IMG/VR virus record: IMGVR_UViG_3300044701_003563
Length of the DNA stretch: 64,000 nucleotides
Reading direction: 5' to 3' (one strand)
DNA from: a virus
Shown one piece after another: positions 1 through 64,000 of the stretch. The position numbers and the translations under genes are program-made. Within the stretch, counting starts at the first letter, position 1. Each line of letters opens with the position of its first letter. The notes under the pieces are model-generated. The model was not told where the DNA came from. It saw nothing but the letters and a program-made list of their open reading frames with translations, and ran no database searches.

Positions 1-313
1 ATACTGATGGAGTTTCATTATCTCCATGATAACCTACCCAAGTTTTGACTACATGGTAAGATAATTTTGAATGATCAACTGAGAGTGTATCAAAATAACC
101 ATCAACATTCCTTTTCAATTCGGAAAAAAAATCGGAATAGTTTTCATTCAAATGTGCAAAAATTTTACCAGAGCATTCTGGACTTTCATGTACATATCCA
201 TTAAACCAATAATCACGAAGTTCATCAAGATATTTTTCTTTAAATTCTTTGTGTGTTCTAATTGTACCTTGATAAACAATTAGAGGACATACCTCATGAA
301 TTGTATTCTCCAT
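1..313 (-). CDS. Partial CDS running off the window; possibly a cyanophage 2OG-Fe(II) oxygenase-like protein
   Basis: Read manually: ATG at 313, MENTIHEVCPLIVYQG...YHVVKTWVGYHG..., open to position 1. It overlaps the stop of the upstream gene. The family guess rests on general resemblance only; catalytic residues would lie outside the window. Confidence 0.45.
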   Translation of the reverse strand, partial: MENTIHEVCPLIVYQGTIRTHKEFKEKYLDELRDYWFNGYVHESPECSGKIFAHLNENYSDFFSELKRNVDGYFDTLSVDHSKLSYHVVKTWVGYHGDNETPSV

Positions 314-956
314 CAAATATCAGACCTTCATTAATAGTACTACCACTATTATCTCCTGGATATGCCATTGGCGTCAACCCCTCATATTCTGAAATATTTT
401 TCTCAACATCAATTCGTTCTGCCATAATTTGATAGTAACAATTTATTGGTCCGCCCAAATTATTTTTAACAATTACTCTTGTTCCCCATTGGACTGCTTC
501 AACAAATAATTCTTGATATACACCAATCGGTGTTAAAGTAACATTTATAGTATCTAAATTAACTAATTTTGGCCAATAGTCGGGAAGTTTAATAACATTT
601 CCTTCTGCCAATTTTCCTTTAATATAAACATCAGCATCTGGACCTTCTAAACATACATGCCTTAATCTATGCCCATCTCTTGTTGGATGGGGAATATCAA
701 AACTTTTTTTAGCATTCCAAACGCAAGATCTTGATGATAATGTCCCACCACATCCATCAGTCCATCTCAAATCATTAACGAAAACTCTATCATGATAATA
801 TAATTGGCACCCATTGAAAACATCAAAACTTCTATTGTCATCCCCCGTATATGGAAGTAGAGGTCTTATAAAACTTCCATATGGTATTGCCCATATTTGT
901 TTTGGTCTGCAGTTCGGTTTTGCAACCGTTCTTGGAGTCATATTTGTTCCAGCCAT
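294..956 (-). CDS. Conserved cyanophage protein of the gp5 region (probable virion/baseplate-associated)
   Basis: Motif KSFDIPHP..RLRHVCLEGP..DVYIKG; paralogous to 959..1777; same operon as gp5. Confidence 0.6.
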   Translation of the reverse strand: MAGTNMTPRTVAKPNCRPKQIWAIPYGSFIRPLLPYTGDDNRSFDVFNGCQLYYHDRVFVNDLRWTDGCGGTLSSRSCVWNAKKSFDIPHPTRDGHRLRHVCLEGPDADVYIKGKLAEGNVIKLPDYWPKLVNLDTINVTLTPIGVYQELFVEAVQWGTRVIVKNNLGGPINCYYQIMAERIDVEKNISEYEGLTPMAYPGDNSGSTINEGLIFDGEYNS

Positions 957-958
957 AA

Positions 959-1777
959 TTATGCCCTCTTAAGATTAGTTGTTTGATCTTCACGTTGGTC
1001 GTAATTCCATCCAACAATAGAATATTCTGTATTGTCTCCTGGATAATCTTGGGGATTAAATCCTTTATATTCGGGGATTAATTTATCACCATCTTTTCTT
1101 TCACCATAAATGTGATAGAAGCAATTGATTGGCATACCTCCTTTTGATTGAAGATACACTTTATTCTCATCGATTCTTTTTACGATTACATCTTGATGGG
1201 CACCGATTGGAGTCAAATTTACAGTGATTGTTGTGTGATCAACTAACCCCCTCCAATATTCTGGTAATTCAATGTAATCTTTACTTGCAACTTTTCCTCT
1301 AATATAAACATCATTACTTGGACCTTCTGGGCAAGTATGTCTCAATCTCCATCCATTTTTTGTTGGATGTTTAATATCAAAATTCTTTTTCAACGATAGA
1401 ATGTGAGCACCGCACCTAGAAACAACTTCTCCCTGTGCTACTATATTAAATCCAGCACAAACATTTCCAGCTACATCAACGTTGCCAAAAAAACCAGAAT
1501 TTCCAATAGTTGCTAAAGAATATGGATTATTCAATGCTGGTCCACCCCAACATAAAGCACCTGGGGCAAAAGTAGGTGGAGAATCTAAATTTGTATTTGG
1601 ACCAATCATTACAGTTGCCCAAACATTTGGCCAAATAAAAGGATTTCCAAATACAGACGGACCCTCAATAAAACTAGAACCTCTAATTCTTGCTGGTCCC
1701 AACAATAAAGCTGGGGGATATCCAGCTCCCACATTCAATTGATGGGATGCTGTAATATCGTCTACTGCGTATGCCAT
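959..1777 (-). CDS. Conserved cyanophage protein of the gp5 region (probable virion/baseplate-associated)
   Basis: Motif KNFDIKHP..RLRHTCPEGP..DVYIRG; C-terminal half paralogous to 294..956. Confidence 0.6.
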   Translation of the reverse strand: MAYAVDDITASHQLNVGAGYPPALLLGPARIRGSSFIEGPSVFGNPFIWPNVWATVMIGPNTNLDSPPTFAPGALCWGGPALNNPYSLATIGNSGFFGNVDVAGNVCAGFNIVAQGEVVSRCGAHILSLKKNFDIKHPTKNGWRLRHTCPEGPSNDVYIRGKVASKDYIELPEYWRGLVDHTTITVNLTPIGAHQDVIVKRIDENKVYLQSKGGMPINCFYHIYGERKDGDKLIPEYKGFNPQDYPGDNTEYSIVGWNYDQREDQTTNLKRA

Positions 1778-1780
1778 AAA

Positions 1781-2458
1781 TTAACCAAAATAATTTTGCT
1801 TAAGTAACATTGTTAAAGTTGTAACTGGATTCAATTTATCAGGTTTAAATTGACATCCAGCTGTTAATCCAGATACGAAATTTCCAATAAAATTTAATGA
1901 AGTATTTGATGCTATATTAATAGATTTGGGGCAAAATATTGTTATTCCCTTTTGAGCCTTAACATCAAAGTTTCCAGTTTTAATATTTACCGATTCATTT
2001 GAATCAAGATTTATTGTTCCTCTTGTCAGATCTGGTCCTTCTGCTCTTATATCTATGTCCATTGCAGACATACGAATTCTGCCCTTAGGAGCACGAATAA
2101 TTATATCTCCATTTTCTGCCAGTAAGAAAAATCCAACTCCAGGCCAATCCCCACCTACAGCACTTGCACCAATTTTTCCAGCATGATCTGAAGCACACCA
2201 AATTTGATATGGACCAGGAGAACGATTTGATGTCCATCCTGGCCTTGCCCCGTCATTATCCATTGTCATATAATGCCTAGAGTCATGTGCTTGAAGCATC
2301 ACCCCAGAAGTTACGTCAGCATCAACTTTACTTCCACTTGCCAAATGGAGATGTCCAAATTCTATTTGACCATTTTTATTTCCATATACTAAATGATTCT
2401 GATTTGTTTTAGCTCCACTTTGAGATGTTTTCTTTTGCTCATTAATTTTTTTTGTCAT
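1781..2458 (-). CDS. Putative gp5 C-terminal-like beta-helix/spike fragment
   Basis: Short alternating beta-strand repeats (AENGDIIIRAPKGRIRMSAMDIDIRA, GTINLDSNESVNIK); translationally coupled to gp5. Confidence 0.5.
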   Translation of the reverse strand: MTKKINEQKKTSQSGAKTNQNHLVYGNKNGQIEFGHLHLASGSKVDADVTSGVMLQAHDSRHYMTMDNDGARPGWTSNRSPGPYQIWCASDHAGKIGASAVGGDWPGVGFFLLAENGDIIIRAPKGRIRMSAMDIDIRAEGPDLTRGTINLDSNESVNIKTGNFDVKAQKGITIFCPKSINIASNTSLNFIGNFVSGLTAGCQFKPDKLNPVTTLTMLLKQNYFG

Positions 2459-5400
2459 TAAGGTCTCCTAGAAATTTTTCCTACACAATCTATAATTTGG
2501 ATCAAAGACACATTGGGATCTGTTCCAATTCTTTCGTCAGTTAATTCATTTAGATCATTACCAATTCTCTTAACTCCAAATATTGGCTTAATAACTGCAT
2601 TAATTCCAGTATTGGATCTAATAAAGATTTTAGGTACACTTGTAAATCCTATTCCTGGATTTACAATATTTACCGATTCAAGTCTTCCAAACTTATCATA
2701 TTTCGGTTCTAATATAGAACCAGAATTTGGTTGCAATTCAATTTTATCATTTGCTGAATAATTAATTCCAGGATTTGCTATTAAAACATCATTTAATATC
2801 AAAACGACAGGATAAGATCCATCACTAGAAGATGGATTAGTGATTTGATTACTTAAATCAACTATATTTGTATTTGGTGTAGTTATCAGTCCATTGTTTT
2901 GGATTGTTATCCCCGTTTCTTGTCCAAATCCAGTTAATGATTGAAGTTCATTGCCTTCATTATCATATACTCCAGCAAGTGTTCCTGTTGGTAAATATGC
3001 CACATTTCCAACAAGAACAGGAATTGTAGTATTTGGTGGATAAACACTATATCCACTATTTTCATCGAATATTATTGTATCTTCTGGATTTGAAAACTTA
3101 ACCCCATCGGCATAAATGGATCCATCTGGTGCTGGCAAATAACCAACTCCAGGATCTATAACAACAACTTCCTGGATCGGAGAACCATCTGGACCAGAAA
3201 AAGTTCCTGGAACACTTACTCCACCAGCAGATGATCCCAAATCTTCTGCTGATCTTATTACGCCCGCATTAGAATTTAATGGGACTCCATTTGCGACTGC
3301 AGGAGAATTTAAAGAATTTGCTCCTGCGACTAAAGGTATTCCAGAATTTCCACTACAGACATTTATTCCAGCAACTTGTACAGGATATCCCCCAGAAGTT
3401 GCTAAATTGCCAGTGCATTGTAAATCTACTCTAAGTATAGTTCCGCCATTTCCACCGACTGTGGCGAGTTCTCCATTTAAAATGACGGGAACCCCATTTA
3501 CAGTGACTGGAGATCCAGAGGTGGCTCCAATTTTTACAAATGATACTGCTGTTATATTTCCATTTGGTGTTGTTATTGACCCAGTTCCATCTGGATTAGA
3601 TTCAATTTTAGTTCCATTTGGCAATGTAGTAATATTTTTTCCAAATTGATCTTCAGAATTTGGAGAATTATTTAACAAATTTGAGATATTTTTTACGTCG
3701 GCAGTAAATATTCCCTCACCAACAAATCTACTGTTTATAACCTGACCAGTTCCTTTGAAAGAACCTTGACCAGAACCAACTAATAAAGTATCGAATCCAC
3801 TAAAGGATCCACCTAAACTAAAATCTTGACCCAAATTAGTTTTTCCATTTAATGTTCCATTGCCTTTGAAAGATCCATTTTCATATGTGCCTCTTCCATT
3901 AAATTCTCCAGTATATGGACCTTGCAAAATAACAATATTTTCTACGCCTTCAAATAATGGTATATCTACACTTGCTATTATATTTTGATTGTTTGTCAGT
4001 CCTTGAAGTTGAGATCCTCCATTACCTCCAACATTAACTGGTGTTCCTCCAGTTCCACCGAGAACTAAAGGTCCAGCATTTGTAATGACTGGAGTTCCAT
4101 CACCACCTACAAATAATGAAAACCCAGTTCCTCCATCAGTCACAGGTCTTTGATTATATGTTAATGGATTTCCCCCAGATCCCCCAACGGTAATAGGAGT
4201 TCCGCCATTTCCCCCAACATTTACTGGGACATTTGAATATGTTAAAGGTTCTCCAGTCCCTAAAGGAGTTGCTCCAGATGGAGGTGAAATTGGATTTACT
4301 GTAAAAGTTGGCAGGGTTGATTTTGAATTTATCTTTAAAGGAACATCCCTTACAGTAGGTTCTGTTTGTGTATTTGCAGAATCTGGATTTCTACTAGTTT
4401 CTCCACCAGTTCCTCCAAAAAACGTATTATCATTCTCTAATCTTGCATATAAAACGGTTCCACTTCCAGGACCATCATCACTTAATACTACAGTTGGTGA
4501 TGATGTATATCCTGTTCCCCCATCAATAATATCTACTCCCAATATTTCTCCCTGTGGGCTAATAATTGGATTTCCAATCGCACCAATTCCACCACCACCT
4601 ATAAACTTAACTTTTGGTGGTTTTGCTTTCTTTGGTTTTTTGGAGTTTGCAAGACATGCTGATACACCACCAGTTACTCCACCACTAAATGCGTTTAATT
4701 GTATTATGTTACTTAGATTTGGTATGCTAATATTACTAGATGAATCACCATACCAAAAACTCCAACCATCTCCAGCACTACAATCAGCATCTTCATCACA
4801 AGTCAAAAATGCAATGATTCCCAAAATCGAACTCAGTGCATTAAATATTCCACTCATTATTCCACTAAGGCCCCCCAAAATAGATCCCAAAACATCACCT
4901 ATTTGAGAAAGAGCATTTGCTATTGGGCCCAATATTCCGCCCAATAAACTTCCCATAAATGACTCAATTAAACATTGTGCGGTATCCATGGCCTTGCCAA
5001 GAAGACCATTTAAGAGTTTAAATACTGCACCCAAAAGACCTTTAATTATCTTATTAAAAACACATGCTAAGATATCAACAACTACTTGAGCACCTTCATT
5101 AGCTGCTGGTGTTAAGTTTGGGGGAAGATTTGCTTGGATTAAAATTAAAGTTTTATTGAGAATATTTTCTGCAAATCCTCTCATTTTATCAATAATGCCT
5201 TTCATGAGATCAGTTACTAATAATGCGACATCTTCGATAAGTGAATTGATGCCATTTATTACATCAGAAACTGCTCCAGCAAAAGTATCTGCAGCTGCTT
5301 TTATCTTATTAATAAGTGCCTGAACATCCTTTATAACTTTTTGAATTGCAGAAAGAGCACCTCCCGATTTTGCATCACATGCATATGTTTTTGGAAGATA

Positions 5401-5997
5401 ATGAGTTCGTTGTTCTTTTAAAATGTCAATATCTCTAACATCCAATACATAATTTCCTCCAGCAGATTCACTAAAAGGAACTCCCGCGTCTGGACCTTCT
5501 CCTAATAAATTTTTAGTGGCAACATCATCGGATCCATTTCTTCCAACAAATCCAGTTCTTGAGAAAAATCCTTTATCTGGATCTCCACCAAAAAGTCTTG
5601 TCTGTGCATGATTTGGCAGCAATCCAAATATAATGGGCTCTGTTGCTTCTACACCATCTTTGTAAAAACCAAATACATAATTTCCTTGTCTTAAATTTGG
5701 AGTTTGGACAGACCCCCCATGACCACTTCCAGCAGTTACTGGAAGTGAGACTTCTGCCATATAAAGCTCTTCATCTGGAGTTCCTTTTTCTTTATCCTCC
5801 AAATCTCTACCAAAAATTCTTACTTTATACCTATATCCATAACCTTGAAAATCATCTCTAGATCTAAGGCTATGTTTTCCATCTTCTCTAGCAAGATTCT
5901 CAACCCATGTAGATTCGTCAACTATTTGACCAAACCACATGTAAGTCAAATTCACTCCACTTGAATCGGAATTAAATAAAGTTCCTTGTCCTGACAT
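2458..5997 (-). CDS. gp5: Baseplate hub/spike protein gp5 (N-terminal OB-fold)
   Basis: WFGQIVD...YRYKVRIFG...AEVSLPVTAGSG...VFGFYKDG..PIIFG is typical of the gp5 OB domain; the rest has Gly-rich and 'DGGTGY/NPGIGY' repeats. Confidence 0.8.
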   Translation of the reverse strand: MSGQGTLFNSDSSGVNLTYMWFGQIVDESTWVENLAREDGKHSLRSRDDFQGYGYRYKVRIFGRDLEDKEKGTPDEELYMAEVSLPVTAGSGHGGSVQTPNLRQGNYVFGFYKDGVEATEPIIFGLLPNHAQTRLFGGDPDKGFFSRTGFVGRNGSDDVATKNLLGEGPDAGVPFSESAGGNYVLDVRDIDILKEQRTHYLPKTYACDAKSGGALSAIQKVIKDVQALINKIKAAADTFAGAVSDVINGINSLIEDVALLVTDLMKGIIDKMRGFAENILNKTLILIQANLPPNLTPAANEGAQVVVDILACVFNKIIKGLLGAVFKLLNGLLGKAMDTAQCLIESFMGSLLGGILGPIANALSQIGDVLGSILGGLSGIMSGIFNALSSILGIIAFLTCDEDADCSAGDGWSFWYGDSSSNISIPNLSNIIQLNAFSGGVTGGVSACLANSKKPKKAKPPKVKFIGGGGIGAIGNPIISPQGEILGVDIIDGGTGYTSSPTVVLSDDGPGSGTVLYARLENDNTFFGGTGGETSRNPDSANTQTEPTVRDVPLKINSKSTLPTFTVNPISPPSGATPLGTGEPLTYSNVPVNVGGNGGTPITVGGSGGNPLTYNQRPVTDGGTGFSLFVGGDGTPVITNAGPLVLGGTGGTPVNVGGNGGSQLQGLTNNQNIIASVDIPLFEGVENIVILQGPYTGEFNGRGTYENGSFKGNGTLNGKTNLGQDFSLGGSFSGFDTLLVGSGQGSFKGTGQVINSRFVGEGIFTADVKNISNLLNNSPNSEDQFGKNITTLPNGTKIESNPDGTGSITTPNGNITAVSFVKIGATSGSPVTVNGVPVILNGELATVGGNGGTILRVDLQCTGNLATSGGYPVQVAGINVCSGNSGIPLVAGANSLNSPAVANGVPLNSNAGVIRSAEDLGSSAGGVSVPGTFSGPDGSPIQEVVVIDPGVGYLPAPDGSIYADGVKFSNPEDTIIFDENSGYSVYPPNTTIPVLVGNVAYLPTGTLAGVYDNEGNELQSLTGFGQETGITIQNNGLITTPNTNIVDLSNQITNPSSSDGSYPVVLILNDVLIANPGINYSANDKIELQPNSGSILEPKYDKFGRLESVNIVNPGIGFTSVPKIFIRSNTGINAVIKPIFGVKRIGNDLNELTDERIGTDPNVSLIQIIDCVGKISRRP

Positions 5998-6002
5998 AAA
6001 GA

Positions 6003-6215
6003 TTAATCTTCGTAAATTCTACACTCTAAAGCATCTGGATTTGAATCACAATATAATTCAAGAGATGATGGATCGTGATGATCTTCTGGATGTCTTTCAT
6101 GATACATCTCTAATTGCTCCAATTCACCTTCAATATGCCTGCGAGTTTGAGGTGAAGTCGTGGGATTATCAAGAATATCTTTGTCTACTTCAATGTGCTT
6201 TTCTATGCTTTCCAT
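6003..6215 (-). CDS. cp12: CP12 Calvin-cycle inhibitor (phage type)
   Basis: C-terminal LELYCDSNPDALECRIYED CP12 signature with Cys pair; AGGAG RBS upstream. Confidence 0.92.
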   Translation of the reverse strand: MESIEKHIEVDKDILDNPTTSPQTRRHIEGELEQLEMYHERHPEDHHDPSSLELYCDSNPDALECRIYED

Positions 6216-6233
6216 AAGATTCCTCCTTAGTTA

Positions 6234-7574
6234 CTATTTTCTGTAAATTGTATCTCTAACTAAATGCAAACCCGTCCACGATCCCTTATCTGTAATTCTA
6301 TGACAAAGATCCATTATCATATATAGTCCACTTTTATTCTTACTTGGCCTTTGTGTTTTTGAATCCCCAATTTCTGGGAAATCGCAAAAAATCATATCTC
6401 CCACATGTAAAGTCAAATCTATTGCTATAGTTATATCTAATCTTATCGTTCCTAATTGATTATATCTATTTGTTGACTGCCTCAATATTTCATCCATGTC
6501 GAAATTAATTTCTTTGGATTCTTTTTTCTGTTCCCCCCAAGTCCTTCCCGTTGGCAAAGTTCCAGTATCAAACATTTTACTAGAATATCTTGTAACATTA
6601 TTTTGGAAATTTATATCAGTTGCAATTTTCCAAAATTCTTTACCACCATTATTAACTATAAGATTTTGTGCCTTGTAATCGAAATCATCCTTTGAATATT
6701 TGTTCTTAAAAGGTTCAAAAGTTTCTAAATTACGTTTAAATAAAGATCCAGAAACTAAATGATCATCTAAATCTATACTTGTTTTCTCTACGTGATTGAT
6801 AATTTTTGCATCATATCCATTAGGAATTTCATTCGTATTTGATAAAATAAATTTCTTCACTGGAGCCTGAGAAAATAATATGTCTACGGATTTAAAATAA
6901 TATCCTCCAGCATTACGAACATTATCATTAGCAATTTCATAAAATAAATATCCCGCCAATATTCCTTGCCCTCCAATTCCTTCAGGGACAGTTCTTTTAC
7001 ATAACCAAGTTACTTTATGAAATGGCTTTTCATTCCCACCTAAAAAATTAAAATCATTTTTTGACGCATCTGTGTATATTGATTTTTTTGTTCCTAATAC
7101 ATCTTTCAGAATCGTAAATACATTATCAGATATTTTTCGTTCATATTTTTTTACAACTCTTTTATCAATTAAATGATTATCCATAGATTCTTTTGAATAA
7201 AACCATGTATTAACAGAAGTCATAGTTGTACTTCCACCATTCATGGCTTCTCTAGAATTATTAGAAGTTCTTAATTGATAGTCACCTTTAAAAATTAATT
7301 TTATAATTTTACCATCTAAAAATTGCCTTACTACAAGTTCAGTTTTTTCCCCAACACTGTTATTGAATCCAGATTCACTTAATGCCTTCCCCCCACCATA
7401 ACCAGTATCAATATATGCTACATTAACTCTAACTGTGCTATCAAGCAAACTTTCATATATTGCTAAGGAAATTACTCCTTCTCTAATGTCTACACTTTTT
7501 CCAGAATAATTTGAAGTTATATCAAATACATCTATTTGACATTCTCCACCCTGAGCAGCTGCATTTACTCCCAT
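6234..7574 (-). CDS. Baseplate hub protein (gp27-like)
   Basis: Lies between the tape-measure-like genes and gp5; motifs IYESL, YLFYE..GYYFKSVD, SGLYMIMDLCH.I...LVRD. Confidence 0.6.
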   Translation of the reverse strand: MGVNAAAQGGECQIDVFDITSNYSGKSVDIREGVISLAIYESLLDSTVRVNVAYIDTGYGGGKALSESGFNNSVGEKTELVVRQFLDGKIIKLIFKGDYQLRTSNNSREAMNGGSTTMTSVNTWFYSKESMDNHLIDKRVVKKYERKISDNVFTILKDVLGTKKSIYTDASKNDFNFLGGNEKPFHKVTWLCKRTVPEGIGGQGILAGYLFYEIANDNVRNAGGYYFKSVDILFSQAPVKKFILSNTNEIPNGYDAKIINHVEKTSIDLDDHLVSGSLFKRNLETFEPFKNKYSKDDFDYKAQNLIVNNGGKEFWKIATDINFQNNVTRYSSKMFDTGTLPTGRTWGEQKKESKEINFDMDEILRQSTNRYNQLGTIRLDITIAIDLTLHVGDMIFCDFPEIGDSKTQRPSKNKSGLYMIMDLCHRITDKGSWTGLHLVRDTIYRK

Positions 7575-7575
7575 T

Positions 7576-10500
7576 TTACTGTCTTCTTAAATTATAAGAG
7601 TTGTCTGTTTGTTCAGGTTTTGCTCCTGATGATACTTTCATTTGCCCTCTAGAAGTATTCTGCTGTGGGACTGTAATATATTTAATCTTTTCTTGATAAT
7701 ATACTGTTCCAGATTCAAATGGATTTTCATAGTCTGCAAATTTATTTATTTGCTTTTCTTTAATATTAGATGATCCTATTTGACCACCACCCTGCGCCTT
7801 TACAATTTTTGGTTTGCCCGATGGTTTTGCTGCAGATGGTTTTTTGGATTTATTTCCAAATCCGAAGAAAGATGAAACCGATGAAGCAATGCTAGAAACA
7901 AGATTTCCTCCTGCCTTTTGTGCTTTAGCAATAGGACTTTTCTTTTCTTCTTTTGCTTTTTTCTTTGCAATTTCTGCTTGTGCTTTTTTCTCTTCCCTTC
8001 TTCTTGCAGTTATTCTTGCACCTTCACCACCTAATAAAGAATTAACAAACTTGTCAAAAATTGGACCAGGATCACCACCATCAACTGCATTAACATGGAA
8101 AGATACGTGATCATAGACACCACCCTGCATACTGTCACTAGATCCAGAAGCACCCTGCCATCCAACAACTGTTCCTGCTGGGATTTTTTCACCATTTTTA
8201 AATTTCTTAAATGGTTTATTTCCATGTCCCATCATAACTTCAAACATTTTTCCAGTTCTTGGGTCCTTATAAAAATAAGATCCAACATTTCCAAATCCAG
8301 CAGAACCTTCTGCACCTTTATAAACTCTTCTTTGAGTGCCATCAACATCTATAGATTTCCTTCCAGCATTTCTTCCTCCTGGAATTTTATCTAAGTAGAC
8401 CAATTCATATGGGAAAGAAATTTCTACACCTCTATTTCCATATGGCCCACTCTTATCATTATCGCCAAAGCTTTTTCCAATTTCACCTCTTCTTCCAAAC
8501 AATTCAAGGTCAGCACCAGTATCTTGACCATCGGTATTTGGAACTCCTAATCTTCCATATCTTTTATCCTTTGTTGATCCTGCAATCTGCTGATCCTTTT
8601 CAATGTCACCAGGATCTCCACCAGCTTCTGTGGGTCTTTCTCCATCCTTTGATTTTTCATCTCTTTCAAGTTTTGCTATTGCATTTGGACTTGCATCAAA
8701 TCCTTGCAACCTGCCACTTTTTCCAGTTCTTATAATTTTTGCTTCGTCACTTCTTCTCCATTGATTAATTCCCTTATCATGGCGTCCCAATCTATTTTCA
8801 ATATAATCAGCGAGTTCAGTGTAATCTCCTTTAGCCAATCCAGATTTAACTCTTTCAGAAACACCAGATGGAAGGCTTCCATAATTAAATGCTATTGACA
8901 TAAGAGGAATTCTAACATGTGCTGGAAGTTTATCTAAAGATTCTTTGCCCAATTGTTGAACAACTCTATCTTTATGCCTTTCCATATCATGTTTTTTCAA
9001 TGCATATGCTTGCTCTTTTGTAATTTTATCCCCTGCCTTTACTGGTCTTCCATTTATTTTTGTAGCACCAAATCCAATTGTCGGAACCCCCCATCCATAA
9101 ATTGCATCTGGATATGCTTCAAGTCTAAGACCTTCATAACTTCCAAGTATATCTAAAGTTAAATCTTCTTCACCTTTTGATCCTGGTTTTGATTTTGATG
9201 GTTTTCCAGGTATCAATGTCTCAGTTGGCTCTGCTTCAATGTCTACTGGATCATTCCCAGGAGGGGCACCACCTCCCCCTCCACCACCAGAAGGGGCACC
9301 ACCTCCCCCTCCACCACCACTTCCGCCTCCCCGAGAAGGAGACGTACTGTAATCAGTTACAGAATCAATTGTAGAGTCTGAAGACATTGTTGCTAAAGTA
9401 TCTCCCCCAGAATCTTTATCATCACCTTTATAATCAAAGTGACCTCCATGAGATCCTGGGTAATCATTAACTATCCAACCATATGTCTTTCCATGTCTTC
9501 TCATCCATGGTTCTGATGTTCCATGAATATCTAAAGCGTTCCCTCCAAGATGATTTGAATTTGGAACTCCACCAACTTTCCTATTATGAGCAACACTTCT
9601 TTTTCCACTTGCAACGTCAGATCCCTTTACAGCACCTTTTGAGTCCTGCATCATTTCACCAAATGCTTTTATTCCACCCTTAGAAAGAATTAAAGGTCTT
9701 CCATTACCATCAGTAACTCCTTTAATTGCAAATCCTCTTCCCGTTTGGGGGTGACTTGCTGGGATTACTTTTACTCTTTGATTCTTATCATCTTCTTTTT
9801 CATCTTCCTTCTCATCTTCTTTTTCTGCCTTTGATTCTTCATTTTTGATAGCTAACTCAAGATTTGACGATGTTTCTTTTGATGAACTTGGATTGGAAGA
9901 ATCAATTTCTTCTGCATGTTTTTCATCTGGATAATGCTGACTTAAATATGCTCCTCCTCTTGTTGTTTCTTGTATCCTTGAGATTAAATCTGGAGCGATT
10001 TTATTTAGAGAAATTTTATTTTCAATTGAGTTAAGGGATTTAAAAAAATCAATTCCCAAAAGATTAACACTATCTTTATCTACGACAAACTCACCTTCAT
10101 GAAGTTGATAAGTTCCTTCCTTGGAAACAAAACTACCATGGAATGCAGATTTTAAAATATTAGTTGGATTTATTAATTTGTTATCTTGATATGCTTGGAA
10201 ATGCAAATGAGTTTGCATAAAATCAGGAGCGGATCCCAGTGGTATCAACTTACCAAGTTTTTGACCCGATTGGACTGTATCTCCTGGTTTTAATCCAGGT
10301 GTCATGTGCAAGTATGTTACTTTTAATCCACCTCCATGATCAATCGATAAGTTTGATGTATATCCAGACCTTTGATATGGATAATCTGGGGTAGAATTAA
10401 TTACTTTTCCAGATCTATATGCAACTACTGGTATTTTAGGATCACCATAAGGTGGATTTTCAACAACATCAACTCCAGCATGTGGTCCATAAGATCTTGG

Positions 10501-13500
10501 TGCTCCCCATACTTGCCCAGAATCAGTTCCTACCCTTCCCTTAGGAAGTGGAAATGTTTTAGGTCCAGAAGGTTTATTTGATTTATCACCTGCATCAGCG
10601 TTGGATTCGGGTTTTTGGGGTTTTCCTGGTTTTATAGTTACATTTACTCCAAGAGATGGAACCTCAGCAACTGGTGGATTTTTTCTTCCGTATGCTATCG
10701 CAGCTGGTCCAGCAAAATAACCAAATCTGTGTCCATGTCTTACTATAAAACTATGTCCAGAAGAGGGCATACCAATACTTGTTGCCCAAAAATCTGTTCT
10801 TCCACCAATAAATTCTTTTGCAGATTGCTGCAATCCTGGATTCTTTATATTTTTAGATGCTTCTTCTACTATTTTTTTACCTCTTCCTTTACCATTTTTA
10901 TGAGACTCTACGGCTTTTATAGCACTTTCTTTATCAACAATTGCTGCCCATAATGCTGGGTTACTTTCATGAACAGGTGAATACTGTTTTGGTGCTATAA
11001 TATGTCCTTTAATAGTATTAGAAGATTGCCCAAAATTTAATTTTGATAATAATCTGTTATAAATTGACTGAGCAACATCTGCTTGTCCTTGAGGATTTCC
11101 ATTTTCAAGAGAAGCAATAGCAGCAAGAGCCCAAAAATCTGCTCCACCACCAGATACTTCAACACCTCTAGATCCAGCTCCAGCTCCAGATTTAATATCA
11201 CCAACAACTTCTGTCGCCGATGCTAAAGACATCTCTCGTAAAGTAGCACCGCTTGAGGTTACTTTAGTAGTTCCAGTAGAAGAATCTGTGGATGATCCTT
11301 TCTTTAATTGTTTAAAGTATCCTTTTATCATCTTGCGGAGTTTATTTCCTCCACTATTGTTTTGGTCAGATTGTTGAAGTTTATCTAAATCCCATCTCTG
11401 TGGTTTTCCAGAAAGAATTCCAGTACTAGTTCCAAATCTTTCCCATTCTCCATGAGTTCTTACATTAGAATCAATTGTAGATTCGTCCCATCCCCAAGCA
11501 ACTGCTAATCTTGCTGCTTCAAGTGCCATAGCACTTACTTGGGCAGATGTTGGGGGGTACTTTCCAAAATTATTTGGGCCCGTCCCTTCTCCACCCATTG
11601 CAGCAATAGAAAGACCTACCGAATTTGTATTTCCTCCTCCAGTATGCGTTCCCTTATCTTCACCATAAGGTGTGTATCTAACAGCACGACCATCCCCCAA
11701 AAATGTAGTGTGATAATTACTAAATGGAGTAGAATACGATCCTGCGGTCCAATGTAAAAATATTTTTCTACTTTTATTTCCTTTGCCGCCATTAAATCCA
11801 GATGTTGTTTTTACAGGAGCTCCTCCAGGTTGTCCATGGGGAGTATCATCGTAATTACCACCAGAATCATCTCCAGGTGTTACTTCAGCACCTCCACCAA
11901 AATTTGGATCACTTCCTCCACCACTACTTCCACCTCTAGAGTCATCAACACTTTTTTTAGAAATAGAAATTTTTGATCTTAAAATTTCTTTTCTAATATC
12001 AGTTAATGCATCATTTGCACCCTTTTCCATTATAACTGACAAAGTATCTGAAACTTCCTCTACAGACTTTTCAGTAAATCTTATGTTTGTAAAATCTTGA
12101 TTTACAGTTTCTGCAATTCCACCTGTTGCCAATCTCTGAACTTCTCCACCCACATCTGAAACAAGATTCAAAGATTTTGTAGTTGATAATTTTTGAGCTA
12201 GAAAAACAAGTCCTTTAGAAATTCTTGAATAAAAAGATTTGTCTGGTTTTTGTCCCATCGCAATATCAACTGAGATGCCCATCAATTCACCTACAAATGG
12301 AATTTTTTTGAAAGTAGATGAAGTATCTTTTAATGATTTTAAAGCACCACCAGATGGTCCATCTATAGTTGGCTCAGATTCTTGTGTTTGTTGAGGTTGT
12401 TCTTTACTTCCCCAAGTAAAAGGATTCCACCAAACCATTTGATTGTTTGATTTAATACCTTCAGTACTTCCTCCCCCAGTACCTTTCCCTGCTCCAGTTG
12501 GATCTGGGAAAAGTTTTGATATTTCATTATAACCACCAACATCTTTTCCTACTTGTGTTTCTTGTGGTTTTTGTCTTGTCGGTCTTATAACTCCACCGTT
12601 CTCATACTTTCTAATTATTCCACCAAGACTGTATCCAGCATTTGGAATTGTTGGTTCCTTTGGAACTGCTTTATTTGCCCCAGTAGCTTTATCTGCAATA
12701 CCACTTGCTGCCCATGCACCTGCACCAGCACCTATTGCCCCGCCTATTATACCACCTAAAACAGTTCCAAGACCTGGAATAATACTTCCTATTGCTGCTC
12801 CAACGACTGCCCCACCTTTGGCACCAGCAAGTGCTCCACCAACTCCAGCAGCAGTTCCAACTCCAGCTTGTAAATTACTTTGTCCAGATGCTTTTCTGCT
12901 GGTAAAATCCCATGCTGCCATTGCTACAGCAGCAATTGGTCCAGCAGCTTTACCTAAAAACTTTCCAGCTCCCTTTACAAATTGCCCACCACCTTTTCCA
13001 CCTACCTTTATCGCAAGTCTCGTAAGTGCTCTTCCACCACCCCTGGCAAAAATTCCTCCAGTTGCTTTATTTGCAAAAGATGAAACGCCTTTTGTTAACC
13101 TTTGAGCAACTTTTCCTCCTCCCTTTCCTCCTAGTTTTATTGCTATTCTTTTTATTGATCTACCGACTCCTCCCTTAAGAACACCCTTTGCCCCTCTCGC
13201 TGCTTGAGCACCTCCTTTTCCTTTGTTGCCTTTTTTAAGAAAATCAAAAATATCAAATCCCATATCACCAGCAAGCATTGCTGCCAATATGGTAAGATCA
13301 ATCATCCTATTAAATTTCTTCTCAAAGTCTTGAATTTCTTTATCAGTTCTTGCTCCCGATATTACTGCTAATGTTTTTGTTAAACCATTAACTAACCTTA
13401 TTCCACCAGCTACAAATTTAGTTAAAATATTTGCCAGTCCGCCAAAGACTTCCATGGCAAAATATGCTACTTGCATAATCTTGCCAAAAGTTTTTATAAG

Positions 13501-14034
13501 TGCGGGAACTAATGGAATAATTTTATCATATAACCAACCCAATGTAGTGAAGAAAATAAATCTCTTTACTATATCAAAAAGTGAAGTTTTTGGTAAAGAT
13601 TTAGAGAGATTTTCTTTTACATCAAACTTTTTGGGGGATTCTAATTTTTCTTCTTGCGATTTAAATCTTTCCCTTTCAGCATCCGTTCTTTTTTTGGATT
13701 GATTTTTTTTGAAAAATTCTAATTTATTTTTCAATAATAAATCAATTTTAATTACTTTTTTTTCGATCGATTGTACAATTTTTAAAATATCATTACTGGA
13801 AGAAGTTTTTTGGGGTGCTTCTTCTTTCTTTTTAAAAGCATCATAAACTCCACTAGCAAAATCAAACCCCTGAGAAATATTTCTCTTTGTCAATTTAGAA
13901 GAATTTTCGGTCGGAATTTTTTTTGTTTTTTGAGCTGTAGTAATTGCGCCAGTATTTTTAACTGTGTTTTTTCCCAAAAACTTGGAAGATTTTATTGCTG
14001 TGCCAGTTATTTTTACTAAAGCTCCTGCAGCCAT
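7576..14034 (-). CDS. Giant tape-measure-like virion protein with six putative peptidoglycan hydrolase domains
   Basis: Coiled-coil and Gly/Ala hydrophobic N-terminus, followed by amidase (IFLHWTAG..HGE), SleB-like, M23 (HAGVD..HLHF), M15-like (SNH.G.ALD..HFD), GH24 (YEG.RLEAY.D...TIGFG) and second M23-like motifs. Confidence 0.8.
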   Translation of the reverse strand: MAAGALVKITGTAIKSSKFLGKNTVKNTGAITTAQKTKKIPTENSSKLTKRNISQGFDFASGVYDAFKKKEEAPQKTSSSNDILKIVQSIEKKVIKIDLLLKNKLEFFKKNQSKKRTDAERERFKSQEEKLESPKKFDVKENLSKSLPKTSLFDIVKRFIFFTTLGWLYDKIIPLVPALIKTFGKIMQVAYFAMEVFGGLANILTKFVAGGIRLVNGLTKTLAVISGARTDKEIQDFEKKFNRMIDLTILAAMLAGDMGFDIFDFLKKGNKGKGGAQAARGAKGVLKGGVGRSIKRIAIKLGGKGGGKVAQRLTKGVSSFANKATGGIFARGGGRALTRLAIKVGGKGGGQFVKGAGKFLGKAAGPIAAVAMAAWDFTSRKASGQSNLQAGVGTAAGVGGALAGAKGGAVVGAAIGSIIPGLGTVLGGIIGGAIGAGAGAWAASGIADKATGANKAVPKEPTIPNAGYSLGGIIRKYENGGVIRPTRQKPQETQVGKDVGGYNEISKLFPDPTGAGKGTGGGSTEGIKSNNQMVWWNPFTWGSKEQPQQTQESEPTIDGPSGGALKSLKDTSSTFKKIPFVGELMGISVDIAMGQKPDKSFYSRISKGLVFLAQKLSTTKSLNLVSDVGGEVQRLATGGIAETVNQDFTNIRFTEKSVEEVSDTLSVIMEKGANDALTDIRKEILRSKISISKKSVDDSRGGSSGGGSDPNFGGGAEVTPGDDSGGNYDDTPHGQPGGAPVKTTSGFNGGKGNKSRKIFLHWTAGSYSTPFSNYHTTFLGDGRAVRYTPYGEDKGTHTGGGNTNSVGLSIAAMGGEGTGPNNFGKYPPTSAQVSAMALEAARLAVAWGWDESTIDSNVRTHGEWERFGTSTGILSGKPQRWDLDKLQQSDQNNSGGNKLRKMIKGYFKQLKKGSSTDSSTGTTKVTSSGATLREMSLASATEVVGDIKSGAGAGSRGVEVSGGGADFWALAAIASLENGNPQGQADVAQSIYNRLLSKLNFGQSSNTIKGHIIAPKQYSPVHESNPALWAAIVDKESAIKAVESHKNGKGRGKKIVEEASKNIKNPGLQQSAKEFIGGRTDFWATSIGMPSSGHSFIVRHGHRFGYFAGPAAIAYGRKNPPVAEVPSLGVNVTIKPGKPQKPESNADAGDKSNKPSGPKTFPLPKGRVGTDSGQVWGAPRSYGPHAGVDVVENPPYGDPKIPVVAYRSGKVINSTPDYPYQRSGYTSNLSIDHGGGLKVTYLHMTPGLKPGDTVQSGQKLGKLIPLGSAPDFMQTHLHFQAYQDNKLINPTNILKSAFHGSFVSKEGTYQLHEGEFVVDKDSVNLLGIDFFKSLNSIENKISLNKIAPDLISRIQETTRGGAYLSQHYPDEKHAEEIDSSNPSSSKETSSNLELAIKNEESKAEKEDEKEDEKEDDKNQRVKVIPASHPQTGRGFAIKGVTDGNGRPLILSKGGIKAFGEMMQDSKGAVKGSDVASGKRSVAHNRKVGGVPNSNHLGGNALDIHGTSEPWMRRHGKTYGWIVNDYPGSHGGHFDYKGDDKDSGGDTLATMSSDSTIDSVTDYSTSPSRGGGSGGGGGGGAPSGGGGGGGAPPGNDPVDIEAEPTETLIPGKPSKSKPGSKGEEDLTLDILGSYEGLRLEAYPDAIYGWGVPTIGFGATKINGRPVKAGDKITKEQAYALKKHDMERHKDRVVQQLGKESLDKLPAHVRIPLMSIAFNYGSLPSGVSERVKSGLAKGDYTELADYIENRLGRHDKGINQWRRSDEAKIIRTGKSGRLQGFDASPNAIAKLERDEKSKDGERPTEAGGDPGDIEKDQQIAGSTKDKRYGRLGVPNTDGQDTGADLELFGRRGEIGKSFGDNDKSGPYGNRGVEISFPYELVYLDKIPGGRNAGRKSIDVDGTQRRVYKGAEGSAGFGNVGSYFYKDPRTGKMFEVMMGHGNKPFKKFKNGEKIPAGTVVGWQGASGSSDSMQGGVYDHVSFHVNAVDGGDPGPIFDKFVNSLLGGEGARITARRREEKKAQAEIAKKKAKEEKKSPIAKAQKAGGNLVSSIASSVSSFFGFGNKSKKPSAAKPSGKPKIVKAQGGGQIGSSNIKEKQINKFADYENPFESGTVYYQEKIKYITVPQQNTSRGQMKVSSGAKPEQTDNSYNLRRQ

Positions 14035-14052
14035 TTTTCTTTAATTCCTCTG

Positions 14053-17000
14053 CTAAATGTGATTAATGAATCCTAAAGTATCCATAATTCGTTTTCTTTC
14101 AATTGCAGCACTTTTGTTTGTACAAATTGAATTAAATGCAACTTCTTGTTGCCCTTGGACTGCTCCTCCTGGTACTGATTGAGTGGGTAGGTTTTCGGTG
14201 ATGGGTGGCAATTTAATCATTGATGGTAATCCACCACCATTAGATGTATATGGTTTTATTTTATTCCCAACATTATTTGGTTTTACGCCAATTTTAGATG
14301 CAGCAGAATTTGAATCTGTTGATCCAACTATACTATCTAGGAAACCTTTACCAACTCTATCGACAGTATCTTTAGGAACTACATATTCTCCAGGTTGTAA
14401 AGCAGTTAGTTGTCTGTCTGCAGTTCCTCCTGGCATATTCATACCAGTATTTTCCATTATCATTCCCCTCGCAAAAAATGATGAAAAATCCTTTCCACTT
14501 CCAAATGCTTTCAATCCATAAGCATCTGCACTTCTCCCCTGTCTTTCTAAAGAATTTGCTCTCATGGCACGAAGTTCATCTGCCTGCTGTTGCATCAAGG
14601 ATTTTTTAACAGGTGCTAACAAAGTTGATGGAGAAGGTTGAATTGACTTTGGGGGAGAAGGAACAACCTGTGGCATTTGTGGTAATGTAGGTGCTATTGG
14701 AGCAGATTGTGGTTGTGGGAATGCTTGATTTCTTCTCCCTCCAAATAAATTAGTAAGTGGTGAAAATATATTTCTTGCCCTTTCACCTAAGGATCCAAGT
14801 CCAGATCCAAATTGCTGGAATGGTTGAATGCTATCTGGTCTTGATTGTGGTGTACTTAAATTAACTCCAAATTGAGAACCAAGCATAGACTCTAATTGAT
14901 TCTGATAATATTTTTCGGGATTTGCAATATTAACTCTACCTCCACCAAAATTAACTAATCCACCCCCTTGCATTCTAGCAGCCTTAGATGTAAGAGTATC
15001 TTTGTATAATCTACTCGTTTGCTTTTTATTTTTTTCATCAGAATCTTTTTTCTTATTTACTGGATCTTTTGCTGTAGAAATGTCCCAGATATCTTTTCCT
15101 AATAATGCTACATCAGATACCATAGATGCTGCTTCAGCAATTGCAGGAATTGCAGCACCAACTCCAGTCAATGACGCACCAGATGTTGCAAGTGTTGTTG
15201 CTCCAGATGCAGCACCAAATCCAGCTAAGGCAGCACCAAATTTATCACCCCTCTCTGCTCTTGCCGCAGCATCAGCAGCACTTGCAGCAACGCCTAAACC
15301 AGGAACCATTCTTCCACCAAACTTGCCAAATGCCCCACCAATTTTCATCATTTTTGGATTTTTTGCTATTCCAGATCCAATATTTGAAACTCGTTTAGGG
15401 ATTCCTCCAAAAAAATTTGCTGCAGATTTTAAATATTTTCCTTTTTCAAGTGATTCTTTTGTTGTTTTTACTCCAGAATTTATTCCAGATATTGTATCGG
15501 AAACATTTCCCCAAAATCCTTTCTTTTGATTTTCTGATGGAGATTTTTTTCCAGTAATAGTAGAAACTCCAGATTTTATACCTGAAGATTTGCTAGTAGT
15601 TTTTTTAATAGCTTTTCTAGCAATGTCTCTCTTTCTATTTTGTTGAAAAAACCCACCAATCCCTGACGTAATTTTTTTAATTATTCCACCACCAGCTTTC
15701 TGTTGAATCGGTGGAGGTGGGGCATCAGTAGTTGTTTTAATCGGCAAGTTTGTTGCAGAATCTATTGATGGAGGAGGTGGTGCTGAAGGTGTGGGAGTTG
15801 AAAGATTTAAATTACTTCCATAAGCCTTTTTAGGATCTACTTTTAACTTACTTGTATCAATTTTTGGCAAATTATAATTAGATGCTCTTACTCCCAATGC
15901 ACCCAATGTGTCACCTTGTCTATCAAGTGACCTTGCTCTCATTTCACGAAGTTCCCTTAAACTATCAGATATAGATTGCTTCTTAGGTTGCTGAACATTT
16001 AATTTTACATTTGGATTAAATGCCGTACTTACAAGGTTCTTATTTTGACTTGGTTTAAAATTATAATTTGTTTTTATTGGATTTATTTTCAATCCCAAAT
16101 CTGCACCAAATGGACCTCTATTCTTTGGAACATTTTTAGCAACAGGTTTGTTTGCGTTGAAAGATTTATTTCTATTAAAAATAAATTTATTATAAAAATC
16201 TAGAATTTTATCGTTGAAGTTTTTATTTGAATTTTCTAATTTAGATGCTCTCAGTCCATAAGCATCATTCGTTCTTCCCTGCCTTTCTAAGGAATCAGAT
16301 CTCATTCCATAAAGTTCTCTCAATATTTCCATTATATTTTTTGTTTTTCCAGAAGACAATCCACCACCTTGCTTCTTAACGATGCCACCACCTTGCTTTT
16401 TAACGATTCCACCACCTTGCTTGCCAACCCACCCTCTAGGATCTATTGCCCATCTTTTTGGTTTTGGTGCTGCAGGTTTTGGTGCTGCAGGTTTTGGTGC
16501 TGCAGATGCTGGAGGAGCAAAGAAATTTCCAATAGATGACATTGCCCTGGAAGCAATGTTCATTATTGGATTTCTTGGTGCTGGTGCTGCAGGTTTTGGT
16601 GCTGCTGGTGCAAAACCTTTGCCATAGTTTACACCACCAGATAATCCTTGAATTCTTCGTAGATTATCTTGAGTTTCGGCAAGATGATTATATCCACCAT
16701 TTATATTGTAAGTAAATGATTTGCTATCACCCTTTTTTGCCATATCGGCAAAATTAACACCAAATGTTTTCTCTCTATCTTCAAGATAATATAGTGTGGA
16801 TAATGCTTGAACTTTTGGATCTTTAGATAAAAGATCTGGATTTTTAATTACATCAACTCCCTTATGACCATTTCTTGCTAACCATTTATTAAATCCCTGA
16901 TAATTATCTCTTCCAGTTAATTGTATTGCTCCTCTTCCACGGAAATTATATGCATCATCTGCATTTTTATTTCCAATCATTCCAGAATAACCAGAAAAAT

Positions 17001-19815
17001 AATGATAACCTTCCTTTCCTTTCGGATCTCTTGGATCCGAATTGTACATTTCTTTAGCTCTACTAAAATTCTTAGATTCCACAAGTAACCTTGCGGTCAA
17101 TTGATCCATGAATTTTTTATCTCCCCAACCCTTCTCCTTAAATCTTCCACTTTGAAGCATTCTATAAAGAAGAGGGATTGACTGTGCTAATGTTGGATCA
17201 AATTTATGATCTGGATCACCAGACATTTTTTTTCCAAGATCTAATACCGAAGTTCCACCAACTATACCACCAGAAGCATATCCACCAACAATTCCTCCAT
17301 TGGAAAATCCAACCCCAGTTTTGGTTTTTATTTTATCAGAATCAACTTTATTTGGTTTTCTTCCCGATAACCATTCTGGAATATTGACTCCAAATTTTTG
17401 AAATATAGAAGTTTGATGTTCTGGAGTTAAAATTGCTTCTCCTTTTCTTACAGCAATTGTAGTATCTTCTCTATTCTTATTTCCGAGAAGACCCATTCCT
17501 CCACCCATCATTGAACCAAGTGGTCCACCAAATGCACCAATTCCACCACCACTTATTACTTTTGATAATACACTCTGATCTTTTTCAGTAAGAACTGCAT
17601 CACCAGTTTTTGCTTTTATGAGAGTATTATCTTTTCCAGCGCCAGTAATTGGAATTCCATTTGTCAAGTCTGTTCCAATCACGCCACCAGAAGCAAATCC
17701 TCCTGTTTTTGTCTGGGAATTTTGATTTTTTACTTGCTGTGAAATTAATGGACCAGACTTTTCTGCAATGATTGATGCAAGTCCTCCAATTCCACCTAAA
17801 GCAATAAATTTAGGATCTTGATTTAATCCAGTTGCTTTTGCTTGTTTTGAAAGTTTATCTAATTCTGATTGTATTTTTGGATTTTTAAGAATACCACCTT
17901 TTACTATATCCGATGCGCCTTTTAATCCAGATAGTCCAACTGTTAATGGTAAAGTGGATAATTTTACAGTATTTTTTATTCCACTTTTTACTAAATCTCC
18001 AGCTCCAGAAGCAACTTTCCCAAATCCCGAAAATGCTTTACCTGCCAATCCAGCAGCACTAGATACTGCCTTCCCTAAATTTTCTGCACCAAATTTTCCT
18101 GCTTTAAATGCTAATCCTAAAGGACTAAATTCAAGTGCTTTTTTAGATGCCTTTCCTCCAAGTTCTAAACCTTTGCCCAAATTTTCGGCACCAAATTTTC
18201 CTGCTTTTAGCAGTAATCCCAAAGGACTAAATTCAAGTGCTTTTTTAGATGCCTTTCCTCCAAGTTCTAAACCCTTACCTACTAATCCAGCACCGCCAGA
18301 TACTGCCTTTCCTAAATTTTCTGCACCAAATTTTCCCGATTGAAATGCTAATCCAAGTGGTGTATATTTTAAAGCTTCTAATAATGGGAAAGATTTTTTA
18401 TTTCTTTCTCCTACAACTCCACCAGATTCAAATTTAGGTACTGAAGATTTTTGATTTTTATCTTTCCCAAACGCACCGAATTGATTTGCTAACAAAGATA
18501 TTGGATTAAATTTAGATGCTTTTTTAGTAGCACTTAACCCAGCTTCTTTAATGCCATCAAAATTTTCTAAACCTTTTTTAGCTGCAAGGAATGGAAGATA
18601 TGCTGGTCCTCCAAGTAAAAGTTCAAGTGGAATAGGAAGTCCAAATTCTTTAACTTTTTTCTCAGAAGGAGAAGATTTTTCAGAACCAATTAATCCACCT
18701 TTAGCATATCCACTTGTAGAGGGTGTTTCTGGTTTTGGTATTGGAGCAGTTTCTTCCTTGCTTGGAGTATCTACTTCAGTGTTTTTATTTCCACCTAAGG
18801 CACGAGCTGCACCAGCAACAGCCAATCCACCCGCAGCAAGTAAAGCAAGTTTACCTTTACCTCCCATTTTTCCTATTAATGGAAGGAGTTTTTGGGCAAT
18901 AACTATGCCCATTTTAATAGTAAATCCAGCTAATTTACCAATAAGACCAGTAACTAATCTTCCTATTGAAGTTCCGAATGCCAGATAGGAACCAACTAAA
19001 AGAAGCCAATGATCTGAAAGAAATTTTACAATTGTGTTAAAAGTTTTTTGGTTTGCAGGATCACTAAACCATTTAATAAACATATTAAATGCTTTTCCAA
19101 GCAAAACCCATACTATAAAGTTTTTAATTCTGTCAAATATATCCTGGAGTGGAGATAATGCTTTAGAAGCTGCACCTATAATTGTCTTTAAACCTTTACC
19201 AAGTCCACCTTCTAATCGTTTTTCACTTTCTGATCTTCTTCCTCTCTCTCTACCTTTTCTATCTTCTTCAGAACTTTTTTGATCAAATTTAAATCCATCT
19301 TGAAGAGTTTTTAATATTGATCCTAAAGTCTTATCAATACTTTGTAACAATTTTATTAAAGAAATCCTTTCTCCCCTTTTTTCAGTAGGAGCAGAAATAT
19401 TTTCTTTTTTTGATTGTGGTAATAAATTTTGAGGGGGTTCTTTCTGTTCAAAAGAAGGTGGAAGTAAATTTTGTGCTGGCTTTATATTTGCAGCAGGGCT
19501 TTTTCTTTGCTTTTGAACAAAAGTACTTATTGAAGTTACTTTTGATGCGTTTACTTTTGTTTTATTTACTTTCTTTTTCTTTACACCAGTTGTAAATACT
19601 GTAGACTTATCTTCAGATTTTACTCTTTTTAATTCATCCGTAATTAATTTAGATTGATCTGAAGTATATTTTGTATCACTCATGCGAGCAGCAATAGATG
19701 CTTCTCTTAATGATCGAAAATAATCTTCCCAATTAAGTTCGTATTCATCTTGAAGACCCAGCAAGTCAATAAGATATTGATCTATTACTTGAGTTGCTGG
19801 GCTTTTAGAATCCAT
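14053..19815 (-). CDS. Giant tape-measure-like virion protein with GH19 (chitinase/lysozyme-like) domain
   Basis: FRGRGAIQLTGRDNY and INGGYNHL GH19 motifs at about 16670-17110; several internal repeats; lies next to gp51. Confidence 0.78.
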   Translation of the reverse strand: MDSKSPATQVIDQYLIDLLGLQDEYELNWEDYFRSLREASIAARMSDTKYTSDQSKLITDELKRVKSEDKSTVFTTGVKKKKVNKTKVNASKVTSISTFVQKQRKSPAANIKPAQNLLPPSFEQKEPPQNLLPQSKKENISAPTEKRGERISLIKLLQSIDKTLGSILKTLQDGFKFDQKSSEEDRKGRERGRRSESEKRLEGGLGKGLKTIIGAASKALSPLQDIFDRIKNFIVWVLLGKAFNMFIKWFSDPANQKTFNTIVKFLSDHWLLLVGSYLAFGTSIGRLVTGLIGKLAGFTIKMGIVIAQKLLPLIGKMGGKGKLALLAAGGLAVAGAARALGGNKNTEVDTPSKEETAPIPKPETPSTSGYAKGGLIGSEKSSPSEKKVKEFGLPIPLELLLGGPAYLPFLAAKKGLENFDGIKEAGLSATKKASKFNPISLLANQFGAFGKDKNQKSSVPKFESGGVVGERNKKSFPLLEALKYTPLGLAFQSGKFGAENLGKAVSGGAGLVGKGLELGGKASKKALEFSPLGLLLKAGKFGAENLGKGLELGGKASKKALEFSPLGLAFKAGKFGAENLGKAVSSAAGLAGKAFSGFGKVASGAGDLVKSGIKNTVKLSTLPLTVGLSGLKGASDIVKGGILKNPKIQSELDKLSKQAKATGLNQDPKFIALGGIGGLASIIAEKSGPLISQQVKNQNSQTKTGGFASGGVIGTDLTNGIPITGAGKDNTLIKAKTGDAVLTEKDQSVLSKVISGGGIGAFGGPLGSMMGGGMGLLGNKNREDTTIAVRKGEAILTPEHQTSIFQKFGVNIPEWLSGRKPNKVDSDKIKTKTGVGFSNGGIVGGYASGGIVGGTSVLDLGKKMSGDPDHKFDPTLAQSIPLLYRMLQSGRFKEKGWGDKKFMDQLTARLLVESKNFSRAKEMYNSDPRDPKGKEGYHYFSGYSGMIGNKNADDAYNFRGRGAIQLTGRDNYQGFNKWLARNGHKGVDVIKNPDLLSKDPKVQALSTLYYLEDREKTFGVNFADMAKKGDSKSFTYNINGGYNHLAETQDNLRRIQGLSGGVNYGKGFAPAAPKPAAPAPRNPIMNIASRAMSSIGNFFAPPASAAPKPAAPKPAAPKPKRWAIDPRGWVGKQGGGIVKKQGGGIVKKQGGGLSSGKTKNIMEILRELYGMRSDSLERQGRTNDAYGLRASKLENSNKNFNDKILDFYNKFIFNRNKSFNANKPVAKNVPKNRGPFGADLGLKINPIKTNYNFKPSQNKNLVSTAFNPNVKLNVQQPKKQSISDSLRELREMRARSLDRQGDTLGALGVRASNYNLPKIDTSKLKVDPKKAYGSNLNLSTPTPSAPPPPSIDSATNLPIKTTTDAPPPPIQQKAGGGIIKKITSGIGGFFQQNRKRDIARKAIKKTTSKSSGIKSGVSTITGKKSPSENQKKGFWGNVSDTISGINSGVKTTKESLEKGKYLKSAANFFGGIPKRVSNIGSGIAKNPKMMKIGGAFGKFGGRMVPGLGVAASAADAAARAERGDKFGAALAGFGAASGATTLATSGASLTGVGAAIPAIAEAASMVSDVALLGKDIWDISTAKDPVNKKKDSDEKNKKQTSRLYKDTLTSKAARMQGGGLVNFGGGRVNIANPEKYYQNQLESMLGSQFGVNLSTPQSRPDSIQPFQQFGSGLGSLGERARNIFSPLTNLFGGRRNQAFPQPQSAPIAPTLPQMPQVVPSPPKSIQPSPSTLLAPVKKSLMQQQADELRAMRANSLERQGRSADAYGLKAFGSGKDFSSFFARGMIMENTGMNMPGGTADRQLTALQPGEYVVPKDTVDRVGKGFLDSIVGSTDSNSAASKIGVKPNNVGNKIKPYTSNGGGLPSMIKLPPITENLPTQSVPGGAVQGQQEVAFNSICTNKSAAIERKRIMDTLGFINHI
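18060..18360 (-). repeat. Imperfect intragenic tandem repeat encoding PLGL...GKFGAENLGK (x3) and GLELGGKASKKALEF (x2)
   Basis: Directly visible in DNA and protein. Confidence 0.85.
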
Positions 19816-19990
19816 TTTTGTTTGCTGTCTTGCGTTTTAATTCTTCTTCTTCAAGATGCTCTTCTAACATCATAACATAGATGTCTCTTTCCCAAGGCAT
19901 CATATTTTCTATTTCAGTCAAAGAATATTTATGGAATTGGATTAAGGCAAAATTTAATCTATAATAATTTTCCAAATCCATATGAGACAT
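19805..19990 (-). CDS. gp51: Baseplate hub assembly protein gp51
   Basis: LENYY.LNFAL.QFHKYSLTEIENMMPWERDIYV; follows gp26. Confidence 0.85.
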   Translation of the reverse strand: MSHMDLENYYRLNFALIQFHKYSLTEIENMMPWERDIYVMMLEEHLEEEELKRKTANKNGF

Positions 19991-19992
19991 GC

Positions 19993-20715
19993 CTACGCGA
20001 AAAAAGCAGAAAGTCCCTCCAGAATGACTTCACTCTTAACTTTTGTGTTTGGATTTGTTATTTTTACCTTATGAGTCAATTTGGGCATAGTTTCAAAGAA
20101 TGTTTCAATTTGCTTAAATTGAACAGAATTCATTTGATCCAGGAAGTCTACAAGTTCTTTTTTAGTGACATCTGCAGAATCCCAAACCTCTTCTTCAGTG
20201 TAAATTTTATCGATGCATGAGGCAATCAATTCAAAAGATTGCTCCACATTATTGTCTTGAGAAAAATCAAAATTTGTTTTAATAAATTGATCCAAGGATG
20301 GATACTTCATTTCCATAGTAATAGAATCATCTACTTTGATTTTTGTAGTATGCTTTTCGTTTTTTTCAACTTCAATTTGATTGATGGGAATTTCAATAGG
20401 AACTTGCGTCACATTATCGTCTGGACAGATAATATTAACTTCAACGACTTCTCCTACAGACTTTCCTCTAATATTTAAAAACAAATATTCAATGTCAAAT
20501 GTCGGTAAAGATTCAACTTTTATACTTTTTGGAGATTCAATACAATTTTTAATTACTTGCTTCACTGCTGTAGTAATTTCTTTATTATCTTCAGATTCTA
20601 AAGCAAGAACTAAAAGCTTTTCTTCTCTAACCAAAAATGGTCTATATGAAACTTTTTGACCAGAAGAAGGTAAAGATAATTCGTATGATGGTGTAGAAAT
20701 TTTAGGTAATGGCAT
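19993..20715 (-). CDS. gp26: Baseplate hub subunit gp26
   Basis: MPLPKI.TP.YEL.LPS...YRPFLVREEK; FDIEYLFLNIRGKSVGE. Confidence 0.9.
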   Translation of the reverse strand: MPLPKISTPSYELSLPSSGQKVSYRPFLVREEKLLVLALESEDNKEITTAVKQVIKNCIESPKSIKVESLPTFDIEYLFLNIRGKSVGEVVEVNIICPDDNVTQVPIEIPINQIEVEKNEKHTTKIKVDDSITMEMKYPSLDQFIKTNFDFSQDNNVEQSFELIASCIDKIYTEEEVWDSADVTKKELVDFLDQMNSVQFKQIETFFETMPKLTHKVKITNPNTKVKSEVILEGLSAFFA

Positions 20716-20756
20716 AATTAGTTAAACCAATTCAGGCAATGTGTTTATTATATATA

Positions 20757-21569
20757 TCAGTATCTAAGGAATCCTGCAACACTGTCAATAACGGCTCTAG
20801 TCGTGTCAACAATATTCTCATCAACTCTTCTTCTCAATGGATTAAGAGTTGCTGGGAGATTATTAAGTAATGGATTATCTCTGACCTGACTGGCAATATT
20901 ATAAACGTATCTATTGACAGTATATCTTGTGAATGAAAAAGAAACCGTACATTTTAAAATTTGAGAAGAATCATAAGAAACTGGCATCGATGCTATGGAA
21001 ATTGGATAGGCTTTATGAAATCTATATGACAAATAAGTTCCAGTAAAATCTCGTTCAAACTTATTAATAAAAATATCAGTTTGATAGTCTGTTGGAAAAG
21101 CAACTCTATAAAAATAATTTCCATCTTCACTTGATGGTCTGTCTCCAACTGGAATAATCGACTCATCTACTACATGTTGTATCCAATTTTCAAAAAACCA
21201 AATTATGTTATGACTATTTCCCGAACCACCAGCTCCTCTAGCTCCATAATGATCAACATAAAATGTAAAGTCCATTCTTTCATCAAATTGCCTCCTATAT
21301 GGATGTCTTTCTGTAACTCCAGTATAGTCCGAAAGAATTTCATTAGTAGCAAGTTGGGACCCAGGAAGAGAAGCTTCTGAACAGAGAAATGATATGTTTT
21401 CTTCAAGGCTCTTAAAATCTAATCCTCTTTCTTTTATCCACGATTTAGATTTTTCTGTAGGATAAAACCAACATTGATAAAACGATGTTAAGGAAGGTTT
21501 TGCAAATATACCTTTCCAATAAGTTACATCTGTCCTTGCAACATCTGGTTTAGGTGCTCGTAAAGGCAT
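20757..21569 (-). CDS. Tail-tube-fold protein (gp54/gp19-like tail tube initiator)
   Basis: LCSEASLPG, FTFYVD, FFENW, AYPISI...TVSFSF; divergent from gp4. Confidence 0.7.
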   Translation of the reverse strand: MPLRAPKPDVARTDVTYWKGIFAKPSLTSFYQCWFYPTEKSKSWIKERGLDFKSLEENISFLCSEASLPGSQLATNEILSDYTGVTERHPYRRQFDERMDFTFYVDHYGARGAGGSGNSHNIIWFFENWIQHVVDESIIPVGDRPSSEDGNYFYRVAFPTDYQTDIFINKFERDFTGTYLSYRFHKAYPISIASMPVSYDSSQILKCTVSFSFTRYTVNRYVYNIASQVRDNPLLNNLPATLNPLRRRVDENIVDTTRAVIDSVAGFLRY

Positions 21570-21570
21570 C

Positions 21571-21578
21571 TATAAATA
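21571..21578 (+). promoter_or_regulatory. T4-type late promoter TATAAATA upstream of gp4
   Basis: Exact consensus, 24 nt before the start codon. Confidence 0.75.
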
Positions 21579-21602
21579 CGATTAAAGACTTATATAATAT
21601 GT

Positions 21603-22058
21603 ATGCGAGAAAGAGAAGGTAAATATCATCAAGGAAAATTTCACCCAAGGAATCCAGAAAAATACAAGGGCGATGTAAATAATATTATATACAGATCTTC
21701 ATGGGAATTGAAATTCATGAAGTATTGTGATAGAAAAGAAAATATACTTGAGTGGGGAAGTGAGGAATTTTTTATACCTTATTATGACCCAACTACAGAA
21801 AGAGTTCGTAGATATTTCCCAGATTTCTATATGAAAATTGAAGAATCTGATGGAAAAATAAGTAGATACATTATAGAAGTTAAACCAAAAAGGCAGACGG
21901 TAAAGCCACAAAAAACTACAGGAAAAAGAAATAAAACATACATTAATGAAGTATTAACTTACGAAAAAAATAAAGCAAAATGGAAGGCAGCACAAGATTT
22001 TTGTGAAAGCAGATTAATTCATTTTAAGGTAATAACGGAAGACGATTTGGGACTATAA
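21603..22058 (+). CDS. gp4: Head completion protein gp4
   Basis: GKF.P.NP.KY.GD..NIIYRSSWE.KFM.YCD...W.SEE..IPY; YFPDF; EVKP. Confidence 0.92.
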   Translation: MREREGKYHQGKFHPRNPEKYKGDVNNIIYRSSWELKFMKYCDRKENILEWGSEEFFIPYYDPTTERVRRYFPDFYMKIEESDGKISRYIIEVKPKRQTVKPQKTTGKRNKTYINEVLTYEKNKAKWKAAQDFCESRLIHFKVITEDDLGL

Positions 22059-22067
22059 ATATAAATA
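22054..22067 (+). promoter_or_regulatory. Two overlapping T4-type late promoters (TATAAATATAAATA) upstream of gp48
   Basis: Exact consensus twice. Confidence 0.75.
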
Positions 22068-22084
22068 CTGCAATAAACTAAAAA

Positions 22085-23308
22085 ATGGCTCTTCCAATAG
22101 GTTGGAAACAAGAAGGATCATCTTATAGAATCGGAGTAATAGGATCTCAAAATGTTCAGACGGAACTTATAACAACCTTAGACGGAAAGCAGCAAATAGT
22201 TCAAAAGGGAACTAGTAATGTAATATACGAAAGAAATTTAAATGATACATCCTGGACCACAAAAAATAATGCTTTAGATCAGCAAATAGGATCAAATAAA
22301 ACAACATTACAATCAACTGCAAATGGATTGACATATAGATTAATCTCATCCAATGGTTCAGACGCACAGAAAACTGCAGCTAATAATTCAAATTCATTCA
22401 AATCTCAATCTAATAGTGGAATAGATCCCACTAATTTGGAGCAAGATGCGAGAAAAGTAGAACCAACAGTAACCCAACAATCCCAAACTACTGCGGCTGG
22501 AAAAAGATTCCAGTATCCAGTCAATATGACTGATGCTCAAGATAAAGTAAGATTTACTGCGGTCGAAATTATACCAGGAAAAAAATCTGAATTTCTTATT
22601 AAAGATGCTTCAATCTATATTGCAGTTCAAGGACCAATAACAGATACAAATGTTGTTAAATGGGGTGAGGGAACATTAAATCCAGCAGAGCAGGCTGGAT
22701 TAGATAAAGCTAGACAATTAATAGCAGAAGGAAAAGAACCTACCGTAGTTGCACAAGAATCTCAAACACAAGCAGCAAACTTTCTTCAGCAGCAACAAGC
22801 TGAAATGAGAGAACTTGCTGCTGGAGCTGCTGTCGGAAGACCTGATATATTAGCAAGAACAGCAGCAAAAATATTAAACCCCAACCTTGAGTTGTTATTT
22901 CAAGGTCCACAGTTAAGACAGTTCCAAATGACTTTTAAGATGAGTGCAAGGGATAAAACTGAAGCAGCTACCATAAAAACAATTATAAAATATTTTAAGA
23001 GGCATATGGCAGTAAGAAGAGATGCCAGTGCTGCCTTTTTAAAAGCACCTCACGTATTCACAATTCAGTATTTAAAAGGATCCCAAATTCACCCATCAAT
23101 TGGGAAAATAAGTCCAAAAATTTCTGGCAAAACAAAAGCATGTGCGTTACTTTCTTTTACTACTGATTATACTCCACTTGGACAGTATGCAACATATAAT
23201 GATTCGGAAGGAACTATGGTGGCATATACATTAAACTTACAGTTTCAAGAAATAGAACCACTTTATGATACAGATTACTTTGAAGACAATCATGCAATAG
23301 GTTACTAA
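22085..23308 (+). CDS. gp48: Baseplate tail-tube cap gp48
   Basis: ILNPNLELLFQGPQLR.F...FKM; DYTP.G.YATY; L.FQEIEP. Confidence 0.85.
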   Translation: MALPIGWKQEGSSYRIGVIGSQNVQTELITTLDGKQQIVQKGTSNVIYERNLNDTSWTTKNNALDQQIGSNKTTLQSTANGLTYRLISSNGSDAQKTAANNSNSFKSQSNSGIDPTNLEQDARKVEPTVTQQSQTTAAGKRFQYPVNMTDAQDKVRFTAVEIIPGKKSEFLIKDASIYIAVQGPITDTNVVKWGEGTLNPAEQAGLDKARQLIAEGKEPTVVAQESQTQAANFLQQQQAEMRELAAGAAVGRPDILARTAAKILNPNLELLFQGPQLRQFQMTFKMSARDKTEAATIKTIIKYFKRHMAVRRDASAAFLKAPHVFTIQYLKGSQIHPSIGKISPKISGKTKACALLSFTTDYTPLGQYATYNDSEGTMVAYTLNLQFQEIEPLYDTDYFEDNHAIGY

Positions 23309-23309
23309 A

Positions 23310-24101
23310 ATGTCAGATAACAACTATTTCAGATATATTCCAGATTTTGAATACATCTCAAGAGGTCCAGGCAAAATAGGTTCCTCAGACTTCATCAAAG
23401 TTAAAAATTTTTTCGTGAGGGGAAGCATAAGAGAAGATTTGTTTAATAACCTCACAGTATTTGATCGTTATATTATTGAAGGCGATGATAGACCAGATAA
23501 TGTTGCATATAAAGTTTATGAAGATCAAAATCTTGACTGGGTTATTTTACTATCAAATAATATTATTGACATATATTCTGAATGGCCATTATCTCAATTA
23601 AATTTTGAAGCATATCTAATGGAAAAATATGGCAATTTTCAAGAATTATATTCACCAAGATATTATGAAACTTTAGAAATAAAAGATAGTCAAGGAGTTG
23701 TCATAGTTCCAGCTGGACTTCAAGTTTCAAATCAATACATTGATTTTGAACAAACTATTATAGAAAAGCAAGAAGTATTTGATCCTAGAACTGAAATAAC
23801 TACGATTGTTGACGTAGAAGTTCCAAACACAAATTATTTGAAACTTAAACCAACATACTTTCAATTTTTTGACTATGGAACTGGTAAAGATGTTCTCTAC
23901 AATAGTGTGATAAAAGAAGTATCAAATTATGAGTATGAATTAAAAATTAACGAAGAAAAAAGACAGATCTTTGTTTTAAAGAGAGAATATTTGGGAATTC
24001 TTATAGATCAAATGGAAGAAAATCTTGAATACAAAAAAGGTTCCAAACAGTATGTGTCTGGAACCTTGAAAAGAGGATCTACTGTAGATTTTGAAGATTA
24101 A
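23310..24101 (+). CDS. gp53: Baseplate wedge subunit gp53
   Basis: YF...PDFEY; DRPDNVA.KVY...LDWVILL.NNI....EWP; SNYEYE...NE.KR.I. Confidence 0.9.
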   Translation: MSDNNYFRYIPDFEYISRGPGKIGSSDFIKVKNFFVRGSIREDLFNNLTVFDRYIIEGDDRPDNVAYKVYEDQNLDWVILLSNNIIDIYSEWPLSQLNFEAYLMEKYGNFQELYSPRYYETLEIKDSQGVVIVPAGLQVSNQYIDFEQTIIEKQEVFDPRTEITTIVDVEVPNTNYLKLKPTYFQFFDYGTGKDVLYNSVIKEVSNYEYELKINEEKRQIFVLKREYLGILIDQMEENLEYKKGSKQYVSGTLKRGSTVDFED

Positions 24102-25049
24102 TCAATCATCAAGAAGACCTTGGAACTTGCGAAGATAATCGTCTTCATCATCATTTTCTTCTAGATCAGTTTGTTTTGCAGGAGCAACATCCTTACTCTT
24201 CTTGTAAGAATTTTCAAGTTCCCTCAGAACATCTTCCTCACTAGTTTTCTTAGGAGCATAAGATTCATACTCTTCCTCTTCATCGTGAGTAGATGCTTTG
24301 GGAGCAACACGATTGATGCCAAGGACATAATTCATGCGCTTCTCAAGTTCTTCATAGGACTTGAATTGATCAGGAGCAAGGATTGCAGAAAGAGAATACT
24401 CTTTCTTCCAGATTGCTTCCAGTGCTTCATCGTCTTCAAGAAGAGGACCAGCAGTATCAAATTCAGATTTGTCGTAGTTCCAGTAACCTTCCACCTTACG
24501 AATCTTCAGACGGAAGTTTGCTCCTGCCCAAAAATCAAAAGGATTGATGGGTTCTTCGTCTTCAAACTCTGGTTGCATTGCATTCAGGATCTTATCAAAG
24601 ATCTTTTTACCATACTTGAAGAGAAATACTTTACCTTCATTCTGAGGATTTGCGGGATCCTTTACAACGTAGATGTTGCTGTAGTAGGACAGTTTACGCT
24701 TTTGCTTACGGACTGTTTCCTGATCTTTAGGATCACCAGTGTTCCAAAGACCACGATTCAGTTTTGCAACGGGATCTTCTTTGCTAATTGTGGTGAGAGA
24801 ATTTTCGATGTACCATCCACCAGGACCTTGGAATCCATGAGAATACATCTTCACCCAAGGAAGATCTTCATCGGGAGGGGCAGGCAGGAATCGGATAACG
24901 GCAGAACCAACACCGTCCTTACCCATTGCAGGTTTCCAGAGACGATCATCAGTGCCATTTCCACTATTCAGTTTTTCAACTTCTTTCACCAGTTTTTCGG
25001 TGAGAGAACCAAGAGAGGATTGCTTTTTGAGTTTAGAAAAATCAGACAT
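24102..25049 (-). CDS. gp32: Single-stranded DNA-binding protein gp32
   Basis: DDRLWKP...G.AVIRFLPAP; HGFQGPGGWYIENSLTT; YWNYDKSEF; acidic tail. Confidence 0.95.
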   Translation of the reverse strand: MSDFSKLKKQSSLGSLTEKLVKEVEKLNSGNGTDDRLWKPAMGKDGVGSAVIRFLPAPPDEDLPWVKMYSHGFQGPGGWYIENSLTTISKEDPVAKLNRGLWNTGDPKDQETVRKQKRKLSYYSNIYVVKDPANPQNEGKVFLFKYGKKIFDKILNAMQPEFEDEEPINPFDFWAGANFRLKIRKVEGYWNYDKSEFDTAGPLLEDDEALEAIWKKEYSLSAILAPDQFKSYEELEKRMNYVLGINRVAPKASTHDEEEEYESYAPKKTSEEDVLRELENSYKKSKDVAPAKQTDLEENDDEDDYLRKFQGLLDD

Positions 25050-25092
25050 GTGTTTTACGGATTGTTTGAGATTTGGCCTTTACGACGACTTT

Positions 25093-25121
25093 ATCCTACC
25101 AGTGGCAAGAAGGGATGTCAA
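25093..25121 (-). promoter_or_regulatory. Sigma70-type promoter for gp32 (TTGACA-17-TAGGAT)
   Basis: Consensus -35 with 17 nt spacer, inside the 3' end of the upstream gene. Confidence 0.65.
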
Positions 25122-25824
25122 GCCCTGTATCTAAAAATATAGTGTTTATATCATCTTTATATATTTCTTTATATCCATGAGAAATTATTTTTTTTCTTAT
25201 CAATTTACATTCTTCTATGTAATCCAAAAAGTTTTGATATTTTTCATTTAATTCTTTTAATTCTATTATAATCATTTTTGGTTTCCAAAAATCAATAGAA
25301 AAAGATTTCATAACATCGTACTCATTCCCTTCAACATCAACTACTAAGATATCAAAATTTTTTGGTACATTGTGTTCTTTTAAAATTACTTCCAGTCTAT
25401 ATTGAGGAACCTTTACAATATCATAAGATATATGACTCATCCATTCTATGTCTGGAGTTCTTAAAACTTCAGACATATCTGATGTTGAATATTGATAATA
25501 TAAACAATCTTGACTATCTTTGTCCATTGATCTACTGTAAGAGTTATAGAAATTTATTTCTCCCTCAACAGACCCAATAGAACAACGAATTACTTCGGCT
25601 TTGTTATAATAATGCCTATTATAACAAAGTTCATACGACCTTTGAATTGGTTCTATGTATAATCCATTCCACCCAAAATCAGAAAGTCCACTTGTATTGG
25701 AGCAGAATTCTCCGTCATAAGCTCCAACTTCAACAAAAAACCCCTCATAAGGAAATCCAAAAACATGCTCATAGATATTTGAAAGATTTTCTATTTGACA
25801 TGTATTACTTATATTATACGTCAT
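25096..25824 (-). CDS. FkbM-family SAM methyltransferase
   Basis: GFFVEVGAYDG...SNT..L...GWNGLYIEP; DILVVDVEG.E. Confidence 0.85.
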   Translation of the reverse strand: MTYNISNTCQIENLSNIYEHVFGFPYEGFFVEVGAYDGEFCSNTSGLSDFGWNGLYIEPIQRSYELCYNRHYYNKAEVIRCSIGSVEGEINFYNSYSRSMDKDSQDCLYYQYSTSDMSEVLRTPDIEWMSHISYDIVKVPQYRLEVILKEHNVPKNFDILVVDVEGNEYDVMKSFSIDFWKPKMIIIELKELNEKYQNFLDYIEECKLIRKKIISHGYKEIYKDDINTIFLDTGLDIPSCHW

Positions 25825-25832
25825 AATTTATT

Positions 25833-26159
25833 TTATGATAAAACATCTTTCATGACTTTAATCATGGATTCCATATTATTAAAAATCACACCAATATCTA
25901 TATTCTCTTGCATTCCCATCATCACTGCTTGCCTTTGAATTTTTTCTTTAAATTCAATTGCTTCTGGGTCATCAGAAAGAGATAATCTGGTATATAAAAT
26001 CCTTTGCTTTTCAAGAAGTTTTTCAAGTAACCCAACATGAAACTTCTTTTCATCTAAATTCATTGTTGGAAATTTAAAAATATTTTTATAGATATCTTCC
26101 TGGAGAATTGTAATCTCAGTCATTTCTGCTCGTACAATTTCAGAATTAAAAAAACTCAC
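25833..26159 (-). CDS. DUF1825-like cyanobacterial/cyanophage protein
   Basis: MSFF.SEIVR.E...; KQRI.YTRLSLSDDP.A. Confidence 0.75.
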   Translation of the reverse strand: MSFFNSEIVRAEMTEITILQEDIYKNIFKFPTMNLDEKKFHVGLLEKLLEKQRILYTRLSLSDDPEAIEFKEKIQRQAVMMGMQENIDIGVIFNNMESMIKVMKDVLS

Positions 26160-26752
26160 TTGATAAACTCCTTAATTATATTTTTGTACTTATCCATGTC
26201 AATATGTATAAAAGGAGAATACTTTTCTATCTTCATGGAAGTAAATTCCCATATTGGATCGATAAGATTCTTGTCATAATTTGATTTGTATTTTAAAACC
26301 CTGTTGAGAATAACAAGAGTTTCTAATGAAACTTTTCCAGATAGATAAAGTTTAATTATACGTGGGTGTTTAGATCCAATGACTTTGAAGTTGGAAACAA
26401 AATCTCCATCAGAAAATATAACATCCAATTCTTCTTTGAAGATATAAGTTAAAGATTGAAGTTTCTTTTGCCAGTTCTTATAGTTCTGCTCTCCATTCTT
26501 AATGATTTCCCCAATCCATAAGGTCTGGGGATCATCACAAGATGCAAAATTGGCAACAAAAAAGTTTTTAATTTCTTCTTCAGTTTTTGTTCTGGACATT
26601 TTTTCAAACCAGAACCTGTCTTTTCGATTGTAAAAAGATTGCAAAGAAGCTTTCACTTTACCATTGTATTTGTGAAAATCATATTTTTTCTGAGTAAAGT
26701 GATTCTTAATTGCAATATAAGTCCTATAACATTCTAACGGATTAAGATTCAA
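26156..26752 (-). CDS. gp59: Helicase loader gp59
   Basis: Y..Y.AIKNHFT...YDF.KY.GK...F..RKDR.WFEK; synteny with gp32 and gp33. Confidence 0.88.
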   Translation of the reverse strand: MNLNPLECYRTYIAIKNHFTQKKYDFHKYNGKVKASLQSFYNRKDRFWFEKMSRTKTEEEIKNFFVANFASCDDPQTLWIGEIIKNGEQNYKNWQKKLQSLTYIFKEELDVIFSDGDFVSNFKVIGSKHPRIIKLYLSGKVSLETLVILNRVLKYKSNYDKNLIDPIWEFTSMKIEKYSPFIHIDMDKYKNIIKEFIK

Positions 26753-27060
26753 AATACCAATCGTGCTTTAGAGGTTTTCTTTAGAAAATTAAGATGAATT
26801 GCTTCGCATTTAATCTTTTCTTTCAATGGTTTTGAAAGAAGTTTTGGAACTGATTCCAAATCAATTTTATTTCTATCGCAGAAATAAATGATAGCATCAA
26901 TGTAAGAAACTTTTTCTTCTTGAACAACTTTCTCAATTTCTTGAGCAAACCTGGACGGACAATAAAATTTTTCCTGTAGGACTTTTTTAATTTCCTGTTT
27001 ATATTCTTTATCCATTGTATTTTCTAAATTTAAATCTATGAAATTGTCAAATACACTCAT
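26749..27060 (-). CDS. gp33: Late transcription co-activator gp33
   Basis: FAQEIE.....SYIDAI..FC....D.ESV.KL.SKPLKEK...EA..LNFL. The true start may be a downstream Met. Confidence 0.88.
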   Translation of the reverse strand: MSVFDNFIDLNLENTMDKEYKQEIKKVLQEKFYCPSRFAQEIEKVVQEEKVSYIDAIIYFCDRNKIDLESVPKLLSKPLKEKIKCEAIHLNFLKKTSKARLVF

Positions 27061-27745
27061 AATCCATTACCTTATCATTAACAAATTTTTTGATATATTT
27101 AAGCAAGAGATTAAAATATTTTTTCTTATCGTACTCTTCATAAACACGGAGTTCGCCATCTCGGCAACCCATGATAATAACAAATTTTTTAACAGAAAGA
27201 CCTGTTAATTCATGAAGCATACATGCATACGCACAACATTGGACGAAATAATCTTCAATCCATTTTCTTGGTTTTGGATACTTTGAGGTTTTGAAGTCAA
27301 TTATTGCTAATTCTGGTATTCCATTATCTCCAGTATATTCTCCGATACAATCGGTAGTTCCAGCAATCCCGAGAGATGAGCTATAAAGGGAACCTTCAAG
27401 TGCGTGAATATTATTTATGTTGTTTAGGGCAGGAACCATAATCTGAAATAGCATTTCAGACATAGGAAGAACATCAGAATTGCAATCAAGATTTTTAAGA
27501 TATTGTTCAGTAAGTGTATGAGTATCTGTTCCAATAGAAGTAGATTCTTTACAGATACGATTTGCTTCTTTTTCTCCTACCTTTTCTCTCCATTCAGAAA
27601 ATTTTTCTTTATTATAATGGCTGGTGACTGAAGTAATCGACACCAGCCTTTGGAGATTTTCTTGTCCTGGGATTTTATAATATCGAATTCCATCTATAGT
27701 TTCCCTTTTAAGATTGGGAAGATTCAAATCAACATGTGTAAACAT
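27047..27745 (-). CDS. PD-(D/E)XK exonuclease (Cas4-like/exonuclease A of T4-like cyanophages)
   Basis: SITSV; AGTTDCI; IIDFKTS; YFVQ..AYA. Confidence 0.85.
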   Translation of the reverse strand: MFTHVDLNLPNLKRETIDGIRYYKIPGQENLQRLVSITSVTSHYNKEKFSEWREKVGEKEANRICKESTSIGTDTHTLTEQYLKNLDCNSDVLPMSEMLFQIMVPALNNINNIHALEGSLYSSSLGIAGTTDCIGEYTGDNGIPELAIIDFKTSKYPKPRKWIEDYFVQCCAYACMLHELTGLSVKKFVIIMGCRDGELRVYEEYDKKKYFNLLLKYIKKFVNDKVMDYECI

Positions 27746-28503
27746 TAAAGATCAAGCTCCGTTTTTTTAGTAAGGTATTCTTTAACAAGTCCAGATCTTA
27801 CAATGTCATCAACTTCAAAATGAATCATTTCAAAGGAAGGCATTTGCTGCAAGATCCTCATAAAATCAACAACTCCAGATCGTTCGTATTGTTTTGTGAG
27901 ATCACTTTGCCTTGTGTCTCCACAGAACATGATCTTAGAGTTTTCTCCAACTCTTGTAATTATACTATCAAGCTCATGAAAGTTCAAGTTTTGAAATTCA
28001 TCAACAATAATAATCGCATTTTCAAATGTCGTTCCACGAATAAATGAAGTTGACCAAAAACTAATAGTTCCTTGTGTCTTCAGATTTGCATAGAGCATCT
28101 CTTCTGCAGCTTCATCATACACATCAAACATTGCTTTTACCATGTTTTTATATGGGATCTGATAAAGATCTGCTTTGTCATCATGAGATCCTGGAAGAAA
28201 TCCAATTTCCCTTGTGGGAACTAGTGACCTTACCAAATAAATCTTTTCGTATGGTGATCTTTCATCCAAAACATCACATAAAGAATTATAGAGTGTGATA
28301 AATGTTTTTCCAGTTCCTGCTGCGCCATATGCAACTAAATGTTTATTTTCTTCATAGGCATTGAATAATCGTTCTTGATTATCTGTTAAGGGGGTAATAT
28401 CTTTTAAAAGATCTACATTGATTGGTTTTTTTCTTCTTAATTGTTTCGGTGTCAACCCAACACCAACTTGATTTTCGGTCGGTCCCCTTCTTTTTCTTGC
28501 CAT
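27745..28503 (-). CDS. phoH: PhoH-family ATPase
   Basis: GAAGTGKT Walker A, REIGFLPG, IIVDEFQN, GD..QSDL. Confidence 0.95.
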   Translation of the reverse strand: MARKRRGPTENQVGVGLTPKQLRRKKPINVDLLKDITPLTDNQERLFNAYEENKHLVAYGAAGTGKTFITLYNSLCDVLDERSPYEKIYLVRSLVPTREIGFLPGSHDDKADLYQIPYKNMVKAMFDVYDEAAEEMLYANLKTQGTISFWSTSFIRGTTFENAIIIVDEFQNLNFHELDSIITRVGENSKIMFCGDTRQSDLTKQYERSGVVDFMRILQQMPSFEMIHFEVDDIVRSGLVKEYLTKKTELDL

Positions 28504-28511
28504 AGAATTTC

Positions 28512-28763
28512 TTACCTTCTAATTTGATTTTTGGATCCAGCAGATTTTGCAGCTTTATCTAAAACTTCTTTCCAACCAGAATGTTTATTTTCAAGTTTAT
28601 CACGCCATTCACCAACTTCCCCTGCTGAAGGGCAAGTTGATGGATCAGACCAATCCCGTGTCCATTCTGGGTTATCTTTTTTCCATTGATCCCAATCATG
28701 GATACTCATTTCCACTTCTTTTTGTTCACCAGTTGTAATGTGAATAACAGGATATGTTGCCAT
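28512..28763 (-). CDS. Conserved T4-like cyanophage hypothetical protein
   Basis: MATYPV....TGE.KE..MS..DW..W...NP.W.RDW; usual position between thyX and phoH. Confidence 0.7.
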   Translation of the reverse strand: MATYPVIHITTGEQKEVEMSIHDWDQWKKDNPEWTRDWSDPSTCPSAGEVGEWRDKLENKHSGWKEVLDKAAKSAGSKNQIRR

Positions 28764-28782
28764 TTTCTAATAATAATGTGTA

Positions 28783-29457
28783 TCAGTATTTATTATGTGT
28801 ATTCCACTCCAATGCTTCTGCAACATTGGGAAATTGTCCAGCAAAAATACACTGACATTCTTTAGCAATATCCATATGCTCCTGCTGTGTTCCATTTTCA
28901 GAACGAAGTTGAATATAATGAATCCAAGAACGACAAGAACCAGTCATGTAAATTCGTGTAGGAGTTGCAAGAGGAAGAATGAATCTAGCACATTCTTTAG
29001 CAATACCATCATTCAACATTTGCTTATAAAGATCCATTCCTCTTTTGAAATAATCTTGATTCAACATTTCATACTTTTGAAGAACGAAAGGATCTACATC
29101 ATCAATACTATTCTGACGATTCTTGGTGTCCTGACGACGAAGTTCAGGAACGGGAATATTCCCAAGCAAAGAGCTATCAGCATACCTCTGTGAGAACTCC
29201 TGGAAGGTGAATGAACGATGCCTGAGGATCTGGGCAGCAATGCCCCTGGTAGTGTTGATCTCCAGGGTCATAAAGGCATGTTCAAAGATGCTCCAGTGCT
29301 CATGCTTGATACAATACCGAAGCAATCCAGCAGCAGTATCAAAGTTGAGTTGATTGTTTGGGTTGCTGACACGGGCAATGTAAGAGATTACCTCTTGAGC
29401 ATTCTGTTCAATCAGATCACCAGCACCCTGAGTGATAGCAATTAGTTTTGTATTCAT
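28783..29457 (-). CDS. thyX: Flavin-dependent thymidylate synthase
   Basis: RHRSFTFQEFSQRY ThyX signature; HWS.FE; ARF.LP. Confidence 0.96.
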   Translation of the reverse strand: MNTKLIAITQGAGDLIEQNAQEVISYIARVSNPNNQLNFDTAAGLLRYCIKHEHWSIFEHAFMTLEINTTRGIAAQILRHRSFTFQEFSQRYADSSLLGNIPVPELRRQDTKNRQNSIDDVDPFVLQKYEMLNQDYFKRGMDLYKQMLNDGIAKECARFILPLATPTRIYMTGSCRSWIHYIQLRSENGTQQEHMDIAKECQCIFAGQFPNVAEALEWNTHNKY

Positions 29458-29642
29458 TCTTCAATCTCCCAACTATCTTTTTCTTTTTTACGAAGTTTTT
29501 TGAGTTCCTTCATCATATCTTTAATCTCCTGATATGCAACTTCGGGAGACATTTTATCAGATACTTCAAGTCCAACAATATATTGAACTTTATCTCCAAA
29601 TCGAGCAAGTGCTCTTTCAAATTCAGTTAATGTTTCGTACAT
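29454..29642 (-). CDS. Hypothetical protein
   Basis: ORF with GGAGG RBS; overlaps the thyX start. Confidence 0.7.
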   Translation of the reverse strand: MYETLTEFERALARFGDKVQYIVGLEVSDKMSPEVAYQEIKDMMKELKKLRKKEKDSWEIEE

Positions 29643-29644
29643 TT

Positions 29645-29794
29645 TTAATCCTCCTCGTAGTATTCAATGTCATCATCAAGATCTGGTGGAAGAAAAGTTT
29701 GAAAATCATTTGATTCGGTTTTAACTTCTTCTTTAAGCATGGAAATAAGAATTTCCATGTTTTCTATTATCCACGAAACCTTTTCTTTATCCAT
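29645..29794 (-). CDS. Small acidic hypothetical protein (49 aa, MDKEKVSWIIENMEILISMLKEEV...YYEED)
   Basis: Manually translated; preceded by a TTGACT-17-TAAAAT promoter at 29819-29847. Confidence 0.65.
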   Translation of the reverse strand: MDKEKVSWIIENMEILISMLKEEVKTESNDFQTFLPPDLDDDIEYYEED

Positions 29795-29827
29795 GAAATA
29801 TATTTGTTCGACATGTACATTTTACAC

Positions 29828-29857
29828 AAAAAAAGAGAGGGAGTCAAGTCCCTCTCT
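29828..29857 (-). terminator. Intrinsic terminator closing the riboswitch operon
   Basis: 9-bp stem AGAGAGGGA/TCCCTCTCT, 6-nt loop, U-tract on the minus strand. Confidence 0.85.
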
Positions 29858-29863
29858 AATTTA

Positions 29864-29971
29864 TTAAGCAACTTGTGGTTGCTTTGCCATATTCAATTGT
29901 GCTTCTTTAAGTTTTTCGTCTTTTTCTTTTTTATCTTTAATAATCTGAAGAGGATTTAATTTGACAATCAT
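29864..29971 (-). CDS. Small protein (35 aa, MIVKLNPLQIIKDKKEKDEKLKEAQLNMAKQPQVA)
   Basis: ATGA overlap with the upstream gene stop; GGAGG RBS. Confidence 0.6.
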   Translation of the reverse strand: MIVKLNPLQIIKDKKEKDEKLKEAQLNMAKQPQVA

Positions 29972-30126
29972 TTTGCCACCTCCCCATTATTGCAAGGACG
30001 ATAGGGAATTCCACGGTATGTATTTTGTGGATGTGCTGGTGCATGTGTTTTAGAATACCACTTACGATATTCTTCTTTAGGTGTGTCGGTATTATACTGA
30101 CAACCCCTATAGGTTGCTTGTGACAT
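29968..30126 (-). CDS. DUF4278-like small protein (52 aa) with two TYRG.xY motifs
   Basis: MSQATYRGCQY...NTYRGIPY; AAGGAG RBS; directly downstream of the riboswitch-like element. Confidence 0.8.
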   Translation of the reverse strand: MSQATYRGCQYNTDTPKEEYRKWYSKTHAPAHPQNTYRGIPYRPCNNGEVAK

Positions 30127-30158
30127 TAGGTTTTCTCCTTAGTTTTTAGGTTAAAGAG

Positions 30159-30382
30159 CGTTCCTTCAGTCGGCTTTTGCGTCTATTTTGCACTCCTTCG
30201 GAGATATTTGCTTCACCTCCCAAATCAAATCATTTCGGATCTGCTTTGGCAATGAGTATGCATTAACCCGAGAAACAATCAATTGTGCTTGTAAACAAGT
30301 TAGAATGAGTGCTTCCATAGATGAACGATCCGTTCCGAGTCGGCTTACTTCCGTTTGCTATTTGCAAATAGCAAATGAACGT
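30159..30382 (-). ncRNA. Tandem or split glnA-type glutamine riboswitch
   Basis: Unit 1 (30381-30331): CGUUC-A-[palindromic stem]-CGGAAGUAAGCCGACUCG-GAACG. Unit 2 (30327-30159): CGUUC-A-UCUAU...AUAGA-CGCAAAAGCCGACUGAAG-GAACG. Lies upstream of a DUF4278-like gene. Confidence 0.78.
30166..30318 (-). CDS. 50-aa ORF nested in the riboswitch (MEALILTCLQAQLIVSRVNAYSLPKQIRNDLIWEVKQISPKECKIDAKAD)
   Basis: Manual translation; 153 nt open frame that fills the insertion exactly; no strong RBS. Confidence 0.6.
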   Translation of the reverse strand: MEALILTCLQAQLIVSRVNAYSLPKQIRNDLIWEVKQISPKECKIDAKAD

Positions 30383-30388
30383 AGAGGC

Positions 30389-30417
30389 ATTCTAATCCTC
30401 ATTATTTATGTAGTCAA
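30389..30417 (-). promoter_or_regulatory. Sigma70-type promoter TTGACT-17-TAGAAT with predicted start at about 30382; late-like ATAAATA in the spacer
   Basis: The spacing puts +1 on the first aptamer nucleotide. Confidence 0.7.
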
Positions 30418-30424
30418 GTCAGTT

Positions 30425-30440
30425 TGTAACACTTGTTACA
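30425..30440. promoter_or_regulatory. NtcA-like box TGTA-N8-TACA
   Basis: tGTAacacttgtTACa, intergenic; the GTA-N8-TAC core sits 8 nt upstream of the -35. Confidence 0.6.
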
Positions 30441-30441
30441 A

Positions 30442-30768
30442 TTACCTTTCAATATAACTCAATGTATGATTGGTTGCGTAGAGTTGTTGAATGATTATAT
30501 CACATCCAATTTTTGGTTGACAATCACCACAAGTATAAACATCACATGCTGCCTTTCCTTCCTCTGGCCATGTATGAATACTAATATGACTTTCTGAAAG
30601 TAAACAAATTACCGTAACCCCTTGAGGATCAAACTTCTTATAAATCGTTTGACATACAGTTGCTCCACTTGCTGCCGCTGCATTTTCAAGTAGATCAATA
30701 AGAAAATGCTCATCGTTCAAAAGAACGAATGAGCATCCGTAGAGATTGAGTAAGTAATGCTTGCCCAT
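30442..30768 (-). CDS. speD: S-adenosylmethionine decarboxylase proenzyme
   Basis: F.PQGVT...LLSESHISIHTWPE...A.DVYTCG, containing the E/S self-cleavage site. Confidence 0.92.
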   Translation of the reverse strand: MGKHYLLNLYGCSFVLLNDEHFLIDLLENAAAASGATVCQTIYKKFDPQGVTVICLLSESHISIHTWPEEGKAACDVYTCGDCQPKIGCDIIIQQLYATNHTLSYIER

Positions 30769-30974
30769 TATTCTGGATTATTCTCCATATATTCATTTAC
30801 TAATTTTTGGACGATATCTTCTCTTCCGTCGAGTTTATTTATAGTATGGATATTAGATTTTTTAAATTTTCTAATTTTTTTATATCTTTTAATTAATTTA
30901 GTTACTTCTGCTTGATTGATAATAGATTGAATTTTTCCAACCTCTTCTTCCTTTTTATCCGAGAATCCTTTCAT
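30768..30974 (-). CDS. Hypothetical protein
   Basis: Coupled ORF within the operon. Confidence 0.65.
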   Translation of the reverse strand: MKGFSDKKEEEVGKIQSIINQAEVTKLIKRYKKIRKFKKSNIHTINKLDGREDIVQKLVNEYMENNPE

Positions 30975-31321
30975 TTCTTTTTATTTTTACTTTTTGATTG
31001 ATACCCCCAAAGTTTTGGGTTAACTTTTCCATATCCCCATCCAATGTCCCGAACAACTCCAGGACCAAACTTATCATAATATAAATCAAATATTTTTACT
31101 CTTGTACCTCTACAAAGGTCCATAAAAATTTTATTTTCTATCTCATACTTTATAATGTATGCATCAAGAGGCCATGATGGATCTTTCAATTGTTCCATGG
31201 TTGCGTTTTCAACTAAAATAGTGCAACCATATTTTGGAGGCAGATTTTTCTTTTCTTCAGAAGACCAAGATTCCATTTTTACGTCTACCTCCGTATTTAC
31301 ATTCAAGACCTTCCTCCCCAA
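30971..31321 (-). CDS. Conserved cyanophage hypothetical protein
   Basis: IFDLYYDK...GYG.VNPKLWG; coupled ORF. Confidence 0.7.
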   Translation of the reverse strand: MGRKVLNVNTEVDVKMESWSSEEKKNLPPKYGCTILVENATMEQLKDPSWPLDAYIIKYEIENKIFMDLCRGTRVKIFDLYYDKFGPGVVRDIGWGYGKVNPKLWGYQSKSKNKKK

Positions 31322-31887
31322 GTAATTTCAGGATAGGCTTGGGATATAATGTCCTTTGTTATTTTATATTTATTTTGCAACTTCTTATCTTTTACCAAAA
31401 TCATAATTTCAGCTTCAAACGGATGCAATCCAGAAAGCATGTTAATAAACATGGTTTCTTTTTTCATTTGAGTAATTTGATTATTGCCGTTTCTGCAATA
31501 AATATAAAAATTTTGATATTCATTACGAATGGAAGTTTTGTTTTTTTCTTCTACAAAATCTTCAGTTCCATAATAACCACTGGTCTTTAAACCTTGATTC
31601 TTAGTTTTACTATTGACAAGATCACTAAGGTTTCCGCCAACAGAAGTTTGCTCATCAACACCAGCATAAGGAACATCTCCCTCTGGCAAAATAGAGACAA
31701 CACTCTCATCAAAATTCATAATAAGAATCGTAGTGAGAGCAGGATTTTTATATGCTTGGAGAGTCTCTACTTTTTGAGCTACTGTTCTTTGCTTAGAAAC
31801 AGCTCCAAGAATTTCGTGCATGAATGGATTTGGCTGAAGTTTTGGAACAGACCATTCAATCTTCGTCTTCGTCTTCGTTGTAGTCAT
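31303..31887 (-). CDS. Conserved T4-like cyanophage hypothetical protein
   Basis: NFD.SV.S.LPEG.VPY; ETMFI.ML.GLHP.EAE....VKDK.L. Confidence 0.75.
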   Translation of the reverse strand: MTTTKTKTKIEWSVPKLQPNPFMHEILGAVSKQRTVAQKVETLQAYKNPALTTILIMNFDESVVSILPEGDVPYAGVDEQTSVGGNLSDLVNSKTKNQGLKTSGYYGTEDFVEEKNKTSIRNEYQNFYIYCRNGNNQITQMKKETMFINMLSGLHPFEAEIMILVKDKKLQNKYKITKDIISQAYPEITWGGRS

Positions 31888-32098
31888 AGTATGATTCAGG
31901 ATAAAAATTAACAGCTATAGTTTGATCTGGCAATATATTGCCATTTTCGTCGAGCATTTCTGGATGTATGTTATGAGGCAACTTAAAGAATTTTTCATTT
32001 AAAAATTCTTTTGCTATCCAACCAACAACTCCCCCAAGAATAAAAAACATTACTGTGAATAAAACAGTAAAGGTTACAACAAAAGGCAGTACTTCCAT
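31856..32098 (-). CDS. Small membrane protein
   Basis: N-terminal transmembrane segment, HPEM.DENG motif, acidic tail. Confidence 0.7.
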   Translation of the reverse strand: MEVLPFVVTFTVLFTVMFFILGGVVGWIAKEFLNEKFFKLPHNIHPEMLDENGNILPDQTIAVNFYPESYYDYNEDEDED

Positions 32099-32118
32099 TG
32101 GTTTTCCTCCTTAGAGAG

Positions 32119-32325
32119 TTACTTTTTTTTAATATCAATTCCGAAATCAAAGTTTATTTGTATCTCTCTTTTTAGGAGAGATAATGTTTTTTCAAATCTA
32201 AAATTAAATGTTTTAGATTTGAAAACTTTTTTCCCTCCATGTTGCCGTAACATTAATTCAAACCCCCGATTTATGTGAGGTTCTTCTTTATTTAGATCTG
32301 TTTTATCATTGTTTTCTTGCATCAA
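32119..32325 (-). CDS. Hypothetical protein
   Basis: INRGFELMLR; coupled to glutaredoxin. Confidence 0.6.
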   Translation of the reverse strand: MMQENNDKTDLNKEEPHINRGFELMLRQHGGKKVFKSKTFNFRFEKTLSLLKREIQINFDFGIDIKKK

Positions 32326-32564
32326 CTTACTATTTTATTTTCTTTTAAAAATTTTACGGTTTCAATACATCCCCCCAGAGAAACATCATTATCTAAAATT
32401 ACCTGAGGAAAGGAAGATTCACTTCCAAATTTTTCTAAAAATTCTTCTTTAGTAAAGTCTTCATCCAAATAATAAATCGTGTGATCAACATTTGTCAAAC
32501 CCAATACCCTTTGAATTTTTTCACAGTATGGGCATCCATTTTTTGAATATACAGTAAATTTCAT
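32322..32564 (-). CDS. nrdC: Glutaredoxin
   Basis: CPYC active site, FPQV, LGG; upstream TTGATC-17-TATAAT promoter. Confidence 0.9.
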   Translation of the reverse strand: MKFTVYSKNGCPYCEKIQRVLGLTNVDHTIYYLDEDFTKEEFLEKFGSESSFPQVILDNDVSLGGCIETVKFLKENKIVS

Positions 32565-32612
32565 TTTAGTTTTAAGGTTGAGATGGAATTATAGCACATA
32601 AAAAACAAATGA

Positions 32613-34904
32613 TCAAATGACTTTTAACTGGTCTATAGTTTTAAATTGTGCATTTGATCTCCACCATTCTAAGGAAATATTAAATGAATTTTGATGATGA
32701 TGATCAGTTTCTCCAGTTCTTATTCCAGTGGCATTAAAATAACTTGAAGGGCAATTTTGAATATCCTCAACAAATAATGGGAACGAATAAACTTTCCCAA
32801 AGTTTGAATATATTATAGTTTCAATCACAGGTATTCTAGCCCATTCCTCTCTGGCAAACATATCCTGTCCAACATAATCTAGAGTAAAGGTATCATTTGG
32901 ATAATATGTTTCTACCAATTTTCTTGCATGTTCTCTACTTATTAAGTAGGCACATCCAGACCAATCACACCAACATCTGTTTCTGAATCCAATGCTGAAT
33001 CTGTGAAAATCTTCTCGCAATAAACACAACTGAACACATTCCCAATCCTCTGGCAGAGAATTAAAAAATTCTTTCCATGTAAAGTTCCAATACTTTACAG
33101 TTTGAAATCCCAAGTCATCCTCACAAATAAAAGTATACGGTTCATTGGTTTCATAATACCATTCTTTAATGGCCTTCAAATGGGAAGTAACTGGACCTCT
33201 ACTTCCAATACTTAATCTGTGTAAAAGTTGAGATTCTATTTTATGTTCTTCATCATTATATCTTTTATATATTCTGGGAGTTACATTTTCAATCCCATAT
33301 TCTTCAAATTTTTTATGTAAAATATTTCTTCTATCTTCCGTTTCTTCTATGCTTATATAATTTACAGATGGAAATCCTTCAAACTTTATCTTATTATCAT
33401 CAATTACATTATGAATAAAACAGAGTTCACTAATATCAAAATCTTTGATCGTTTCATTAACTGCTTGTTTTACCCCAGGAAACCAATCATATCTTCCATC
33501 ATCTGGATAATAATCATGTCCTGCCAATATTCCACCAGGCTTTACTTTTGAAATCCAATTTTGAATATCTCTTTTTACATCTTCATATTCATGAGAAGCA
33601 TCCAAGAAAACAAATTTTAAAGACTTATCTTTGAATTTTTTTGATGCTTCTTCGGATGTCATTTTTAGAGGAAAATAATATTTTTCAACTGGCTTCATAT
33701 TTGCCATGAATGTTTCATAAAGAGTTGGCAAAGATTCTTTTTCCGAATTATTTAAATGCTCTATGCTACCTTCCCACGTATCAATAACGTATAAAGTAAT
33801 ATCTTTTTTGGAATTAGCAATTTCTACAGCAAGGCAGGAAGTTGATCTACCTTTCCATGCACCAACTTCAACAAAAATATCACCATCTTTCGCCAAATTA
33901 ACTACGTTCTTATACAAATTTGGATATGAAAACCAGTTTTCTCCAAAAATACTATCATCTTGCCAATAATGATCTAATGCTATTTCATCTTCAATATTTT
34001 CTAAATCTATTCTGTTTTCATTTAAAGAATTAGAAACCTTTTTATTAATTTTCATTATTCTATTATGCCACCATTTAAGAACTTCATTTTGAACTTCTTG
34101 TAATTTTTCCTCATCATGTAAAAGAAGTTTGCATTTATGAACTACTTCATCCCAACTTCTGCCCAAAATCCATGGAGGAGATTCTTCATATTTAAAAGTT
34201 TGCGATATTTCATTAACGGATCCAACTACGCATGGTATAGACCCACACATTGATGCTTCGTACAATCTATAGCAATCTAAAGTAGAATTTCCTCGTCCAC
34301 AAGGAACAAATTTTGATTGAAGATATCTTTCAATCATATCATCTTTTGAAGTATTAGTGGCATAGGTATGAGAATGTATTTGGGAAAATTTATCCAACAT
34401 CTCCCATCTATCATTTTTCATATCTCCCACCCATCCCCAATTATAAGATCTATTTTTTATTTTTGGTATTTTTTCAAATGAATCTGGGAAAAAATCCATA
34501 AAATCTAAACCAGCATCATTACAATAACCCAAAGGGATATGAGCAGTATTTTCAAAATACTCATATCCTTCATGATGATATTGTCTGAGATAAAGATTAC
34601 AATATTTTGATAATCTATTGTAATGATTTAAATCTTCATTCTTATATTCATCGGATAATTGAATTATTATTTTGGGGTTTACTATGTTTACAATGTTTAT
34701 GATTTCATTAAATGATTTCTTTCTACAATTAAAAACTAAAACATCAAACAATCCATGAACATTTTCTATTGTAGGTGAGAAGGTCAATTCTTTATTTTTG
34801 TCCGATGGCAATAAAGTATCTACAATATAATCAGTTTCCCATACCTTTTCTTTATTTTCATCCAAAAACAAAACTCTAATATCTTCAATCATTTTACAAA
34901 TCAC
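32613..34904 (-). CDS. Three-domain fusion: exostosin/GT47-like + class I SAM methyltransferase + GT25-like
   Basis: SKFVPCGRGN..DCYRLYEA..CG.IP; FVEVGAWKGRS..DTW...FLDASH.YE.V..D...KPGG..AGHDY; YI..E...RR...SHLKAI...EDD. Confidence 0.75.
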   Translation of the reverse strand: MICKMIEDIRVLFLDENKEKVWETDYIVDTLLPSDKNKELTFSPTIENVHGLFDVLVFNCRKKSFNEIINIVNIVNPKIIIQLSDEYKNEDLNHYNRLSKYCNLYLRQYHHEGYEYFENTAHIPLGYCNDAGLDFMDFFPDSFEKIPKIKNRSYNWGWVGDMKNDRWEMLDKFSQIHSHTYATNTSKDDMIERYLQSKFVPCGRGNSTLDCYRLYEASMCGSIPCVVGSVNEISQTFKYEESPPWILGRSWDEVVHKCKLLLHDEEKLQEVQNEVLKWWHNRIMKINKKVSNSLNENRIDLENIEDEIALDHYWQDDSIFGENWFSYPNLYKNVVNLAKDGDIFVEVGAWKGRSTSCLAVEIANSKKDITLYVIDTWEGSIEHLNNSEKESLPTLYETFMANMKPVEKYYFPLKMTSEEASKKFKDKSLKFVFLDASHEYEDVKRDIQNWISKVKPGGILAGHDYYPDDGRYDWFPGVKQAVNETIKDFDISELCFIHNVIDDNKIKFEGFPSVNYISIEETEDRRNILHKKFEEYGIENVTPRIYKRYNDEEHKIESQLLHRLSIGSRGPVTSHLKAIKEWYYETNEPYTFICEDDLGFQTVKYWNFTWKEFFNSLPEDWECVQLCLLREDFHRFSIGFRNRCWCDWSGCAYLISREHARKLVETYYPNDTFTLDYVGQDMFAREEWARIPVIETIIYSNFGKVYSFPLFVEDIQNCPSSYFNATGIRTGETDHHHQNSFNISLEWWRSNAQFKTIDQLKVI

Positions 34905-34920
34905 TTATTTTTTAACTTAT

Positions 34921-35811
34921 TTATTCCTTTGATCTAAGCTTCGCATAATCAAAAATCTTTTGAGGAACATTGATCTCAAGTGCTTCTTCAAATCCTTTAA
35001 ACCCTGGAGCAGAGTTTGCCTCACAAATTTTATAACCATCCTCATGAAATAAAAGATCAACACCAGCAATATCAAGATCAAGAACCTTAGCAACTTGAAT
35101 TGCCAAAAGTTCCATCTGATCATCTACTTCAATACCTTCACCAACTCCACCTCTGGATATATTTGCTTTAAAAGATCCATCAACTGATTTCCTTTGCATC
35201 GCACCAATAACCCTACCACCTACAACAATCACACGAATATCTCGTCCCTTCGATTGATCAATATATTCTTGAACAATCATGGAACTTTTAAAATCTATTG
35301 ATGAAATAAGTTCTGAAAGATCTTCAAATTGCTTTGCATTTTCACAAAGATAAACTCCAGCACCGTGAGATCCCGTGACAACTTTCATAACGCAGGGAAA
35401 ACCTACTTGCTTTTCAACTAAGTCACTATTACTTGGAAACCGAGTAAGCATTGTTTTGGGAATGGGAAGACCCGCCTGCCCAAAAATTTGCATAGCATAC
35501 ATCTTATCCTTTGCAGCTTCAATCGAATTTGAATTGGGAAGTGTAGGGACATTCAACCTTTCAAACTGACGAAGCACGGAAAGATTATAATATCCAGTAC
35601 TACTTCCAGTACGAGCAAGAACTACATCAGGAAGAGCAACAGCATCATTAAGATATCGAATTGATTTACGATCATCCCGCGATACAATCAAATCCAATTC
35701 ATCTGCATAAACTACAGAAAAATCGATACCATATTTATTTGATTCTTCTATAAATCGATCTCTCTCATAAGTTTCCTTTGTGAGACGATTACATAACATC
35801 CAGAGTTTCAT
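34921..35811 (-). CDS. rimK: RimK-family ATP-grasp alpha-L-glutamate ligase
   Basis: DK, GFP.V.K...GSHG.GV, VQEYI...GRDIRV.VVGG, FKAN.SRGG, GVDLL, EANSAPG. Confidence 0.88.
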   Translation of the reverse strand: MKLWMLCNRLTKETYERDRFIEESNKYGIDFSVVYADELDLIVSRDDRKSIRYLNDAVALPDVVLARTGSSTGYYNLSVLRQFERLNVPTLPNSNSIEAAKDKMYAMQIFGQAGLPIPKTMLTRFPSNSDLVEKQVGFPCVMKVVTGSHGAGVYLCENAKQFEDLSELISSIDFKSSMIVQEYIDQSKGRDIRVIVVGGRVIGAMQRKSVDGSFKANISRGGVGEGIEVDDQMELLAIQVAKVLDLDIAGVDLLFHEDGYKICEANSAPGFKGFEEALEINVPQKIFDYAKLRSKE

Positions 35812-35840
35812 AAAAATATAAAAGTTTTACATAATTATAA

Positions 35841-35915
35841 TTATATGTCTTGTGCAATAGACAATACAAACATGAAAATCCCGAAAGCAATAAAAGTTGC
35901 GAGTATTAGAAGCAT
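35841..35915 (-). CDS. Putative 24-aa single-pass membrane peptide (MLLILATFIAFGIFMFVLSIAQDI)
   Basis: Manual translation; fills the psbD-rimK gap. Confidence 0.45.
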   Translation of the reverse strand: MLLILATFIAFGIFMFVLSIAQDI

Positions 35916-35943
35916 AAAAAAAAGGAGTTCTTGTGGAACTCCT
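35916..35943 (-). terminator. Intrinsic terminator after psbD
   Basis: AGGAGTTC/GAACTCCT stem plus U-tract. Confidence 0.85.
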
Positions 35944-35952
35944 CTATTTATT

Positions 35953-37014
35953 TTAAAGTGCGTTACCTCTTGGTAGAACTTCCTCAGGGAACACAAAGTT
36001 CTCATGAGGTTGGTCTACTGGTGCCATCCAGGCACGAAGACCTTCATTGAGTAGAATATTCTTTGTGTAGAACGTTTCAAACTCAGGATCTTCTGCTGCA
36101 CGAATCTCCTGACTCACAAAATCGTAAGCACGAAGATTAAGGGCAAGACCAATGATACCAATGCTGGAAGTCCAAAGACCCATGACAGGCACAAATAACA
36201 TGAAGAAATGAAGCCAACGCTTATTGCTAAAAGCAATACCGAAGATCTGACTCCAGAATCTGTTAGCCGTAACCATAGAATACGTCTCTTCCTCTTGAGT
36301 CGGTTCAAATGCCTTGAATGTGTTTGCTTGTTCACTGTCTTCAAATAGTGTGTTTTCTACAGTTGCTCCGTGAATAGCACAGAGCAGTGCTCCACCCAGT
36401 ATACCAGCAACTCCCATCATATGGAAGGGGTTGAGGGTCCAGTTGTGGAAACCCTGAAGAAACAGAAGGAACCTGAAGATTGCTGCGACTCCAAAAGAGG
36501 GAGCAAAGAACCAACTGGATTGACCCAGTGGATACATCAGGAACACAGAAACGAATACTGCAATAGGACCAGAGAATGCGATTGCATTGTAAGGACGAAT
36601 GCCTACAAGACGGGCAATCTCAAACTGACGAAGCATAAATCCAATTAGAGCGAAAGCCCCGTGGAGTGCCACAAAAGGCCAGAGTCCCCCAAGTTGGAAC
36701 CACCTGACGATATCCCCTTGAGACTCAGGACCCCAGAGAAGCATAAGAGAATGACCCATAGAATCTGCTGGAGTAGAAACTGCCGCAGTAAGAAAGTTTG
36801 CACCCTCCAGATAGGAACTTGCCAACCCGTGAGTATACCAACTCGTAACGAAAGTTGTCCCAGTAAGCCAACCACCAAGAGCAAGGTAAGCAGTGGGAAA
36901 AAGAAGAAGTCCAGACCAGCCAACAAAAACGAAACGATCTCTTTTAAGCCAGTCATCGAGTACATCGAACCATCCTCTCTGTGAATTTGATTGTGTTAGT
37001 GCTGATGAAACCAT
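35953..37014 (-). CDS. psbD: Photosystem II D2 protein
   Basis: [21 protein letters not shown]...[12 protein letters not shown]; GGAGG RBS. Confidence 0.99.
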
Positions 37015-37035
37015 ATCCTCCTCATTTATTTACAG

Positions 37036-37069
37036 TATTTATCTTAACACTTCTTAACAAAGAAGTCAA
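37036..37069 (-). promoter_or_regulatory. psbD promoter TTGACT-17-TAAGAT overlapping late-like GATAAATA
   Basis: Spacing is visible; CTTAACA direct repeat with 10-bp period lies within it. Confidence 0.6.
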
Positions 37070-37082
37070 TGAGTATTAGTGC

Positions 37083-37205
37083 TCATCCCCAATAAATCTG
37101 ACCGAGAGTGAACAGGACAAACACAAGGATCGTAAATACCATCATACCTACTCCTGCCCAGATTACCCAGGGTTCCATAGGTTCGTGTTGAGGATTATGA
37201 GACAT
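37083..37205 (-). CDS. Putative 40-aa single-pass membrane peptide (MSHNPQHEPMEPWVIWAGVGMMVFTILVFVLFTLGQIYWG)
   Basis: Manual translation; fills the psbA-psbD gap. Confidence 0.55.
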   Translation of the reverse strand: MSHNPQHEPMEPWVIWAGVGMMVFTILVFVLFTLGQIYWG

Positions 37206-37232
37206 AAAAAAAGAGGGTTGTTATACCCTCTT
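37206..37232 (-). terminator. Intrinsic terminator after psbA
   Basis: AAGAGGGT/ACCCTCTT stem plus U-tract. Confidence 0.85.
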
Positions 37233-37258
37233 AATTATATCAGTTATTCAGTTTTATA

Positions 37259-38338
37259 TCAACCAATGGCAGGAGCAGTCAGAGCAACAGGAGTTGACTC
37301 AGCAGCAGCAAGGTCCAGAGGGAAGTTGTGAGCATTGCGCTCGTGCATTACTTCCATTCCAAGTCCAGCACGGTTCAGAACATCTGCCCAAGTGTTGAGC
37401 ACACGACCCTGACCATCAATGATGCTCTGGTTGAAGTTGAAACCATTCAGGTTGAATGCCATGGTGCTAACACCAAGAGCAGTAAACCAGATGCCTACAA
37501 CAGGCCAGGCAGCAAGGAAGAAGTGCAGTGAACGAGAGTTGTTGAACGAAGCATATTGGAAGATCAGACGACCGAAATACCCGTGAGCAGCAACAATGTT
37601 GTAGGTCTCTTCTTCTTGACCGAACTTGTAACCATAGTTCTGAGATTCGGTTTCAGTAGTTTCACGAACCAGTGAAGAAGTCACCAGTGAACCGTGCATA
37701 GCACTGAAGAGTGAACCACCGAACACACCAGCAACTCCAAGCATGTGGAAGGGGTGCATCAGGATATTGTGTTCTGCTTGGAAGACAAGCATGTAGTTAA
37801 ACGTACCAGAGATACCCAAAGGCATCGCATCAGAGAAAGAACCTTGACCGAAAGGATAGACCAGGAATACAGCAGATGCAGCAGCAACAGGAGCACTATA
37901 AGCAACGCAGATCCAAGGACGCATACCCAGACGATAGGAGAGTTCCCATTCACGTCCCATGTAAGCATAGATGCCGATGAGGAAGTGAAATACAACAAGT
38001 TGGAAAGGTCCACCGTTATAAAGCCATTCATCAAGAGATGCAGCTTCCCAGATGGGGTAGAAGTGCAGACCAATCGCATTAGAAGAAGGAACAACGGCAC
38101 CAGAGATGATGTTGTTTCCGTACATCAGAGAACCAGCAACTGGTTCACGAATTCCATCAATGTCCACAGGAGGAGCACCGATGAATGCGATAATGAAGCA
38201 AGTCGTAGCAGCAAGCAAGCAAGGGATCATAAGGACTCCAAACCAACCAACATAGATGCGGTTATCGGTGGAGGTGATCCAATTGCAGAACTGTTCCCAA
38301 GTATTCGATTGTCGTTGTTGTGAAATTGTAGCAGTCAT
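37259..38338 (-). CDS. psbA: Photosystem II D1 protein (no intron)
   Basis: Canonical D1 sequence; start reassigned to MTATISQQ at 38338. Confidence 0.99.
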
Positions 38339-38349
38339 TGTTTTAAAAA

Positions 38350-38452
38350 GTAGTAAGACCATCAGGGACATGGTGGAGTTACTATGCTCCCCGCACCCTC
38401 AGCGGGGATATGAGAGACGTATTTACCCTCCCTTAGGTCTCGGTTAACGGGA
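38350..38452 (-). ncRNA. PhotoRC-II-like structured psbA leader
   Basis: ACCGAGACC...GUCUCUCAUAUC, CCCCGC/GCGGGG hairpin and ACCAU/AUGGU hairpin in the psbA 5' UTR, matching my recollection of the motif. Confidence 0.72.
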
Positions 38453-38494
38453 GCACAATCTTTAAGAAACTTTACATTCCTTAACTTGTTGATG

Positions 38495-38528
38495 TATTTA
38501 TAATAACACTGTCAGCAATCCCTGTCAA
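38495..38528 (-). promoter_or_regulatory. Composite psbA promoter: TTGACA-17-TATTAT overlapping late TATAAATA
   Basis: Both consensus elements are directly visible. Confidence 0.75.
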
Positions 38529-38554
38529 TAGGTCCAATTGCCTAAGTGGCACAG

Positions 38555-38583
38555 TATAAATAGAAACCACCTTTTTATAAATA
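38555..38583 (+). promoter_or_regulatory. Two late promoters TATAAATA (38555, 38576)
   Basis: Exact consensus ahead of a plus-strand gene run. Confidence 0.7.
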
Positions 38584-38608
38584 TTTGAGTGTTATTTGGA
38601 GCACCGCA

Positions 38609-38722
38609 GTGGCAAAATCTGCAAACAAGGGCAAAAAAGGTTCTGCTGGCGGAAAGCAGTCAAAACAAAATTCTGGCAATGCTACTGCCAAGAAAGCAAA
38701 GAATGGTGGGAAGAAAAAATAA
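38609..38722 (+). CDS. 37-aa Lys/Gly-rich basic peptide (MAKSANKGKKGSAGGKQSKQNSGNATAKKAKNGGKKK)
   Basis: GTG start with GGAG RBS after the late promoters. Confidence 0.65.
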   Translation: MAKSANKGKKGSAGGKQSKQNSGNATAKKAKNGGKKK

Positions 38723-38734
38723 TTTACTTTTAAT

Positions 38735-39028
38735 ATGAAATTTAAATATCCAACATTAGATAATATAGTTCCAATATTAGTTGCATTTGTTGCAGCATCT
38801 ATTGTTGGAATGACATTTACTAATTTTGTAATTTGCAATTTTAAAATAACTTATAGTATACAATATTTGTATTTAATAAAGGCATTTGATCGAAATGGAG
38901 CAACAAAGCCACCAAGTAAATGTGACGATAACACTTCAGAATCTATACAAACTTTAATGTCTTTGCTTGCTACTATTATTGCACTTAAAGCAGATCTTAA
39001 GAAAAAACCAGAAGAACATGATAATTGA
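38735..39028 (+). CDS. Membrane protein with two hydrophobic segments (holin candidate)
   Basis: N-terminal transmembrane segment and LMSLLATIIAL; late operon. The holin role is a guess. Confidence 0.55.
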   Translation: MKFKYPTLDNIVPILVAFVAASIVGMTFTNFVICNFKITYSIQYLYLIKAFDRNGATKPPSKCDDNTSESIQTLMSLLATIIALKADLKKKPEEHDN

Positions 39029-39437
39029 AACATTAGAAGCAATTGGTATTTTAATTTCTATAGGTTCTTCATTAAAAGATCTTAAAGACAAATTCTTCAA
39101 TTCTAAAAGAAGAAAAGAAATTGCAGAATGGACTTATGATCTTGGCAGTATCGTAGAAGATATAGCAATTCATTTAAATAAAAATGAATATCCACACCAA
39201 ACATGTGCAAGAATGGCATATATTGCGGATATTTTTTCAGAAGTTGTGGGTGATGCGATCACTTCAAATGAAGAAAATCTTTTAAAAGAATTGTTACAAT
39301 CTGCCATAAATATCGAAAGGACTTTTGGAGAATATAGTTCTCTTGAGGAATTTGATAAAACAAGTTACGTTCAAGAATTATATTCAATTTCTGGTTCTAT
39401 TTTAGGTATTGCTGATTCATTAAAACATAAAAAATGA
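39018..39437 (+). CDS. Hypothetical protein
   Basis: Start reassigned to ATG 39018 (MIIETLEAIG). Confidence 0.65.
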   Translation: MIIETLEAIGILISIGSSLKDLKDKFFNSKRRKEIAEWTYDLGSIVEDIAIHLNKNEYPHQTCARMAYIADIFSEVVGDAITSNEENLLKELLQSAINIERTFGEYSSLEEFDKTSYVQELYSISGSILGIADSLKHKK

Positions 39438-39592
39438 ATGTACTCACTGGTGGAGATGTTGTCTGGTCTGTTATTATTCTTCTTTCAGTTGGTTTAGCTG
39501 GCACATCTTGGGTAATCTATAAAGTTCTTATCTGGGATAATGAGGAAACTAATTCTTCCGATCATAATCATCATTCGTCTTCTGACCAATGA
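39434..39592 (+). CDS. Small membrane protein (52 aa)
   Basis: ATGA overlap; VVWSVIILLSVGLAGTSWVIY transmembrane segment. Confidence 0.55.
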   Translation: MNVLTGGDVVWSVIILLSVGLAGTSWVIYKVLIWDNEETNSSDHNHHSSSDQ

Positions 39593-39707
39593 TGGTTTTT
39601 TTAATGAAAACAGAAACGTCAGGAGCAAACTTCAACCACCAGAAGTTCGTTCTTCAATTCGTAGAGTTTGGAAAAAAGGAGCAAAGAAATGTACGACTAC
39701 AAAGTAA
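39540..39707 (+). CDS. Small basic protein (55 aa, MRKLILPIIIIIRLLTNDG...)
   Basis: Manual translation; overlaps both neighbours. Confidence 0.45.
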   Translation: MRKLILPIIIIIRLLTNDGFFNENRNVRSKLQPPEVRSSIRRVWKKGAKKCTTTK

Positions 39708-40045
39708 AAAGCATTAAAAGAGTTATTGACGGTGATACTGTCGAAGTTGAAATCGATTTGGGGTTTCATTTGACTCTTTGTGATAAAGTTCGTTTAGCAG
39801 GAGTTAATACTCCAGAAACAAGAACCACAGATCCAGAAGAAAAAGAAAAAGGTCTCAAATCCAAAGCATGGATGCAAGACCGTTTGAGTAATATTGAGGG
39901 TAAAGAGTTAATCGTAAAATTCGTAAAAGAAGAAAAGTACGGAAGATTACTGGGTTGGTTATATTTTGTTGGAGAACCTAATACCCTCAACGAACAATTA
40001 ATTAATGAAGGGTTAGCAGAACCTTATATGACAGATCAACTGTAA
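39689..40045 (+). CDS. Thermonuclease (SNase)-family nuclease
   Basis: RVIDGDT...DLGF...VRLAG.NTPE; KYGRLL; NEQLI.EG.A; start reassigned to MYDY with AGGAG RBS. Confidence 0.88.
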   Translation: MYDYKVKSIKRVIDGDTVEVEIDLGFHLTLCDKVRLAGVNTPETRTTDPEEKEKGLKSKAWMQDRLSNIEGKELIVKFVKEEKYGRLLGWLYFVGEPNTLNEQLINEGLAEPYMTDQL

Positions 40046-41277
40046 TCATGATGAAATGATGTATCATGATGATCATCATAAACCATTGGAATTTCATAAT
40101 TATGTGATCCAAAATCATCAATAACATCGTAAGAATTGTCGATGTGCTGATCCCCATGAAATTCATCGGGGATATTTTCATGCCAATTATTTCCTGGATG
40201 TTCTTCTACAAATCGATCAATAACATCTGCAATTGAATTTCCATCATTTTCAGCGTTGTTATGAGGTCCCGAGTTACCTGGAGCATCCTGATCTCCATTT
40301 CCCCATCCATTATTTCCTCCTTTACCTCCTCCATTATTAGGAGGATTTTCAGAATTATTATCTTGCCCTCCGTCATTTTTTGAATCACCTGGAGGTTGGT
40401 TTGATTCGGGGTCTTGTCCATCTTGATGATTGCCTTTGCCTGGATTGTCTGATGCTCCAGTTTCTCCATCCCAAGGTGAGTTTCCAACTTCTTTATCATT
40501 GCCAGGATTACCTCTGCCTGGATCTTCTGGATCTTCGGGGTCTTCGGGATCCTCTGGGTCTTCTGGATCTTCTGGATCTTCGGGATCTTCTGGATCTTCT
40601 GGATCTTCGGGATCCTCTGGGTCTTCTGGATCTTCTGGATCTTCGGGATCTTCTGGATCTTCTGGATCTTCGGGATCTTCTGGGTCTTCTGGATCTTCTG
40701 GGTCTTCGGGATCTTCTGGATCTTCGGGATCTTCTGGATCTTCTGGATCTTCTGGATCTTCGGGATCCTCTGGGTCTTCTGGGTCTTCTGGATCTTCGGG
40801 GTCTTCGGGGTCTTCGGGATCTACAGGAGGATCTACAGGAGGATCTACAGGAGGATTTACAGGCGGTTCTTGTTCTGGTAGATCGCCAACAACAATGCTG
40901 TCGTCAACATTATTCCCACCCCCAAAAGATATAGTATCAAGATTAAAAGAGATTCCATTTGTCTGAACTGGTGTGATATCTATTCCGTAAGCTTTAAATG
41001 CTTCTGCTGGAGTAATATTTCTTAGAACCACATTATCTCCAGAAGAACCATAAGATTCCAATGTAGGATTAAAAAGATCTGTATCTGTTGTAACTTCAAC
41101 TGCACCAACATTACTTGATGGTGCAGTTTCTACTGGAGTGTTATCTACTCCCTCACCTACTGGTGTATATCCACCAGGAAAACGAGCAGCAGCAGTAGGA
41201 TCATGTGGTATTTGATCCTGAGATTGCTGACTCGTCTTGAGTGTTTCTTCGCCTTGTAATCCTAACTGATCTTCCAT
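40036..41277 (-). CDS. Highly acidic low-complexity protein with (DPE)n tract
   Basis: About 33 DPE units with synonymous codon variation; GNNGWGNGDQDAPGNS motif; His/Asp-rich C-terminus. Confidence 0.75.
   Translation of the reverse strand: MEDQLGLQGEETLKTSQQSQDQIPHDPTAAARFPGGYTPVGEGVDNTPVETAPSSNVGAVEVTTDTDLFNPTLESYGSSGDNVVLRNITPAEAFKAYGIDITPVQTNGISFNLDTISFGGGNNVDDSIVVGDLPEQEPPVNPPVDPPVDPPVDPEDPEDPEDPEDPEDPEDPEDPEDPEDPEDPEDPEDPEDPEDPEDPEDPEDPEDPEDPEDPEDPEDPEDPEDPEDPEDPEDPEDPEDPEDPEDPEDPEDPGRGNPGNDKEVGNSPWDGETGASDNPGKGNHQDGQDPESNQPPGDSKNDGGQDNNSENPPNNGGGKGGNNGWGNGDQDAPGNSGPHNNAENDGNSIADVIDRFVEEHPGNNWHENIPDEFHGDQHIDNSYDVIDDFGSHNYEIPMVYDDHHDTSFHHDYS
40519..40860. repeat. 9-bp tandem repeat (about 33 units) plus adjacent 12-bp GGATCTACAGGA repeats
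   Basis: Directly visible. Confidence 0.95.
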
Positions 41278-41295
41278 AATTTTTATGTTGTTTAG

Positions 41296-41928
41296 TTATT
41301 TATTTTTCATTCCCATTTCCCAGAGGTATCCCTCTGCTTTTCTACGTTTTGCCAATCCAGGTTCCACTGATGTACCTGGATTTCTGTACATATAAAGTAC
41401 TTCTGGAACTTTATGCCATTGTTTATTTTTCAAAACAAATGAAATGGTTGCGAAGTTTTTATTCCCGTAGAAGTTAGGTCCCATATTATAACAAAAGGAA
41501 AGAAGTGCTCCTCTTTGATTATCAGTCATTTCATTCCAAAATGGAATCTTTTGCAATGCTGGAAGATATTCTTTTTTTAAAGTTTTAGCAAGAAGTTCAT
41601 CTGCTTCTTGCTGCGTAATTCTATCTCCAATTCTGAATGAAGTTCCATTCAATCTCTTCGTAGAACCCCACCCAATTGTAATGGGCAATCCACCACTCAA
41701 AGGATCATAATACGCCTTCAATTCACATCCTTCAAACTGCTTTATCAAATCAACGCCAGATTTTGGAAGATCTACAAGATAATTTACCTTTGGACCATCT
41801 CTATAAATTCTTGCAAATTCATCCAGGATTTCTTTATGAACTGACTTCTGCAAAAAATCCCATGCTTTCTTTTGATGTGGCAAACCTTTAAAATTTTCTG
41901 CCGCATCTTCAAATTCTATGGTTTCCAT
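41296..41928 (-). CDS. GH24 phage lysozyme (endolysin)
   Basis: LIKQFEG..L.AY.D......TIGWG; ALLSF.YN.G; GL..RR.AE. Confidence 0.9.
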   Translation of the reverse strand: METIEFEDAAENFKGLPHQKKAWDFLQKSVHKEILDEFARIYRDGPKVNYLVDLPKSGVDLIKQFEGCELKAYYDPLSGGLPITIGWGSTKRLNGTSFRIGDRITQQEADELLAKTLKKEYLPALQKIPFWNEMTDNQRGALLSFCYNMGPNFYGNKNFATISFVLKNKQWHKVPEVLYMYRNPGTSVEPGLAKRRKAEGYLWEMGMKNK

Positions 41929-42593
41929 ACTCTACCCCATCCCGCATTCGGACCATCACATAACCAACGATACTTCAAGTCATTTACTTTGTAAACTGCA
42001 CCTTTACCATTTGTAACTGGTCCAGTATAACGATCATTCCAAGATCCATAAGGATCATTTACAACATAATCGCCTTGAGGTGTTTTACCAATCACGACAA
42101 CCATATGTCCACCAGTAGGATATGACAATGATCCCCTATGCTTAACACCAATTACAACTGGTCTTTGTTCTTTCAATTCCCTATCAAGATCTGCAAATCC
42201 TAAGTTATTTCTAAATTCGGAATTGAGACCAAAAGATTGAAGTGCTCTTGTTTGTGCTCCGTGATCTGTGGTGTCACCAAAAGAAAATAATTTTTTTAAG
42301 TAAGTATCATCTCCCTTTGGTCCCTTAAGAGTTCCTGGTTTAAAATATTCTAAGAACATTGCAGAACACGAAGAGTTGCATGTTCTATTTGGTTGAGTAA
42401 AGTTATCGGTTTGAGGAAACCAAGGAACATCTAATATTGCTTTTGCTATCTTTGTTCTAAAAATTCTAACCCAATTTGACTGATCATCCAAAAATTCTGC
42501 GGGCAACTTTGCCTCTAATTCATCAATCGCAGCCTTATGTTTTGGATTCTCTTCATCGTAATGCACGAAAAAATCATGCAGATCTATTTTCAT
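41916..42593 (-). CDS. C39-like cysteine peptidase
   Basis: VPWFPQ.DN....RTCNSS; GGHMVVVIG; VNDPYG (Cys-His-Asp). Confidence 0.85.
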   Translation of the reverse strand: MKIDLHDFFVHYDEENPKHKAAIDELEAKLPAEFLDDQSNWVRIFRTKIAKAILDVPWFPQTDNFTQPNRTCNSSCSAMFLEYFKPGTLKGPKGDDTYLKKLFSFGDTTDHGAQTRALQSFGLNSEFRNNLGFADLDRELKEQRPVVIGVKHRGSLSYPTGGHMVVVIGKTPQGDYVVNDPYGSWNDRYTGPVTNGKGAVYKVNDLKYRWLCDGPNAGWGRVWKP

Positions 42594-42618
42594 TTCTTAT
42601 ATCTCAACAACCTACCCG

Positions 42619-42650
42619 TATTTATAAAAAAAGGAGGGATTAAACCCTCC
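42619..42650 (-). terminator. Terminator after peroxiredoxin whose U-tract runs into late promoter TATAAATA (42619-42626)
   Basis: GGAGGG/CCCTCC stem, T-tract, then TATAAATA. Confidence 0.75.
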
Positions 42651-42663
42651 ATAGTTTTGTATT

Positions 42664-43182
42664 TCACACAGAAACTATTTGCCTCGACTTTACATATTCA
42701 AGGAGTTTGGTTGGTGTTGTTTCTTCGTAAGGATCTTCAATTGCATCATCACACTTTCCAGATTCGATGAACATTTTTTCAACTACCATATCATCGACAA
42801 CCATCGCATAACGCCAAGACCTTTCACCAAAACCACAGTTATACTTTCCTACAAGCATACCCATGTAATCTGTGAAATCGGCATTTCCATCTGGAATCAT
42901 CTTCACATTTTCAATTCCAAGTTCTTTTGCCCAAGCATTCATAACAAACCCATCATTTACAGAAATGCAAAAGATGTCATCAATACCTTGCTTTTTGAAC
43001 TCATCATAAAGATCATCAAATCCAGGAAGTTGATAATTTGTACAGGTTGGAGTAAATGCACCAGGAAGGCTAAAAATAATTACTCTTTTTCCGCCAATAA
43101 TATCCGAAGTTTTTTTAGTAATAAATTCTCCGTCTTCTCGGAAGACGAATTCATATTCGGCAAGACGCTTATTAGGTTCCAT
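42664..43182 (-). CDS. Peroxiredoxin (Prx5-like)
   Basis: LPGAFTPTC; SVND.FVMNAW; RSWRYAM.V. Confidence 0.93.
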   Translation of the reverse strand: MEPNKRLAEYEFVFREDGEFITKKTSDIIGGKRVIIFSLPGAFTPTCTNYQLPGFDDLYDEFKKQGIDDIFCISVNDGFVMNAWAKELGIENVKMIPDGNADFTDYMGMLVGKYNCGFGERSWRYAMVVDDMVVEKMFIESGKCDDAIEDPYEETTPTKLLEYVKSRQIVSV

Positions 43183-43199
43183 AAATTACTCTCCTAATT

Positions 43200-43319
43200 T
43201 CAGAAAATACCTGGAATAATCTGACCAGTGGTGAGATATGTGCCTACAGCAACGACGAAACCGAGCATTGCCAGGCGAGCATTGAGGATCTCTGCCTCAG
43301 GGGTGAATCCGAATTTCAT
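43200..43319 (-). CDS. hli: High-light-inducible protein (39 aa)
   Basis: MKFGFTPEAEILNARLAMLGF...TGQIIPGIF; missed by the ORF track. Confidence 0.93.
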   Translation of the reverse strand: MKFGFTPEAEILNARLAMLGFVVAVGTYLTTGQIIPGIF

Positions 43320-43516
43320 TTTGTTTCTCCTCTTTTAGTAGTGTTTTGAATAACAATAAATTTGTCTTTTTTTAAGGTGCCTGCGATGCAAACTTTAAGT
43401 TCATCATCGCTAGACCAATCGCATTCGTCTTGAAGTTGTTGAAGAGCAATTGTCAGATCTACTAACCAATTACTTTTAGACATTACATTTTCTTCTGGTT
43501 CAAGATTTCCAATCAT
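43316..43516 (-). CDS. Hypothetical protein in the hli cluster
   Basis: Coupled overlaps on both sides. Confidence 0.7.
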   Translation of the reverse strand: MIGNLEPEENVMSKSNWLVDLTIALQQLQDECDWSSDDELKVCIAGTLKKDKFIVIQNTTKRGETK

Positions 43517-43602
43517 CAGTAAGTTTCAGCAAGGTTCTCCACAGCATAGCATAGAGTCACTAAAAAAGCAACCGAAGTCACTGTCCAAATAAGTTCAGTC
43601 AT
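43516..43602 (-). CDS. 28-aa hydrophobic peptide (MTELIWTVTSVAFLVTLCYAVENLAETY)
   Basis: TGATG overlaps at both ends. Confidence 0.6.
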   Translation of the reverse strand: MTELIWTVTSVAFLVTLCYAVENLAETY

Positions 43603-43805
43603 CAGAAGATTCCGAAGAAGAGTTTGCCAGTGCTGATATAAGAAATAGCACCAGCAATAATGCCGACCATTGCCCAACGTCCATTATACATCTCGGTAGT
43701 TTGCATAGGGGTCATAAGACCTTTGCGGTGATATTCTTGGTAAACCATTTCAGGTTCTTTGGCCCACATATTTTGTTGACCAAATTCATTCGTGGTTACT
43801 GTCAT
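43602..43805 (-). CDS. hli: High-light-inducible protein (67 aa)
   Basis: NMWAKEP..., E.YNGRWAMVG...TG..FFGIF; start reassigned to 43805. Confidence 0.92.
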   Translation of the reverse strand: MTVTTNEFGQQNMWAKEPEMVYQEYHRKGLMTPMQTTEMYNGRWAMVGIIAGAISYISTGKLFFGIF

Positions 43806-43832
43806 TGTAGTTTTGTAACGATTTACAACAAT

Positions 43833-43861
43833 AGTATATAGGTTTTGTAAAGTTTTGTCAA
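43833..43861 (-). promoter_or_regulatory. hli promoter TTGACA-17-TATACT with HLR1-like repeat TTGACAAA-AC-TTTACAAA
   Basis: Directly visible. Confidence 0.7.
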
Positions 43862-44778
43862 GAACCAATCTGTACGGGTTTCCTAACCTGTGTCTCGATC
43901 CAAGTATCAATTGATACCTTTGGAGACCATCCAAAGGTTTTTTTAATCCTATTATTATCTGCAAGAGTTTCTCTTGACTCCCCTGGTCTTGGAGAAATTT
44001 TGATTTGATTATCAGAAATCATGTTGGCAATTTCATTTATTGAATAATTTTTTCCAGTACCAACATTATAAATTCTACCAAATGCATTTGGTTCTAGATT
44101 AGAAATTGCAGCCATAATATTTGCATTTACAACATCAGATACGTGTGTAAAATCTCTACGTTGTTCACCATCACCCACAATTGTCAATGATTCTCCATTT
44201 TCTGCTTGTCTTAAGAACAATCCAATTACAGGAGCATAGTGTCCCTTAAGTGGTTGTCTTTCACCATAAACATTAAAATATCTGAATATGATCGTTTCCA
44301 ATCCGTACAATTCATAATACATTTCACAAAGTTTTTCACCAGAAACTTTTGATACAGAATATGGATTCAAGCAATCTTCAATCATAGTTTCTACACATGG
44401 AGGAATGTTTCTTCCATATGCTGAGGATGTGGATGAATAAATGACTCTTTTAACTCCTGCTTCTCTTGCACATTGAAGAACCGTACAAGTCCCTACACAA
44501 TTTGTTGCAACTGCAAGAATGGGATTTTCAATCGCAGGTTGAATTCGTGATTCTGCGGCAAGGTGAAATACTACATCAACAGCATCGTAAAGAGACCGAG
44601 TATTAGTATAATCGGCAATATCAAATTTAGCATTAATCGCGCTTTCATTCCAATAAAACTCCTCGTTACATTCAGAACTCTCATTGTCAATTACGACAAC
44701 TTCATGACCCATTTCCAAAAGTTTATCTACAAGATTGGAACCAATAAAACCAGCTCCACCAGTTACTAATGCTTTCAT
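43858..44778 (-). CDS. NAD-dependent nucleotide-sugar epimerase/dehydratase
   Basis: TGGAGFIG, YSVSK, RYFNVYG, RDFTHV.D. Confidence 0.92.
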   Translation of the reverse strand: MKALVTGGAGFIGSNLVDKLLEMGHEVVVIDNESSECNEEFYWNESAINAKFDIADYTNTRSLYDAVDVVFHLAAESRIQPAIENPILAVATNCVGTCTVLQCAREAGVKRVIYSSTSSAYGRNIPPCVETMIEDCLNPYSVSKVSGEKLCEMYYELYGLETIIFRYFNVYGERQPLKGHYAPVIGLFLRQAENGESLTIVGDGEQRRDFTHVSDVVNANIMAAISNLEPNAFGRIYNVGTGKNYSINEIANMISDNQIKISPRPGESRETLADNNRIKKTFGWSPKVSIDTWIETQVRKPVQIGS

Positions 44779-44811
44779 ATATTAAAAAGTAATCTATTTT
44801 ATGTAGTCAAT

Positions 44812-44838
44812 AAAAAACCACCCCAAGAAGAGGTGGTT
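44812..44838 (-). terminator. Intrinsic terminator after porin
   Basis: AACCACC/GGTGGTT stem plus U-tract. Confidence 0.7.
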
Positions 44839-44861
44839 CCACTCAGGTTATGAGTGATTTA

Positions 44862-46343
44862 TCAGAACGTGAACTTGGTCTGAATTACACCACCCCACTT
44901 GCTGCTGTCCTGGTAACGCTGATTGTTGTCAACATAGAACAGAGCAGGAGTGATGCTGATGTTATCGGTAACTTGGAACTTGTAGAAGAACTCAAGCATC
45001 GTAGCATCAGATACGCCAGCGGTTTCAGCAGAAGGTGCTTGACCGACAGCAATACCAGCAGTATTACCAGCAACAAAAGCATCTGCCCACTGAAGACCAA
45101 CGAACCAGGAATCCGAATCGGTAGCATCGGTAGCACCAGTAGTACCACTTACGAAGTTATATCCGTAACCAGCACTGATGGAGGGAACCCAACCAGATTC
45201 AGAAGGTTGCCAATATGCGTTAAGAGCAATGGCATTAGACTCCTGACCATCTACAAGAGCACCATTGGCACCCAGGAGACCATTGTAGGTGCGAGGACGG
45301 GTGCCCTCAGAACCATAACGATAACCAGCACCAACACCCCAGTTAGATCCTTTGTAACCGAGTTGGGCAATGAAGTTCAGAGCACCTTCGGAATCAAAGA
45401 CACCAGTGGAACTATCTTCACCATTCTCGGCAACATAGTTCAGACCAGCAACGAATCCACCTTTGCCGACATACTGAGCACCAACACCAGCACCAGTTGC
45501 CTTGTTATAGACACCAGGAGCACCAGCAACTTGGAAGAAGTCAAGGATTTCCGACTTATAAGCAGAAGGAACCCATGCCATCTCAGTGTTACGGACCTTA
45601 GGACCAGCAGTAATAGTCACACTATCACCAACAGGGAACTGATAGTAGAGACGATCAAGAACAACATTGTCTCCAGTCAGAGCAGTAGTGTTGTCTGCCT
45701 TGTCCAGTTTGAACAGGGAAGACGAAGAACCGAAAGGATCACTGCTGAAGTTAGCAGAACGCAGACGAGTGCGAAGGAGATCACGACCAGTGAACGAGGT
45801 GTCAAAGTTCAGACGGACATCATAATTAAATGCGGTGTTGCCAACGTTTCCACCAGCATTAGTTTCAAGTCCAGGAACTCCACCCAGAACAAAGGTAGCT
45901 TCACCCTTCAGTTTGGTAGTGGTAGAGAACTGAGTTGCCTCAAGAACACCAACCTTTGCTTCCAAACCATCTACACGACCACGGAGAACAATCAGTTCTT
46001 CTTTGAATTCTGCCTGAAGTTTACGAAGCTCATCGGTGACTTCAGTTACACGATCAAGGCAAGCATTCAGCAGTGCTGCTGCTTCGTAACGAGTCATTGC
46101 CTTACCACCACCGTAGGTGCCGTTAGGATAACCTGCTACGCAACCATAACGCTCAATAAGATTAGTGAGTGCTTGATATGCCCAGTCGGTAGGTTGAACA
46201 TCAGAGAATTGAGTAACGCTCGTTACCTGTTCAACAGAAGAGTACTTGCTGACATCCTCAATATTGAGTTCTGCGGCAGTAGCAGCAGGAGCAACAAGAC
46301 CCAAAGCAACAGGGACAAGCATCAGTTGTTTGAGAAAATTCAT
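44862..46343 (-). CDS. Cyanobacterial outer-membrane porin (SLH domain + OprB/Som family)
   Basis: Signal peptide; QVTSV.QFSDVQPTDWAYQAL..L.ERYGC.AGYP; QFSTTTKL.G; terminal TKFTF. Confidence 0.93.
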   Translation of the reverse strand: MNFLKQLMLVPVALGLVAPAATAAELNIEDVSKYSSVEQVTSVTQFSDVQPTDWAYQALTNLIERYGCVAGYPNGTYGGGKAMTRYEAAALLNACLDRVTEVTDELRKLQAEFKEELIVLRGRVDGLEAKVGVLEATQFSTTTKLKGEATFVLGGVPGLETNAGGNVGNTAFNYDVRLNFDTSFTGRDLLRTRLRSANFSSDPFGSSSSLFKLDKADNTTALTGDNVVLDRLYYQFPVGDSVTITAGPKVRNTEMAWVPSAYKSEILDFFQVAGAPGVYNKATGAGVGAQYVGKGGFVAGLNYVAENGEDSSTGVFDSEGALNFIAQLGYKGSNWGVGAGYRYGSEGTRPRTYNGLLGANGALVDGQESNAIALNAYWQPSESGWVPSISAGYGYNFVSGTTGATDATDSDSWFVGLQWADAFVAGNTAGIAVGQAPSAETAGVSDATMLEFFYKFQVTDNISITPALFYVDNNQRYQDSSKWGGVIQTKFTF

Positions 46344-46407
46344 AATCGATTAGAAAATAATTTACTAAAGAAAAACGAGTTAAGTTTTGTTACGACTCAA
46401 CTCGATG

Positions 46408-46441
46408 TATTTATCATACAGGGTGCTTTTGAAATTGTCAA
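46408..46441 (-). promoter_or_regulatory. Porin promoter TTGACA-17-TATGAT overlapping late-like GATAAATA
   Basis: Directly visible. Confidence 0.7.
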
Positions 46442-47862
46442 GGGGGTGCCTGTTTGGCACCAGATGGTTCGGTTATCCGACCTAAGAAGGGGTCGAAATT
46501 AGTAATCGCATCTAAAGTCATTTGAGCCCCATTTTGAGACCAGAAATTTAACAATCCATTATGAGAGTTTCTATGAAAGATATCAATGTGTTCTGGATGG
46601 ATTGATGATCCTAATTCAATTTTATATAAAAATAGTGGACATGCATAGGTACAACCAGAATTATAAATTAAATCATCAGCAACTGGTCTCGGTTTGACAC
46701 CATTATCAAGTTTATATTTTTCACCTCTGACATGATATTTCAATAGTTTTTCGGCATGATGTCGAGTAATTGCATAACAAGCCGTGGAAAAATCATTTAC
46801 AAATCTAGTGTGAATGGGAACATGAATATCTCCTGTGCAAATAATTGCCAATTGAATTACATCCCAGCAATAAGGAACTCTTGAGATAAAATCTTTCCAA
46901 GTAAAATTCCAAAACTTTGCTATGTCAATATTACAATCATCTTCCATAATAATTGCATATGGACTATCAGAATTTTCATACCAATATTTGATTGCTTTGA
47001 GGTGGGAAGTAACGCATCCAATTTCACCAGAGGTCATTCCTTCAGGGTATCTACCAGAAAGAATATCACTCAAATCATCCTCTCTCCCATCATAAGCAGA
47101 AATTCGGGTGTAGTCAGTCAACTCCCAATGCTTGAATTGCTTTTCCATATAATTCCATCTTTCTGGCTGTCCATCCAGATTGATACAATAAATTGGACCA
47201 AAATTGTTTAACTTATAAACAGACTTATTTTTATCCATTAGATGCGAATCGTCGTCTTTATCATACTTATATCCTTCAACATTATACATTATCAATTCAG
47301 TCATTGCAATTTTACCACCAGATTCACCTACTGAAGAAATATATTTAAAATCTTCGGCGTTATCATTTATGAATTTGATTTCATTTTTGCTTACAAATTC
47401 TTTACTTACAAAGAAAGAAATTCCAACATTATTTTGAATAATTTGATTCATTCCTGGTGGAGGTATGATTTTCATTCCATGCCTATCATATCTCATCCTA
47501 AAGATACAAGCATCTATTTCAACTTCACTTGTTATTTTTTCTACACTTTCAACATATTCTTTTTGAAGTGTGTCATCGTCATCTACAAATCCAATCCATT
47601 TTCTATTATTTTCAATACTTGAAATAATAGAATTTCTAACAAGTCCAGCATTTCCATGATGACCAGAATTTCCCATCTTATCTTTAAAATAGATGTAATG
47701 TATTCTGTCATCATCAATGAGTATATTTTTATCTACCTGATCTTCAGATAATCCATCAAAACCAACCCAACATTCCCAATCAGGATTCGTTTGATTAATA
47801 ATAGACTCTAGAGTAAATTTTAAAGTTTCTCTACCAATACTTGGAATTACAAAATTAATCAT
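46438..47862 (-). CDS. GT2-like + GT25 glycosyltransferase fusion
   Basis: VIPSIGR..FVDDDD; YCINLD...ER...GEIGC..SH...MEDD. Confidence 0.82.
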   Translation of the reverse strand: MINFVIPSIGRETLKFTLESIINQTNPDWECWVGFDGLSEDQVDKNILIDDDRIHYIYFKDKMGNSGHHGNAGLVRNSIISSIENNRKWIGFVDDDDTLQKEYVESVEKITSEVEIDACIFRMRYDRHGMKIIPPPGMNQIIQNNVGISFFVSKEFVSKNEIKFINDNAEDFKYISSVGESGGKIAMTELIMYNVEGYKYDKDDDSHLMDKNKSVYKLNNFGPIYCINLDGQPERWNYMEKQFKHWELTDYTRISAYDGREDDLSDILSGRYPEGMTSGEIGCVTSHLKAIKYWYENSDSPYAIIMEDDCNIDIAKFWNFTWKDFISRVPYCWDVIQLAIICTGDIHVPIHTRFVNDFSTACYAITRHHAEKLLKYHVRGEKYKLDNGVKPRPVADDLIYNSGCTYACPLFLYKIELGSSIHPEHIDIFHRNSHNGLLNFWSQNGAQMTLDAITNFDPFLGRITEPSGAKQAPP

Positions 47863-47876
47863 TTAAATTTCCTCCT

Positions 47877-48500
47877 TCAAAATCCCACATTATAAGTAAC
47901 ATAATTAGATACCTTTATAGATGCACCAGATTCTTTTAAGTTCATTAAGAATTTATAATCTTCTCTAGAATCATTTACAAACTTAATTCCAGTTTTTTTA
48001 AGAAAACTCTTCCTAACACAAAATGATATTCCAACTTTATCTTGTATTAGATTATTTTCACCTAAAGGAGGTAAGATTTTCTCTCCACCTGGATCAAATC
48101 TCATCCTAAAAACATAACAATCTACAGGAGATTCGGAATTATTAATTTCCAAAAACAGACTGTCAACATAATAAGGTGTAACCGTATCATCATCATCTAG
48201 AAAAGCAACCCATTCATTTTGAGTATTTAAATGATTCATTATTTCATTTCTAACTAATCCAGCGTTCCCCATTCCCCATTCACCAACACACCCAATTTTT
48301 TGTTCAATAAAAATATATTTAATTTTTTTATCATTTATTAAATTATCTTTATTGATATTTTTTTGTGGTATTCCATCAAATCCAACAAACGCATTCCATT
48401 CTTGCTCTCCCTTATAGAAAAGATAATTTTGATCCAATAAAGATTTTAAAGATCTTATCAATGTTGGTCTAGCAACAGAAGGTATTACAAAATCAATCAT
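47877..48500 (-). CDS. GT2-like glycosyltransferase
   Basis: VIPS..R.TL..FLDDDD; paralog of the N-terminal half of 46438..47862. Confidence 0.78.
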   Translation of the reverse strand: MIDFVIPSVARPTLIRSLKSLLDQNYLFYKGEQEWNAFVGFDGIPQKNINKDNLINDKKIKYIFIEQKIGCVGEWGMGNAGLVRNEIMNHLNTQNEWVAFLDDDDTVTPYYVDSLFLEINNSESPVDCYVFRMRFDPGGEKILPPLGENNLIQDKVGISFCVRKSFLKKTGIKFVNDSREDYKFLMNLKESGASIKVSNYVTYNVGF

Positions 48501-49204
48501 AATTCAACTCCATATTTATTTTTACAATATATAGATTCCTTAGAAAAATCCTTTGGCGCATTATTTGAGATAGAGCAATCATTTGGAAATCTATTTGTAA
48601 CTAGGATATCGTCTAAAAATATAGGATCTCCATAATCAAATCTCATTCCATAGAAAAAATCAATGTCCATAAAGTGAACAAGATTTTCATCAAATCTATT
48701 TTTAACTTCTTTTTTGAAGGTTAAAACAGATGGGGAACTTAAAGTGTTGGTCCCATCTAATAATTTATCATTGAATCTTGGATATAAATCCCAATAAAAT
48801 GAGTTTCCATGATCAGCAGTGTGATTGCATCCATTCAATAACCAAACCTTATCACTATTATACAACGCATTATAAATCTTTTCAAGTGCCTCATCATCAT
48901 AAAAGAAATCGTCCTGGAACATGACTTTTATCACATCCCCAGAACACATTTCAATTGCTTTGTTAGTATTTGCTGGACCATTTCCATGATCATTTTTATT
49001 TCGTTGATAACGAATTAGAAGTCTGTCTTTAAATTCTTCAACTTTATTAAGCACTTCATCATCTTTACTATGGTCAGAAATACAAACTTCATAGGAATGA
49101 TGACCTTTTTGAATTTCAATGGTTCTCAATAAATCATCAAGAAATTCTGAACCTCTACCATAAGATTCCCAAGTTGGGATTGCTATAGAAATGTTAGTCA
49201 TCAA
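48497..49204 (-). CDS. GT2 glycosyltransferase
   Basis: ISIAIPT, ISDHS, NTN.AI, FQDD, SSPS. Confidence 0.85.
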   Translation of the reverse strand: MMTNISIAIPTWESYGRGSEFLDDLLRTIEIQKGHHSYEVCISDHSKDDEVLNKVEEFKDRLLIRYQRNKNDHGNGPANTNKAIEMCSGDVIKVMFQDDFFYDDEALEKIYNALYNSDKVWLLNGCNHTADHGNSFYWDLYPRFNDKLLDGTNTLSSPSVLTFKKEVKNRFDENLVHFMDIDFFYGMRFDYGDPIFLDDILVTNRFPNDCSISNNAPKDFSKESIYCKNKYGVEL

Positions 49205-49956
49205 ATACCGTCATATAATTTTACAGGTTGTGAAATATAGTTTTCCCACCATTCTAACAATTCATCTTTACTCCACGATCCCCTCTCTCTCCAATGGCTA
49301 CAAGTATAATCGGGATAAATGGATAGATCCATTATTCTTTTTCCATTTCTCATTTTTTTAACGAATTGCTCAAAGCTCCTATATTGATAATGTTTAATGC
49401 CTATTATATTGTCTAAGACTTTCCCAGGATGACTCAAAACATCATGATTTCCTGCGGTTATTTTTGCCTGAGGACATCTGGTAAAAGCTACTGCAGGGAA
49501 TGAATCGGAATTTTGTTTCGCATAGATCATAGATTCAAATGGATTATCAGATTCTGGATCATTTTTTGTTGGAACAAAATCAGTAACATATGCTTTAAAT
49601 ACGTAATCACCATCGTATTCCTTTAACAATTGTCCTAAAGTTTTTCCTTCAATTTTAGAATACCATTTTTCATCCGAGTCTACCGCAACAATAATATCTG
49701 CTCCCATATCATAACACTGTGGGATCCACCTATTCATTTTTTGATCTTGTGCGTATGCAAATTCTTTATCATCAATTACTGTCATATTTCCATATTTTTC
49801 AGACAATTCCAATAATATTTTTTTTGTATTATCTGTAGACAAATTATTTGCAATAAAAAAATGATCTATATCTTGAGTTTGTAGCCATTCAATATTGTGA
49901 CCTATAATATCTTCTTCATCTTTAGTAATCATAACCACAAATACTTTCTTATTCAT
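49201..49956 (-). CDS. GT2-like glycosyltransferase
   Basis: KDEEDII, N.STD.T, VDSDE, GNH, HYQYRSFEQF. Confidence 0.8.
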   Translation of the reverse strand: MNKKVFVVMITKDEEDIIGHNIEWLQTQDIDHFFIANNLSTDNTKKILLELSEKYGNMTVIDDKEFAYAQDQKMNRWIPQCYDMGADIIVAVDSDEKWYSKIEGKTLGQLLKEYDGDYVFKAYVTDFVPTKNDPESDNPFESMIYAKQNSDSFPAVAFTRCPQAKITAGNHDVLSHPGKVLDNIIGIKHYQYRSFEQFVKKMRNGKRIMDLSIYPDYTCSHWRERGSWSKDELLEWWENYISQPVKLYDGI

Positions 49957-49965
49957 TTTAATTCC

Positions 49966-50730
49966 TCACTGCAATGTGTTCTTTTGATTATCATACATTT
50001 GTTTTTCCCAATCTGTCATTTTATCTCTGACATCATTCCTATTTAACATTTGAGGTCCAAAAATCCTTCCTTGAAAAAATTCTTCATCCTTTTGCAAAAA
50101 AGGAGCATCTATAAAAAATCCCCTATTATCAGAATGACTGGCTCTTTGCCATGCTATATGAGGTCTTATAATATAACAATTAATTTCATTCTGAATTTTT
50201 GCAATAGCTTCATCTGCGGTCGTTCCATGTAAAGACTCTATTATTTTATCATAGATATTTTCTCTTATTGCATATGCATGTAAAGTGAGGCAATGAGTGA
50301 CTCTAAAAATATTTTTTTTAACTTTTGATAAAGTCCCAATAGACCATGGATTATTTCCTATATGATTGCCACCCAAATAAAGCATATCCCAATCACTAGG
50401 AAGTTGTTTCATAATTTCAGATAATTTTTCATTCAAATCATCCGAAAATTGAATATCATCTTCAAGAATTAAAGCATTTTTAAGATTTTTAGATTTTATT
50501 TTTTTAATTAATTCCCTATGAGACATTAAACAACCAATTTGACTTGCGTTTAAATTAAGAATAGATTCATTGGGAAAATCATTCCCATTAAAGGCATTAA
50601 ATCTATTAACATTTATATTATGCTTTTTAAATTCTTTTTGACATTCTTCCCATCTATCAGTTCTCTTATTTAAATTAATACAGTATATTTCGTCAAAATA
50701 ATCATTTAAAGTTTTCATATTACTATCCAT
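49966..50730 (-). CDS. GT25 glycosyltransferase
   Basis: YCINL.KR.DR, GC..SH, LILEDD, WDMLYLG. Confidence 0.85.
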   Translation of the reverse strand: MDSNMKTLNDYFDEIYCINLNKRTDRWEECQKEFKKHNINVNRFNAFNGNDFPNESILNLNASQIGCLMSHRELIKKIKSKNLKNALILEDDIQFSDDLNEKLSEIMKQLPSDWDMLYLGGNHIGNNPWSIGTLSKVKKNIFRVTHCLTLHAYAIRENIYDKIIESLHGTTADEAIAKIQNEINCYIIRPHIAWQRASHSDNRGFFIDAPFLQKDEEFFQGRIFGPQMLNRNDVRDKMTDWEKQMYDNQKNTLQ

Positions 50731-51521
50731 TTTTCTAAAATTCTATCTTCAATTTTCCATCCAGATAAAGCTGGACCAAACCATTTTTGGGGAGCAACTA
50801 CTTTTTTACTTTTTGATAACCAAGCTCCCCACCAACTAAAAGAACTGTTTGCAATAATATGATAATCACAACATGTCATTAAACATAAATCAAAATCTAC
50901 AGTATTTTCTTGAGAAATGATAAATCTATCTCCATCAAAAAAACTTTGATCTTCGCACCATTTTTCATCATCCGTGAAAATAATCACTGGACATTCTTCA
51001 GGAAATAATAAAAGTGCTTTTTTATAATATTCTATCGAACAAATTGGATGATGATCTGGAAAATCTGAGTAATCACTTCTGCGAATGTGTAAAGATATTA
51101 CATCTTGTCCAGGATAAAATTCAGCAAGAAATCTATTTGCATCTATCAAAAGATTTTCATCAAATACAAAATCCTTTCGGATTTCATCTTCAATATGATT
51201 AAAATATTTTTCAGATTGAAAATATCCATCAATATCTACATTGTCAGGACATGTTTCAAATAAATCTTTATCAAAATTTATTGTAGATTCCTTTAATTTT
51301 ACATTATTTGTTATATCAATAATATTATTTTTTTGTAGATCAAATACATCGTAAATATCACAATTAGCATTAAGAACTTTAGGATCTTTAGTTCCAAAAA
51401 AATCTTTTGGTGGGATGCAAAAAGAATACCCATGTTTTTTTGCTATGCCCTTTAACGAAGCATATTGAAACATTTGATTCCCAAGTCTTCCACAGTTTCC
51501 AATATTATTAAATGATATCAT
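50715..51521 (-). CDS. GT11 alpha-1,2-fucosyltransferase-like
   Basis: GRLGNQMFQYA, GYFQSEKYF, HIRR.DY, NSSFSWWGAWL. Confidence 0.9.
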   Translation of the reverse strand: MISFNNIGNCGRLGNQMFQYASLKGIAKKHGYSFCIPPKDFFGTKDPKVLNANCDIYDVFDLQKNNIIDITNNVKLKESTINFDKDLFETCPDNVDIDGYFQSEKYFNHIEDEIRKDFVFDENLLIDANRFLAEFYPGQDVISLHIRRSDYSDFPDHHPICSIEYYKKALLLFPEECPVIIFTDDEKWCEDQSFFDGDRFIISQENTVDFDLCLMTCCDYHIIANSSFSWWGAWLSKSKKVVAPQKWFGPALSGWKIEDRILEKWIVI

Positions 51522-52335
51522 TTTTTAAAAAATAGTTTAAATAAATAAAATCTTCGCCAATAGGATATGTTTTTTGTACTTCAAAATTATCTCTAATTGC
51601 CTTCATTTTACTATAATATATATCCTCAGAAACTTCAAATTCATCATTCAAAAATATTATACCATCGGTATTAAAATAATCTCCGATATTAGGTGCTCCT
51701 TTATAAACTGGTATAGTTCCAGTAGCAAAACAGTCTAATATTTTTTCAGTAAAGTATCCATCATAAAATCCATTTTCAATACAAACAGAAAACATATAAT
51801 CACATAATCCTTCTTCTTTGAAGTCAATTTGATTAAATCCCCTTCCATACAAATCAACCTGATCTCCTATTTTTTCAACCCATTGAAGTCTTTCAAGATG
51901 TCCATATGTCATAGATTTATTTGAAGCAATCATGGAAATCATTTTAGATTTTTTATAAATTTTTGGCGATTGTATCCATGTTGATGCAGCTGGGCAGAAT
52001 TTAAATCTTTCATCAATATCAAGTAAATCTTTACTATTAGTAAAAATTAAATCAAAAATTTCAAAATATTTTAAATAATGATTTTTAACATTTTCATATA
52101 TTGAATTAGAAACAAATTTTGATTCCAAAAGCCAACCATACTTTTTTTTATTATCTTTATGTTTAAATGCCAATGGAATAAATCCATCAATGTAAAAACT
52201 TATATTGGATGAATTATCAAAAACCCATTCAATATATTTTGATTCTTTTCCATGAGTAGAGTATCCTTTATTTCCTCCCGTATTATGAGTAAAAGAATCT
52301 CCATATAAATTGCATTTTATCATATTAATATCCAA
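51508..52335 (-). CDS. GT10-like (fucosyltransferase-like) protein
   Basis: YMFS.CIEN....YFTEKI.DCF..GTIPVY.G. Confidence 0.75.
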   Translation of the reverse strand: MDINMIKCNLYGDSFTHNTGGNKGYSTHGKESKYIEWVFDNSSNISFYIDGFIPLAFKHKDNKKKYGWLLESKFVSNSIYENVKNHYLKYFEIFDLIFTNSKDLLDIDERFKFCPAASTWIQSPKIYKKSKMISMIASNKSMTYGHLERLQWVEKIGDQVDLYGRGFNQIDFKEEGLCDYMFSVCIENGFYDGYFTEKILDCFATGTIPVYKGAPNIGDYFNTDGIIFLNDEFEVSEDIYYSKMKAIRDNFEVQKTYPIGEDFIYLNYFLKNDII

Positions 52336-53117
52336 TGTTTTAAATATAAATCTTTTGTATCATGATCCTTACAATCACCAGCAAACCAATTTTTAGGTGC
52401 TATAACATTTACACTATCTGCCAACCAAGCTCCCCACCAACTAAACGTGCTATTACAAATAATGTGATGAGTGCATTGAGAAAGTAGATAAAGATCCATA
52501 TAGGCATCTCCAATTTCAGAAACAGAAAATCTATCTCCATCAAATATTTTTTGTTCCATACACCACTCTGGATCATCGGAAAAAACATATACAGGAAGAT
52601 CATTATCAAACTCTGACAATGCCTTCTCATAGTATGAGTTTGGTTGCACAGGATGATTTGGATTTTTTAAGAAATCATTTCGTCTTATGTGTATTCCAAT
52701 ACAATCACTATTATGCATTTCCGATACAATTGGCTCACATTCATTTTGAATTTCTCTTTTAAATTGAAAATCTTTATTTCTCAATTCGCCTTCAATATGC
52801 TTAAAATACTTTTCACTTTGAAAATATCCAACATAATTAACATCATGTTCTGGTGGATTTTCAAATAAATCCTCATCAAAATGAAAAAACCTTTCAGTAA
52901 CAGATGGGAACTCTGTCATTGATCGGTCACAATCAATAATAAATGCATCATCAATGTTGCTGAAAAGATCTTGATAATAATACTTACCAAAGACATGATG
53001 AGGTGGAATGTAAAATCGTCTATTGTGTTTTATAGACATTGATTTTGCAAATGCATATTGAAACATTTGATTCCCCAAATGCCCATTGTTACCTAGATGA
53101 TTAATAGAAAAAGACAT
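52320..53117 (-). CDS. GT11 alpha-1,2-fucosyltransferase-like
   Basis: GHLGNQMFQYA, HIRR.D, NSTFSWWGAWL. Confidence 0.9.
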   Translation of the reverse strand: MSFSINHLGNNGHLGNQMFQYAFAKSMSIKHNRRFYIPPHHVFGKYYYQDLFSNIDDAFIIDCDRSMTEFPSVTERFFHFDEDLFENPPEHDVNYVGYFQSEKYFKHIEGELRNKDFQFKREIQNECEPIVSEMHNSDCIGIHIRRNDFLKNPNHPVQPNSYYEKALSEFDNDLPVYVFSDDPEWCMEQKIFDGDRFSVSEIGDAYMDLYLLSQCTHHIICNSTFSWWGAWLADSVNVIAPKNWFAGDCKDHDTKDLYLKHWILI

Positions 53118-53131
53118 TTTTATTATAAAAG

Positions 53132-53869
53132 TTAAATTTCATATATTTCCCAGCCCTCAAAAAAGTTTTTTGAGAGATTTATTTTATTATAATTATAGAT
53201 TACTTTTTTAGATTCTTCATTGCATAAAAATTTTCCAAGAATGCTAAACAAATGACCTATTCCATAAAATTCTTTTGCGTTCTTAATTATATTAACATAA
53301 GAAAATAGGGGCAAATTAATAACTTGTTGAGCAATTTCATAATATTCATCAGATTCCTTATAATGATTATAATTTGGATTTAAAATTAATCTATCATTTG
53401 GTATTATTTTTTTCAATTCATGAATATGATTAGTGCCAGATGACTTTGCATTTACAAAAATATATTCAAATTCTTTTACTCTATTATAAACAGTATCATC
53501 TATAACTTCATCATCTATATTAAAATGAGTGCTAGAAACTTTTACTGGTATGTTTATTTGTTCATAAAAAATATCTGGCAATTTATATTTTCCCAAATCA
53601 TCATTATTTTTATAAATTCCACACTTATAAACTTCTTTTTCTTCTTTAAAGTTATCTATGAAGTAATTTATAGCGTAAATCGAATCTTCAATTTCAATTA
53701 TAGAAAGATTATCAACATCATGATATAACTTTAATGTATTTTCAAAATATTCGGATTTTGAAAATACATATACGTTTTCATATTTTTTACACAAATATCT
53801 TATTGCTGGACTTATACAAAATACATCACCTAGTCCCAAATGATGAGCAACTATAAGGTTTTTAGTCAT
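53132..53869 (-). CDS. Hypothetical protein, possibly GT-B/GT9-like
   Basis: N-terminal HLGLGD motif; sugar-island context. Confidence 0.5.
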   Translation of the reverse strand: MTKNLIVAHHLGLGDVFCISPAIRYLCKKYENVYVFSKSEYFENTLKLYHDVDNLSIIEIEDSIYAINYFIDNFKEEKEVYKCGIYKNNDDLGKYKLPDIFYEQINIPVKVSSTHFNIDDEVIDDTVYNRVKEFEYIFVNAKSSGTNHIHELKKIIPNDRLILNPNYNHYKESDEYYEIAQQVINLPLFSYVNIIKNAKEFYGIGHLFSILGKFLCNEESKKVIYNYNKINLSKNFFEGWEIYEI

Positions 53870-55025
53870 TTAAATTATCAAGAATTGATTTTAACATATT
53901 CATTTCACGATTTCCCACAAAATGATTATTCCCCAAGTATAATCCAAAATCATGGATATTGTCAACCCAATTATCTTTATTATTATCAATAGAATAGTGC
54001 TTTAAGTAGGGTTGCTTTAAAAGATTTCCTCCTATAATTGGTCTGTATTCTATTCCATTTTTAACACACAATTTTTCAAAATTCTCTTTTGTATTTTTAT
54101 TATAAAAAACTAAAGGAAAGCAAAAACTACTTATTCCGTCTGGAACAAATGGGACATGAACTTTATGGCAATATTGGGAGAGTATTTTAACAAATTTTTT
54201 ATAGTTATTATTTCTTTTTTCGATCATTCTATCTAATCTTTTCAATTGGGATAAACCCAATACTGCAGCCAATTCATGATTTCTAAAATTATATCCATCA
54301 GTTACGAAAAGAAATTCTTTATTTAATTCATTATAAGTTTCATAATAGACTTCTTTTTCATCAGATTCTCTTGCAAGACCATGACTTCTTTTAAGTCTCA
54401 TCATATCATAGATTCTCCAATCGTTGGTGCAAATCATGCCACCTTCAATAGTGGACATGTGGTGTCCAAAATAAAAACTAAAAGTAGCACCAAGACTATC
54501 TGAACCTACCTTTGATCCATTAAAATTTTTAGCTCCATGAGATTCACAAACATCATCCAAAAATAAAGCATTCGGAAAAATTTCTCGATATCGTTCTACA
54601 GGAGAAGGAAATCCCATCAAATGAGTAGTAAACACTAATTTGATGTCTGGGTGCTTTTCAGCAATATACCTCAAATTATCTTCATTAAACGTAAACGAAT
54701 TAATGTCAACATCACAAAAAATTGGTTGAAATCCCAATTGAAATACTGGATTAATATTAGTAACCCAAGTGCAAGCGGGAACAACTACCTTATCACCATT
54801 CTTTAATCCAAATACTTCTTTGACTGCAGCAAGGAGCAAATAATTAGCAGTGCTTCCAGAAGACACATATAGAGCATATTCACTTCCTACCCATGCTGCC
54901 CATTCATCTTCAAATTCTCTGACTTTAGATCCATTAGTAAATTTTCTAGAAGTCAAACAGAACTTTGCCATTCTAACCCTATCCTCAAGGGTCATATTAT
55001 CTTTCATTAAAGGCCAGAAACTCAT
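53862..55025 (-). CDS. DegT-family PLP enzyme, ColD-type GDP-4-keto-6-deoxymannose 3-dehydratase
   Basis: SSGSTAN, DVCESHGA; FSFYFGHHMSTIEGG has His where aminotransferases have the catalytic Lys. Confidence 0.8.
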   Translation of the reverse strand: MSFWPLMKDNMTLEDRVRMAKFCLTSRKFTNGSKVREFEDEWAAWVGSEYALYVSSGSTANYLLLAAVKEVFGLKNGDKVVVPACTWVTNINPVFQLGFQPIFCDVDINSFTFNEDNLRYIAEKHPDIKLVFTTHLMGFPSPVERYREIFPNALFLDDVCESHGAKNFNGSKVGSDSLGATFSFYFGHHMSTIEGGMICTNDWRIYDMMRLKRSHGLARESDEKEVYYETYNELNKEFLFVTDGYNFRNHELAAVLGLSQLKRLDRMIEKRNNNYKKFVKILSQYCHKVHVPFVPDGISSFCFPLVFYNKNTKENFEKLCVKNGIEYRPIIGGNLLKQPYLKHYSIDNNKDNWVDNIHDFGLYLGNNHFVGNREMNMLKSILDNLND

Positions 55026-55026
55026 A

Positions 55027-55899
55027 CTATCTCCTTAATTTTAAATCTTTAATAATAGTTACAATATCATGATCATTTAAACTTGATTTTGCATAATGGT
55101 ATATTGGACCTTTACAAAAATGAACGCACTTTCCACCAAGAACTGCATTTTTACTATTTAATTGAGCAACTAAATTAGTATCTAAAAGATGAATAGGAAC
55201 TTCTGAACAAATGAGAGAAAGAACTAAAGTTCCTGTTGATTGAGTTACTTGACCTATACATTTTTCTCTATCTTTTATCAAATACACAAAATCAACCAAT
55301 TTATCTACATATTTGCATTGATGTTTCTCACAAAATTTTTCTGTTCCAAATCCAACAACAAATATATTTGAAGTGACTTCTTCTTTTATTTTCTCAATTA
55401 TTTTATCATAAAAATCTATATAATTGGTAAAGTTTTTTTGATCTGAATGATCTCTTGTCCTCAATCCAATAACAACATATTTTTCGGGTTTTTTAATACT
55501 CACATTTGAAAAATCAAACCCATTAAATATTTCATCATAATCTTCTTCGTAATAAACATATTTTCCACTAGAATCTACAAAAGTTTCTTCATATAGAAAA
55601 GAAAAATAATTTCCCGAAGTTTTTGAAGATGTCCAATCATCAACAATATCTTCAAAAGTTACTACTTTTTGAAATTGATCGTAAGAAATAACATTTTCAA
55701 AAAATTTAGAATAAAAGAATATTCTATCATCAGTTGTAACAGCTACGCAATTACTTAGATTTTCCGTTTTTAATAATCTAATAAAGTCTATTCTACTTCC
55801 AACAACTTCCCACCCCAATTCAAAATAAGTAGACAAGTCTCCACTATCATTTCCAGAAACACCTTTTTTCAAGGATTTCCCCAAAATAATATACTTCAT
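55027..55899 (-). CDS. Hypothetical protein (sugar island)
   Basis: Long ORF within the operon. Confidence 0.65.
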   Translation of the reverse strand: MKYIILGKSLKKGVSGNDSGDLSTYFELGWEVVGSRIDFIRLLKTENLSNCVAVTTDDRIFFYSKFFENVISYDQFQKVVTFEDIVDDWTSSKTSGNYFSFLYEETFVDSSGKYVYYEEDYDEIFNGFDFSNVSIKKPEKYVVIGLRTRDHSDQKNFTNYIDFYDKIIEKIKEEVTSNIFVVGFGTEKFCEKHQCKYVDKLVDFVYLIKDREKCIGQVTQSTGTLVLSLICSEVPIHLLDTNLVAQLNSKNAVLGGKCVHFCKGPIYHYAKSSLNDHDIVTIIKDLKLRR

Positions 55900-56579
55900 T
55901 GATTTACTTTTTCATTAACATAAATTAATCGATCATTAAAACTCCAACTTTTATATAAATTATTAAATTCTGAAACTTTTTTTTCATTTACTTCAATATC
56001 ACATTGATCAAGTCTAAAAAAAGCATTATTATAATAATAAAAATCTAAATTATATCCAAGATCCTTTACAAGGCTTTTTCTAACTTCCCATTCATATCCA
56101 CATTCAATACAAAATATTTTTGGAAGATACTTCTTAGATATTCTTTTCATGTATCTCAAAATGTCATCTTCATATCCTTCAATATCAAGAATTAAAATAT
56201 CAAAGTTAATTCCCAATTTATCTTGTATGCTATCGTATGTAATACATTGGACTTCAATTTCTTTTTTTGAATCGGCAAAAGACCTTTGATCTGGATTTAA
56301 TTCAACATCAGATAAACAACTCCAACCATCAAGTTGCTCAAATACATAAAATTTAGATTTTCCATTGAAAGTAGATAGAGCAGATTCAATTAAATTTGTA
56401 GTCAAATCATCTTTAATTTTTTTTGCAAGCTTTGGTATTGGTTCCATTAACCAGCAATTTTTATTTTTAATCCAATCTGCAGTTTCAATATAAATCGTAT
56501 CATTAGCTCCACATTCCAATGATGAAAATTCTTTTGGCAGAATATATGCTTCTTCTATAACTTTTGATATAAGTTTCAT
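55896..56579 (-). CDS. FkbM-family methyltransferase
   Basis: LECGAND, LMEP, DILILDIEGYE. Confidence 0.8.
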   Translation of the reverse strand: MKLISKVIEEAYILPKEFSSLECGANDTIYIETADWIKNKNCWLMEPIPKLAKKIKDDLTTNLIESALSTFNGKSKFYVFEQLDGWSCLSDVELNPDQRSFADSKKEIEVQCITYDSIQDKLGINFDILILDIEGYEDDILRYMKRISKKYLPKIFCIECGYEWEVRKSLVKDLGYNLDFYYYNNAFFRLDQCDIEVNEKKVSEFNNLYKSWSFNDRLIYVNEKVNQ

Positions 56580-56586
56580 TTTTTAT

Positions 56587-56895
56587 TTAATATGTTTTAT
56601 GTTTTCTTTGAATAAACTTACCAGAATCTAAATCTTTCCCAGAGACTGCATCAGAAACAATTTCAACAATCTTTTCATCAACTTCATCGATTAATTGATT
56701 ACGTTGAACATTAAGATCGCAAGCTCGTTTTAAACATTCCCAAAGTTTTTGAGCACCTTCTTCCGTATCAAAATATTTTGCTTTATACTCTTCAAAAGTC
56801 ATTCTACGAATTTCATAAAGCAACTCTTGATTATTCCACATTTTTAGATCAGCTGTGGTCAGTTTATCAATTAAAGATCCAAGTGTATCAGCCAT
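56587..56895 (-). CDS. Small helical protein, possibly DUF4254-like
   Basis: TLGSLIDKL...K.W..Q; LN.QRN.LI.E.D. Confidence 0.55.
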   Translation of the reverse strand: MADTLGSLIDKLTTADLKMWNNQELLYEIRRMTFEEYKAKYFDTEEGAQKLWECLKRACDLNVQRNQLIDEVDEKIVEIVSDAVSGKDLDSGKFIQRKHKTY

Positions 56896-56962
56896 AAAAT
56901 TTAAATACTAGCAAGAAAATATTATACTATAATTTATTTAAAAACACAAGTTGTTGAATTTT

Positions 56963-57775
56963 CTACTTACATAAACATCTAAGTTTAGAAAAAAACAAAT
57001 TTAAATCATCAGTAATAAATTTGTCATCTTTTTTATCCATCATATGATAAAAAAAAGATCCCTCAGAATTTCCATAATAATTGATTATGGAAGAAACGGA
57101 CATTGCCATTGCTATATTTCCACCAGTAGACAAACCTATTACATGCTTTGCTCTATTCATTATATTACAATCTTTAATAAAATTATTATAATTTGGAGAT
57201 GATGTTCCAATTTCATCAACTGTCAAATCTGTATAATTTTCTAAATTGTTTACCAAATCATCATAAATTGAATATATAAATTTCGATCCACCCAAAAGAC
57301 AATATTCTGGATTATCTCCAACAACTTTTTCCCCCAACAATAAAATCTTATGTTTTTTTGAAATATCATTAAGTATAGTCAAATATTCGTCTTTAAATGA
57401 TTCATAAGTATGGCTCCATATTCCTCTAATTTTTGTCAAAACTACTATATAATTTTCTTCTTCTTTTTTTTCTATGAAATATTTTTCCAAATATGGAATT
57501 TGAGGTCTTACATTATATTGTGAACTAAAACTTATTCCAGATGTTCCCTCTGCATCTAAATCATCAACTAAATTATATGGACTCTCCGAAAATAATAAAG
57601 AAAATAATTTAGTTACAAAATCATAGTATGAATCATAATCACACTTAAATTGTTTGATTACTTCAGTAGAAAATGTTATATTTATTTTTTCATATTTATT
57701 TTTGACCGTATCCAAAAGTTGCTTAAGATGAATTATGTCACCTATACCTACGTGAGTTTTTATATTTAATTCCAT
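56963..57775 (-). CDS. Hypothetical protein, possibly GT-B-like
   Basis: N-terminal GIGD motif; context. Confidence 0.5.
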   Translation of the reverse strand: MELNIKTHVGIGDIIHLKQLLDTVKNKYEKINITFSTEVIKQFKCDYDSYYDFVTKLFSLLFSESPYNLVDDLDAEGTSGISFSSQYNVRPQIPYLEKYFIEKKEEENYIVVLTKIRGIWSHTYESFKDEYLTILNDISKKHKILLLGEKVVGDNPEYCLLGGSKFIYSIYDDLVNNLENYTDLTVDEIGTSSPNYNNFIKDCNIMNRAKHVIGLSTGGNIAMAMSVSSIINYYGNSEGSFFYHMMDKKDDKFITDDLNLFFSKLRCLCK

Positions 57776-57778
57776 ATT

Positions 57779-58174
57779 TTATTTAAATAAACAATAAAAA
57801 ATTTTTTCACTATTAGAATAAATTTTAAATCCATTATTTAAATAAAGATTTATTGCTTTATAATTATCTTTATCTACAGTAAGATATAATGAATTTTCAT
57901 TTCTATTATCTAAAAGATTTTTAAGTATTATCTTCCCATACCCATTTCCAACAAATGAATCAAATACGCACATTCCCAACCAAATTTTATTAAATTCATA
58001 ATCCAAATGCCCATAACCAACAGGTTGAGGATCACATAGTATAAAATGATATAGATGATTCTTGAAACAACTTGCTTCTCTAGAAGAAAAATATCTAAAA
58101 GTTTTTTTCAACTTGCTATTTTGTTCAACTAAAGTTTTTATTTCATTGAATGAAAATTCTGTATTAAAATTCAT
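57779..58174 (-). CDS. GNAT N-acetyltransferase
   Basis: G.GYGK acetyl-CoA loop; N.KAI.LY...GF. Confidence 0.85.
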   Translation of the reverse strand: MNFNTEFSFNEIKTLVEQNSKLKKTFRYFSSREASCFKNHLYHFILCDPQPVGYGHLDYEFNKIWLGMCVFDSFVGNGYGKIILKNLLDNRNENSLYLTVDKDNYKAINLYLNNGFKIYSNSEKIFYCLFK

Positions 58175-59252
58175 AGTTCAAAATATTACTACAAATATAA
58201 TCTAATTGCTCTTCAGTTAGATCGGGATAACTAGGAATATTAAATCCTCTTCCACTAATGTTTTCTGCTATCCTGTGAGACTGATATTTATGAGAATACA
58301 TCGGCATTGTATGAACTGGATAAAATAAAGGTCTAGTATCTATGCCCCTTTCACGCAAATATTCTCTAAATTTATCTCTTTGTTCTTGATTGCATTCAAA
58401 AATAACACTATTCATCCAATAACTGTGAACAGTACCTGACTGTTCTTTATGCGTTTGAACATGAGTTCCATCAAATGCGTTATGATAGTATTCTGCTATT
58501 TTTCTTTTTTTTCCAATTAATTCATCGGACCTTTCTAATTGAGCTTGTCCAATTGCACAAGCAATATTGGTCATTCGATAATTATATCCAACAACATCAT
58601 GCCAATATTGACGATGTTCTGCAAGTCCTTGTCCCTTCAAATGGATTGATCTTCTATAAAGTGTTTCATTATTTGTAACGACCATTCCTCCTTCTCCCGC
58701 TGTTATAGTTTTATTTCCGAAAAAACTATAAGTAGAAATATCTCCAAAAGATCCTACATGTTTTCCTTTATAGTAAGTTCCAAATGCTTCTGCACAGTCT
58801 TCGACAAGAAACAATTCGTTTTCTTTTGCAATTTTACAAATATAATCCATATCACAAGATTGTCCATACAAATGAACGACCATAATTGCTTTTGTTCTTG
58901 AAGTTATTTTTTTTATAATGTCTTCTGGATCTACTTGCCAAGTTTTCTCCAAAGAATCCACAAATATTGGAGTCGCACCACAATAAACAATTGAATTTAC
59001 CGAAGCAATATAAGTAAATGTTGGGACAATAACTTCATCTCCAGGTCCAATACCCAATGCAAGTAATGCTAAATGCAAAGCTACTGTCCCATTACATGTA
59101 GAAACAGAATAATCTATATTTGTTTTTTTGGCAAAAGATTCTTCAAAAAGATCTACATATTTTCCCTTTGAAGAAATCCAAGAACTATCTAAACATTCGT
59201 TGACATATTTTTTTTCAAGATCAGTTACTGATGGTTGATATACTGGGATCAT
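58164..59252 (-). CDS. per: GDP-perosamine synthase-like aminotransferase
   Basis: MIPVYQP..., WISSKG, EDCAEA, SFFGNKTIT.GEGG (catalytic Lys), GYNYRMTN; adjacent to gmd and fcl. Confidence 0.85.
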   Translation of the reverse strand: MIPVYQPSVTDLEKKYVNECLDSSWISSKGKYVDLFEESFAKKTNIDYSVSTCNGTVALHLALLALGIGPGDEVIVPTFTYIASVNSIVYCGATPIFVDSLEKTWQVDPEDIIKKITSRTKAIMVVHLYGQSCDMDYICKIAKENELFLVEDCAEAFGTYYKGKHVGSFGDISTYSFFGNKTITAGEGGMVVTNNETLYRRSIHLKGQGLAEHRQYWHDVVGYNYRMTNIACAIGQAQLERSDELIGKKRKIAEYYHNAFDGTHVQTHKEQSGTVHSYWMNSVIFECNQEQRDKFREYLRERGIDTRPLFYPVHTMPMYSHKYQSHRIAENISGRGFNIPSYPDLTEEQLDYICSNILNYEF

Positions 59253-59253
59253 A

Positions 59254-60177
59254 TCATTTATTCTCCAAATACCATTCGTAAGTTTCTTTCAATCCCGTTT
59301 CAAAGTCAATAGAATGCTTCCATCCAAGCTCTTGAAGTTTATCCACGTTCAATAATTTTCTTGGAGTTCCATTAGGTTTATTTGTGTCCCAAGCAATGTC
59401 CCCCTCATATCCAACAACCTTGGCAATAGTTTTTGCCAATTCTTTAATAGTAATATCTGTACCTGTTCCCACATTAATAATCTCTGGACTATCGTAATTT
59501 TCCATAAGAAAAAGACAAGCATTCGCAAGATCATTTACATGCAAAAATTCTCTATATGGTGATCCATCTCCCCACACAATAGGAATTTCACCAGTTTCCT
59601 TTGCCTTATGAAACTTAGTAATAAATCCAGGAAGAACGTGAGAGGTCTCTGGATTAAAGTTATCATTAGGCCCATAAAGATTAGTAGGCATTAATGAAAT
59701 GGCATTAAATCCATATTGCTCAGCATATGCCTGACACATTTTAATTCCCGCAATCTTAGCAAGAGCATATCCATCATTTGTTGGTTCAAGAGGACCCGTC
59801 ATCAACTGATCTTCAGTGATTGGTTGATTTGCAAATTTGGGATAGATACAAGAAGAACCAAGAAATAAAAGTTTTTTAACACCAAAATTATAAGAACTTT
59901 GGATAATATTGGTTTGGATTTGAAGATTCTCAGTTAAAAAATCTGCCTTATAGTTTTTATTTGCCATAATGCCGCCAACTCTAGCAGCAGCAAGAAAAAC
60001 ATATTCAGGTTCTTCTGAACAAAAATATCTTTCAGTTTCATCTTGATCCGTGAAATCCACATCATCCCGAGTTCCTTTGATGATGTTTATGTATCCACCT
60101 TCTTCAAGAGATCTCACAATTGCTCTACCAACCATTCCATAGGCACCAGCAACTAAAATCTTACTGTCAAGTTTCAT
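59254..60177 (-). CDS. fcl: GDP-L-fucose synthase
   Basis: [41 protein letters not shown]; start reassigned to 60177. Confidence 0.93.
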
Positions 60178-61171
60178 TAATACACATTTCCTCAACTAAT
60201 TGATCAAAAGAAATCTTAGGTTCCCAACCCAATTTCCGTTTTGCCTTAGTGGCATCACCTAATAAGGTCTCTACTTCAGCAGGTCGGAAGTATTTAGGAT
60301 CAACAATTACACGCACTAAACCAGTGATCTTATCAATTCCAACTTCAGTGCCTTCATCAGTGAACTCCCATTTAATTTTCATTCCGAAGTAAGGTGCTAC
60401 TCTTTCAACAAACTCACGAACTGAATACTGTTTTCCAGTAGCAATCACGAAGTCATCAGGTTCATCTTGTTGAAGCATTAACCACATTGCCTCAACATAA
60501 TCTTTTGCATGTCCCCAATCACGAAGAGCATTCAAATTGCCCAGTTTAAGCACCGTTTGCTTACCCTCAGACATTGCCTTGAAACCTCTGGTAATCTTAC
60601 GAGTAACAAATGTCTCACCACGGCGAGGAGATTCATGATTAAAAAGAATGCCCGTGCAAGCATACATTCCATATGCCTCACGATAGTTTTTGACAATCCA
60701 GTAACCATAGATCTTAGCAACACCATAAGGACTCCTGGGATAGAAAGGAGTTGTTTCTGTTTGAGGAATCTCCTGAACCTTACCATAAAGTTCTGACGTA
60801 GATGCCTGATAGATACGAACATCATTCTCCATTCCAAGAATACGAACTGCTTCAAGAATACGAAGAGTTCCAAGTGAATCAACTTGTCCAGTATATTCAG
60901 GTATTTCAAAAGATACCTTTACATGACTCTGAGCACCAAGATTATAAATCTCATTCGGTTTAACTTTCTGAATTACCCTTATAAGATTGGTAGAATCAGT
61001 AAGGTCGCCGTAATGGAGATGAATACGATTATAAATGTGGTCAATACGATGAGTGTTAATAAGGGATGCTCTTCGGATAATTCCATGAACCTCATAACCT
61101 TTTTCAAGTAGTAGTTCAGCGAGATACGATCCATCTTGTCCTGTGATTCCTGTAATTAATGCCTTTTTCAT
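60167..61171 (-). CDS. gmd: GDP-mannose 4,6-dehydratase
   Basis: [33 protein letters not shown]. Confidence 0.96.
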
Positions 61172-61989
61172 ACTTCACAAAATCCAAATTGCTGTCTTCC
61201 ACTTCTAGTAGCCCAAATTGGAAATTCTTTTCCATAAGTATTCCAAATTCTAGACTGACCTTCAAATTCGTAGCAGAACGGTATATTATTCAATTGCCAT
61301 ATATTTTCATAAGTATCATCACTGTAAAAAGAAAAATCATATTCTTCGGAATATTTTTTTACAAGCAAGGATAATATAGATTGATCATGTCTATTTTCTA
61401 CAAAAATATTATGATTTTTTAACACTGATGGACTATCATCTAAATATTTTCCGCCGTCTTCTATACAAATACCTTTCCAAGTATCAACAAAATCTCTAAT
61501 AAATTGATTATTTTTTAGGAAATATATTCCACCAATAATCTGAGATGTCATAAAGTGTTTATCATCATTACTTAGTATTCTACGATACGTATCCATTTTT
61601 GTCCATTTTATTTCTGGATGATCAATATGAAAAAACAATCCATTATTTTTTATTGTTTCTTCATAATATTCAAATAGTTTATCTTTTCCTTGCTTATTTA
61701 ATTCACATCCAGCATCAAGAAACAATAAAACCTCATTTTCTGGAATATTTTTTAAAGCCTTTGAGACAAAATGAGGTTTACATGCATAATAACCATAAAA
61801 TTTAGATGGTTGAGATAATCTTCTTTCCATCATTTTACTAGCATGATTAACCCAAAAATCATCAGTTAAATCATCTTCTCCAAATTCTTGAATACTTTTA
61901 AATACCGAAAAATTATTTGCTTGTTCTTTTAATCTTTGTTTTCCAAAAGAAAAACTATTGTCTCCAAAATAGGTTAAATGTAAATTCAT
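61168..61989 (-). CDS. Putative glycosyltransferase-like protein
   Basis: [27 protein letters not shown]. Confidence 0.55.
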
Positions 61990-61991
61990 TT

Positions 61992-62204
61992 TTAAATATA
62001 TACCTTTTCCAGGTCTACAAATAAACAGTCGATTAAAATTTCATAATCATCCATTGGATCACCAGAAAAAACTACTCCCTCATTCTCATAAAATTTTCTG
62101 AGTTTTTTAAATAATTTTGGATTTTTAACATCCAAATAAAATTCGCCATTAACAGCAGCTTTAATTGTATTAATATCTTTTTTAAATTTTACAGTGACCG
62201 ACAT
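61992..62204 (-). CDS. Conserved cyanophage hypothetical protein
   Basis: LDVKNPKL.KK.R.FYE.EGVVF.GD..DDY; upstream TTTACA-17-TATAAT promoter. Confidence 0.7.
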   Translation of the reverse strand: MSVTVKFKKDINTIKAAVNGEFYLDVKNPKLFKKLRKFYENEGVVFSGDPMDDYEILIDCLFVDLEKVYI

Positions 62205-62260
62205 TTTAATCAAGTAGGAACGATGAAATTATAGGGCAATTTGTGAAAAATGTAAAGCAC

Positions 62261-62761
62261 TCACAGCAATTGAACAGTGACTTCTCCACCTTTTTTCCAT
62301 CCCACAGCATATTGTCCGTCATAATCATAAAAAACGGTCCAATAATTTTGGTTTAAAGTTCTTGCAGCTCCCAGTAAAGTAGTCCAAACATTACCATCCT
62401 GAACTATTCTATTATAAAATGGATCTGCAAACCACAAATCAAAGCTCTTTCCAGAAGTTGGATGCGATAATACTGTATTTGCAGATCTCCAAGACCAGTA
62501 TTTTGGATCCCCCGCCCCAGGAGGAGGAGAAATATATTCTTGAAATTCCCAGTAAGCAAGTCCGACAGTATTTCCTGCTGAAGGACTATTATTATTACCA
62601 GGAGTAAAAGATGATAATAAGGTCAAATCTGTAGTCCTACATTCAATAGTGAGGGCTGGGGTGCTACTCATAACAAGATTAGATCCAGTTCCAGAGGTAG
62701 TCACATCAACTATAAAATCTGGACCTTCGCCATTTTCAAAAGTAAATCTAAATACAGACAT
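62261..62761 (-). CDS. Hypothetical protein, possibly late/virion
   Basis: Trp/Thr/Gly-rich; AATAAATA late-like element upstream at about 62786-62793. Confidence 0.6.
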   Translation of the reverse strand: MSVFRFTFENGEGPDFIVDVTTSGTGSNLVMSSTPALTIECRTTDLTLLSSFTPGNNNSPSAGNTVGLAYWEFQEYISPPPGAGDPKYWSWRSANTVLSHPTSGKSFDLWFADPFYNRIVQDGNVWTTLLGAARTLNQNYWTVFYDYDGQYAVGWKKGGEVTVQLL

Positions 62762-62799
62762 TTTTTTTTCTATTTAATCTTTTTTTATTTATTAGTCAG

Positions 62800-63138
62800 T
62801 TAAATTGAATTCAAATATTCTTGAAGTTGTTTACAAAAATAATTTTTACACATGGATGGTCTCGTATCATAAATTGAGCACCTTTGATTTTTTTGATCAT
62901 ACATTGTGCAATACTTAGTTTCTGGATCTTTTAGAAAAAAATATTTCCCTTCCCGTTTTTCAAAAAATAATTCTATTCCATGTTTTCTTAGATTGGGTTT
63001 TCTTTTCCATATATTTTCCATCAATGTTTTAACTTCTTCCTCAGAAACCGAAACTTCATATTCTCTACAACAAGCACCATGATCAAATCTATCTTGAACT
63101 AGTTTGCAATTTTTACATATATTTAACCATTCATCCAT
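62800..63138 (-). CDS. YkgJ-family CxxC...CC metal-cluster protein
   Basis: CKNC..GACC; C..Y......CSIY..RP..C..Y.C. Confidence 0.8.
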   Translation of the reverse strand: MDEWLNICKNCKLVQDRFDHGACCREYEVSVSEEEVKTLMENIWKRKPNLRKHGIELFFEKREGKYFFLKDPETKYCTMYDQKNQRCSIYDTRPSMCKNYFCKQLQEYLNSI

Positions 63139-63796
63139 TATTAACCTCTTTTAATACTTTTGCCCAATCGTCATTAAATTTCTCAATACCAGCATCGGTT
63201 AGAGCATGTTCATACATACTCCAGAAATACTCAACTGGCATTGTAATGACATCTGCCCCTGCCAATACACAATCTTCAACATGTGCTAATGATCTGATTG
63301 ATGCCGCAAGAACTTTTGTTTTATATCCATAACCTTTGATTGCATGAACAATGTCATGAATTCTATGAATACCCGATACCCCAGCATCATCCAATCTTCC
63401 TACAAATGGGGAAATATACGTTGCTCCTGCTTTTGCACAAAGAATTGCCTGAGATACGGAGAATACTAGAGTTAAGTTTGTAGTAACTCCGACATCAGTT
63501 AAAAACTTACATGCCTTCAGTCCTTCTGGGGTGCAAGGCAATTTAATTGTGATATTAGGTTTAATTGTATAATATTTTTGTGCTTGCGAAAGCATTTCAT
63601 CGCAAGTATCAGCAACAACTTCAGCAGATATTGATTCTAAAGTTGGACATTTTTCAGCAATCTCTTCGATTACTTCTTTCAACTGTCTTCCACTCTTTAA
63701 AATTAAAGTTGGATTCGTGGTTACTCCATCTACAAGTCCAGTGGAGTATGCTTTTTCAATTAAACTAAAATCAGCTGTGTCTAAAAAGATTTTCAT
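63131..63796 (-). CDS. talC: Transaldolase (TalC-type)
   Basis: MKIFLDTAD, GVTTNPTL, IKLP.T.EG, YISPFVGR.DD, LAASIR; start reassigned with AGGAG RBS. Confidence 0.95.
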   Translation of the reverse strand: MKIFLDTADFSLIEKAYSTGLVDGVTTNPTLILKSGRQLKEVIEEIAEKCPTLESISAEVVADTCDEMLSQAQKYYTIKPNITIKLPCTPEGLKACKFLTDVGVTTNLTLVFSVSQAILCAKAGATYISPFVGRLDDAGVSGIHRIHDIVHAIKGYGYKTKVLAASIRSLAHVEDCVLAGADVITMPVEYFWSMYEHALTDAGIEKFNDDWAKVLKEVNNG

Positions 63797-63806
63797 TTGT
63801 TTTCTC

Positions 63807-64000
63807 CTATCTAACGTGATGACCACCGAACATAAATCTCATACCGTTTAAAATCTTGGCAGCGAAAGTGCCCAGATTGCGTGAATTAAATCTTTCATAA
63901 AGAGCAGTTGTGATGACAGGAGCGGGAACCCCCAGATCCACAGCAGCATTAACCGTCCACCTACCTTCACCACTGTCGGATACCCCTCCAGAGAAGTTAG
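63807..64000 (-). CDS. gnd: 6-phosphogluconate dehydrogenase, 3' end (partial)
   Basis: Manual translation: ...[28 protein letters not shown]....FA.K.L.GMR..FGGH. Confidence 0.92.

What the first reader, a model, noticed from the sequence alone, without database searches (positions are those of the whole stretch)
29828..30440. Self-contained phage nitrogen-sensing operon ending in a DUF4278-like protein
Seen: promoter whose +1 falls at the aptamer start, riboswitch, 50-aa ORF, 52-aa protein with two TYRG.xY motifs, 35-aa protein and terminator. None of these appear in the ORF track. Known: in cyanobacteria glutamine riboswitches precede gifB (glutamine synthetase inactivating factor IF17) and DUF4278 genes. 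Inference: the phage reads host Gln status and expresses small proteins that may modulate glutamine synthetase or nitrogen flux during infection.
Basis: partly seen in the sequence, partly recalled or inferred. Interest (0 to 1): 0.8.

Follow-up and report, generated by a model that had tools for sequence, protein, structure and literature searches.

The report
Cyanophage glutamine-riboswitch small-protein operon
A virus of cyanobacteria carries its own promoter-to-terminator copy of the host's glutamine-sensing unit (riboswitch plus a small DUF4278 protein), and the second RNA sensor is folded around a real 50-codon gene, so sensing nitrogen and translating that gene should compete on one RNA.

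Summary
In order:
- an NtcA-type box
- a TTGACT-17-TAGAAT promoter
- a type-1 glutamine aptamer (Rfam RF01739, 32.6 bits, just under the cut-off of 35)
- a 50-aa ORF
- a 52-aa protein with two YRG motifs
- an overlapping 35-aa ORF
- a terminator

Three points were added or corrected.
- The riboswitch is tandem. The 50-aa ORF lies inside the P2 loop of a second, split aptamer. It is a real gene: intact in 84 of 84 related loci, pN/pS 0.19.
- The 52-aa protein is related to DUF4278, the N-terminal YRG repeats of IF17. It scores below Pfam's cut-off and lacks the IF7-like C-terminal domain that inactivates glutamine synthetase. The 35-aa ORF does not supply that domain.
- A helix that hides ORF2's Shine-Dalgarno site directly follows aptamer 2, as in the published gifB ON-switch model.

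Nitrogen sensing is therefore well supported. Inhibition of glutamine synthetase is not. The riboswitch-DUF4278 pairing is already known in cyanobacteria and cyanophages. I found no paper describing the gene-in-aptamer layout. Other agents of this scan have reported the same layout on other phage DNA.

The parts
30425..30440 (.). NtcA-type palindrome TGTA-N8-TACA, 8 nt upstream of the -35 hexamer (centre about -50.5 from the inferred start)
   Evidence: It is the only match in the 64-kb window, where 0.78 is expected by chance. A GTA-N8-TAC box with variable N8 lies upstream of aptamer 1 in 48 of 53 distinct related promoters.
30389..30417 (-). Sigma-70-type promoter TTGACT-17-TAGAAT; inferred start about 30383-30381
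   Evidence: The consensus scan gives 10 of 12 matches. The same TTGACT-17-TATAAT arrangement sits at the same distance from aptamer 1 in S-PM2, DSL-LC03 and most IMG/VR relatives. The start site is inferred, not measured.
30327..30383 (-). Aptamer 1, compact type-1 glutamine aptamer (P1 CGUUC 30381-30377 with GGAACG 30336-30331)
   Evidence: RF01739, 32.6 bits (gathering score 35), E 6e-5, full model 1-53. Homologous aptamers in relatives score 28.9-35.6 bits. Host examples score 30-37.3 bits.
30317..30329 (-). Aptamer 2, 5' half: AUCGUUCA + P2 5' arm UCUAU, which contains the ORF1 start codon
   Evidence: Identical to the 5' end of the compact aptamer 2 of S-PM2 and S-CREM1, which score 33.3 and 33.5 bits on RF01739. 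Invariant in 53 aligned sequences.
30166..30318 (-). ORF1, 50 aa, helical hairpin with two conserved Cys, nested in the P2 loop of aptamer 2; its stop codon UGA (30168-30166) lies in the aptamer core
   Evidence: 190 protein clusters. Intact in 84 of 84 loci. Entropy by codon position 0.43/0.19/0.86 and pN/pS 0.19. AlphaFold pLDDT 84.7, helices at 2-20 and 25-38. phrog_504 at E 5.5e-5.
30190..30312 (-). Extension helix closing the insert: GCACUC (30312-30307) pairs with GAGUGC (30195-30190)
   Evidence: 96% of cells are paired across 53 sequences. The first pair occurs as G-U, G-C and A-U, and the fourth shows one C-G to U-A change. The helix appears in the single-sequence MFE fold and in RNAalifold.
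30159..30186 (-). Aptamer 2, 3' half: P2 3' arm AUAGA + CGCAAAAGCCGACUGAAGGAACG (P1 3' strand 30164-30159); it also encodes ORF1's last residues IDAKAD and the stop
   Evidence: The core ACGCAAAAGCCGACUGAAGGAACG is identical to S-PM2's compact aptamer 2. Third codon positions are invariant here, except codon 49, while they vary freely in the rest of ORF1.
30135..30158 (-). Expression platform: anti-SD CUCUUUA (30158-30152) pairs with SD UAAGGAG (30141-30135) of ORF2
   Evidence: In the MFE fold the SD is paired with the bases just 3' of P1 in 35 of 37 distinct platforms. There are two sequence classes that change on both sides. The layout matches the gifB model in PMC6212724.
29968..30126 (-). 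ORF2, 52 aa, two YRGxxY repeats, DUF4278-type
   Evidence: PF14105 at E 2.9e-4, 21.6 bits, below the cut-off of 25.3. A profile of the phage ORF2s finds PF14105 proteins. hhalign to the IF17-like N-terminus gives probability 91%, E 1e-6. phrog_5049 at E 3.7e-10.
29864..29971 (-). ORF3, 35 aa, Lys/Glu-rich peptide (helix guessed from composition) ending ..LKEAQLNMAKQPQVA; its start overlaps the ORF2 stop (AUGA)
   Evidence: The AUGA overlap is kept in 65 of 68 loci. The motif is conserved in alignment A7. It is fused to the first YRG motif in S-CREM1, L011, L042, L048 and L055.
29827..29857 (-). Intrinsic terminator: 9-bp stem (5 G-C pairs), 6-nt loop, T7 run
   Evidence: Found by the terminator scan, which gave 3 sites in 1.5 kb against 0.7 expected. 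A comparable hairpin plus T run follows the last ORF in 34 of 44 distinct relatives.

Best explanation
This is a stand-alone, glutamine-riboswitch-controlled operon for three small proteins in a T4-like cyanophage (Kyanoviridae-like). It is built on the same plan as the host gifB / IF17-like units.

Anatomy (shown). Transcription starts from a sigma-70-type promoter that has an NtcA-type box just upstream. The leader holds two type-1 glutamine aptamers in tandem. The first is compact. The second has its P2 hairpin closed around a real 50-codon gene (ORF1). ORF1's AUG lies in the 5' arm of P2, and its UGA stop and last six codons are also the aptamer's 3' half. Directly 3' of aptamer 2's P1 an anti-SD pairs with the Shine-Dalgarno site of ORF2. 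ORF2 is a two-repeat DUF4278 protein. It is translationally coupled to ORF3, a 35-aa Lys/Glu-rich peptide.

Mechanism (inferred from the gifB model). High glutamine folds the aptamers, releases the SD and turns ORF2 and ORF3 on. The same fold buries ORF1's start codon, so ORF1 should be made mainly when the aptamer is open, that is at low glutamine. Ribosomes translating ORF1 would in turn prevent aptamer 2 from forming.

Targets. The proteins' targets are unknown. ORF2 is related to the N-terminal part of IF17 and lacks the part that inhibits glutamine synthetase.
For: - Aptamer 1: RF01739, 32.6 bits, E 6e-5.
- Aptamer 2: compact tandem second aptamers in S-PM2 and S-CREM1 score 33.3 and 33.5 bits. 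Their flanks are identical to the two halves that bracket ORF1 here.
- Linkage: in all 84 loci that encode ORF1, it starts inside CGTTCATCTATGGA. In 82 it ends at GAAGGAACG; the other two read GAAAGGAACG.
- ORF1 is coding: codon-position entropies 0.43/0.19/0.86, pN/pS 0.19, indels only in multiples of three, and invariant third positions only where it overlaps the aptamer.
- Pairing: P1, P2 and the extension helix are 96-100% paired, against 58% or less when partners are slid. The covariation score exceeds all 500 shuffles.
- Platform: the SD is sequestered in 35 of 37 distinct platforms, in two sequence classes that change on both sides. The published model is the same (PMC6212724).
- ORF2: DUF4278 at 20-22 bits in every subtype. 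The reciprocal profile search finds PF14105 proteins. hhalign probability 91% to the IF17-like N-terminus.
- ORF3: AUGA overlap in 65 of 68 loci, and fusions with the YRG motif exist.
- Box, terminator and host parallel: the NtcA-type box is present in 48 of 53 distinct promoters. The terminator is supported. Host picocyanobacteria carry riboswitch plus DUF4278.
Against: - Aptamer 1 is below Rfam's gathering score, and cmscan does not detect aptamer 2 at all, even at E up to 10.
- P1 and P2 of aptamer 2 never vary, so they give no covariation. Only two pairs change on both sides. The sequences are related, so the shuffle control overstates support.
- ORF1 has no Shine-Dalgarno site 5-10 nt before its AUG.
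- A ribosome terminating at ORF1's UGA would cover the anti-SD about 8 nt downstream. It could therefore switch ORF2 on rather than off, which argues against a simple reciprocal toggle.
- The NtcA-type box is centred near -50.5. That matches neither the -41.5 of activated promoters nor the roughly -30 I recall for repressed gif promoters.
- ORF2 is under Pfam's cut-off.
- No ligand binding, transcription start or translation data exist for this locus.
Confidence: 0.75

Rival explanations
1. The products are glutamine-synthetase inactivating factors, functional analogues of IF17/IF7. The phage shuts down host GS when glutamine is high.
For: ORF2 is related to the N-terminal YRG repeats of IF17. 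It has the same riboswitch control as gifB (PMC6212724). The published reviews leave open that short DUF4278 proteins of picocyanobacteria might act on a co-evolved GS.
Against: In bona fide IF17-like proteins the IF7-like domain is C-terminal (P0225, P0195, P0212). ORF2 ends before it. ORF3 shows no similarity to it (probability 0.2%). PMC6316151 states that the DUF4278 part is dispensable for IF17 function.
Confidence: 0.12
2. Aptamer 2 is a relic broken by insertion of ORF1. Only aptamer 1 still senses glutamine, and the flanking aptamer halves persist merely because they now encode parts of ORF1.
For: cmscan does not recognise aptamer 2. A 130-nt insert in a small aptamer could hinder folding. 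The 3' half is under coding constraint as well.
Against: - Third codon positions are invariant only in the overlap, which protein coding alone does not explain.
- The 5' P1 strand lies outside ORF1 yet is invariant.
- The P2 arms differ from those of the compact version (UUCGC/GCGAA there, UCUAU/AUAGA here) but still pair.
- The anti-SD platform hangs on aptamer 2's P1, not on aptamer 1.
- The same design recurs on aptamer 1 in other phages.
Confidence: 0.1
3. The 50-aa ORF is not translated. The insert is only a structured RNA extension of P2.
For: No SD before the AUG. The start codon is buried in a helix. The region folds somewhat better than shuffles (z -2.5).
Against: Three-base periodicity of substitutions and pN/pS 0.19. 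Four different Leu codons occur at codon 9 in four isolates. Indels come only in threes, and there are no stops in 84 loci. A divergent protein family conserves two Cys.
Confidence: 0.03

Closest known systems
Synechocystis gifB (IF17) leader: type-1 glutamine riboswitch plus NtcA control (Klahn et al. 2018, PMC6212724)
   Same: A glnA-type aptamer lies in the 5' UTR of a DUF4278-containing gene. An anti-SD sits directly 3' of P1. An NtcA-type box lies at the promoter. The expected behaviour is an ON switch at high glutamine.
   Different: - Here there are two aptamers in tandem.
- The second encloses a protein-coding gene.
- The regulated protein has only two YRG repeats and no IF7-like GS-binding domain.
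- A coupled 35-aa ORF follows.
- The element is viral.
Prochlorococcus MED4 PMM1846 / Yfr6 and other short DUF4278 genes of marine picocyanobacteria (PMC6212724, PMC6316151)
   Same: A short DUF4278 protein without the IF7-like part, under a glutamine riboswitch and with an NtcA motif.
   Different: Those loci use the type-2 (Downstream-peptide) aptamer according to the papers. The host Synechococcus-type loci seen here have one RF01739 aptamer, a 73-aa three-repeat protein and no ORF1 or ORF3.
Annotated cyanophage glnA riboswitches, e.g. S-CREM1 (PMC9964418) and S-PM2 p192/p193
   Same: Homologous locus: tandem aptamers, DUF4278-type ORF, ORF3-type peptide and terminator. In S-PM2 it also lies between speD and the thymidylate synthase gene.
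   Different: In those two phages aptamer 2 is compact and has no nested gene. In S-CREM1 the YRG motif and the ORF3-type peptide are one 48-aa protein.

Membership tests
Type-1 glutamine riboswitch (glnA RNA, Rfam RF01739) | Covariance-model score at or above Rfam's gathering score (35 bits) | tested here: not met
   Aptamer 1 scores 32.6 bits, E 6e-5. Host aptamers in front of DUF4278 genes also straddle the cut-off, at 30-37.3 bits. Aptamer 2 is not detected.
Type-1 glutamine riboswitch (glnA RNA, Rfam RF01739) | P1 CGUUC/GGAACG, a P2 hairpin and the conserved ACGGAAGUA junction, over the full-length model | tested here: met
   The alignment to model positions 1-53 has all helices formed. 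For aptamer 2, both halves are identical to the compact S-PM2 copy, which scores 33.3 bits. P1 and P2 are 99.6-100% paired in 53 sequences.
Type-1 glutamine riboswitch (glnA RNA, Rfam RF01739) | Selective binding of L-glutamine with a change in gene expression | not testable with these tools
   This needs in-line probing or ITC, and reporter assays.
DUF4278 (Pfam PF14105) | Score at or above Pfam's gathering score (25.3 bits) | tested here: not met
   21.6 bits, E 2.9e-4. Seven other phage ORF2-type variants score 14-22 bits, and the S-CREM1 fusion gives no hit.
DUF4278 (Pfam PF14105) | Repeated YRGxxY motif and detectable homology to family members | tested here: met
   Both YRG motifs are invariant in alignment A5. 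The A5 profile finds proteins carrying PF14105, including a Synechococcus protein. hhalign probability 91%, E 1e-6 to the IF17-like N-terminus.
IF17 / IF7 glutamine-synthetase inactivating factors (gifB, gifA) | IF7-like C-terminal domain that carries the GS-inactivating residues | tested here: not met
   ORF2 ends after the second repeat. ORF3 compared with IF17-like proteins gives hhalign probability 0.2%. The domain is present in P0225, P0195 and P0212.
IF17 / IF7 glutamine-synthetase inactivating factors (gifB, gifA) | Binding to and inactivation of GS | not testable with these tools
A biochemical assay is needed.
NtcA-regulated promoter | GTA-N8-TAC box | tested here: met
   TGTA-N8-TACA at 30440-30425. 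A box is present in 48 of 53 distinct related promoters, with variable N8.
NtcA-regulated promoter | Box centred near -41.5 (activation), about 22 nt upstream of the -10 element | tested here: not met
   There are 31 nt between TAC and TAGAAT, which puts the centre near -50.5 from the inferred start. A second class of relatives has only 13 nt to a TATATA-type element. The start site was not measured.

The most novel reading that the evidence does not exclude
One riboswitch gives two opposite outputs. With glutamine bound, aptamer 2 buries the start codon of its nested gene and frees the SD of the DUF4278/ORF3 pair. Without glutamine the nested gene is translated, and its ribosomes keep the sensor unfolded. 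The phage would then make different small proteins in nitrogen-poor and nitrogen-rich hosts from a single transcript.

A further speculation concerns the YRGxx[YF] repeats of ORF2. They have the same pattern as the PII T-loop apex (RYRGSEF), and host DUF4278 genes lie two genes upstream of glnB. These proteins might therefore act on PII partners rather than on GS. That rests on a motif only (hhalign probability 5%).
Probability: 0.3. Interest if true: 0.85.

Novelty: new variant of a known kind. Interest (0 to 1): 0.66.

Why it matters
Glutamine riboswitches in front of DUF4278 genes are established in cyanobacteria and have been noted in cyanophages. The function of the phage units is unknown.

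This locus shows three things:
- The phage version is a complete, conserved regulatory unit.
- A small metabolite aptamer can tolerate, and apparently exploit, a protein-coding gene inside one of its helices. The same nucleotides serve as ligand-binding core and as codons.
- The phage adds two partners not found in the host genomes sampled here: ORF1 (no convincing match in 401 cyanobacterial genomes) and ORF3 (absent from the host DUF4278 loci inspected).

If the competition between folding and translation is real, it is a new way to obtain reciprocal gene expression from one riboswitch. It would also give a direct handle on how cyanophages read host nitrogen status, which bears on infection yield in nitrogen-limited waters.

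Tried and rejected
- Rfam at the gathering threshold missed the riboswitch. The permissive scan found aptamer 1 only.
- ORF1 had no informative match in Pfam, NCBIfam or PDB sequences. Foldseek on its model gave only generic helical hairpins, E above 5. The ESM Atlas gave unnamed viral clusters below 0.9.
- ORF3 had no hit in Pfam, NCBIfam or PDB, and none against IF17-like proteins.
- ORF1 relatives in cellular genomes: a pattern scan of GTDB representatives found none. In 401 cyanobacterial genomes there were only marginal hits, three with internal stops and the rest near the E cut-off at about the number expected by chance.
- The only genome-contig hit for ORF2 (L086, a Prochlorococcus single-cell assembly) looks like a 189-kb cyanophage contig.
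Viral scans with P0146 and P0174 found nothing. Alignment A3 was too divergent to scan with.
- Paralogy between ORF1 and the 68-aa ORF nested in aptamer 1 of other phages is not supported (hhalign probability 6%).
- ORF2 against PII: hhalign picks the T-loop at probability 5%, and BLASTP finds nothing.
- ORF2's structure model is of low confidence (pLDDT 65).
Full report
**Where and what.** The finding lies on the minus strand, between speD (30768-30442, PF02675) and a run of small ORFs followed by a thymidylate-synthase-like gene that I read as thyX (28783-29457). A PhotoRC-II RNA at 38374-38465 and the nearest database relatives place the window in a T4-like cyanophage. Those relatives are Synechococcus and Prochlorococcus myoviruses, and the five I opened are classified in Kyanoviridae. 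No isolate genome is close: at most 21% of an 8-kb stretch is covered, at about 72% identity.

**Observation.** All listed elements are present.
- The promoter is TTGACT (30417-30412), 17 nt, TAGAAT (30394-30389).
- The Rfam glutamine aptamer RF01739 spans 30383-30327. It begins 6 nt after the -10 hexamer and scores 32.6 bits, against a gathering score of 35. E is 6e-5 in a 1.1-kb search and 0.0036 in the whole window.
- The ORFs are 30318-30166 (50 aa), 30126-29968 (52 aa, with TYRGCQY and TYRGIPY) and 29971-29864 (35 aa).
- A terminator follows, with a 9-bp stem at 29857-29834 and a T run.
- Single-site scans are weak on their own. Promoter-like sites are not enriched (7 found against 5.9 expected in shuffles).
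- The whole layout, however, recurs in S-SRM01, DSL-LC03, DSL-LC02, S-PM2 and S-CREM1 and in 80 IMG/VR loci.

**The riboswitch is tandem and the second aptamer is split.**
- In S-PM2 and S-CREM1 two compact aptamers lie head to tail. The second scores 33.3 and 33.5 bits on RF01739. S-CREM1's authors annotate the 99-nt pair as one glnA riboswitch (PMC9964418).
- In the window, the sequence right after aptamer 1 is AUCGUUCAUCUAU (30329-30317). About 130 nt further on comes AUAGACGCAAAAGCCGACUGAAGGAACG (30186-30159).
- The outer parts are identical to the 5' and 3' ends of S-PM2's compact aptamer 2. The inner arms UCUAU/AUAGA replace S-PM2's UUCGC/GCGAA and still pair.
- A further helix, GCACUC with GAGUGC (30312-30307 with 30195-30190), closes the insert. 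Both the single-sequence MFE fold and RNAalifold find it.
- On 53 distinct sequences, P1 is 100% paired, P2 99.6% and the extension helix 96%. Paired cells are 58% or less when partners are slid. The first pair of the extension helix occurs as G-U, G-C and A-U. No shuffle out of 500 reaches the observed covariation score.
- P1 and P2 never vary, so covariation evidence is thin. The case rests mainly on identity with the compact aptamers and on the constraint pattern described next.

**The insert is a real gene.**
- ORF1 has 190 clusters of relatives. It is intact in all 84 loci, at 50-55 aa.
- In all 84 loci it begins inside CGTTCATCTATGGA. In 82 it ends at GAAGGAACG; the other two read GAAAGGAACG.
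- Entropy by codon position is 0.43, 0.19 and 0.86, and pN/pS is 0.19. Length differences are whole codons.
- Among codons 45-51, which overlap the aptamer's 3' half, only codon 49 varies at its third position. This is the signature of a second, RNA-level constraint.
- The protein family reaches 47 representatives at 50% identity. Two Cys are invariant in the alignment of 22 divergent members.
- It models as a helical hairpin (pLDDT 84.7). It matches phrog_504, of unknown function.
- It has no convincing relative in 401 sampled cyanobacterial genomes or in a GTDB pattern scan.
- Some public gene calls (P0191, P0198) run a divergent ORF1-like protein on into a DUF4278 ORF, through a stretch (DAKADWWNG, DAQVDWRNG) that would correspond to the aptamer's 3' half. 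My guess is that stop codons were read as sense. This suggests the nesting is wider than the close family.

**Expression platform.**
- Directly after aptamer 2's P1, CUCUUUA (30158-30152) can pair with ORF2's SD, UAAGGAG (30141-30135).
- In the MFE fold the SD is paired with these bases in 35 of 37 distinct platforms. Two sequence classes change on both sides: GCUCUUUA with UAAGGAG, and GCxCC with GGAGC.
- This is the arrangement proposed for gifB, where glutamine binding melts a short helix next to P1 and frees the ribosome-binding site (PMC6212724).
- I therefore infer an ON switch for ORF2 and ORF3 at high glutamine.
- ORF1's AUG (30318-30316) lies in the 5' arm of P2, so the folded aptamer should hide it. 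Conversely, translation of ORF1 must unfold aptamer 2.
- Whether the result is reciprocal expression is open. A ribosome stopping at ORF1's UGA, about 8 nt before the anti-SD, might instead unmask ORF2.
- RNAalifold also finds that aptamer 1's 3' P1 strand can pair with aptamer 2's 5' P1 strand. That hairpin would leave ORF1's AUG free.

**ORF2.**
- Pfam gives DUF4278 at 21.6 bits, E 2.9e-4, under the cut-off of 25.3. Seven other phage ORF2-type variants give 14-22 bits, and the S-CREM1 fusion gives no hit.
- A profile of the phage ORF2s retrieves proteins that carry PF14105, including one from a Synechococcus genome.
- That profile aligns to the first two YRG repeats of IF17-like proteins with probability 91%, E 1e-6.
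- The IF17-like proteins (P0225, P0195, P0212) consist of several YRG repeats followed by a C-terminal IF7-like domain.
- ORF2 has two repeats and nothing more. The literature states that DUF4278 is the N-terminal part of IF17, that it is dispensable for GS inactivation, and that it promotes stability (PMC6316151).
- ORF2's own model has low confidence (pLDDT 65). Each YRG sits at the turn of a short hairpin.

**ORF3.**
- It overlaps ORF2's stop as AUGA in 65 of 68 loci.
- It keeps a motif of the form hydrophobic-IK..K.KE..L..AQL.MA. I read it as helical from composition only; no model was made.
- In S-CREM1 and several IMG/VR loci it is fused to the first YRG motif. In L024, L049 and L073 it is the only ORF after the switch.
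- It is thus the most constant product of these operons and probably works with ORF2.
- It shows no similarity to the IF7-like domain or to anything in Pfam, NCBIfam or PDB sequences.

**Promoter region.**
- TGTA-N8-TACA (30440-30425) is the only such site in the window.
- A GTA-N8-TAC box with variable N8 precedes aptamer 1 in 48 of 53 distinct relatives. In one class, TTGACT-17-TATAAT follows it, as here. In another, only a TATATA/ATAAATA-type element lies 13 nt downstream of the box.
- The box fits NtcA's consensus. Its position, about -50.5 here, fits neither the textbook activating position nor, as far as I recall, the position of the repressed gif promoters. Its action is open.

**Host comparison.** Picocyanobacterial genomes have one RF01739 aptamer, a 73-aa three-repeat DUF4278 protein and another small ORF. 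In four genomes glnB follows. They have no ORF1 and no ORF3.

**Verdict.** The nitrogen-sensing reading is well supported, and the DUF4278 relationship is real but sub-threshold. The link to glutamine synthetase is not supported by the domain content. The pairing of glutamine riboswitches with DUF4278 genes, tandem glnA RNAs, and their presence in cyanophages are all published (PMC2864571, PMC6212724, PMC9964418). I found no paper describing a coding gene nested in the aptamer. Other agents of this scan have reported the same layout in many other phage genomes. I formed my reading before seeing those notes.

Noticed in passing
L018:946-1149, L027, L030, L045, L047, L051, L053, L059, L064, L065, L070, L078, L079, L080: In 14 of 54 distinct relatives aptamer 1 is also split. 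After CGTTCATCCTATG comes a 67-68-aa ORF with a signal-peptide-like N-terminus and two Cys 36 residues apart. Then AATAGGACGGAAGTAAGCCGACTCGGAACGG follows. The start codon again lies in the 5' arm of P2. Similarity to ORF1 is not significant (hhalign probability 6%).
   Followed up: partly
L005:1609-1755 (S-CREM1), L011:1395-1544, L042, L048, L055; L024:665-751, L049, L073: In some phages the first YRG motif and the ORF3-type peptide form one 43-49-aa protein. In others only a 28-aa ORF3-type peptide follows the riboswitch. ORF3 thus looks like the most constant product.
   Followed up: partly
L098, L100, L101, L103 (picocyanobacterial genomes): Host DUF4278 genes (73 aa, three YRG repeats, one RF01739 aptamer) lie two genes upstream of glnB (PII). 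The PII T-loop RYRGSEF has the same YRGxx[YF] pattern as the DUF4278 repeats. hhalign picks that loop, but at probability 5% only.
   Followed up: partly
L086 (QCLS01000003.1, Prochlorococcus sp. AG-418-C09, 189-kb contig): This contig of a single-cell assembly looks like a cyanophage genome. It carries a compact glutamine aptamer, a 35-aa DUF4278 ORF, the acidic small ORF seen next to the window's operon, and an ORF that by eye resembles a GIY-YIG homing endonuclease.
   Followed up: no
window 29645-29794 (-) and 29454-29642 (-): A 49-aa ORF with an acidic tail (..DDDIEYYEED; phrog_2848) and a DUF7219 protein follow the terminator. The acidic ORF also follows the DUF4278 ORF in the single-cell contig L086 and in merged public gene calls (P0183, P0189, P0192).
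   Followed up: no
window 30401-30408 (-) and related promoters: CATAAATA lies in the promoter spacer. Relatives carry TATATAA or ATAAATA elements right after the -35 hexamer or just before the aptamer. This resembles T4-type late promoters, so the unit may have more than one promoter.
   Followed up: partly
P0183, P0191, P0198, P0228 (public gene calls): Several database proteins of 127-152 aa appear to be read-through merges of these small ORFs and the RNA between them. My guess is that stop codons were read as sense. Automated calls at such loci are therefore unreliable.
   Followed up: no
window 30331-30336 with 30323-30327 (-): The 3' P1 strand of aptamer 1 and the 5' P1 strand of aptamer 2 can pair with each other (RNAalifold). 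This hairpin would exclude both aptamers and leave ORF1's AUG single-stranded.
   Followed up: no

What the first reader, a model, noticed from the sequence alone, without database searches (positions are those of the whole stretch)
30159..30382. A protein-coding ORF threaded through a split glutamine-riboswitch aptamer
Seen: two CGUUC...GAACG units. Unit 1 has a perfect 22-nt palindromic P2 (30354-30375) and GGAAGUA but lacks the GAAG that normally closes the E-loop. Unit 2 has GAAG-GAACG but only GCAAA. Both share the direct repeat AAGCCGACU (30338-30346 and 30168-30176). A 50-codon ORF starts inside unit 2's 5' P2 strand (UCU-AUG) and stops inside its 3' core (CCGAC-UGA-AGGAACG), filling the P2 loop exactly. 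Known: glnA-motif aptamers use CGUUC/GAACG P1 with a GGAAGUA/GAAG E-loop and often occur in tandem. Inference: a complete canonical aptamer can only be assembled from the 5' half of unit 1 and the 3' end of unit 2, looping out about 170 nt that contain the ORF. Ribosome passage through the nested ORF and glutamine binding would then be mutually coupled, giving a hybrid riboswitch/leader-peptide device controlling the downstream gene. I know of no description of this architecture but cannot check the literature.
Basis: partly seen in the sequence, partly recalled or inferred. Interest (0 to 1): 0.88.

Follow-up and report, generated by a model that had tools for sequence, protein, structure and literature searches.

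The report
Gene nested inside interlocked glutamine riboswitch
In this cyanophage the two apparent "tandem" glutamine sensors are one RNA with two sensor cores folded one inside the other, and a hairpin of the inner core closes around a real 50-codon gene, so sensing nitrogen status and translating that gene must compete on the same mRNA.

Summary
Unit 1 has GGAAGUA but no GAAG. Unit 2 has GAAG-GAACG but only CGCAAA. The AGCCGACU repeat and a 50-codon ORF (30318-30166) are both there.

In 129 unique related phage loci the two AGCCGACU copies pair with each other, with compensatory changes. They form the P3 helix of one outer glutamine-I aptamer. The long-range "linchpin" pair is Watson-Crick only across units (129/129 against 4-8/129 within a unit).

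The enclosed part is a second, circularly permuted, E-loop-less core, not a plain loop. Many phages carry this fold in a compact ~100-nt form without any ORF.

The ORF is a real gene. dN/dS is 0.21, indels come in threes, and 94 of 95 copies are intact. It was never found outside this RNA. Its AUG lies in the inner P2 stem.

Downstream, an anti-SD/SD hairpin begins at the linchpin C and precedes a DUF4278 (IF17-like) gene.

Regulatory coupling between translation and glutamine binding is inferred, not shown. I found no published description. This scan has flagged the same layout on other phage DNA.

The parts
30426..30439 (-). NtcA-type box, GTA-N8-TAC
   Evidence: Read directly. GTAN8TAC is present in 82 of 92 unique upstream regions of related loci, against 3 of 92 shuffles. 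Its centre mostly lies 51-54 nt before CGUUC(1).
30389..30417 (-). Sigma-70-type promoter: TTGACT, 17 nt, TAGAAT. The predicted start is 1-2 nt before CGUUC(1).
   Evidence: 10 of 12 matches. The transcription start site is inferred, not measured.
30377..30381 (-). Outer P1, 5' strand: CGUUC(1)
   Evidence: RNAalifold pairs it with GAACG(2) in 63 of 63 sequences.
30354..30375 (-). P2 hairpin of the outer aptamer (22-nt perfect palindrome)
   Evidence: The stem covaries in relatives: 4 of 4 pairs show double changes.
30346..30353 (-). Junction CGG-AAGUA. The G at 30351 is the outer linchpin base (X1). AGUA is the 5' half of the E-loop.
   Evidence: alignment. X1 pairs with the base after GAACG(2) in 129 of 129 loci.
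30338..30345 (-). P3 5' strand (AGCCGACU, copy 1)
   Evidence: It pairs with copy 2. Six of eight positions are paired in 98-100% of loci, and three of those positions show compensatory pair types.
30328..30336 (-). GGAACG(1), the inner P1 5' strand, plus the 3-nt linker loop GAU. The G at 30330 is Y1.
   Evidence: One search gives the inner hairpin in 63 of 63 sequences. X2:Y1 is paired in 117 of 129 loci, including 2 G:C reversals.
30323..30327 (-). Inner P1 3' strand: CGUUC(2)
30182..30321 (-). Inner P2. The base stem UCUAU (30321-30317) pairs with AUAGA (30186-30182), there is a second stem, and the 140 nt between hold most of the ORF.
   Evidence: The base stem is paired in 89-95 of 95 loci per position. 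A divergent subfamily carries compensatory UUCC/GGAA.
30166..30318 (-). Nested protein-coding ORF, 50 aa. The A and U of its AUG are paired in the inner P2 base stem. Its UGA spans the end of P3 and the E-loop GAAG.
   Evidence: 94 of 95 unique homologous CDS are intact, with lengths 50, 51, 52, 53 or 55 aa, and codon-position entropy is 37/21/56. dN/dS is 0.21. AlphaFold gives a two-helix hairpin at pLDDT 83.
30176..30181 (-). Inner junction CGCAAA. The C at 30179 is X2. This is glutamine-II-like polarity with no E-loop strand.
   Evidence: The comparison with the glutamine-II sequence uses PMC6698751.
30168..30175 (-). P3 3' strand (AGCCGACU, copy 2)
30158..30167 (-). GAAG (E-loop 3' half), GAACG(2) (outer P1 3' strand) and the linchpin C (Y2, 30158)
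30135..30158 (-). Expression platform. The anti-SD CUCUUUA (30158-30152) pairs with the SD UAAGGAG (30141-30135). The first base of this hairpin is the linchpin C.
   Evidence: Predicted in every fold. The SD is paired this way in 105 of 129 related loci.
29968..30126 (-). Controlled gene: 52-aa YRG-repeat protein, DUF4278/IF17-like
   Evidence: Pfam DUF4278 E=2.9e-4, 21.6 bits, below the cut-off of 25.3. phrog_5049 E=3.7e-10.
29864..29971 (-). 35-aa ORF overlapping the previous stop (AUGA)
   Evidence: Only weak PHROG hits.
29834..29857 (-). Intrinsic terminator closing the ~555-nt unit
   Evidence: 9-bp stem followed by a T run.

Best explanation
The element is the leader of a small, self-contained phage operon: an NtcA-type box, a sigma-70-type promoter, a leader RNA, a DUF4278 gene, a 35-aa ORF and a terminator.

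The leader is one interlocked double glutamine aptamer, not two aptamers in a row.

- **Outer core (canonical glutamine-I).** P1 is CGUUC(1) with GAACG(2). It also has P2(1), the junction CGG-AAGUA and the E-loop AGUA(1)/GAAG(2). P3 is made by the two AGCCGACU copies pairing with each other. The linchpin is G(30351):C(30158).
- **Inner core.** The far end of P3 opens into a circularly permuted core without an E-loop. GGAACG(1) and CGUUC(2) form a hairpin closed by the 3-nt linker. Then come P2(2) and the junction CGC, whose C pairs with the linker G. This keeps every nucleotide that contacts glutamine in the solved structures, so it probably binds a second glutamine. That is inferred.
- **Output for the DUF4278 gene.** The linchpin C is also the first base of an anti-SD/SD hairpin. 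Ligand-dependent capture of that C should free the Shine-Dalgarno sequence, giving an ON switch as shown for gifB. This is inferred by analogy.
- **Nested gene.** A real 50-aa protein gene fills the loop of P2(2). Its AUG is paired in the P2(2) base stem, directly under the inner junction. Its reading frame runs through the P2(2) 3' strand, the CGC junction and the P3 3' strand, and stops on the E-loop GAAG.
- **Consequence.** A translating ribosome must unfold the inner core. At termination it must also cover the outer core's 3' strands. A folded, ligand-bound RNA hides the AUG. Folding and translation are therefore mutually exclusive.

I think the likeliest use is reciprocal control: at high glutamine the nested gene is off and the DUF4278 gene is on. 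That step is the weakest part of the explanation.
For: **Interlocked fold**
- Cross-unit P3 pairs are kept in 98-100% of 123 in-register loci at 6 of 8 positions. Pair types are AU/CG/GU, GC/AU/GU and UA/GC/UG at three of those positions.
- Within-unit closing pairs hold in only 79-80%, and they fail exactly where the cross-unit pair is compensated.
- On 29 compact forms the nested structure gives 93.1% paired cells, 12 pairs with double changes and 0 of 500 shuffles as good. Under the side-by-side structure the discriminating pairs are 3-7% and about 38% paired.
- The outer linchpin is paired across units in 129 of 129 loci (127 G:C, 2 C:G). Within units the figures are 8 of 129 and 4 of 129.
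- RNAalifold on 63 ORF-bearing leaders, the window included, predicts the outer and inner P1 helices unaided.
- The nearest-neighbour energy of the window RNA favours nested over side-by-side by about 3-4 kcal/mol.
- The linchpin and glutamine contacts are taken from PMC6698751 and PMC5393176.

**Coding ORF**
- Searches show dN/dS 0.21 and indels in multiples of three. dS drops from 1.44 in the centre to 0.39-0.57 where the ORF overlaps aptamer parts.
- There are 190 protein clusters.
- Every ORF-bearing homolog locus parsed keeps the CGUUCA-UCU-AUG context.

**AUG placement**
- The base stem is kept in 89-95 of 95 loci per position.
- Two other ORF families placed in aptamer hairpins also put their AUG 4-5 nt after CGUUCA.

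**Platform**
- The anti-SD/SD hairpin is present in 105 of 129 loci.
- The gifB precedent for an ON switch and for DUF4278 association is in PMC6212724.
Against: - No binding, probing or expression data exist for this RNA.
- Both P1 helices are invariant. Covariation therefore cannot tell which CGUUC pairs with which GAACG. The nested assignment rests on P3, the linchpin and E-loop geometry.
- The inner linchpin is unpaired in about 9% of loci (C.A or C.U, with 4-nt linkers).
- Two P3 positions are C.A mismatches in most loci.
- The window's own P3 copies are identical, so within-unit mini-hairpins are equally possible in this one sequence.
- The inner core lacks an E-loop and has a 3-nt loop where the known aptamers have free ends, so ligand binding there is uncertain.
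- The nested ORF has no Shine-Dalgarno sequence, and its product has no known function or fold relatives.
- About 19% of loci lack the obvious anti-SD hairpin.
Confidence: 0.75

Rival explanations
1. This is a classical tandem: two independent side-by-side glutamine aptamers. Each folds on its own, and a small gene happens to be inserted in the variable P2 loop of the second.
For: Each unit has its own CGUUC...GAACG pair and a P2 hairpin. Rfam scores the units singly at 28-38 bits. The literature calls such RNAs tandem (PMC2864571). In the window the AG/CU ends of each repeat could close a 2-bp mini-hairpin.
Against: Within-unit linchpin pairs are G.G and C.C in 94-97% of 129 loci. Within-unit P3 closing pairs break in about 20% of loci, exactly where the cross-unit pair is compensated. 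Neither unit has both E-loop strands. RNAalifold prefers the nested helices.
Confidence: 0.07
2. The RNA is a two-state switch. It toggles between a side-by-side form, which folds first during transcription, and the nested form. Glutamine captures the nested form, and that exchange is the regulatory step.
For: The two CGUUC strands, the two GAACG strands and (in most loci) the two P3 strands are identical, so both topologies can form. Their predicted energies differ by only about 3-4 kcal/mol. Unit 1 is transcribed about 170 nt before the 3' partner strands exist.
Against: Selection is visible only for the nested pairs. The within-unit P3 closing pairs are not maintained. GAACG(2) is paired in both states, so the exchange by itself does not change the anti-SD hairpin.
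Confidence: 0.3
3. The nested ORF is mainly a cis-acting leader peptide. Its translation rate, for example at its conserved Gln codons, reports charged tRNA or ribosome supply and remodels the leader. This would resemble mgtL in the Salmonella mgtA leader or the classical attenuators.
For: The ORF lies wholly inside the regulatory RNA. Its start and stop overlap structural elements. Four Gln positions are conserved. Termination on the E-loop/P1 strands sits 27 nt before the downstream SD, which suits coupling or re-initiation.
Against: Amino-acid conservation runs along the whole peptide (invariant C8, R17, N29, W33, C43), with dN/dS 0.21 in the centre. AlphaFold predicts a confident helical hairpin. 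There is no run of regulatory codons. In the S-SRM01 lineage the stop moves 5 codons downstream while the rest of the leader and the ORF stay conserved.
Confidence: 0.2
4. The 140-nt insert is not coding. It is an extended structured RNA arm, and the open frame is incidental.
For: Its two ends form conserved stems. Synonymous variation is reduced there.
Against: The frame is open in 94 of 95 unique copies. Indels come only in multiples of three. Third-position entropy exceeds the first and second positions (56 against 37 and 21). Central dS is 1.44 with dN/dS 0.21. RNAalifold finds almost no conserved pairing in the central 100 nt.
Confidence: 0.04

Closest known systems
Glutamine-I riboswitch (glnA RNA motif, Rfam RF01739), e.g. 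the Synechocystis gifB/IF17 leader (PMC6212724); crystal structure 5DDP
   Same: The outer core has every defining part: CGUUC/GAACG P1, a P2 hairpin, ACGGAAGUA, the E-loop, P3 and the G:C linchpin after GAACG. It sits before a DUF4278 gene, with an anti-SD hairpin that starts at the linchpin C, as proposed for gifB. An NtcA-type box lies upstream, as at gifB.
   Different: The parts come from two sequence blocks that are 49 nt apart in compact forms and 170 nt apart here. P3 is not a hairpin. It is a helix between two copies of a quasi-palindromic 8-mer, and it leads into a second core. Neither block alone reaches Rfam's gathering score in the window.
Glutamine-II riboswitch (Downstream-peptide motif, RF01704; structure 6QN3, PMC6698751)
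   Same: The inner core shares CGUUCA-hairpin-CGCA, GGAACGG and the C:G polarity of the long-range pair. It also lacks an E-loop. The glutamine-II RNA can be split in two pieces and domain-swaps in crystals, so this core can be rebuilt from separate strands.
   Different: Here GGAACG lies 5' of CGUUC, a circular permutation, and the helix is an ordinary hairpin closed by a 3-nt loop rather than a pseudoknot. The glutamine-II P2 is absent. RF01704 gives no hit even at E<=10.
Tandem riboswitch aptamers (glycine riboswitch; 'tandem glnA RNAs' of Weinberg et al. 2010, PMC2864571)
   Same: Two ligand-binding cores lie on one leader, with possible cooperativity.
   Different: Known tandems are drawn as successive, separately folded domains that touch by tertiary contacts. 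Here the two cores exchange secondary-structure strands (P1 and P3), so that one is nested in the other.
Leader ORFs inside sensory leaders (mgtL in the Salmonella mgtA Mg2+-sensing leader; from my own knowledge, not checked here)
   Same: A translated ORF sits inside a metabolite-sensing leader, so ribosome position can change the RNA fold.
   Different: mgtL is a short regulatory peptide in an expression platform. Here a 50-aa protein conserved along its length fills a hairpin of the aptamer itself and reads through conserved core nucleotides.
ORFs housed in peripheral loops of group I introns (homing endonuclease genes; from my own knowledge)
   Same: A protein gene is tolerated in a variable loop of a conserved structured RNA. 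One related contig even carries a homing-endonuclease-like ORF in the linker loop (L075).
   Different: The nested 50-aa ORF shows no endonuclease match (Pfam, PHROGs), and every homolog locus examined here lies in this riboswitch context.

Membership tests
Glutamine-I riboswitch (RF01739) | P1 helix CGUUC/GAACG enclosing the aptamer | tested here: met
   CGUUC(1) at 30381-30377 pairs with GAACG(2) at 30163-59. RNAalifold predicts this helix in 63 of 63 sequences. It is invariant, so there is no covariation.
Glutamine-I riboswitch (RF01739) | P2 hairpin directly after CGUUCA, followed by ACGGAAGUA | tested here: met
   alignment. P2 covaries at 4 of 4 pairs.
Glutamine-I riboswitch (RF01739) | E-loop made of AGUA and GAA(G) strands flanking P3 | tested here: met
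   Met only across the units: AGUA is in unit 1 alone and GAAG in unit 2 alone. Within either unit it is not met. The geometry itself cannot be tested here.
Glutamine-I riboswitch (RF01739) | P3 helix closing the E-loop | tested here: met
   P3 forms between the two AGCCGACU copies. Six of eight positions are paired in 98-100% of loci, with compensatory changes at three. The within-unit alternative fails.
Glutamine-I riboswitch (RF01739) | Long-range linchpin pair between the base after ACG and the base after GAACG (G23:C60 in 5DDP) | tested here: met
   Across units it is paired in 129 of 129 loci (127 G:C, 2 C:G). Within units the figures are 8 and 4 of 129. The identity of the pair is taken from PMC6698751 and PMC5393176, with the numbering partly from memory.
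Glutamine-I riboswitch (RF01739) | Rfam gathering score (35 bits) | tested here: not met
   Unit 1 alone scores 32.6 bits, E=4e-5. Unit 2 gives no hit. The model cannot span the 170-nt inner domain. An in-silico joined RNA could not be scored with the tools available.
Glutamine-I riboswitch (RF01739) | Selective binding of L-glutamine | not testable with these tools
   Needs in-line probing or ITC.
Glutamine-II riboswitch (RF01704) | CGUUCA-hairpin-CGCA plus GGAACGG with a C:G long-range pair | tested here: met
   The inner core has these. X2:Y1 is C:G in 115 loci and G:C in 2, of 129.
Glutamine-II riboswitch (RF01704) | Pseudoknot topology: GGAACG sits 3' of CGUUC inside the loop of a P2 helix | tested here: not met
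   GGAACG(1) lies 5' of CGUUC(2). No RF01704 match at E<=10.
DUF4278 / IF17-like (downstream gene) | Pfam PF14105 above its gathering score | tested here: not met
   21.6 bits against a cut-off of 25.3, E=2.9e-4. phrog_5049 E=3.7e-10. Call it DUF4278-like, not a proven member. Inhibition of glutamine synthetase was not tested.
Regulatory leader peptide (attenuator or mgtL type) | Short ORF whose sequence is free apart from a cluster of regulatory codons | tested here: not met
   Conservation runs along the whole 50 aa, dN/dS is 0.21, and there is no codon run.
phrog_504 (nested ORF) | Significant profile match | tested here: inconclusive
   E=5.5e-5, 23.8 bits. The family has no known function. 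The control search, run at the loose cut-off E<=1, gave matches in 10 of 14 unrelated genomes.

The most novel reading that the evidence does not exclude
One leader RNA binds two glutamine molecules in two strand-swapped cores and uses them for opposite outputs. The inner core, when folded and liganded, hides the AUG of the gene it encloses, so the nested gene is off at high glutamine. The outer core frees the Shine-Dalgarno sequence of the IF17-like gene, so that gene is on at high glutamine. Each ribosome that finishes the nested ORF resets the outer sensor. This would be a riboswitch whose aptamer is itself translated, giving a phage a two-gene nitrogen-status toggle during infection.
Probability: 0.3. 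Interest if true: 0.9.

Novelty: new variant of a known kind. Interest (0 to 1): 0.8.

Why it matters
Riboswitch aptamers are treated as compact, untranslated sensor domains. Tandem aptamers are treated as separate folds placed side by side. Here comparative data show two things that depart from that picture.

- Two glutamine cores exchange strands, so that one lies inside the other.
- Aptamer hairpins can house whole protein genes whose start codons are built into the sensor.

This bears on four points.

- **Why phage riboswitches look rare.** Covariance-model scans undercount them. The window scores below Rfam's threshold.
- **An experimental system.** The compact ~100-nt form offers a natural, testable case of intramolecular strand swapping and possible two-site cooperativity.
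- **Phage control of host nitrogen metabolism.** The unit pairs an NtcA-type box with a glutamine sensor and an IF17-like protein. That suggests a specific way for freshwater cyanophages to read and manipulate host nitrogen status.
- **Where to test it.** Isolates that carry the element exist: DSL-LC02, DSL-LC03 and S-SRM01 with the ORF, and S-CREM1 without it.

Tried and rejected
- **Rfam.** At gathering thresholds Rfam finds only PhotoRC-II in the window. The PreQ1 hit at 30133-30155 (13.4 bits, E=8) is the A-rich SD region and is chance.
- **Function of the nested ORF.** Pfam finds nothing. The ESM Atlas gives only unnamed small viral clusters scoring 0.88 or lower. Foldseek against the PDB gives nothing with E<=0.001 for the two-helix model.
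- **Homologs in isolates.** tblastn in isolate phages finds the ORF only in DSL-LC02, DSL-LC03 and S-SRM01.
- **Key papers not held.** Ames & Breaker 2011 (PMC3127080) and Ren et al. 2015 (PMC4690532) are not in the library. Structural facts come second-hand from PMC6698751 and PMC5393176.
- **Literature search.** Searches on the glutamine riboswitch with tandem, phage, nested and ORF terms found no description of the nested fold or of a gene inside the aptamer.
- **Cellular genomes.** The junction pattern in 185,579 prokaryote genomes gave 110 hits, close to my own estimate of about 90 chance matches. Only 2 have the full architecture, both on MAG contigs and none labelled as cyanobacterial.
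- **Glutamine-II-style P2 around GGAACG(2).** I considered one (AAAG/CUUU) and dropped it, because it is not conserved in S-CREM1-type leaders.
- **Single-sequence MFE folding.** It is not decisive.
Full report
**1. Setting**

The window is a T4-like cyanophage. It carries a PhotoRC-II RNA and the genes speD, thyX and phoH. The closest isolates are freshwater and estuarine Kyanoviridae. The feature lies on the minus strand between speD and a short operon.

**2. Observation**

- Unit 1 (30381-30331) matches Rfam's Glutamine model at 32.6 bits, E=4e-5. That is just under the gathering score of 35. The alignment shows the missing GAAG.
- Unit 2 (30327-30159) gives no Rfam hit.
- The ORF at 30318-30166 is 50 codons long.

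**3. The ORF is a real gene**

Three isolates carry the same ORF at the same place: DSL-LC03, DSL-LC02 and S-SRM01. Two of them annotate it as a CDS. A protein search finds 190 clusters, and a viral-contig scan finds 202 loci.

Among 95 unique coding sequences:

| Measure | Result |
|---|---|
| Intact copies | 94 of 95 |
| Lengths | 50, 51, 52, 53 or 55 aa, so indels come in threes |
| Summed column entropy, codon positions 1/2/3 | 37 / 21 / 56 |
| Nei-Gojobori dN/dS | 0.21 centrally |
| dS, central part | 1.44 |
| dS, ends overlapping aptamer parts | 0.39-0.57 |

The drop in dS at the ends is the signature of dual coding and RNA constraint.

AlphaFold2 with 43 homologs gives a two-helix hairpin (residues 2-20 and 25-38, pLDDT 83). 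The tail is floppy, and that tail is the part dictated by the aptamer core. No function can be assigned. Every ORF-bearing homolog locus parsed keeps the CGUUCA-UCU-AUG context, so the gene was not seen free-standing.

**4. The two units are one interlocked fold**

S-CREM1 has the same two units without any ORF, annotated as a single 99-nt glnA riboswitch. In all I parsed 129 unique leaders, both compact and ORF-bearing.

Three independent lines show that the units exchange strands.

**(a) The linchpin pair**

In the solved glutamine-I and glutamine-II structures, the base after ACG pairs with the base after GAACG. It is G:C in class I and C:G in class II (PMC6698751 and PMC5393176).

| Pairing | Bases | Paired loci |
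|---|---|---|
| Within unit 1 | G with G | 8/129 |
| Within unit 2 | C with C | 4/129 |
| Unit 1 base with unit 2 tail | G:C 127, C:G 2 | 129/129 |
| Unit 2 base with unit 1 tail | C:G 115, G:C 2 | 117/129 |

**(b) The repeat**

AGCCGACU is quasi-palindromic, and the two copies pair antiparallel.

- Six of the eight positions are paired in 98-100% of loci.
- Compensatory types occur at positions 1:8 (AU, CG, GU), 5:4 (GC, AU, GU) and 8:1 (UA, GC, UG).
- Divergent leaders keep a full helix with different sequence.
- Within-unit 2-bp mini-hairpins break in about 20% of loci, exactly in the lineages with the compensated cross-unit pairs.

On 29 compact leaders the two models compare as follows.

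| Model | Cells paired | Other result |
|---|---|---|
| Nested | 93.1% | 12 doubly changed pairs; 0 of 500 shuffles as good |
| Side-by-side | 87.8% overall | discriminating pairs 3-7% and about 38% paired |

**(c) The E-loop**

The E-loop strands AGUA and GAAG flank this cross-unit P3 helix, as they flank P3 in the canonical aptamer.

**Supporting predictions**

RNAalifold on 63 ORF-bearing leaders, the window included, predicts the outer CGUUC(1):GAACG(2) helix and the inner GAACG(1):CGUUC(2) hairpin without guidance. Nearest-neighbour energies favour nested by about 3-4 kcal/mol.

**5. Anatomy that follows**

- **Outer core.** It is a complete glutamine-I aptamer.
- **Inner core.** P3 opens at its far end into a three-way junction of P3, the inner P1 hairpin and P2(2). 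The junction strands are C, A and CGCAAA. This is the same circular order as a glutamine aptamer, but permuted, because P1 is closed by the linker loop. It has no E-loop and has class-II polarity of the long-range pair. All nucleotides that contact glutamine in the solved structures are invariant there.
- **A second binding site.** It is therefore plausible, but it is not shown.

**6. Where ORFs sit**

Three variable loops of the fold accept inserts.

- **P2(2).** It holds the 50-aa family and at least two divergent subfamilies.
- **P2(1).** In a subset of contigs it holds a 67-68-aa ORF with a hydrophobic, signal-peptide-like N-terminus. That ORF starts at CGUUCA-UCCU-AUG.
- **The linker.** In one contig it holds a 193-aa homing-endonuclease-like ORF. 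Several others have a small extra hairpin there.

In all three hairpin-ORF families the AUG lies 4-5 nt after CGUUCA, inside the 5' strand of the P2 base stem. For the window's family that stem (UCUAU/AUAGA) is paired in 89-95 of 95 loci per position. It is compensated to UUCC/GGAA in the divergent subfamily.

**7. Output**

The base after GAACG(2) is the outer linchpin C. It is also the first base of a CUCUUUA:UAAGGAG anti-SD/SD hairpin, eight nt before the AUG of a 52-aa YRG-repeat protein. That protein is DUF4278-like: Pfam places it below threshold, while phrog_5049 gives E=3.7e-10. The hairpin recurs in 105 of 129 loci.

This mirrors the model proposed for the Synechocystis gifB leader. 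There glutamine turns IF17 synthesis on, and DUF4278 genes are the usual partners of glutamine riboswitches (PMC6212724).

Upstream lie a TTGACT-17-TAGAAT promoter, whose predicted start falls at the first aptamer base, and a GTA-N8-TAC box. The box is kept in 82 of 92 relatives against 3 of 92 shuffles. A terminator follows a 35-aa ORF. The unit therefore resembles the host gifB circuit, carried by a phage.

**8. Mechanism: what is shown and what is inferred**

- **Shown by comparative analysis:** the nested secondary structure, the coding status of the ORF, the placement of its AUG in a conserved stem, and the anti-SD hairpin.
- **Follows from established knowledge:** a ribosome must unwind what it translates. 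Translating the ORF therefore unfolds P2(2), the inner junction and the P3 3' strand. Termination on UGA-AGGAACG occupies the outer E-loop and P1 3' strands. A stably folded stem hides an AUG that has no Shine-Dalgarno sequence.
- **Inferred:**
  - Glutamine binds, possibly at two sites.
  - The DUF4278 gene is switched on by glutamine.
  - The nested gene is switched off by it, or is translated mainly in the co-transcriptional window before its 3' stem strand exists.
  - Ribosome passage resets or couples to downstream initiation.

In the S-SRM01 lineage the UGA is lost, through the same U-to-G change that is compensated in P3. The ORF then runs five more codons into the anti-SD. The exact stop position is therefore not essential.

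**9. Known or new**

The library I could search describes glnA RNAs as sometimes tandem (PMC2864571). It lists only a few phage glutamine riboswitches (PMC5473149, PMC9964418, PMC9004378). It contains nothing on a nested fold or a gene inside the aptamer. The two primary papers on the aptamer were not available to me.

In 185,579 prokaryote genomes the junction pattern gave essentially chance-level hits. Only two had the full architecture, both on MAG contigs. As sampled, the layout is a phage feature.

Earlier notes of this scan describe the same layout on other phage DNA. I reached the reading before consulting them and tested it independently here.

**10. Verdict**

The split-aptamer inference is supported and refined to an interlocked double aptamer. 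The ORF is real. The regulatory coupling is plausible but untested. This is a new variant of a known riboswitch class and is of high interest.

Noticed in passing
window 38374-38465 (-): PhotoRC-II RNA, 74.5 bits, E=5e-11. It is the only Rfam family above its gathering score in the window.
   Followed up: no
window 30426-30439 and 30389-30417 (-): A GTA-N8-TAC (NtcA-type) box lies 8 nt upstream of a TTGACT-17-TAGAAT promoter. The box is kept in 82 of 92 related leaders. In many relatives a short palindrome flanks the -10 box, for example GGGAG-TATAAT-ACTCC.
   Followed up: partly
L047:1245-1451 and about 14 other contigs (L020, L029, L032, L048, L049, L053, L055, L061, L066, L072, L080-L082): A second nested ORF of 67-68 aa, with a hydrophobic signal-peptide-like N-terminus, sits inside the P2 hairpin of the outer core. 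It starts at CGUUCA-UCCU-AUG and stops about 10 nt before the returning stem strand. It has no Pfam or PHROG match.
   Followed up: partly
L075:909-1490: A 193-aa homing-endonuclease-like ORF (phrog_314, E=1.6e-6) is inserted in the linker between GGAACG(1) and CGUUC(2). That is the loop of the inner P1 hairpin. Unit 1 lies about 590 nt upstream of unit 2 in this contig.
   Followed up: partly
L018, L072, L083, L084 (linker region): The 3-nt linker is replaced by about 20 nt holding a small hairpin (ACCUA...UAGGU) that abuts CGUUC(2).
   Followed up: no
L110, L126, L148; L121, L199: These contigs carry divergent subfamilies of the nested ORF, with different N-terminal sequences and 53-55 aa. 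They sit in the same hairpin position with compensated stem bases. One other contig has a premature stop, leaving 20 aa.
   Followed up: partly
window 29864-29971 (-) and L004:1555-1701: The 35-aa ORF overlaps the stop of the DUF4278-like gene (AUGA). In S-CREM1 a single 48-aa protein seems to combine the N-terminal YRG motif with the C-terminal KLKEAQL motif. In the window these two motifs lie on two separate ORFs.
   Followed up: no
L011 and L053: These are the two leaders in which the outer linchpin is reversed to C:G. They also have a different 3' tail (GGGAUU/GGGAAU, reminiscent of glutamine-II) and a different downstream gene start.
   Followed up: no
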